33,460 bases of DNA from Acidobacteriota bacterium. GTDB lineage: Bacteria > Acidobacteriota > Polarisedimenticolia > CBDVAL01. Each line of letters begins with the position of its first letter. Position 1 is the first letter of the stretch. Of the stretch, positions 1-33,460 are shown piece by piece. A model generated the notes under the pieces. It was not told where the DNA came from. It worked only from the letters and a program-made list of their open reading frames with translations, and made no database searches. Position numbers and translations under genes: made by a program. The stretch spans positions 1 to 33,460 of the forward strand of contig JASFRI010000001.1 of assembly GCA_050115015.1 (NCBI GenBank). Direction: 5' to 3'.

Positions 1-19
1 CCGCCCGCGCGCCGGGGAG

Positions 20-39
20 GACTTTTCACGTGAAAAGTC
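20..39. repeat. Perfect 20-bp palindrome GACTTTTCACGTGAAAAGTC, copy 1 (operator-like)
   Basis: Read directly: the sequence equals its own reverse complement. It has an AT-rich core in a GC-rich context, and an identical copy lies 37 bp downstream. Confidence 0.9.
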
Positions 40-56
40 GGGAGGGGGCGCCGGGA

Positions 57-76
57 GACTTTTCACGTGAAAAGTC
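57..76. repeat. Perfect 20-bp palindrome GACTTTTCACGTGAAAAGTC, copy 2
   Basis: Identical to 20-39. Both copies are preceded by GGGAG and followed by GG. Confidence 0.9.
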
Positions 77-244
77 GGCCGTTCATCGTCATATATTCGT
101 ATCATGGATGTCTAATTTTCGTATCATCCCCGAGGCCCGCCGACGCCGATGCCGGATCGAGCTTGCGTCTGGGGAACTTGCTCCCCGCGCCCGCCGCGAG
201 GCACGCAGAGGCGCCGGGCCAGGGAGCGGCACGCCGCCATCGGG

Positions 245-439
245 TCAGGGCTCCGCGGACCCGGGACCGGAGGCGGAAACCACGGCCCCGGAGCCGGCAT
301 CGAGCGGAGGCGGCTCGCCCCCCTCCACCGGCAGCCCCGCCGCCGTCCAGGCCTCCAGGCCGCCGTGCAGCGGACGGACCCGCCCGAACCCCCGGCTCCG
401 CAGCTTCAGCGCCGCCCGGGCGCTGGAGGCCTCGCCGGG
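245..439 (-). other. In-frame read-through extension of the DedA-rhodanese ORF. It encodes the missing C-terminal half of the rhodanese domain (candidate Sec recoding, or a pseudogene remnant).
   Basis: My own translation, in the same frame as 440-1237: PGEASSARAALKLRSRGFGRVRPLHGGLEAWTAAGLPVEGGEPPPLDAGSGAVVSASGPGSAEP, then TGA at 245-247. The motif GF..V..L.GG..AW..AGLPVE is the canonical rhodanese C-terminus. Confidence 0.6.
404..428 (-). promoter_or_regulatory. Candidate bacterial SECIS hairpin downstream of the in-frame UGA
   Basis: mRNA sense CUCCAGCGCC-CGGGC-GGCGCUGAAG forms a 10-bp stem with one C/A mismatch and a G-rich 5-nt loop. The stem starts after an 11-nt spacer (12th nt past the UGA). 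Confidence 0.4.
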
Positions 440-1237
440 TCAGGTGCAGTAGAGGGCGACCTCGCGATCCCGGGGCAGCTCCTCGATCCGCGCCTCCAGG
501 TCCTCGAACGGGATGTGAATCGCTCCCGGGATCCGGCGGGGGTCGCTCCGGAACTCCACCGCGTGCCGGACGTCCACCACCGCGATCGGCTCGCCGTCGC
601 GGAGTCGCCGGTGCAGCTCCACCGCGGGGATGCGCGCCATCCGCAACTCCCGGAGGAAACGGTGGCGGCGGTACCAGCGCCACAGCACGTATCCGGCCAG
701 CGTCGCCACGCCGATGCCGGCCAGCCCCAAGCCGAGACGCCCGATCCGGTCGAGGAGCCAGTCGATCTGATCGTGGAAGGCATGGCCGAGCCCGACGAAC
801 GTCACGACCCAGAGGGCCGACCCGAGGGTGTCGAAGATCAGGAACCGGGCCGTGGGCATCCGCAGCATTCCCGCCATCGGGACCGCCGCGACGCTCAGCG
901 GGGGCAGGAACTTCGCCAGCAGCAGCGATCGTGCCCCCATCCGGGCGAAGACCCGCTCGCTCCGCCGGACACAGGAGTCCGGCTCCAGGGAGATGCGGCA
1001 GATCCAGCGCATCACCATCCCCCCGCGGGCCCTCCCGATCCGGAACCAGACGACGTCCGCCAGCAGGCAGGCGGTGAGGGACAGGAGCAGGACCGCCCAG
1101 AGGCTCATCGAGCCCGACCGCACCAGCGCCCCCGCGCCGACCAGGATCGGGATCGCCGGCAGCGGCAGGCCGCCACGCTCGGCGAGAACGAGCAGGAAGA
1201 GGATGAGATAGCCGTACTGCTCGAGGAACGGGATCAT
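440..1237 (-). CDS. DedA/VTT-family membrane domain fused to a C-terminal rhodanese domain. This is the conventional ORF, which stops at TGA 440-442 inside the rhodanese active-site loop.
   Basis: The N-terminus MIPFLEQYGYLILFLLVLAERGGLPLP and several hydrophobic segments are typical of DedA. The C-terminal part IAVVDVRHAVEFRSDPRRIPGAIHIPFEDL...REVALYCT is the first half of a rhodanese fold and ends right after the catalytic-loop Cys. Confidence 0.85.
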   Translation of the reverse strand: MIPFLEQYGYLILFLLVLAERGGLPLPAIPILVGAGALVRSGSMSLWAVLLLSLTACLLADVVWFRIGRARGGMVMRWICRISLEPDSCVRRSERVFARMGARSLLLAKFLPPLSVAAVPMAGMLRMPTARFLIFDTLGSALWVVTFVGLGHAFHDQIDWLLDRIGRLGLGLAGIGVATLAGYVLWRWYRRHRFLRELRMARIPAVELHRRLRDGEPIAVVDVRHAVEFRSDPRRIPGAIHIPFEDLEARIEELPRDREVALYCT

Positions 1238-1353
1238 GGCGGCTCTCGGGATCGGCGCCCGGATTCTACACCCGTCTGCGCGGTACGGGCCCGTGGATCG
1301 GTCCGACGCGTCCGGTGAGGGCGCCGCCGCGCCTCGAACCGGGAGAACCCGCG

Positions 1354-2034
1354 TCAGGGTTCCGGGGACCCGGTGGGATCCGAGGCCGTCCCCAGGACGA
1401 CCAGCGGCGAGGCCGACCGGCCGGGCAGCGGATGGCAGGCGATCTCGCGCAAGGCGCCGGGGAGCGCGGCGCGCACCGCGCGGGCCCCCGCCTGCCCGAG
1501 AAACAGCAGCAGCCGGCCTCCCGGGCGCAGGGCGCCGGCGATCGCCTCCAGGAGTCCGGCGCTCCCCGCCACCGCCCGCAGGGTCAGCACGTCGATCGGC
1601 GCGTGGCGGGCCACGTCCTCCGGCCGGCCCATCCGGTCGGACAGCACCCGGACGCGCTCCCCGAGGCCGGCCTCCCGCACGACCTCCTTCAGGAACGCCC
1701 GCTTGCGGGACGCCGGCTCCAGCAGCGTGCCGCGCAGGTCGGGACGCGCCATCAGGAGCGGTAGCCCGGGGAACCCACCGCCGGAGCCGACGTCGATCAG
1801 GTGCCGGATCGCCCCCCCGGCCGCCGGCAGGAAACGCAGCCCCTCGAGGGACTCCAGGAAGTGGCGTTCCAGGATCGCCGACCGCGAGCGCAGCGACGTC
1901 AGCTTCGCCGTGGGATTCCAGCGATCGAGGAGCTCCAGGTGGAGCGCCATGTGGCGAGCGGCCACGGGATCGAGGCGGAGTCCGCGCGCCGCGGCGAGCT
2001 CGAGGAGCCCTGCGGCGACCGCGGCGCGGCTCAC
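1354..2034 (-). CDS. rsmG: 16S rRNA (guanine527-N7)-methyltransferase RsmG (GidB)
   Basis: SAM motif IDVGSGGGFPGLPL and position directly after mnmG. I chose the GTG start at 2034 because it forms a GTGA overlap with the mnmG stop. The longer ORF reaching 2301 lies inside mnmG. Confidence 0.85.
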   Translation of the reverse strand: MSRAAVAAGLLELAAARGLRLDPVAARHMALHLELLDRWNPTAKLTSLRSRSAILERHFLESLEGLRFLPAAGGAIRHLIDVGSGGGFPGLPLLMARPDLRGTLLEPASRKRAFLKEVVREAGLGERVRVLSDRMGRPEDVARHAPIDVLTLRAVAGSAGLLEAIAGALRPGGRLLLFLGQAGARAVRAALPGALREIACHPLPGRSASPLVVLGTASDPTGSPEP

Positions 2035-3944
2035 CGTGGAACGTCCCCCTCCGCGGCGCGCTCGGCCCGGGCCAGATGGACGTCCAGCGCCGCCAGCGCC
2101 GCGGGGGTCAGTCCGGGGATCCTCGAGGCCTGCCCGAGCGTCCGTGGCCGGACCTCCTCGAGCTTCTCCACCGACTCCGCCGAGATCCCGCCCAGGTCCC
2201 GGTAGCGGAAGCCCGCCGGGATGGACCGGGCCTCCGCCGCCGCGAGCCGGCGGATCTCCCGCTCCTGGCGCTTCAGGTAGCCGCCGTACTTCGCGCGGCA
2301 CTCGACGTGGCCGCGTCCCGGGCCGTCCAGCCGGCGCAGCGGGCTGTCCTCACCCGGCGGCAGCAGGGCCAGGATGTCCTCGACCGCGACGCCGTCCCGG
2401 GCCAGGAGCCGCTCCGCCGGGATCGGCCTCTCCCCCAGCTCCAGGCCGGCCTCCTCCCGCGCGCGACGGCGCATGGAGGCCGAGGGGGCGATGGTCCGGC
2501 TCCCGAGCCACGCCAGGGCCCGGTCGGAGCGCTCCCGCCGGTCGCGGTAGCGCTCCCAGGCGGTGTCGTCCACCAGCCCGATCCGGCGCCCGTGGGGCGT
2601 CAGCCTGCGGTCGGCGCTGTCGACGTCCAGCAGGAGCCGGTGCTCGGCGCGGGACGTGAACATGCGGTAAGGCTCCGGGGCCCCCCGGGTGATCAGGTCA
2701 TCGACCATCACGCCGAGGTACCCCTCTTCCCGGCCCGGGATGAAGGAGGGGCACGCTCCGGCCCGGGCCGCCGCGTTGATCCCGGCCAGCAGCCCCAGGC
2801 CGGCAGCCTCCTCGTAGCCGGTGGTGCCGTCGATCTGGCCGGCGAGAAAGAGCCCGGGAATTTCCCGGGCCGCCAGGTCCGGGCCCAGGGACCGCGGATC
2901 GAAGAAGTCGTACTCGACGAGGTAGCCCGCGCGCAGCACCTCCGCGTCCTCCAGCCCCGGCAGGCTCCGGACGATGCGACGCTGGACCCGCTCGGGAAGG
3001 CTGGTGGACAGGCCGTTGACGTAGACGACGTCCGACGCGTATCCCTCCGGCTCCAGGATGAGGGGGTGGGAAGCACGATCCGGGAAGCGCACGACCTTGT
3101 CCTCGAGGGAGGGGCAGTAGCGGGGCCCCCGGGAGTCGATCGCGCCGTTGAACAGCGGCGAGAGGTGCAGGTGCTCACGGACCAGGTCGTGGGCGGCGGC
3201 GACGGTCCGCGCCCGGAAGCAGGCGATCTGCGGGCGGTCGATCGTCGCGGTGCCGAACGAGAAGGGGACCGGACGCGGGTCGCCGGACTGCGCCTCCAGG
3301 CGGTCGAGGTCGATCGTCCGGAGGCTGAGGCGCGGCGACGTCCCGGTCTTCAGGCGACCGCGCCGGAGCCCCAGGGCCGCCAGCGAGTCCGACAGGCGGG
3401 TCGACGCCGGTTCCCCGATACGCCCCCCCGCGCGGCTCCGGGTGCCGACGTGGAGGCGGCCGCGCAGGAACGTCCCCGAGGTGATCACCAGTGCCCGGCA
3501 GGCGATCGACCCGCCGTCCTCGAGGGCAATGCCCGCGACGCGGCGCCCCGTCCCCGGGCGGTGGACGAGCACCTCCGCCGCCAGCCCCTCGACGACCCGG
3601 AGACGCGGCTGTTCGGCGATGGCGCGCTGCATCCGGGAAGCGTAGACCGCCCGGTCCATCTGGGCGCGGGGCCCGCGCACCGCCGGGCCGCGGCTGCGGT
3701 TCAGCAGGCGGAACTGGATGCCGGTGTCGTCCGCGGCGCGCCCCATCTCCCCGCCGAGGGCGTCGATCTCGCGCACCAGGTGGCCCTTCCCCAGGCCGCC
3801 GATGGCCGGATTGCAGGACATCCGGGCGATGGCGTCCCGTCGCGGCGTGACCAGGACGGTGTCGCAGCCCAGCCGGGCCGCCGCCAGGGCCGCCTCGCAG
3901 CCGGCGTGCCCGCCCCCCACCACGACGACGTCGGCCCGCATCAC
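2031..3944 (-). CDS. mnmG: tRNA uridine-5-carboxymethylaminomethyl modification enzyme MnmG (GidA)
   Basis: 637 aa, with the FAD motif DVVVVGGGHAGCEAA and GidA-typical PRYCPSLEDK and GTTGYEEAA motifs. Confidence 0.95.
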   Translation of the reverse strand: MMRADVVVVGGGHAGCEAALAAARLGCDTVLVTPRRDAIARMSCNPAIGGLGKGHLVREIDALGGEMGRAADDTGIQFRLLNRSRGPAVRGPRAQMDRAVYASRMQRAIAEQPRLRVVEGLAAEVLVHRPGTGRRVAGIALEDGGSIACRALVITSGTFLRGRLHVGTRSRAGGRIGEPASTRLSDSLAALGLRRGRLKTGTSPRLSLRTIDLDRLEAQSGDPRPVPFSFGTATIDRPQIACFRARTVAAAHDLVREHLHLSPLFNGAIDSRGPRYCPSLEDKVVRFPDRASHPLILEPEGYASDVVYVNGLSTSLPERVQRRIVRSLPGLEDAEVLRAGYLVEYDFFDPRSLGPDLAAREIPGLFLAGQIDGTTGYEEAAGLGLLAGINAAARAGACPSFIPGREEGYLGVMVDDLITRGAPEPYRMFTSRAEHRLLLDVDSADRRLTPHGRRIGLVDDTAWERYRDRRERSDRALAWLGSRTIAPSASMRRRAREEAGLELGERPIPAERLLARDGVAVEDILALLPPGEDSPLRRLDGPGRGHVECRAKYGGYLKRQEREIRRLAAAEARSIPAGFRYRDLGGISAESVEKLEEVRPRTLGQASRIPGLTPAALAALDVHLARAERAAEGDVPR

Positions 3945-5311
3945 TTGCCGATGCAGAAGGTGGAAAAGATCCGGTCGTAGATCTCCTCCCCGCCCATCTC
4001 CCCGGTCAGCCGCCCGAGGGCGACGGCGGCGGCCTCCAGATCCGTGAGCAGCAGCTCCTCGCCGCGACCCTCCAGGGCTGCCGCCCGGGCCCGCCCGAGG
4101 GCCTCGAGGCAGGCGACGACCTCGCGCTGCTGGCGGCGCCGGGTCAGGGGAACGTCACCCCCCTCCGCGACGTGGGGGAGGTACCGGCCGATGGCCGCGA
4201 GCAGCGCGTCGATCCCCTCCCCCGTGCGCGCGGAGACCTCGATCACCTCGCCGCGGGTCATCCTGGCACGCAGGACGGCCGCATCGACCCCGGGCGTCAG
4301 GTCCCGCTTGCTGACCAGCACGAGCGTGTCCGGGGAGGACTCGTCCAGGAGCGCGAGATCCTCCGGGCCCGGAGGCCGGGAACCATCGACCACGAGGAGG
4401 ACGAGGTCCGCGCCGCGGCGCGCCTCGTCCGCCCGGCGCACCCCTTCCGCCTCGATCCGGTCGCCCGCCTCGCCGCGACCCGCGGTGTCCACCAGCTGCA
4501 GCGGGACGCCGGCCACCTCGACCGTCTCGGAGACCAGGTCCCGGGTCGTGCCAGGCGTCTCCGTGACGATGGCACGGTCATGGCCCACGAGCCGGTTGAA
4601 GAGACTCGACTTCCCCGCGTTCGGGGTGCCCGCGATCACCACGGTGGCGCCGCTCCGGAGCAGGCGGCCGCGGGTGAAGGACCTCTCGAGCTCCTGCAGT
4701 GGCGCCGTGATCGCATCCAGCCGCCCGAGGATCTCCGGCCGCATGATCGTGGTGTCGTCCTCGTCCGGGAACTCGAGGGAGGCCTCGAGCCGCGCCACGA
4801 GGTCGACGAGCGCCTCCCGCGGGCCGGAGAGCCGGCGGGAAAGCGCCCCCTCCGCCTGCTGGAACGCGGTGCGGGCCTGGTGCAGGGTGCGGGCCGCGAC
4901 GAGGTCGTCGATCCCCTCGGCCTGGGTCAGGTCGAGGCGCCCGTTGCGGAACGCCCGGTACGTGAACTCCCCCGGCTCCGCCATGCGGGCACCGGCCGCC
5001 ACCGCCGCGTCCAGGAGCCGGCCGAGGAGGTAGGGGGACCCGTGCAGGGTGATCTCGACGGTGTCCTCACCGGTGAACGACCGGGGTCGACGGAAGAAGA
5101 CCAAGAAGCCCCGGTCCAGGGGAGCGCCGTCCGGGTCGAGCGCCGTGCCAAAGCTCGCCCGGGCGTGCCCGGGTCGGACGGCATCCCGGCTCGGGCGGAA
5201 CACTGCGGCACCGACCGCCTCCGCGTCGGGACCGCTGATCCGCACGGTGCCCATCCCCCCGCGGCCCGGCGGCGTCGCCACGGCGGCGATGGTCCCACCG
5301 TCGTCGATCAC
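3941..5311 (-). CDS. mnmE: tRNA modification GTPase MnmE (TrmE)
   Basis: 456 aa, with the G1 motif GTPNAGKSSLFN, DTAG, and the diagnostic C-terminal FCIGK. It overlaps mnmG by ATGA. Confidence 0.95.
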   Translation of the reverse strand: MIDDGGTIAAVATPPGRGGMGTVRISGPDAEAVGAAVFRPSRDAVRPGHARASFGTALDPDGAPLDRGFLVFFRRPRSFTGEDTVEITLHGSPYLLGRLLDAAVAAGARMAEPGEFTYRAFRNGRLDLTQAEGIDDLVAARTLHQARTAFQQAEGALSRRLSGPREALVDLVARLEASLEFPDEDDTTIMRPEILGRLDAITAPLQELERSFTRGRLLRSGATVVIAGTPNAGKSSLFNRLVGHDRAIVTETPGTTRDLVSETVEVAGVPLQLVDTAGRGEAGDRIEAEGVRRADEARRGADLVLLVVDGSRPPGPEDLALLDESSPDTLVLVSKRDLTPGVDAAVLRARMTRGEVIEVSARTGEGIDALLAAIGRYLPHVAEGGDVPLTRRRQQREVVACLEALGRARAAALEGRGEELLLTDLEAAAVALGRLTGEMGGEEIYDRIFSTFCIGK

Positions 5312-5345
5312 CGGCGCACCGGGATCGGACGGGAGCCCCGGCCCC

Positions 5346-6509
5346 TCAGCGTCGCCCTCCCCGGTTGCGGGGGCGGCGACGGCGACGGGAGGGGCCCCGC
5401 CGATCCCCGCCGCCCTCGCGCGCGGCCCGGGGCGTCGTGATCTCCACCCGCTTCAGGAAGGAATCGCCGTGGCTGACGGTGGTGACATCCGGATCGTCCC
5501 TCAGGGCGAGGTGGATCAGCCGTCGCTCGAACGGGTTCATCGGGCCGAGGGTCTCGGGCCTTCCGGTCTCCCGGACTTGACGCGCCGCCTCCTTCGCCTC
5601 GGCGACCAGCCGGTCCTGCCGCTCCTTGCGATAGCCGTTGACGTCCAGCACGAGGCGCGCGGGTCCGCCTCGGTAGACCATCTTGTTGAGCAGGAACTGC
5701 AGGGCGTTCAGGCCCTCGCCGCGCTCCCCGAGCAGGAACTCGCCGTCGTCGCCGTCCATCGGGATGTAGACGTGATCCTCCTGGAGCTCGTAGTCGATGT
5801 CGAGCTCCATGCCGAGGTCGTGGATCAACGGCGGCAGCATCTCCCGGGCCCGATCCAGCCCCGTCTGGAGCTCCTCCGGATCGGGGCCGGCGGGCGCGGG
5901 CCGCGAGGGCCGGCCCGCCCGGGGACGCGAGCGGCGGGGACGCTCCTCCTCGGGCTCGAGGTCCCCGTCCCGGTCCCGCCCCTCGTCATCGTCCGGCTCC
6001 TCGTCCTCGTCCCGCTCCTCGTCCACCTCCTGGTCGACGTCCTCCACCTCCGCGCGACGGGGTCCCGGCCGCCTGCGGGCGTGCCGGGCCTCCTCGATGG
6101 GATCATCCGCCTCTTCGTCCAGGTCCGCGCCGGACGCGGCGATCGGTGCGAGGTCCTCCTCCTCGTCCTCCTCTTCCTCCTCTTCCGGAAGCTCCTCCGC
6201 GTCCTCGTCGTCCAGCTCCTCCGCGGCGTCCTCCCCCTCGTCCGCAAACTCGTCCTCCTCCGCGGCCTCATCCTCCTCCGCGACCGGCTCCGGCCGGCGC
6301 GACGGCCTCGGCGCGGGGGCCGTCCGGCGCTCCGCGGCGGGCTCCTCGCCCGGGCCGAGGACCAGGATGCGGGCGGGCCTGGTATCGCGCACCCCACGGT
6401 CCAGGATCTTGTAGCGCATCTTGTCGATCTCGATCCCCATCTCCTGGGAGGCCGTCCAGACGGCGAGATCCACGCTCTTCCCCTCGAACTCCCTGCCTTG
6501 ATTCCCCAT
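5346..6509 (-). CDS. jag: Jag/KhpB RNA-binding protein (Jag_N + KH + R3H) with a long acidic insert
   Basis: N-terminal Jag_N-like segment (KSVDLAVWTASQEMGIEIDKMRYKIL). C-terminal R3H motif (PMNPFERRLIHLALRDDPDVTTVSHG). Sits downstream of yidC. Confidence 0.85.
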   Translation of the reverse strand: MGNQGREFEGKSVDLAVWTASQEMGIEIDKMRYKILDRGVRDTRPARILVLGPGEEPAAERRTAPAPRPSRRPEPVAEEDEAAEEDEFADEGEDAAEELDDEDAEELPEEEEEEDEEEDLAPIAASGADLDEEADDPIEEARHARRRPGPRRAEVEDVDQEVDEERDEDEEPDDDEGRDRDGDLEPEEERPRRSRPRAGRPSRPAPAGPDPEELQTGLDRAREMLPPLIHDLGMELDIDYELQEDHVYIPMDGDDGEFLLGERGEGLNALQFLLNKMVYRGGPARLVLDVNGYRKERQDRLVAEAKEAARQVRETGRPETLGPMNPFERRLIHLALRDDPDVTTVSHGDSFLKRVEITTPRAAREGGGDRRGPSRRRRRPRNRGGRR

Positions 6510-6569
6510 GTCTCTGACTCCGTGCGCCGGGCGCGGCGTGGAGGGGCTGCCGTCCGTCGACGGGCCCCT

Positions 6570-8390
6570 TCATGGCCGGGATACGGCCCGGGCCTTCTTG
6601 GGCTTCTCCCCGTCGGGATCGCCCTTTCTTGAGGACTTCGTTCGCTTCTTCCGGTTCTGCGGCTTCTGAGCTTCGTTCTCCTGATCCGCGCGGCGGTTCA
6701 CGAGGATCTGCTGCCCGATCCCCAGGACGTTGCTGAACAGCCAGTAGAGGACGAGACCGCTCGGGAGGTTCAGGAAGAACACCGTGAAGACCAGCGACAT
6801 CATGGTCATCATCCGGCGCTGGGCCGGGTCCACCGCCGAGGACATGCTGATCTTCGTCTGCAGCAGCATCGAGCCCCCCATGAGAAGGGGGGTCACGTAG
6901 TACGGGTCGGGATGCGAGAGGTCCTGGATCCATCCGAAGAACGGCGCCTGTCGCAGCTCGATGGTGGAGTAGAGCAGCTGGTAGAACCCGTACAGGAAGG
7001 GGAGCTGGACCAGGAGCGGAAGGCACCCGCCGAGACCTCCCAGCGGGTTGACGCCCTCCTTCCGGTAGAGCGCCATGATCTCCTCGTTCATCTTCTGGCG
7101 CAGCTCGAAGTCGTTCCCCTTCTTCTTGCGGCGCAGCTCCGCGTAGCGCTCCTTGATGGCCTTCATCTTCGGCTGGATGCGCTTCGTCTTGACCTGCATC
7201 TGCCGCATCTTGATCTGCGTGCGGTAGATGAGCGGGAAGAACCCCAGGCGGATCACGAAGGTCAGGATCAGGATGGCCACGCCGTAGTTCCCGACGTACC
7301 CGTAGACCCAGGTGAGGGCGAGGTAGAGGCCCTGGGCGATGTCTCGGATCACGGGCCATCCGAAGTTGATCGCGCGCTGCAGGTTGTGGCCTGAATCCCG
7401 GAGCAGCCGGTAGTCCTTGGGGCCGACGAAGATGGTGTAGTCCGGGGTCTCCGGGGCGACCTCGTCCCCGGGGGACAGGGCCAGGCTCAGGTAGGGAACG
7501 GGATCCGGCGGCTCCTCCTCGCCCGCCGGCGTGGGCGGCTGGAACGTCTCCGGCAGCAGCACCGCCTGCCGGCTCACCCCCGCGGGGATCATCAGGGCGC
7601 CGAAGTAGGTGGTCTCCATCCCCGCCCAGTCGATCTCGACGCCCCCGTCGAGCACGACGGGGTCCTCCTGCTTCCCCTTGCGGTAGCGGGTCACCGACCC
7701 GCCGCGGTCGATGATGGCCCCCCCGGCCTGCAGGAAGCGGGTGGCGGCCACGTCCCCCTCCGCCGTCTCCCCGAACCCGGCGCCCCAGGTCAGCCAGGCC
7801 GGCATCCTGCGGCCTCCCTCGAGCATCGAGACGTCGGCCTCGACAAAGTAGGAGCCGTCCGCGACGACCAGCGTCTTCTCCACCTGGAACCCCGAGGCCT
7901 CGGAGTAGGCGAGATGGACCTGGTGCCGCCCGTCGGGAAGCGTCGACTGCTCCACCTGGTAGAGACCCTGGTCCGCCCGCTCGATCAGGTCTTCGCGGCC
8001 GTCGACCCAGAGGGAGAGCGGGAGCTTCCCGAGGGTCCGGGATTCCGGGGGGACCAGCTCCACGGTCTGCCCGTCGGGGGAGGTGTACGCCAGCAGCTTC
8101 CAGGACAGCACGCGGCCGCCGCGGTTCGTCAGCGTGATCTCGTAGAGGTCGGTGCGGAGGACGATCTCCTCCTCGGCACGGGCCATCACGGCCTCGACCT
8201 CGGCCGGCGTCTCGACGACGGGCTCCGAGGCCGCGGGCTCCGTGGCCTCGGGCCCGGGAGACGCCTCGGTCGCCACCGCGGGCTCCGCCGGGGGCTGCGG
8301 AGGGGAGGGCGCAAAGAAGGACATCCAGAGGAACAGGAAGCCCAGGGAGAGCGCTACCGCGATCAGGCCGCGCTTTTCCAGATCGTCCAT
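6570..8390 (-). CDS. yidC: Membrane protein insertase YidC (long Gram-negative type with a periplasmic domain)
   Basis: 606 aa with an N-terminal TM segment, a large periplasmic domain, a conserved core (GCLPLLVQLPFLYGFY, LPSGLVLYW) and a basic C-terminal tail. Confidence 0.95.
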   Translation of the reverse strand: MDDLEKRGLIAVALSLGFLFLWMSFFAPSPPQPPAEPAVATEASPGPEATEPAASEPVVETPAEVEAVMARAEEEIVLRTDLYEITLTNRGGRVLSWKLLAYTSPDGQTVELVPPESRTLGKLPLSLWVDGREDLIERADQGLYQVEQSTLPDGRHQVHLAYSEASGFQVEKTLVVADGSYFVEADVSMLEGGRRMPAWLTWGAGFGETAEGDVAATRFLQAGGAIIDRGGSVTRYRKGKQEDPVVLDGGVEIDWAGMETTYFGALMIPAGVSRQAVLLPETFQPPTPAGEEEPPDPVPYLSLALSPGDEVAPETPDYTIFVGPKDYRLLRDSGHNLQRAINFGWPVIRDIAQGLYLALTWVYGYVGNYGVAILILTFVIRLGFFPLIYRTQIKMRQMQVKTKRIQPKMKAIKERYAELRRKKKGNDFELRQKMNEEIMALYRKEGVNPLGGLGGCLPLLVQLPFLYGFYQLLYSTIELRQAPFFGWIQDLSHPDPYYVTPLLMGGSMLLQTKISMSSAVDPAQRRMMTMMSLVFTVFFLNLPSGLVLYWLFSNVLGIGQQILVNRRADQENEAQKPQNRKKRTKSSRKGDPDGEKPKKARAVSRP

Positions 8391-8405
8391 TTCACCGGTT
8401 CCCGT

Positions 8406-8621
8406 TCAGTAGGGCGGGTCGAAGCCGCCGGGGAAGAACGGATTGCAGCGCAGAAGGCGACCCAGCGCCTTCCAGGTGCCTCGCCAGGGTCCGTAGTGTT
8501 CGATCGCGAGCATCGCGTACTCGGAACAAGTGGGGTGAAACCGGCATGCCGGGGGCAGCCAGGGTGACAGGAACCTCTTGTAGAGCCGGAGCGGTACCAG
8601 CAGCGCGCTGCGGCCCGTCAT
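8406..8621 (-). CDS. yidD: Membrane protein insertion efficiency factor YidD
   Basis: 71 aa, [36 protein letters not shown]... The ATG at 8621 forms an ATGA overlap with the rnpA stop. The rest of the 233-aa ORF is an artefactual upstream extension. Confidence 0.9.
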
Positions 8622-9016
8622 CGCCGCTTCGGCTCGCGGCGCCTGGAGCGGCTCCCACGACCCGCCCGCGCCTCCCGGGCGGCACGCTGGAAGCCCTCCT
8701 CCAGCTCCGCATGGCTCGCCTGGATGCCGAACCTGGAGACGTTCACCACGAGATCCAGCGGCGCCTCCCCCAGCAGTTCCCGGTGAACCCTGAAGACCTC
8801 CCGCAATCGGCGCTTGACCCGGTTCCGGTGCACGGCGTTTCCCAGCTTTCGCGGAACCGTCAGGCCCAGCCGATGGCGGTCGGTCTGGCCCATGAGGTAG
8901 AAGAGCAGGAACGTCCGCTGGTGTACCCGCCGGCCCTGATCGTAGACGCGGAGAAAGTCGCTGCGACGCAGCAGACGGTCGGCCGGCCTGAAGCGATAGC
9001 CGCCGGTGGCGGCCAA
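8618..9016 (-). CDS. rnpA: Ribonuclease P protein component RnpA
   Basis: Conserved [17 protein letters not shown]...[24 protein letters not shown] and position after rpmH. The start is uncertain: TTG at 9016 or CTG at 9022. The ORF-track start at 9178 would run through rpmH. Confidence 0.8.
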
Positions 9017-9018
9017 GA

Positions 9019-9153
9019 TCAGACCCCCAGTCGCTTCCGTCCCTTGGCGCGGCGCCGGGCGAGCACACGGCGTCCTCCCCGCGTGCGCATGCGCACCAGG
9101 AACCCATGTGTCTTCCTTCGCTTCCTGTTGTTCGGCTGAAACGTGCGCTTCAT
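9019..9153 (-). CDS. rpmH: 50S ribosomal protein L34
   Basis: My own translation: [44 protein letters not shown], followed by a stop. It is not listed in the ORF track because it is short. Confidence 0.95.
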
Positions 9154-9257
9154 GGTGCTTCCTCGTTTCCGGCGTCATGGCGACGCGGGACGCGCTCCGG
9201 CACCGTGGTCATCGCCGGAAACTCCCATCGTAACTTTGGTTTATATCAAAGGCCGGA

Positions 9258-9286
9258 ATCTTATTCCTGACCCGATCCCATGTCAA
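9258..9286 (-). promoter_or_regulatory. Sigma70-type promoter for the rpmH operon
   Basis: On the minus strand: TTGACA (9286-9281), a 17-nt spacer, then TAAGAT (9263-9258). It lies about 105 nt upstream of the rpmH ATG. Confidence 0.55.
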
Positions 9287-9710
9287 GGTGGAACCCGCGG
9301 CGGCCGGCACCTGCCGCCGCGTTCTCGAAGTTCTTTCCTCTCAATCGATCCGGTTCGTCCCGGATTTTCCGTTTGATCCTCCCGGGACCCTATGCTAGTA
9401 TCGCCGCCTCAAACAATTCACTCTGGACCTTACGACTCCGGGCGGGTTCCCTCTCCCACAGCATGTCCCAGGGAGAGGATCCTATCCAACGTTCACGGGA
9501 AGACTCGGCGACGGCTTCTTCGCGCGGCAGACGGGTGCGCGAAGCCAGGGGATCTTTGTACCTTGACGTCCATCGTTCCCACCCATTCCGGCCCGTCACG
9601 GGCCTGTCACAAATCATGCCAGAAAATCTCCTGGGTTGACATAATTCCACGAGGAAATGGAGAGGAGCATGTCTAAAACATAGAAAATAATGGAGATCGT
9701 CGATTCCTCG

Positions 9711-9741
9711 TTTTCCACAAATGTTGATAACTTGTGGAAAA
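9711..9741. promoter_or_regulatory. Cluster of three DnaA-box-like 9-mers upstream of dnaA
   Basis: TTTTCCACA (9711-9719), TGTTGATAA (9722-9730) and TGTGGAAAA (9733-9741). Each matches TTATCCACA or its complement at 8 of 9 positions. They sit in the most AT-rich part of the rpmH-dnaA spacer. Confidence 0.7.
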
Positions 9742-9852
9742 TCGATTCCCGTTTTCTTGAACCGATAGCCGCCTCATCGCGACCCGGGACGGTGTCACAG
9801 GGGAGGCGCCGGGCATCGCGCCCCGGACCTTCCCACGGGGAAGACACTCCAA

Positions 9853-11169
9853 ATGGCGCAATTGTGGGATAGGGTCCTGCAGAACCTCGAAGGTCGACTG
9901 AACCGGCAGACCTTCGAGACGTGGCTGAAGCCGACCCACCAGCTGAGTCAACAGGGGGACCAGCTGGACGTCTGGGTGCCGAGCAGCCGGTTCGCCGACT
10001 GGATCGACACGAACTTCCGGGCGCAGATCCAGGATGCGCTCCGGGAGATCGGCAGGGAAGCGCAGGTGCGCTACGTGCCGGGGGAGGACGCGCCGGACCC
10101 GGCGCCGCCGCGGCGCGCCGCCGTCGACGAGGCCTGGCCCGCCAGCCCTGGCCTCAACGCCCGCTACACCTTCGACAGCTTCGTGGTCAGTTCCTGCAAC
10201 CAGTTCGCCCACGCGGCCTCCAAGGCGGTGGCGGAGCTACCATCGAAGAGCTACAACCCCCTCTACATCTACGGCGGTGTCGGCCTGGGAAAGACCCACC
10301 TGATGCACGCCATCGGCAACGCGGCCCAGAGCAGCAGCGGCCGCCCCCTGCGGATGGCCTACGTCTCCACCGAGAGGTTCATGAACGAGCTGATCAACGC
10401 GATCCGCTTCGAGAAGACGCTGGAGTTCAAGGACCGCTACCGCAACGTGGACCTGCTCCTGGTGGACGACATCCAGTTCCTGGCCGGCAAGGAGCGAACC
10501 CAGGAGGAGTTCTTCCACACCTTCAACGCGCTGCACGACTCCCAGGCACAGATCGTCCTCACCAGCGACTGTCCTCCGAGGGATATCCCGACGCTGGAGG
10601 AGCGGCTGCGCTCCCGGTTCGAGTGGGGCCTGATCGCCGACATCCAGCCTCCGGACCTCGAGACGAAGATCGCCATCCTCCGCAAGAAGGCGGAGGCGGA
10701 AGGCATTGATCTGCCTCAGGATGTGGCCCTGTTCATCGCGAGCAAGATCCGCTCGAACATCCGTGAGCTCGAGGGATCGCTGATCCGGATCCAGGCCTTC
10801 TCGTCCATCTCCGGCCGGCAGATCGACCTGGAGCTCGCCAGCGAGACCCTCAAGGACATCCTGCAGGACGAGGACAACACGCCGACGATGGAGGCGATCC
10901 AGCGCCACATCGCCAACCATTACCGGCTCAAGCCCGCGGTCCTGAAGGAGCGCAACAACTCCGCGTCCGTGGCCTTCCCCCGCCAGGTGGCCATGTACCT
11001 GTGCAAGCGCATGACATCGCACTCTCTCCCGGAGATCGGACGTCACTTCGGCGGCAAGCACCACTCCACGGTCATCCACTCGATCCGGAAGATCGAGGAG
11101 AAGCGGAAGTCGGAGGCCGATTTCGACAAGCTCGTCCACAGCTTCGAGGAGGCATTCCGGACGAGTTAG
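9853..11169 (+). CDS. dnaA: Chromosomal replication initiator protein DnaA
   Basis: 438 aa with Walker A GGVGLGKTHL, the LLVDDIQFL box and the C-terminal DNA-binding helix HFGGKHHSTVIHS. Confidence 0.97.
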   Translation: MAQLWDRVLQNLEGRLNRQTFETWLKPTHQLSQQGDQLDVWVPSSRFADWIDTNFRAQIQDALREIGREAQVRYVPGEDAPDPAPPRRAAVDEAWPASPGLNARYTFDSFVVSSCNQFAHAASKAVAELPSKSYNPLYIYGGVGLGKTHLMHAIGNAAQSSSGRPLRMAYVSTERFMNELINAIRFEKTLEFKDRYRNVDLLLVDDIQFLAGKERTQEEFFHTFNALHDSQAQIVLTSDCPPRDIPTLEERLRSRFEWGLIADIQPPDLETKIAILRKKAEAEGIDLPQDVALFIASKIRSNIRELEGSLIRIQAFSSISGRQIDLELASETLKDILQDEDNTPTMEAIQRHIANHYRLKPAVLKERNNSASVAFPRQVAMYLCKRMTSHSLPEIGRHFGGKHHSTVIHSIRKIEEKRKSEADFDKLVHSFEEAFRTS

Positions 11170-11173
11170 CTGC

Positions 11174-11396
11174 TTTTCCACGGCCGGCCACCGGGAAGGT
11201 CCTGTGGAGACCCGCCCGGTCGGTCGGGCCGGGTTTATCCGCAGGTCCCGGGCAGGCTCCGGCGGCCGGAACCCGCGACGGCTTCCACAGCGCGAAGCCT
11301 CACCGGACGGCGTTTTCGGGGGAGATCGGGTGCTTTCCACAGGCCCTTCTACTAGTGCAAGAAAATAGAGATTAGAGATATAATGATGTAGTTTTG
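11174..11396. other. Candidate oriC core: DnaA-box cluster plus an AT-rich unwinding region in the dnaA-dnaN spacer
   Basis: Boxes: TTTTCCACG 11174-82 (7/9), TGTGGAGAC 11203-11 (7/9, reverse), TTATCCGCA 11235-43 (8/9), GCTTCCACA 11281-89 (6/9) and CTTTCCACA 11333-41 (7/9). A GC clamp follows, then an AT-rich stretch at 11348-11396 that contains a tandem TAGAGAT repeat and TATAAT (11379-84). Confidence 0.65.
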
Positions 11397-11424
11397 CGGA
11401 CCCTCTCCGGGAGCACCTGAAACC

Positions 11425-12537
11425 ATGGAATTCACCGTCCAGAAAGCCGATCTACTGCGTGAGATGAGCCGCACCCAGGGTGTGGTGGAGCGTAAGAACA
11501 CCATCCCGATCCTGGCCAACGTGCTGCTCCGCGCGGATCAGGGAATGATCGAGTTCCGGGCCACCGACCTCGAGGTCGGGCTGCGCACGAGCTGTCCGGC
11601 GGAGGTCAAGGCCTCCGGTTCGATCACGCTCTCGGCGAAGAAGCTGTTCGAGATCGCCCGCGCCCTTCCAAATGCGCCCATCCACTTCAAGGCCCAGCCG
11701 AACCAGTGGGTCTCCATCACCTGCGAGAAGTCGAAGTTCCGCATGGTCGGGCTGCCGCCGGAGGACTTCCCGTCGCTGCCGGAGGAGAGCTTCGACAAGG
11801 GGATCCAGTTTCCCGGGGAGGCGTTCCGGAACATGGTGGAGCGTGTGATCTTCGCCACCACCTCGGACGATGCGCGGTACTCGCTGAACGGTGCGCTGCT
11901 GCTGCTGCGGAAGAGCTTCGTGGCGCTGGTCGCCTCGGACGCCCACCGGCTCGCCTACATCTCGAGGGAGCTGCCGGTCAGCCCGAAGGAGAAGGAGGTC
12001 CGGGTCGTCGTCCCGCGCAAGGCGCTGCACGAGGTGGCCCGCCTTTGCGGCGAGATGGACGATCAGGAAGTGGCCTTCGGCCACAAGGAGACGCACCTGT
12101 TCTTCCGTGTGGGGAGTTGCACCCTGGACTGTCGTGTCCTGGAGGGCAATTTCCCGAACTTCGACAAGGTGATCCCGAAGGACAACGACAAGGAGGTCCT
12201 GCTGACCGTGGAGGAGTTCGGCGCCGCGATGAAGCGGGTCTCGCTGCTGTCCGACGAGCGGACCCGTCCGGTCAAGCTGAGCCTCTCGGATGACAAGCTG
12301 GAGATCTCGTCGACGAATCCCGAGACCGGCGAGGCCAGTGAGAGCCTGGCGGTGGACTACGGGAAGGACGAGCTCTCCATCGGTTTCAATGCGCGCTACC
12401 TCATGGAGTTCGTGAACGTCGTCGGTGGTGAGGGCATCCATCTGTCGTTCAAGGACGAGATGAGCCAGGTGTTGATGCGTCCCAAGGACGCGGAGGGGCA
12501 GGACTACCGCTACGTGGTCATGCCCATGAGGATCTGA
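11425..12537 (+). CDS. dnaN: DNA polymerase III beta sliding clamp DnaN
   Basis: 370 aa, MEFTVQKADLL...PILANVLL..., ending in the typical MPMRI. Sits after dnaA. Confidence 0.97.
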   Translation: MEFTVQKADLLREMSRTQGVVERKNTIPILANVLLRADQGMIEFRATDLEVGLRTSCPAEVKASGSITLSAKKLFEIARALPNAPIHFKAQPNQWVSITCEKSKFRMVGLPPEDFPSLPEESFDKGIQFPGEAFRNMVERVIFATTSDDARYSLNGALLLLRKSFVALVASDAHRLAYISRELPVSPKEKEVRVVVPRKALHEVARLCGEMDDQEVAFGHKETHLFFRVGSCTLDCRVLEGNFPNFDKVIPKDNDKEVLLTVEEFGAAMKRVSLLSDERTRPVKLSLSDDKLEISSTNPETGEASESLAVDYGKDELSIGFNARYLMEFVNVVGGEGIHLSFKDEMSQVLMRPKDAEGQDYRYVVMPMRI

Positions 12538-12544
12538 AGGAAGG

Positions 12545-18619
<6,075 letters not shown>

Positions 18620-18628
18620 GAGGAGCAC

Positions 18629-19285
18629 ATGAAGTTCTTCATCGATACGGCCAGCGTGGAGGAGATCCGCGAGGCGAGCGACATGGGGGTCCTGGACGGG
18701 GTGACGACGAACCCGTCGCTGGTCGCGAAGGAGGGCCGGGCGTTCGAGGAGGTCCTCAAGGAGATCGTCGAGATCGTCGATGGTCCGATCAGCGCGGAGG
18801 TCGTCGGCACCGACTTCGAGACGATCATGAAGGAGGCCCGTCACCTGGCGGGGTTCCACGAGAACATCGTGGTCAAGATCCCGATCATCACCGAGGGGCT
18901 GAAGGCGATCCGTGCCTGTGCCGAAGAGGGGATCCGGGTCAACGTCACGCTCTGCTTCTCGGCGAACCAGGCCCTCCTCGCCGCCAAGGCAGGGGCGACC
19001 TACATCAGCCCGTTCCTGGGACGGCTCGACGACGTCGGGGCCACGGGCATGGACCTGATCCGCGAGATCCGCGCCATCTACGACAACTTCGCCTTCGATA
19101 CCGAGATCCTGGCGGCCAGCATCCGATCACCCCTGCACGTGACGGAGGCCGCCCTGGCGGGCGCCGACGTGGCGACGATGCCGTTCAAGGTCATCCACCA
19201 GCTCATCCGGCACCCGCTCACGGACATCGGCCTGGAGAAGTTTCTCGCCGACTGGGAGAAGGTCAAGAAGCTCCAGACCGCCTGA
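18629..19285 (+). CDS. tal: Short-type transaldolase (TalC/MipB/Fsa family)
   Basis: 218 aa with [21 protein letters not shown] and [10 protein letters not shown]. The Phe in the SPF motif favours transaldolase over F6P aldolase. Confidence 0.85.
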
Positions 19286-19500
19286 CTCGACGCGACCGGC
19301 CGGCGGCGGCGTCCCTCACCCCGTCACCCCGGCGCTGGAACGCCACGGGGTCGGACCGGAAGCGTGCAGCCCGTGTGCATTTCCCGGGCATCCGAGGGCT
19401 GCACACTTCAGGTCTGACCCCGTCGTAAGCGTAGGCGGTAGAATCGGTTGGGCTCGCGAGGTGGAGGGCGGCGGCCCGGCAGAAAACGGGAGCGGGGAGC

Positions 19501-21042
<1,542 letters not shown>

Positions 21043-21058
21043 GGGGTCGGAGGGGCCG

Positions 21059-22570
21059 GTGACCACGCCGTTCCAGAAGATCCTGATCGCCAACCGCGGT
21101 GAGATCGCCGTTCGCGTGATCCGGGGCTGCCGCGAGCTCGGCATCCGCACGGTCGCGGTCTACTCCGAGGCGGATCGCGAGGCGCTTCACGTCCGTCTGG
21201 CCGACGAGGCCTACCTCCTCGGTCCCGCCCCCTCGTCCGAGTCGTACCTCGTGATCGACCGCGTGCTGGACGCGGCCCGCCGCAGCGGCTCCGGGGCGAT
21301 CCACCCCGGCTACGGGTTCCTGGCCGAGAACCCCGGGTTCGCCCGCGCCTGCGCCGACGCCGGGATCGTGTTCATCGGGCCCTCCGCCGACGCCATCGAG
21401 GCGATGGGGAACAAGGTCGAGGCGCGCAAGCGCATGGCGGCGGCGGGGGCCGCCGTCACCCCAGGCTCCGACGGCCGCGTGGAGAGCGCCGCCGAGGTGG
21501 TCCGGTGGGGGGAGAAGCTCGGCTGGCCCGTCCTACTCAAGGCCGAGGCGGGGGGCGGCGGCAAGGGGATGCGCGTGCTGGAGGGTCCGGACGAGGTGGA
21601 GTCCGGGTTCCGCACCGCCCGCTCCGAGGCGAAGAGCTCCTTCGGGGACCCTGCGGTCTACGTGGAGAAGTTCCTGCGGGACCCGCGCCACATCGAGTTC
21701 CAGATCCTGTGCGACGCTCACGGGAACGCGGTCCACCTGGGAGAGCGGGAGTGCTCCATCCAGCGCCGGCATCAGAAGCTGATCGAGGAGAGCCCGTCCC
21801 CCGTCGTCGACCCCGAGACCCGGGAGCGGATGGGCGCCGTGGCGGTGAAGGTCGCCGCCGCCGCCGGATACGTCGGGGCCGGCACCGTGGAGTTCCTGCG
21901 GGACGCCGACGGCAGCTTCTACTTCATGGAGATGAACACGCGGCTGCAGGTGGAGCATCCGGTCACCGAGATGGTCACCGGGCTCGACCTGGTCAAGCTG
22001 CAGATCCGGATCGCCGGTGGGGAGCGCCTTCCCTTCGCCCAGGATGCGGTGACGCTCCGTGGCCACTCCATCGAGTGCCGCATCCAGGCGGAGGATCCCG
22101 AGCGGGACTTCGTCCCGACCCCGGGACGGATCTCCGCCCTCCGGCTTCCCTCCGGTCCGGGCATCCGGAACGATGCCGCCATCTTTCCCGGGTACGACAT
22201 GCCGATCCACTACGACCCGATGATCGCGAAGCTCATCACCTGGGGGCAGGATCGCGAGGAGGCGATCCAGCGGATGTCGCGCGCGCTGCGAGAGTACGTG
22301 GTGAACGGCATCCCCACGACGATCCCGTTCCACCGCCGGGTGATGCACGATCCCAGGTTCCGGGAGGGCGACATCCACACCGGTTACCTGAAGACCCCGC
22401 CGCCCCGGGAGGAGGGCACGCCGGAGACCGAGGCCCGCTTCCGGGAGCTGGCGCTGGTGGCTGCGGCCATCGCCGACTACCGACGCCGGGCCGGTACGGC
22501 GCTCCGGCGCCCGGCGGAGAGCGCCGGATCGGCCTGGAAGCGGGCGGCGCGGACGGAGGGCATCCGGTGA
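21059..22570 (+). CDS. accC: Biotin carboxylase subunit (acetyl/propionyl-CoA carboxylase alpha-type, BC domain only)
   Basis: GTG start, then KILIANRGEIAVRVIR, the ATP-grasp GGGGKGMRV, and EMNTRLQVEHPVTE. Confidence 0.92.
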   Translation: MTTPFQKILIANRGEIAVRVIRGCRELGIRTVAVYSEADREALHVRLADEAYLLGPAPSSESYLVIDRVLDAARRSGSGAIHPGYGFLAENPGFARACADAGIVFIGPSADAIEAMGNKVEARKRMAAAGAAVTPGSDGRVESAAEVVRWGEKLGWPVLLKAEAGGGGKGMRVLEGPDEVESGFRTARSEAKSSFGDPAVYVEKFLRDPRHIEFQILCDAHGNAVHLGERECSIQRRHQKLIEESPSPVVDPETRERMGAVAVKVAAAAGYVGAGTVEFLRDADGSFYFMEMNTRLQVEHPVTEMVTGLDLVKLQIRIAGGERLPFAQDAVTLRGHSIECRIQAEDPERDFVPTPGRISALRLPSGPGIRNDAAIFPGYDMPIHYDPMIAKLITWGQDREEAIQRMSRALREYVVNGIPTTIPFHRRVMHDPRFREGDIHTGYLKTPPPREEGTPETEARFRELALVAAAIADYRRRAGTALRRPAESAGSAWKRAARTEGIR

Positions 22571-23055
22571 ACCTGCGCGCGATCCTCGACGACGAGGTGC
22601 ATGAGCTCGATGTCCTCCGGAGCGACGACGGCGACTACCGGGTCGTCCTCGGGGACGTCTCCCACGAGGTGCGCGTGATCGAGCCCCACCCGGGGGTGTT
22701 CTCCCTGCTGGTCGGGCATCATTCCTACGAGGTGGTGGTCCGGGACGCCGGGGACTGCCTCGACGTGACCGTCGCCGGCCGCAGCTATGCCATCCGCGTC
22801 GAGGACCCCGCGGTGGTCTCCAGGCGTGCCGACGGCGGTGGGAGCGCCGTGGTCCGCTCCGTGATGGCCGGCAGGGTCCTCGAGGTGCTGGTCGCCGAGG
22901 GGGAGGTCGTGGAAGCGGGCAAGCCACTCCTGGTCATCGAGGCCATGAAGATGGAGAACGAGATCCGCTCGCCGCGGGACGGCGTGGTGCGGTCGATCGC
23001 CGTCCGACCCGGACAGTCGGTGGAGACCGGCGGCGAGCTGGTGGTCGTGGAATGA
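22567..23055 (+). CDS. Biotin carboxyl carrier protein (biotin/lipoyl attachment domain)
   Basis: The GTG at 22567 forms a GTGA overlap with the accC stop. 162 aa, with the biotinylation motif EAMKMEN near the C-terminus. Confidence 0.85.
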   Translation: MNLRAILDDEVHELDVLRSDDGDYRVVLGDVSHEVRVIEPHPGVFSLLVGHHSYEVVVRDAGDCLDVTVAGRSYAIRVEDPAVVSRRADGGGSAVVRSVMAGRVLEVLVAEGEVVEAGKPLLVIEAMKMENEIRSPRDGVVRSIAVRPGQSVETGGELVVVE

Positions 23056-23129
23056 GACCGTCCGGCGATCGGTGGACGCCGACGCCGGCCGTGCGGGGCC
23101 AGATTCGCGCCCGCACCCTGGAGACCTTG

Positions 23130-24428
23130 ATGAAGCGCATCCTGGTGCCGGCACTGCTCGCCCTCGCGACGGGCACCCCCATCCCGGCGGCGGTGACATC
23201 GCAGGAGCTCGACTCCCGGATCGCCGCGCTCGAACCCCAGATCGTCGAGTGGCGCCGCTGGTTCCACGAGCATCCGGAGCTCTCGAACCGGGAGTTCGAG
23301 ACCTCGGCGCGGATCGCCGCGATCCTCCGGGAGATGGGCCTGGAGCCCCGGACCGGGATCGCCCACACGGGGGTGGTCGCCATCGTGGAGGGGGGAAAGC
23401 CGGGGCCACGGGTCGCCCTGCGCGCCGACATCGACGCGCTGCCGGTGACCGAGGAGACCGGCCTTCCCTTCGCCTCCACCGCCACGGCGGAGTTCAACGG
23501 GCAGCCCGTCGGCGTCATGCACGCCTGCGGCCACGACGTCCACATGGCCATGCTCCTGGGCGCCGCGAAGGTGCTCGCGGGGGTTCGCGAGGAGCTGCCG
23601 GGCTCCGTCATGCTGATCTTCCAGCCGGCGGAGGAGGGGGCGCCGGGGGACGAGCGGGGCGGCGCGCAGCTCATGCTGGAGGAGGGACTGTTCGACGACT
23701 GGCACCCCGATGCGGTGTTCGGCATCCACGTCGGTCTGGGACAGCCCGGCGGCAGGCTGGCGGTGCGCTCCGGCCCGGCGATGGCCTCCGAGGACTCGTT
23801 CCGGATCTGGGTCCATGGCCGTCAGACCCACGGGGCGCGGCCCTGGAACGGGGTGGACCCGGTGGTGATCGGCTCGCAGATCGTCCTCGGGCTGCAGACG
23901 ATCGCCAGCCGGCAGGTCAACGTGACCCAGGCGCCGTCGATCATCACGATCGGGAAGTTCGCCGCCGGCGTGCGCAACAACATCATCCCCGACCGGGCGG
24001 AGCTCTGGGGGACCGTGCGGAGCTTCGACCCCGAGATGCGCCGGGACATCCTGGAGCGGGTCGAGCGCACCGCCCGGGATATCGCCGGGAGCGCCGGCGC
24101 GACGGTGACCTTCGAGCTCGACCCCGGCTATCCCGTCACCGTGAACGACCCGGAGCTCACCGCGAGGATGATGCCGACGCTGGAGCGCATCTCCGGCGAT
24201 CGGCCCCCGGTGGAGGCGTCCCTGCAGACCGGCGCGGAGGACTTCAGCTACTTCGCCAACGCCTCCCGGGGGCTCTACCTCTTCCTCGGGGCGGTCGCGC
24301 CGGACGAGGACCCGATCACCGCGCCCAGCAACCACTCGCCGCTGTTCGACTTCTACGAGCCGAACATGGAGCTGGGCGTCCGCGCCCTGGTCCACCTGAC
24401 GGTGGATTACCTGGAAGAGGACGACTGA
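23130..24428 (+). CDS. Secreted M20/M20D-family amidohydrolase (aminoacylase/hippuricase-like)
   Basis: Signal peptide MKRILVPALLALATG, then WRRWFHEHPELSNRE, MHACGHDVH and FQPAEEG. I trimmed the start from the ORF-track 23052 to the ATG at 23130. Confidence 0.85.
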   Translation: MKRILVPALLALATGTPIPAAVTSQELDSRIAALEPQIVEWRRWFHEHPELSNREFETSARIAAILREMGLEPRTGIAHTGVVAIVEGGKPGPRVALRADIDALPVTEETGLPFASTATAEFNGQPVGVMHACGHDVHMAMLLGAAKVLAGVREELPGSVMLIFQPAEEGAPGDERGGAQLMLEEGLFDDWHPDAVFGIHVGLGQPGGRLAVRSGPAMASEDSFRIWVHGRQTHGARPWNGVDPVVIGSQIVLGLQTIASRQVNVTQAPSIITIGKFAAGVRNNIIPDRAELWGTVRSFDPEMRRDILERVERTARDIAGSAGATVTFELDPGYPVTVNDPELTARMMPTLERISGDRPPVEASLQTGAEDFSYFANASRGLYLFLGAVAPDEDPITAPSNHSPLFDFYEPNMELGVRALVHLTVDYLEEDD

Positions 24429-24434
24429 GAGCCC

Positions 24435-25613
24435 TCACAGGCTCCGGGCGGCGACCGCCAGCCGGCCCGGGCGGGCTTCCGGCGGCGGATCCAGCGCCGG
24501 CAGGTCCTGTCTCAGGAACCAGCGCCCCACCACCACCCGCCGCGCGAAGGCCCGGCTCGCGAGCAGGCGTCGGATCACCGGGGCGCGCCACGGGCCCGGG
24601 AGCAGGTCGGCGGGACCGCGGCGGACCCGGCCGGCGCGCGGTCCGAAGCGGGCGATCAGGGAATCCTCATAGCGCCGGGCCACGGAGGCCAGCTCCGCTC
24701 CGGGAACGGCCGCGATCGCCGCGGCTGCCAGCATCCCGGACTCCACCGCGGGGCGGATCCCCTCGCCGCTGGGCCGGAACGCCAGCCCTGCAGCATCCCC
24801 CACCAGCAGCAGCCCGTCGTCCGCCACCCGGCGCGGCGACTCGGGGTGCAGCAGGTAGGCGTGGCCGCGCAGGGCGCCCGCGACATCCGGCGGGAGCCGC
24901 CCCTCCCGGTGCAGCCCGTCCAGGAAACCCTCGAGGCGCCGGGGGAAGGCGGTGCCTCCCTGGAGGCCGAGGCCCACGTTCAGCCAGTCCCCCTTGCGGA
25001 CCACCCAGCCGTATCCCCTCAGGTCCCGCGTGAACCGGATCCACGGCAATTCGGGATCGACGCCGGCCCACGATCGCTGCGCCGGCGGCAAGGGGACCTC
25101 CATCTCGCTGGCGCGGATCGTCATCGGCTCGGCGCCCCCCGGGCGGGCGCCGATCCGCCGGGCCACCGGGCAGAAGTGGCCCCCGGCGCCGATGACCCAG
25201 GGCGCGCTCCAGCGGTCGTTCACCACCCAGCGCCTGCCGTCCCGGCGGATCTCCCGGAGGGGCTCGCCGGTGAAGAGCTCCGCCCCGGAACGGAGGAGCA
25301 GGAAGTGGTCGAGCTCGCGCCGCAGGATGCCGTAGCTGACCACCCGGCCGAAGTCCGCCGCCGTCTCGCCGCCGTCCTCCATCGCCACCGTGAAGCCGCG
25401 GATCGGCTGCAGGACCCGGCCCCGGGCGTAGGCGCCGAGGTCCAGCTCGAGGCCGTGGACGAGCGGCGGCGTGATCCACCCGGCGCAGACCTTGTCCCGG
25501 GGGAAACGCTGCCGGTCGATCACCACCACGTCGAGGCCTCGCCGCACCAGGGCCCAGGCGGCTGACGAGCCCGCCGGACCGCCCCCGACGACGACGACGT
25601 CAGCGCGGCGCAC
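24435..25613 (-). CDS. FAD-dependent oxidoreductase, geranylgeranyl-reductase-like family
   Basis: GTG start, the dinucleotide fold DVVVVGGGPAGSSAA, DKVCAG and LLVGDAAG. Confidence 0.85.
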   Translation of the reverse strand: MRRADVVVVGGGPAGSSAAWALVRRGLDVVVIDRQRFPRDKVCAGWITPPLVHGLELDLGAYARGRVLQPIRGFTVAMEDGGETAADFGRVVSYGILRRELDHFLLLRSGAELFTGEPLREIRRDGRRWVVNDRWSAPWVIGAGGHFCPVARRIGARPGGAEPMTIRASEMEVPLPPAQRSWAGVDPELPWIRFTRDLRGYGWVVRKGDWLNVGLGLQGGTAFPRRLEGFLDGLHREGRLPPDVAGALRGHAYLLHPESPRRVADDGLLLVGDAAGLAFRPSGEGIRPAVESGMLAAAAIAAVPGAELASVARRYEDSLIARFGPRAGRVRRGPADLLPGPWRAPVIRRLLASRAFARRVVVGRWFLRQDLPALDPPPEARPGRLAVAARSL

Positions 25614-26862
25614 CGGCGGCCCCCGTCGCGTAGATGTCGTCGCGCGTCCAGGGCAGGGAGTCCTCGCCGGCCGGGGCGAACAGCACCTGGAACAGCTGGC
25701 AGGAGCCCGTCCGGAAGGAGGCCACGGACGCCGCCAGGTAGAGGCGCCACATGCGCACGAAGGCCGCGTCGTGGGTCCGCTCGACCTCCTCGCGGACGGC
25801 CTCGAAGCGCTCGAGCCAGAGCTCCAGGGTCCTCGCGTAGTGCCGTCGCAGGTTCTCCACGTCGAGGACCTCCATGTCCTGCTCCTCGAGGGGCTCGAGC
25901 ATCTCCCGGAGCGAGGGGATGTAGGAGCCCGGGAAGATGTAGCGCTCGATCCAGGGGCTCATGGGATGCGGCCGGGCCCTGCCGATGGAGTGGATCAGGC
26001 CCCGGCCGCCGGGACGGAGACTGCGGCGGATCACCTGGCCCAGCTCCCGGTAGTGGGACCGGCCGACGTGCTCCATCATCCCCACCGAGACGAAGGCGTC
26101 GTACTCCCCGGTGACGCCCCGGTAGTCCTCGTCCAGGAACGTCACCTGGTCCTCCAGACCGGCCTCCCGGGCGCGCTGCCGGGCCCACTCGACCTGCGGC
26201 CGGGAGACGTTGTAGGCCTGCACGAGCACGCCGTGATGCCGGGCCATGTGCAGGGCCAGGGCGCCCCAGCCGCAGCCGGCCTCCACGACGCGCTCCCCCG
26301 GACGGAGCCGCAGCTTCCGGCAGACGTGCTCCAGCTTGGCTTCCTGGGCCCGCTCGAGGTCCGTCTCCGCATCGGGGAAGTAGGCACAGGTGTAGACCAT
26401 CCGCTCGTCGAGCCAGAGCCGGTAGAAGTCGTTGCCGAGATCGTAGTGATGCTGCGCGCGGGGCCGCGCGCGACGCACGGTGTTGCTCCCCGGGTGCCAG
26501 GAGCGCAGGGCCTGCAGCGCCTTGACCACCGCCGGGGGGGAGCCGCCGGCGCGGAACACCGCCTCGACGATGCGCGGCAGGTCGCCCTCCACCTCCAGGC
26601 TGCCGTCCACGTAGCCCTCCCCGAAGCCGAGGTCCGGGGACAGCAGGATGTCGCGGATCACCCTCGGCTCGCGGATGCGCAGCGTTCCCACCGGCTCTCC
26701 GTCGAACTCGCGGATCTCGGTGTCGTCCCAGAGGAGGAACCGGACGGGCGGAGAGCCCATCGCGCGGAGAAGGTGGCGCAGGAGCTGGGAGGGGCGGACC
26801 GGGGCGAGAAGGGACGGCTGACGAGAGCCGGTGGGGACCGGCTCGGGGACCTCGGGTCGCAT
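25600..26862 (-). CDS. Cyclopropane-fatty-acyl-phospholipid synthase family SAM-dependent methyltransferase
   Basis: 420 aa with HYDLGNDFYRLWLDERMVYTCAYF and SAM motif VVEAGCGWGALAL. A GGAGGTGA Shine-Dalgarno sequence precedes the ATG. Confidence 0.88.
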   Translation of the reverse strand: MRPEVPEPVPTGSRQPSLLAPVRPSQLLRHLLRAMGSPPVRFLLWDDTEIREFDGEPVGTLRIREPRVIRDILLSPDLGFGEGYVDGSLEVEGDLPRIVEAVFRAGGSPPAVVKALQALRSWHPGSNTVRRARPRAQHHYDLGNDFYRLWLDERMVYTCAYFPDAETDLERAQEAKLEHVCRKLRLRPGERVVEAGCGWGALALHMARHHGVLVQAYNVSRPQVEWARQRAREAGLEDQVTFLDEDYRGVTGEYDAFVSVGMMEHVGRSHYRELGQVIRRSLRPGGRGLIHSIGRARPHPMSPWIERYIFPGSYIPSLREMLEPLEEQDMEVLDVENLRRHYARTLELWLERFEAVREEVERTHDAAFVRMWRLYLAASVASFRTGSCQLFQVLFAPAGEDSLPWTRDDIYATGAAGAPR

Positions 26863-26932
26863 GGGTCACCTCCGGTCGTCGATGTGGCCGGATGGCCTCT
26901 TCGATCAGGTTAAAGAGGTGAGCGGTCCCAGA

Positions 26933-27595
26933 TCAAGTCCGGCCGGTGGAGGTCGGCTCGCGGACCGTGGCCACCAGCAGCGTCCACAGCCGCAGAGCGT
27001 TGACCCCGCGGGAGGCAACGAGCTCCAGGCCGGCGCTTCGCGTGACCGTCTCCCGGGGCAGGTCCAGCCGGAAGCCCAGGCGCCAGGTCAGCGGGCTCAG
27101 CAGCCGCTCGATCGCCGCGAACGGCGGGAAGCCGGAGCGGAAGTGGTTCAGGATCACCACACGGCCGCCGGGCCGGCAGACCCGGAGGATCTCCGCCAGG
27201 GTGCGGCCCGGCTCCGGCACCGTGCTCAGCACGTAGGACGCCAGGACGCGATCGAAGGCGTCGTCCGGGAAGTCGAGGGAGGTGGCATCCATCCGCAGCA
27301 GGCGGAGATCGTGCGCCGGGTACTCGGTGGGGCGCTTCTTCTCGGCCTCCTCGAGCATCTCGGGCGACAGGTCGATGCCGGTGATCCGGCATCCCGTGGG
27401 GTAGAGAGGGACCGACAGGCCCGTCCCGATCCCGATCTCCAGCACCTGGTCCCCCGCGGCCGGGGCGAGCGCCGCGACCGCCGCCCGGCGCCCCGGCTGG
27501 AGGAGCCGGTCGAAGAGCAGGTCGTAGATTCCCGCGTAGTGGCCGTACGCCCTCTCGGTGGTCTCCTCGGCTCTGGATGGTCGGGAGCTCTCCAC
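26933..27595 (-). CDS. Class I SAM-dependent methyltransferase resembling phospholipid N-methyltransferase PmtA
   Basis: YAGIYDLLFDRLLQPGRRAAV...VLEIGIGTGLSVPLYP...GIDLSPEML...MDATSLDFPDDAFD. The start is uncertain: GTG at 27595 preceded by GAGGAGG, or alternatively GTG at 27637. The upstream part of the 522-aa ORF overlaps the aminopeptidase gene. Confidence 0.7.
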   Translation of the reverse strand: MESSRPSRAEETTERAYGHYAGIYDLLFDRLLQPGRRAAVAALAPAAGDQVLEIGIGTGLSVPLYPTGCRITGIDLSPEMLEEAEKKRPTEYPAHDLRLLRMDATSLDFPDDAFDRVLASYVLSTVPEPGRTLAEILRVCRPGGRVVILNHFRSGFPPFAAIERLLSPLTWRLGFRLDLPRETVTRSAGLELVASRGVNALRLWTLLVATVREPTSTGRT

Positions 27596-27663
27596 GGCCT
27601 CCTCGTTCGGCGGGCCGGCGTGCGGCGGGCCAGACACACGATACACCTGGACGCCCGGCGGCG

Positions 27664-29850
27664 TCAGAGCTCGATGCGGTCGTGGAACTCGAAGTCGAGG
27701 CGCAGGACGACGTTGCTGCGCGGCATCTCCGTCTCCGGCGTCAGGCCGGCATCCCCGGCGACCGGCGTGTCGAACACCAGCAGGCTGTTGGGGTAAAAGT
27801 GGAGGAGGCGGGCGTTGGCCAGGGCGCCGTCGCCGTTGCCGCGGTAGACGGTGACCCCCTCCCCCACGGCATCGGGATGGTGGACCGTGAGGAAGACGGC
27901 CTGGCCGGGCCCGTCGAACGCCTGCCCGTCGACAGCGAAGCCGGATGGCGTCCAGGCCACCGGGGAGCGGGTACGCTCGAGGAAGCGGACCACAGCGGGG
28001 TTCCGGACCGCCTCCCCGAGGATCAGCACGCTGCGGGACCCGAGCGCCGCGGGGTCGAGCTCCGACGCCTTGCGCACGACCACGTCGTGGCCCGGCTCCG
28101 GCTCGTCCTCCTCGCCGAGGACCGCCCGGGTGAAGGCGTCCCGCACCACGCGATAACCCTCCGCCAGCTCCCCGTCGGGCACGACGATCAGGAGGTGGGA
28201 GGTGTGCCGGGTCAGGCTGGAGGTGGGCATGACCTCCTCGGCCTTCAGCCTCCTGAAGACGTGGTAATCGGGATCGAGCTCGACGGCGGTCAGCCCCTCC
28301 GGATCGCAGGGGACCTCGAGCTCGTCGGCCGGCTTCTCCAGCCGCACCACGACATCCTCGGTCCGGTCCCCGCGGTGGAGTCGCAGGGGCACGTCCAGCA
28401 GGAAGTCCGTGTTCCCCTGGGAGAGGCCGACGATCAGGCCGTCCGGCCCCGGCCGGGCGTCCAGCAGCTCCAGCGCCGGCGCCCCCGGGCGCCGCACCCA
28501 CTGCTCGAAGAACGCCTCGAGATCGACGCCGCTCTCCCGCTCGAAGGCCTCCCGGAGGTCATCCCAGGACGTGGGCCGGCCCATGCGCTCCGCGGTCAGG
28601 CGCCGGAGGCCGGCGAACAGCGCCTCCTGCCCGATGGTGCGCTCCAGCATGTGGAAGGTCGCCGCCCCCTTGTCGTAGCCGATCCCGCGCCCCGCGCCGT
28701 CGGGGGTGCCGAAGGTCCCCAGGGGCCGGTCCTGCCCCGGCTCGATGGTGCTGAGGAAGTTCGACTCGTTGCGCCGCTGCTTCCGGGACCCCTCCTCGTC
28801 GCCGTCCAGGACGTGGCCGTAGTAGTTCCCCAGATACGTGGAGAGGCCCTCGCACCAGTTCCCGTCCCGCGGGTCGACGAACAGACCGTTCCCCCACCAG
28901 TTGTGCAGCAGCTCGTGGTCGAGGTAGCCGTGCCGCCGGTACTGCTTGTACTCGCTGAGCTGGCTGCCGGCGATCTGGGTGCAGGTCGGAAAGGCGAACC
29001 CGGAGCTGAAGAAGGCCTCCAGCACCGTGAACTCCCGGAACGGATATGGCCCGATCAGCGGCTGGTAGCGGTCGAGGTACGCCGCCGCGGCGTCCAGGAT
29101 GTCCGCCGCCACGGACTCCTTGCCCGGGGCGAGCACCGCGTGCAGGCGGATCCCTCCGTGTTCCCGGCTCCAGCGCTCCAGCGGCCCCCCGAGGAGCACC
29201 AGCCCGTCGAGGGGGAACGGGCTCCGCCAGGCGAGAACGCCCTCCGGCGCCTCCTCCGCCTCGAGACCGGCCACCATCTCGAAGCCGTCGATGGGTGCCA
29301 CCCGGAGGCGGAAGTCGGACAGGGTCAGGAGCGGATCGATCCCCCCGGGAAGGTCCACCCGCGGGTACCAGTAGCCGTCCGGCTCCAGGTAGATCCCCTC
29401 CTCCGCGATGTGGGCCGAGACCGCGAAGTTATGGATCTCCCCCTCGACCTCCCCCGCGCCGATGTCCTGCCGTAGGGGCCCGTGGTACGCCAGCCGGACC
29501 CGGAGCGGCCCGGTGATCTCCCGCAGGCGCAGCCGGTGCCGCGTGGGGACGACCGTCCCGTCGTCCTCGATCCGTCCCCGGCGGGAGCGGCGCGAGCGCA
29601 GCTCGGCCCCATCCACCCGGACGGCCTCCAGGGCGAGGTCTGGATGCAGCCGGAGCTCCAGGACGCCCTTGCGACGAGGGATCTCGTCGAGGAGCTCGAG
29701 GTCGACGACGACCTCGGCCCGGAGCTCGTGCCGCGCGGGATCGAGATGGGCGTCGACCTCGTAGGCGACGGGTCGCACGTCCAGCGGGGAGGCACCCGCG
29801 GCAAGAACCGCGGCCGACAGGATCAAGAGGAGGAGCAGGGCGCGTCGCAT
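27664..29850 (-). CDS. Secreted M1-family zinc aminopeptidase
   Basis: Signal peptide MRRALLLLLILSAAVLAAGA, and the zinc site HELLHNWWGN followed by the distal glutamate in NWCEGLSTY. Confidence 0.88.
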   Translation of the reverse strand: MRRALLLLLILSAAVLAAGASPLDVRPVAYEVDAHLDPARHELRAEVVVDLELLDEIPRRKGVLELRLHPDLALEAVRVDGAELRSRRSRRGRIEDDGTVVPTRHRLRLREITGPLRVRLAYHGPLRQDIGAGEVEGEIHNFAVSAHIAEEGIYLEPDGYWYPRVDLPGGIDPLLTLSDFRLRVAPIDGFEMVAGLEAEEAPEGVLAWRSPFPLDGLVLLGGPLERWSREHGGIRLHAVLAPGKESVAADILDAAAAYLDRYQPLIGPYPFREFTVLEAFFSSGFAFPTCTQIAGSQLSEYKQYRRHGYLDHELLHNWWGNGLFVDPRDGNWCEGLSTYLGNYYGHVLDGDEEGSRKQRRNESNFLSTIEPGQDRPLGTFGTPDGAGRGIGYDKGAATFHMLERTIGQEALFAGLRRLTAERMGRPTSWDDLREAFERESGVDLEAFFEQWVRRPGAPALELLDARPGPDGLIVGLSQGNTDFLLDVPLRLHRGDRTEDVVVRLEKPADELEVPCDPEGLTAVELDPDYHVFRRLKAEEVMPTSSLTRHTSHLLIVVPDGELAEGYRVVRDAFTRAVLGEEDEPEPGHDVVVRKASELDPAALGSRSVLILGEAVRNPAVVRFLERTRSPVAWTPSGFAVDGQAFDGPGQAVFLTVHHPDAVGEGVTVYRGNGDGALANARLLHFYPNSLLVFDTPVAGDAGLTPETEMPRSNVVLRLDFEFHDRIEL

Positions 29851-29865
29851 GGGGACCCCGTACAG

Positions 29866-29895
29866 GACAAAGGGCGGTCGGCGAACCGACCGCCC
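29866..29895 (-). terminator. Intrinsic terminator after hup
   Basis: On the minus strand: AGGGCGGTCGG-UUCG-CCGACCGCCCU followed by UUGUCC. It lies 30 nt downstream of the hup stop codon. Confidence 0.75.
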
Positions 29896-29925
29896 TCCGT
29901 TGTTACCTCACCAGAAGCGGGGCAG

Positions 29926-30198
29926 CTACTTCACGCGCTTCTCAAGATCCTTGCCGGCCTTGAAGCGAACCACCTTCCGGGCCGCGATCTTGATGGGAGC
30001 GCCAGTCTGCGGATTGCGGCCCGTGCGGGCCTTCCGCTTGTTCACCGAGAAAGTCCCGAAGCCGACGAAGGTGACGCGCTCACCCTTCTTGAGAGACTTG
30101 GAGACGTTCTCGAGAAGGGAGTCGATCATCTTCGTCGCAGCGACCTTCGAGACTTTGGTGTCCTTGGCGATCTTCTCGATCAAGTCCGCCTTGTTCAT
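29926..30198 (-). CDS. hup: HU-family nucleoid-associated DNA-binding protein
   Basis: 90 aa, MNKADLIEKIA...FGTFSVNKRKARTGRNPQTGAPIKIAARKVVRFKAGK. Confidence 0.95.
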   Translation of the reverse strand: MNKADLIEKIAKDTKVSKVAATKMIDSLLENVSKSLKKGERVTFVGFGTFSVNKRKARTGRNPQTGAPIKIAARKVVRFKAGKDLEKRVK

Positions 30199-30266
30199 CC
30201 TCGAAGTCCTCCTGCCGTGTCGTCACACGACGAATGGCGACCGGAATGGTCGCATCTGACGAGCCC

Positions 30267-30296
30267 GTTTTACTACCCATTGCTTGATCATGTCAA
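30267..30296 (-). promoter_or_regulatory. Putative sigma70 promoter for hup
   Basis: On the minus strand: TTGACA (30296-30291), an 18-nt spacer, then TAAAAC (30272-30267). Confidence 0.4.
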
Positions 30297-30323
30297 GGCG
30301 CAAATGCCGATGCGGCGTGTTCT

Positions 30324-31217
30324 TCAGAGGAGTCGATCGGCAGTGACGAGGATCAGCACCAGGATCGACACGATCGCGTTGACGCGGAAGAAGGCGGTAT
30401 CGAGCCGGCGGAGATCCCCCGGACGGACCAGGGCGTGCTCGTAGATCAGCAGCGCGGCGATCACCAGCAGTCCGGCGATGAAGATCGGGCCGAGACCGGC
30501 GACGGGAACGAGCAGCGCGAGCAGGGCGACCATCAGCCCGTGGAGGGCCCGGGAGATCGCCAGCGCGCCGGCGGGACCCAGGCGCACGGGGATGGACCGA
30601 AGACCCGCGGAGCGGTCAAACTCCACGTCCTGCAAGGAATATGTGATGTCGAAGCCGGCGGTCCAGGCCAGCACGGCGCCGGTCAGGAACCAGGGCGCCC
30701 ATGCCGGGCGACCGCTCGCCGCGTCGAGGAACGAGCCGGTGACCGCGAGCCATCCCCCCATCGGGGCGATGCCGAGGGCGAGCCCGAGGACCAGGTGGGA
30801 CGTGGCGGTGAACCGCTTCGTGTACGAGTAGCCGAGGATGACGAGCAGGGCGATCGGGGACAGCCGGAAACAGAGCGGATTCAGCATCGCCGCTGCCAGC
30901 AGGAAGAGAGCGGCCGAGGCGGCGGTGAAGGTCCAGGCGAACCCGAGGCCCAGGCGCCCGGCCGGCAGTGCCCGTCCGGCGGTGCGCGGGTTCCGGGCAT
31001 CCAGGTGCCGGTCGGCGATGCGGTTGAACGCCATGGCGGCGGAGCGCGCCCCGACCATCGCCACGAGCACCCAGGCCACGGTCCCCGGAGGCGGCAGGCC
31101 GTCGGCGGCGAGGACCATCCCGGTCAGCGCGAAGGGCAGTGCGAAGACGGTGTGCTGGAACCGGATCATCTCCAGCGTCACCGCCAGCCGGCCCGCCAGC
31201 GAGCCGGGTGCGGCCAC
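30324..31217 (-). CDS. UbiA-family aromatic prenyltransferase (4-hydroxybenzoate polyprenyltransferase-like / MqnP-like)
   Basis: GTG start, a multi-TM protein with NRIADRHLDARNPRTAGRALP and a second Asp-rich motif, YSLQDVEFD. Adjacent to ubiX. Confidence 0.85.
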   Translation of the reverse strand: MAAPGSLAGRLAVTLEMIRFQHTVFALPFALTGMVLAADGLPPPGTVAWVLVAMVGARSAAMAFNRIADRHLDARNPRTAGRALPAGRLGLGFAWTFTAASAALFLLAAAMLNPLCFRLSPIALLVILGYSYTKRFTATSHLVLGLALGIAPMGGWLAVTGSFLDAASGRPAWAPWFLTGAVLAWTAGFDITYSLQDVEFDRSAGLRSIPVRLGPAGALAISRALHGLMVALLALLVPVAGLGPIFIAGLLVIAALLIYEHALVRPGDLRRLDTAFFRVNAIVSILVLILVTADRLL

Positions 31218-31834
31218 TACCGCAGCCCGTCCCAGCGCTTCAGCCGGCCGCCCTCCAGCCCCAGCAGGTCGAGCACCCGGGCGGCGAACTGGTCGATCAC
31301 CTCCTCCACCGAGGCGGGGCGGCTATAGAGCATCACGGTGATCGGCACGATGGTGGCGCCGGCCCGGGCGGCGCGGACCATGTTCTCCAGGTGGATCACG
31401 CTGTAGGGGGACTCCCGCACGCAGAGCAGGAGCGGGCGGCGCTGCTTCAGCGCGACGTCCGCGGCCCGGTGGACGAGGCTCGTGCCCGCCCCCTGGGCGA
31501 TGGCGCCGAGGCTCGCCATGCTGCACGGCAGGACGATCATCCCGTGGGAGCGGTGGGATCCGCTGGAGATCGGCGCCGCCATCTCGGTCTTGCCGTGGCG
31601 GACGATCTTGCCGCGACCCTCCGGGACGGCCAGCAGATGCTCCTCGAGCTCCTCCCGCGCGGCCTGCGGCCGGCCCAGCTCGGCGCGCAGGTTGTCCCAC
31701 GCGTGCTCCGAGATCACCAGCCGGATCGTCCCCACGTCCGGATGCGCCGCGAGGTCCCGGAGGACGGCGCCGGCGAAACGGGCCCCGCTGGCCCCGGTCA
31801 CGCCGAGGGTGAGGTCGAGAGGGGTCGTGCTCAT
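31217..31834 (-). CDS. ubiX: Flavin prenyltransferase UbiX
   Basis: GVTGASGA, VLPCSMASLGAIAQG and LLLCVRESP. I chose the ATG at 31834 because GGAGGTG lies 5 nt upstream. Confidence 0.88.
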   Translation of the reverse strand: MSTTPLDLTLGVTGASGARFAGAVLRDLAAHPDVGTIRLVISEHAWDNLRAELGRPQAAREELEEHLLAVPEGRGKIVRHGKTEMAAPISSGSHRSHGMIVLPCSMASLGAIAQGAGTSLVHRAADVALKQRRPLLLCVRESPYSVIHLENMVRAARAGATIVPITVMLYSRPASVEEVIDQFAARVLDLLGLEGGRLKRWDGLR

Positions 31835-31906
31835 GGCATCACCTCCGCCGCGCAAGGACCGCGCACCGCGGCCGACGGCGTCCGGGGCAGGCTATCGGAG
31901 TGGCAG

Positions 31907-32081
31907 CTTAGTGGTCCAGTTCATAAATACGGTGACCCACCGAGGGCGCCGATGCGCCGCGCTGGCAAGGCGCGCGACCGAGGCGTAGCCCCAGCGCTAC
32001 GCCTCAGGGAGCGCAACGAAGGCAGCGCGGATGCAGCTGCGGCCGAATGCCACCGTATCTGTGAATTGGGCCACTTAGTGG
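31907..32081. repeat. MITE-like or structured element: imperfect terminal inverted repeats flanked by an 8-bp direct repeat
   Basis: TGGTCCAGTTCATAAATACGGTG (31912-31934) matches the reverse complement of CACCGTATCTGTGAATTGGGCCA (32051-32073) at 19 of 23 positions. CTTAGTGG occurs at 31907-14 and at 32074-81. The interior is GC-rich with several hairpins, for example GAGGCGTAGC/GCTACGCCTC. Confidence 0.45.
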
Positions 32082-32422
32082 CCATCGATCCCGAGATGGC
32101 GCCGCAGGAGGGCGCGATCCCGGCGGGAGATCTCCTGGAACCACAGCGCCAGGCGGTAGGGGAGCCCCGTGGGCCTCTCCTCGATCCGGACGACCACCGC
32201 CGTGGCGGTGATCGGCGTCGAGCGCGGCGAGGCGCCGGGCAGGTCGAGCTGGACCTGCAGGCGGGTCATGGGCTCCAGCCGGTGCCTCGTGCTGCAGTAG
32301 GCACCGCCCACGGAGAGGTTCACGGCCTCCATCTCGATGACCTCGGCCTCTCCCCGGCACCGCAGGCGCAGATCCGACGGAAACCTCTCGTCCTGGCGCT
32401 TTTCGAGGCCCTGTTGCGGCAT
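32075..32422 (-). CDS. Single-domain PilZ protein (putative c-di-GMP receptor)
   Basis: 115 aa with the RxxxR motif (RQDER) and the D/NxSxxG motif (NLSVGG). Confidence 0.8.
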   Translation of the reverse strand: MPQQGLEKRQDERFPSDLRLRCRGEAEVIEMEAVNLSVGGAYCSTRHRLEPMTRLQVQLDLPGASPRSTPITATAVVVRIEERPTGLPYRLALWFQEISRRDRALLRRHLGIDGH

Positions 32423-32503
32423 GAGCCCTCCGATCCGGGCGGAGGATAGCCCGCGCTCCGGGAGGTGTCAACGACGCGAGTCCGGCACCCGCCGGGTTCG
32501 GCT

Positions 32504-33307
32504 ATGATGGCGCGCATGCGGGAGAGCGAGCTGAAGCGTCTGCTGCAGGATATCCGCGGCGGGGCGGTGTCGGTCCGGGAGGGGGTCCGCCGCCTGCGGT
32601 CCCTGCCGTTCGAGGACCTCGGCTTCGCCAAGGTGGATCACCATCGCCGGCTACGCCAGGGGTTCCCCGAGGTGATCTACGGCGAGGGGAAGACCGACGA
32701 GCAGGTGGTCGCCATCGCCGGGAGGCTGCACGCCGGGGGGGCGCCGGTACTGATCACCCGCACCCGGCGGTCGGTCCACGAGGCCCTTCGCGGGCAGTGG
32801 CCGGAGGCGCGCTTCCACGAGGCGGCCCGGGCGATCGTGATCCCCGAGCCGGGACGCCGGCGCCGGGCCGGGCGCGCCGGCGTGCTCGTGATCGGCGCGG
32901 GAACCTCCGACATCCCGGTGGCGGAGGAGGCGGCGCTGACCGCGGAGCTGATGGGGAACCGCGTGGAGCGGGTGCACGACGTCGGCGTGGCGGGGCTGCA
33001 CCGGCTGCTGGGCCACGTCCCGGCGATCCAGGAGGCGAACGTGCTCGTGGTGGTCGCCGGGATGGAGGGGGCGCTGCCGAGCGTGGTCGCCGGCCTGACT
33101 CCGGCGCCGGTGATCGCCGTGCCGACCAGCGTCGGGTACGGCGCCGGAATGGGCGGGCTTGCGGCCCTGGCGGGGATGCTGAACTCCTGCGCGGCGGGCC
33201 TGGTGGTCGTGAACATCGACAACGGGTTCGGGGCGGGGTACGCGGCGGGCATCATCAACCTGCAGTCTCGGGCTCGTCGCCACCGAGGTGGCTCGAGCGG
33301 GTCCTAG
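32504..33307 (+). CDS. larB: LarB, nickel-pincer cofactor biosynthesis protein (PurE-like P2CMN synthase)
   Basis: DLGFAKVDHHRRLRQGFPEVIYGEGKT, GAGTSDIPVAEEA, VVAGMEGALPSVVAG and NIDNGFGAGY. The start is placed at the first ATG (32504); the ORF-track start at 32465 is an alternative. Confidence 0.85.
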   Translation: MMARMRESELKRLLQDIRGGAVSVREGVRRLRSLPFEDLGFAKVDHHRRLRQGFPEVIYGEGKTDEQVVAIAGRLHAGGAPVLITRTRRSVHEALRGQWPEARFHEAARAIVIPEPGRRRRAGRAGVLVIGAGTSDIPVAEEAALTAELMGNRVERVHDVGVAGLHRLLGHVPAIQEANVLVVVAGMEGALPSVVAGLTPAPVIAVPTSVGYGAGMGGLAALAGMLNSCAAGLVVVNIDNGFGAGYAAGIINLQSRARRHRGGSSGS

Positions 33308-33460
33308 CTTCGCGGCCTGCCTCGCGGGGATCCGCGGGGAGGTCCGCGCAGCGGCGGCTGCGGACGCCCGGCCCCCCGACGTGGCGTCGGGGCTCCGGGC
33401 TCGATCTCCTCCTCCTCGCTCGGTGGGTCTTGCTCGTCGTCGTCGCACGCCGCGCCGCCC

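Follow-up and report, generated by a model that had tools for sequence, protein, structure and literature searches.

A rhodanese selenoprotein with a CxU active site is already known and is represented by the NCBIfam family NF041203 (rhodanese_LYCAU), whose members are stand-alone proteins of ~126-150 residues (the profile has 126 positions) with an apparent signal peptide. Also described are fusions of a DedA membrane protein to a rhodanese domain that carry cysteine in the active site (COG0586 + PF00581), such as PA1209 of P. aeruginosa and proteins that NCBI annotation of MAGs labels 'DedA family protein/thiosulfate sulfurtransferase GlpE'. The gene analyzed here lies on the minus strand of a 33,460-bp stretch of DNA that is an entire contig (the window). 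With NF041203, its best NCBIfam match (74.1 bits, below the curated cutoff of 115), the product shares the fold, the LYC-x-U-P-N/x-E-A motif, the column of the putative selenocysteine (Sec) and an in-frame hairpin directly after the UGA. It differs from that family in being a 330-residue protein with the rhodanese fused to the C-terminus of DedA/VTT, and in the wording of the motif (LYCTU-PGE versus LYCAU-PNE). The Cys fusions match it in length, two-domain architecture and the YC-x-C-PNEA loop, at 46-52% identity across more than 90% of the read-through product, but their genes have TGY in place of the TGA and show no hairpin constraint. In the papers, profile models and curated selenoprotein lists consulted, one of which gives TKB26178.1 as its example of the CxU form, we found no description of a DedA-fused Sec form.

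An in-frame TGA within the rhodanese domain

Translation of positions 245-1237 on the minus strand gives an ORF of 265 codons (440-1237) that ends in ...REVALYCT and is followed by TGA at 440-442. Past this codon the frame continues, without a frameshift, for 64 sense codons (PGEASSARAALKLRSRGFGRVRPLHGGLEAWTAAGLPVE...) to a TGA at 245-247, exactly as the original prediction had it. The added sequence is the remainder of the rhodanese domain, otherwise absent from the ORF. The full read-through coding sequence (245-1237, minus strand), which is backed by the translation, by Pfam and by the preservation of the frame in relatives, would thus encode a DedA-rhodanese selenoprotein of 330 residues (Met1-Pro330) with the candidate Sec266 at the in-frame TGA (440-442, minus strand) and TGA 245-247 as the final stop. 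The motif around it reads ALYCT-U-PGEAS, i.e. LYC-x-U with Sec at the second position.

The N-terminal part of the product is a DedA/VTT membrane domain (residues 27-152; 782-1159, minus strand; PF09335, 61.2 bits versus a cutoff of 33.9), which also gives sub-threshold matches to NCBIfam UptA/DedA models. Since the UptA models NF052604 and NF052605 score only 55.8 and 51.7 bits, below their equivalog cutoffs of 250 and 300, UndP flippase activity cannot be assumed for this protein. A hydrophobic linker helix can be read off the translation at approximately residues 167-189 (671-739, minus strand; LGLGLAGIGVATLAGYVLWRWY). It is followed by RRHRFLRELRMAR, and by the positive-inside rule the rhodanese domain is therefore probably cytoplasmic. 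That domain (residues 206-300; 338-622, minus strand), split in the annotation by the UGA, was recognized by PF00581 and by comparison with PDB entries 6mxv, 1yt8 and 3tp9. In a Pfam search of the read-through product with Cys substituted at the TGA, the PF00581 match was complete (58.2 bits versus a gathering cutoff of 22.2, profile positions 3-102 of 102) and spanned the TGA, in agreement with the proposal that read-through supplies the missing C-terminal half of the domain.

Elsewhere in the window TGA is an ordinary stop, as had also been proposed: most ORFs with a coding-like codon composition end in it. A genome-wide reassignment of the codon was ruled out on these grounds.

Homologues with cysteine or TGA at the same codon

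Full-length homologues (P0006, P0008, P0035, P0047 and P0082) carry LYC[TSA]-C-PNE[AV][ST]SA, with Cys in the column of the TGA; the YC-x-C-P-N-E-A-S motif that the original prediction had given for DedA-rhodanese proteins was thus correct, and the TGA aligns with its second Cys. A protein search that made no assumption on the stop codon additionally yielded eight clusters of seemingly truncated homologues (54-90% identity), and all eight stop at the TGA codon of the window gene and end in ...LYCT. Whether close relatives have TGA or Cys at this codon had been posed as a question, and in the contigs of the eight clusters the answer was TGA in 12 of 12, never TAA or TAG. The rhodanese remainder is in frame past the TGA wherever these contigs go on, so that decayed or frameshifted downstream sequence, which would have spoken against recoding, was absent.

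We also scanned contigs of one genome per species with a hairpin-independent DNA pattern, TAYTGYNNNTGACCNNNNGARGCNNNNNNNGCNCG. At least 120 genome loci matched, and all of those listed have an in-frame YC-x-TGA-P-x-EA followed by the C-terminal half of a rhodanese. Among the matches listed, most are from Acidobacteriota, Methylomirabilota and Proteobacteria, with the TGA form spread over many phyla, and where the upstream ORF is complete, ~70% encode a fusion to DedA. The TGA form occurs in complete genomes as well (e.g. OZ255834.1, Bryobacteraceae, and OY969786.1, Acidobacteriaceae), and Y263 and C264 are invariant in 110 aligned upstream parts. Three stand-alone proteins from the same scan (L021, L114 and L032) score 155, 183 and 118 bits with NF041203, and these members of the known family have the same in-frame TGA motif and the family hairpin. 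As a matched control, the same pattern with TGY in place of TGA retrieved 109 Cys forms.

A single base change from TGC or TGT would be enough to create the TGA, and public gene calls do give a 265-residue protein. Both could be read as a recent nonsense mutation that made the gene a pseudogene, or as an error of sequencing or assembly in this contig. However, the same codon recurs in relatives of 54-90% identity that come from independent samples and assemblers, as well as in the at least 120 species-representative loci, and the downstream frame is never decayed where sequence exists. The nearest neighbor of 78 of 81 Sec forms is another Sec form, a comparison that is confounded because the Sec and Cys sets stem from different collections.

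The relatives bear equally on functional termination at the UGA, by which the product would be a DedA protein of 265 residues ending in a defective half-rhodanese, with the sequence beyond the UGA either left untranslated or made as a separate peptide. Gene-caller predictions agree with such a product, and under scarce selenium some stopping at a Sec-UGA is to be expected in any selenoprotein gene. Yet half a rhodanese fold would be unstable alone, the 40-odd codons downstream keep invariant residues (e.g. S, A, L, GG..W) in more than 120 lineages and lack their own start codon, searches free of any stop-codon assumption gave TGA as the stop in every case, and the Cys forms are contiguous. We consider termination as the function of this codon to be very improbable.

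A conserved hairpin downstream of the TGA

A SECIS-like hairpin lies inside the coding sequence at 407-425 (minus strand). Its stem, C-AGCGCC / GGCGCU-G, closes an apical loop CGGGC (414-418) that starts 21 nt past the UGA, and the family form of the hairpin, AGCGCC-CG[U/G]G[U/C]-GGCGCU, begins 15 nt past it. The hairpin as proposed at 404-428 has a 7-bp stem, a 5-nt loop and a folding energy of -13.6 kcal/mol (z = -2.2), with 4 of 200 shuffled sequences equally good. When stretches of 48-71 nt past the UGA were folded, in a 70% GC context, the results were no better than shuffles and the hairpin did not stand out. Because the single-sequence energy is insignificant in these longer GC-rich contexts, support for the hairpin is comparative rather than thermodynamic.

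Synonymous sites at nt 19-35 after the UGA are constrained in the TGA set only, while flanking synonymous sites behave alike in both sets. Position 24 is C in 92% of the TGA set versus 27% of the TGY set, position 27 is U/G in 99% of the former versus C in 66% of the latter, and position 30 is G in 93% versus 35%. All six core pairs are present in 72 of 126 Sec genes versus 4 of 109 Cys genes. Covariation within the helix reached 0.200 versus 0.076 ± 0.010 in shuffles, none of 500 shuffles being as high, and is apparent at individual pairs: 18-36 (CG 37, GC 34), 21-33 (CG 95, GC 12, UA 6) and 24-30 (CG 117, GC 7). The true structure pairs in 84.9% of cases versus at most 58% in slid controls. 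Of the 10-bp stem in the original prediction, the upper 4-7 bp are conserved and the lower three pairs are not: only ~42-46% of sequences can form 15-39 and 16-38, and the window has a mismatch at 17-37. The ratio dN/dS for the region 3' of the UGA is 0.48-0.85, only moderately below 1, and we took it as weakly supportive, given how short this stretch is and how the hairpin restricts its synonymous sites.

The bSECIS model, as quoted in PMC13188914, has a loop of 3-9 nt, a stem of 4-16 bp, a G at the first two positions of the loop, a spacing of 16-37 nt from the UGA and a minimum free energy of at most -7.5 kcal/mol. The hairpin agrees with this model in all four respects, with a 5-nt loop N-G-[G/U]-N-N, a stem of 4-7 bp, a spacing of 21 nt and an energy of -13.6 kcal/mol. 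This spacing bears out the earlier statement that the loop lies within the bacterial SECIS range. Like the SECIS of the E. coli fdhF type and the bSECISearch consensus, the window hairpin is a stem-loop immediately 3' of the UGA within the ORF, with a small apical loop (G, then G/U) and a spacing within 16-37 nt. Unlike them, it has a short stem of 4-7 bp (17-19 nt overall), no evident bulged U, and a sequence partly set by the encoded S-A-R-V/A-A-L helix. No Rfam family matches the hairpin.

The Sec-specific constraint on the hairpin also counts against a nonsense mutation. Because of the aligned Cys, the TGA-bearing relatives, the conservation of the hairpin and its fit to the SECIS model, we regard a recent nonsense mutation or base-call error as excluded for all practical purposes.

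Probable position of the UGA in the active site

In the original prediction the TGA was placed two residues after the catalytic Cys. This assignment probably needs revision: aligned without gaps to solved rhodaneses, the TGA falls on the catalytic Cys itself, with the upstream Cys at -2. Both domains of 6mxv as well as 3iwh align in this way without a gap, whereas 3tp9 and 6pfz (two of the five PDB profile alignments) place Cys264 on the catalytic Cys through a 2-residue gap. Counting back from the following helix, against what we take to be the sequence of GlpE, favors the UGA position as the nucleophile. On the strength of these alignments, the UGA most likely occupies the catalytic Cys position. 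Cys264 (a TGC codon at 446-448, minus strand) opens the C-x-U motif and is likely to act as resolving partner to Sec266.

The domain itself is common to the window protein and to E. coli GlpE (1gmx), 6mxv, 3iwh and Alr3790 (3ilm), in which a six-residue active-site cradle begins at the nucleophile. These rhodaneses have a Cys nucleophile and an Arg or another basic residue in the loop (e.g. CGGGFRS), in contrast to the loop U-P-G-E-A-S of the window protein with its extra Cys at -2. Such a loop, with the second Cys, would fit redox chemistry of the C-x-U type better than the classical thiosulfate:cyanide transfer.

Probable selenocysteine insertion

Neither selA, selB, selC nor selD was found within the 33,460-bp contig; the window contains no tRNA, and the 20 window ORFs scanned contain no sel-like domains. 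Aragorn found no tRNA-Sec in the 252 loci retrieved. A tblastn search with an E. coli SelD sequence gave no match in the window or in any of these loci, a negative that is uninformative because the flanks are only ~8 kb. As neither the contig nor the retrieved flanks hold a Sec-machinery gene, the Sec competence of the organism is presumed.

Recoding of the UGA to another amino acid was considered in this context: Cys might be inserted by a selC* tRNA-Cys with a SelB paralogue, or Trp or Cys by hairpin-stimulated near-cognate read-through. Mukai et al. (PMC5389517) describe a selC* tRNA-Cys(UCA) with selB* from lineages of anaerobes, and from Acidobacteria irregular allo-tRNAs that resemble suppressors. 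The selC* system has been proposed for some Deltaproteobacteria and Nitrospirae. Such precedents lend the idea some ground, and sequence data cannot tell which amino acid goes in. On the other hand, selC* was reported together with full Sec systems and from a small group of anaerobes (PMC5389517), whereas the TGA form spans many phyla, the nearest curated family carries a selenoprotein annotation and the hairpin matches the SelB-type SECIS consensus. Insertion of an amino acid other than Sec thus appears highly unlikely to us.

Reading UGA 440-442 as selenocysteine is strongly supported by the comparative evidence, and each comparative check put forward in the original prediction that was run gave a result in its favor. 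We hold it very likely that the gene encodes a 330-residue selenoprotein composed of a DedA/VTT domain, a linker helix and a probably cytoplasmic rhodanese domain, with the UGA recoded through the predicted SECIS and SelB and with Sec as the nucleophile. While the mRNA is translated, the hairpin lying 15-33 nt past UGA266 would serve as a bacterial SECIS and bring in SelB with GTP and Sec-tRNA(Sec). UGA266 would then be read as selenocysteine instead of a stop, and translation would run on to the stop at 245-247. In the folded protein, Sec would take the place of the nucleophile in the rhodanese active-site loop (U-P-G-E-A-S), and Cys264, two residues before it, would lie on the same face (C-x-U). 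The enzyme may cycle via a selenenylsulfide or a perselenide/persulfide-type intermediate, and could serve as a sulfur- or selenium-transfer module, or a redox-sensing module, on a membrane transporter.

Implications

In public records, the products of the window gene and of its closest relatives appear as 'DedA' or hypothetical proteins of 265-283 residues. These records are too short, and the catalytic half-domain and the predicted selenocysteine are therefore missing from them. With the TGA read as Sec, a membrane-anchored rhodanese is added to the selenoproteins of lineages that are abundant in soil and groundwater and for the most part uncultured. The NF041203 cutoff likewise misses the fused forms. 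The compact hairpin (17-19 nt), which comes with a matched negative control in the Cys forms, is a possible training case for bacterial SECIS predictors. A Sec residue marks where the chemistry takes place, and so gives a starting point for finding out what DedA-rhodanese fusions do.

A more speculative thought, which we put forward with considerable reserve, is that the C-x-U rhodanese with its embedded SECIS is a portable cassette that has been joined to membrane proteins of unrelated kinds (DedA, Na+/H+ exchangers and a trypsin-like protease tethered to the membrane), and that in the DedA fusion it connects the DedA transporter to selenium/sulfur transfer or redox sensing on the cytoplasmic face of the membrane. 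The link between DedA and selenite sensitivity is an old and unexplained observation. If the cassette idea were true, it could provide a mechanism behind this link, e.g. the handling of selenite or persulfide cargo, and would point to an abundant, unannotated class of membrane selenoenzymes in soil Acidobacteriota and Methylomirabilota.

Reading frame and homologues

Retranslation of the minus strand gave an ORF that starts with an ATG at 1237-1235 and runs for 265 codons (ending ...PRDREVALYCT) to the TGA at 440-442, beyond which the same frame holds 64 further sense codons (PGEASSARAALKLRSRGFGRVRPLHGGLEAWTAAGLPVEGGEPPPLDAGSGAVVSASGPGSAEP) up to a TGA at 245-247; the coordinates, sequence and frame of the original prediction were all correct. 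With Cys substituted at the first TGA, Pfam recognized a VTT/DedA domain at residues 27-152 (61.2 bits) and a rhodanese domain at residues 206-300 (58.2 bits). The rhodanese match runs across the TGA, from profile position 3 to 102 of 102. The truncated 265-residue ORF is itself an entry in public protein collections, including an NCBI-sourced record for the same contig. Identification of the DedA part as the undecaprenyl-phosphate flippase UptA was without support in NCBIfam (55.8 bits versus a cutoff of 250). A reassigned genetic code can be ruled out, since most window ORFs with coding-like codon composition terminate in TGA, as had been expected of an ordinary stop.

More than 3,500 relatives were retrieved with the read-through product as query. 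Full-length homologues (305-355 aa, 46-52% identity), several of them named 'DedA family protein/thiosulfate sulfurtransferase GlpE' or 'membrane protein DedA.../rhodanese-related sulfurtransferase', read LYC[T/S/A]-C-PNE[A/V][S/T]SA at the TGA site; a Cys thus aligns with the TGA, as had been proposed. Eight clusters (P0001-P0005, P0062, P0080, P0087; 54-90% identity) covered just 58-80% of the query, all ending in ...LYCT. Twelve contigs encoding seven of these eight short clusters were fetched from assemblies of various samples in JGI, ENA and Logan. The stop after ...LYCT was TGA in all 12, which is informative because the homologue search made no assumption on the stop codon, and wherever the contig extends, the frame continues intact as P[N/S]EA[S/T]SAR[V/A]AL...RPL.GG..W to a later stop. 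The chance that the TGA is a recent nonsense mutation or a sequencing error is negligible, both being excluded by the comparative data.

Distribution and fusion partners

The DNA pattern TAYTGYNNNTGACCNNNNGARGCNNNNNNNGCNCG (Y-C-x-TGA-P-x-E-A-x-x-A-R in translation), in which most hairpin positions are left free, was used to scan one genome per GTDB species. At least 120 loci matched, and in each of the 120 listed the C-terminal half of a rhodanese domain follows the same in-frame arrangement. Among the matches listed, the hosts are mostly metagenome-assembled genomes (MAGs) of Acidobacteriota (Thermoanaerobaculia, Bryobacterales, Acidoferrales, Blastocatellia, Pyrinomonadaceae) and Methylomirabilota/Rokubacteria, together with Burkholderiales and other Proteobacteria, Myxococcota, Nitrospirota, Chloroflexota and further phyla.

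Upstream parts were examined in Pfam for the window gene and the 109 listed loci having a complete upstream ORF. Among these 110, VTT/DedA was found in 76 (the window and 75 loci), a Na+/H+ exchanger domain in 10 (including loci L045, L065 and L111) and a trypsin-like protease in 3 (including locus L017), while approximately 18 are short stand-alone proteins. The exchanger and protease fusions, which are absent from the selenoprotein lists examined, carry the same C-x-U-P-x-E-A rhodanese module with in-frame TGA; the L017 protein appears to have a signal peptide and a transmembrane helix. One acidobacterial MAG (CAWBJU01) has two stand-alone copies (L043, L100) on different contigs with identical displayed sequence around the Sec codon. 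Loci L007 and L006 share an identical 283-aa upstream part (P0005) and diverge completely ~11 codons past the TGA (...SSARVALQLKKYGIRVYPLSGG... versus ...SSARVALMLRNKGIHRVRPLQGG...), which suggests chimeric short-read assembly or recombination just beyond the hairpin.

A conserved hairpin follows the UGA

With the T of the TGA as position 1, the hairpin reads C18-AGCGCC(19-24)-CGGGC(25-29)-GGCGCU(30-35)-G36 in the window, at 407-425 on the minus strand. As a matched control, metagenomes were scanned with the same pattern with TGY replacing TGA, yielding 109 usable Cys forms. Base frequencies at synonymous positions outside nt 19-35 were similar in the Sec and Cys sets, whereas inside this stretch they differed sharply. 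Position 24 (third base of an Ala codon) is C in 92% of Sec versus 27% of Cys genes, position 30 is G in 93% versus 35%, and position 34 is C in 92% versus 38%; position 27 (third base of an Arg codon) is U in 69%, G in 30% and C in 0% of Sec genes versus C in 66% of Cys genes. Codon 19-21 starts with AG (Ser codon AGY) in 77% of the Sec set and with GC (Ala) in ~72% of the Cys set.

All six core pairs are formed in 72 of 126 Sec genes versus 4 of 109 Cys genes, and at least five in 100/126 versus 20/109. In a gapless alignment of 125 sequences, the 7-bp helix (18-24 with 30-36) has 84.9% of cells paired, compared to at most 58% with the 3' arm slid. Double changes occur at pairs 18-36 (CG 37, GC 34), 21-33 (CG 95, GC 12, UA 6) and 24-30 (CG 117, GC 7), and the covariation score was 0.200 versus 0.076 ± 0.010 in shuffles, with none of 500 shuffles as high. 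The inner helix of the stem in the original prediction is therefore conserved and covarying, but its outer pairs are not conserved: 15-39 and 16-38 are paired in only ~42-46% of sequences, and 17-37 is mismatched in the window.

The bacterial SECIS model is quoted as a loop of 3-9 nt, an upper stem of 4-16 bp, a UGA-loop distance of 16-37 nt and an MFE of at most -7.5 kcal/mol, with a G within the first two loop positions and the pattern N-G-[G|U]-N-N (PMC13188914). The hairpin agrees on every point, with a 5-nt loop conforming to that pattern (C-G-[U/G]-G-[U/C]), a stem of 4-7 bp, 21 nt between UGA and loop, within the SECIS range as proposed earlier, and a window MFE of -13.6 kcal/mol. Functional termination at the UGA, to which we give little credence, would leave unexplained the hairpin, the conserved downstream half-domain and the exclusive TGA usage. 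Non-Sec recoding, by a selC*-type tRNA-Cys with a SelB paralogue of the kind described (PMC5389517) or by near-cognate read-through, is without specific support and appears improbable. The gene has both a recoding signal and a DedA-rhodanese architecture; judged from sequence, TGA 440-442 is almost certainly a real selenocysteine codon in a gene mis-annotated as truncated, and SelB with Sec-tRNA(Sec), directed by the hairpin, would read UGA266.

Position of Sec in the active site

The TGA had been placed two residues after the catalytic Cys, which is probably not the case. Ungapped alignment sets the catalytic Cys of both domains of 6mxv (YFYCGGGFRS, YLYCGSGFRS) and of 3iwh (IVCAGGVRSA) opposite the TGA position, where the family has its second Cys; with 3tp9 and 6pfz the first Cys is matched instead, in agreement with the earlier placement, but only via a 2-residue gap. 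Counting back from the conserved helix and GG..W puts U266 on C65 of E. coli GlpE, for which we take the spacing to be C65...G82 with GG at +26. By these alignments and this count, Sec is probably the nucleophile of the six-residue cradle U-P-G-E-A-S, with Cys264 at -2. With C-x-U on one face of the strand-loop junction, the motif may work as a selenenylsulfide redox couple or as a perselenide/persulfide carrier. A UxU variant was reported in a rhodanese-related sulfurtransferase selenoprotein family (PMC1976440); if that family is identical to the present one, both motif positions would be chemically active.

Genomic context

The window is an origin-of-replication region, with rsmG, mnmG, mnmE, jag, yidC and yidD on the minus strand and dnaA, dnaN, recF and two ORFs taken to be gyrB (confirmed by homologue search) and gyrA (position only), then metabolic genes, on the plus strand. 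The order mnmG-rsmG-DedA/rhodanese was found again in loci L001 and L002-L004. The closest named GyrB relatives (62-63% identity) belong to Candidatus Polarisedimenticolia and other Acidobacteriota MAGs, and an earlier survey listed Acidobacteria among the phyla that have selenoproteins (PMC1794560). The window is a contig in full (longest contig 33,460 bp); it contains no tRNA genes, and no sel genes were recognisable among the ORFs scanned.

The longest rsmG ORF (1354-2301, minus strand, 315 aa) overlaps mnmG (2031-3944, minus strand) by ~270 nt, its Pfam match begins at residue 117, and relatives' proteins have 218-222 aa; the true start thus probably lies near 2022, the long N-terminal extension being a GC-rich ORF artefact. 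Two perfect copies of a 20-bp palindrome (GACTTTTCACGTGAAAAGTC; 20-39 and 57-76) lie 37 bp from each other, where 0 would be expected by chance, and are followed by an 18-nt direct repeat (88-105/110-127) ending ...TTCGTATCAT; the AT-rich patch that contains them is at the end of the contig, ~120-220 bp beyond the true stop of the fusion gene. Apparently the same palindrome, judged from translation, lies downstream of the gene in the close relative L002. The two copies may serve a dimeric regulator as a pair of operators, or they may represent a REP-like element.

Relation to known selenoproteins

Curated prokaryotic selenoprotein lists hold five rhodanese-like forms, of which form 3 has the CxU motif (NCBIfam NF041203, 'rhodanese_LYCAU') (PMC13188914, PMC9312934). 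NF041203 is the best NCBIfam match of the window protein, yet at 74.1 bits it stays below the cutoff (115), as do Cys-form DedA fusions with 92-94 bits. The stand-alone proteins L021, L114 and L032 score 155, 183 and 118 bits and are thus true members, sharing the Sec column and the hairpin alignment with the fused forms. The Cys-form DedA-rhodanese fusion is a known architecture of unknown function (PMC10127716), exemplified by PA1209 (PMC12893004); no description of a Sec-containing DedA fusion was found in the literature or among the protein-family models searched.

In the window protein, RRHRFLRELRMAR follows the last hydrophobic helix (~residues 167-189), and the positive-inside rule therefore predicts a cytoplasmic rhodanese domain, as it does for the L017 protease fusion. 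L021, L114 and L032 have N-terminal hydrophobic signal-peptide-like segments (e.g. MKMAILVGTLLVLTAAFIVHA-EDV), so the stand-alone LYCAU selenoprotein seems to be exported and the fused forms cytoplasmic.

The window gene does not represent a new kind of system but a variant of an already described selenoprotein, the CxU rhodanese, with DedA fused to it; the variant is widespread among bacteria of soils and groundwater. It would be of moderate specialist interest, with use in annotation and SECIS modelling. Attachment of the same module to three unrelated membrane proteins points to an accessory function at the membrane, in sensing or in substrate handling, and away from one tied to DedA's own transport chemistry.
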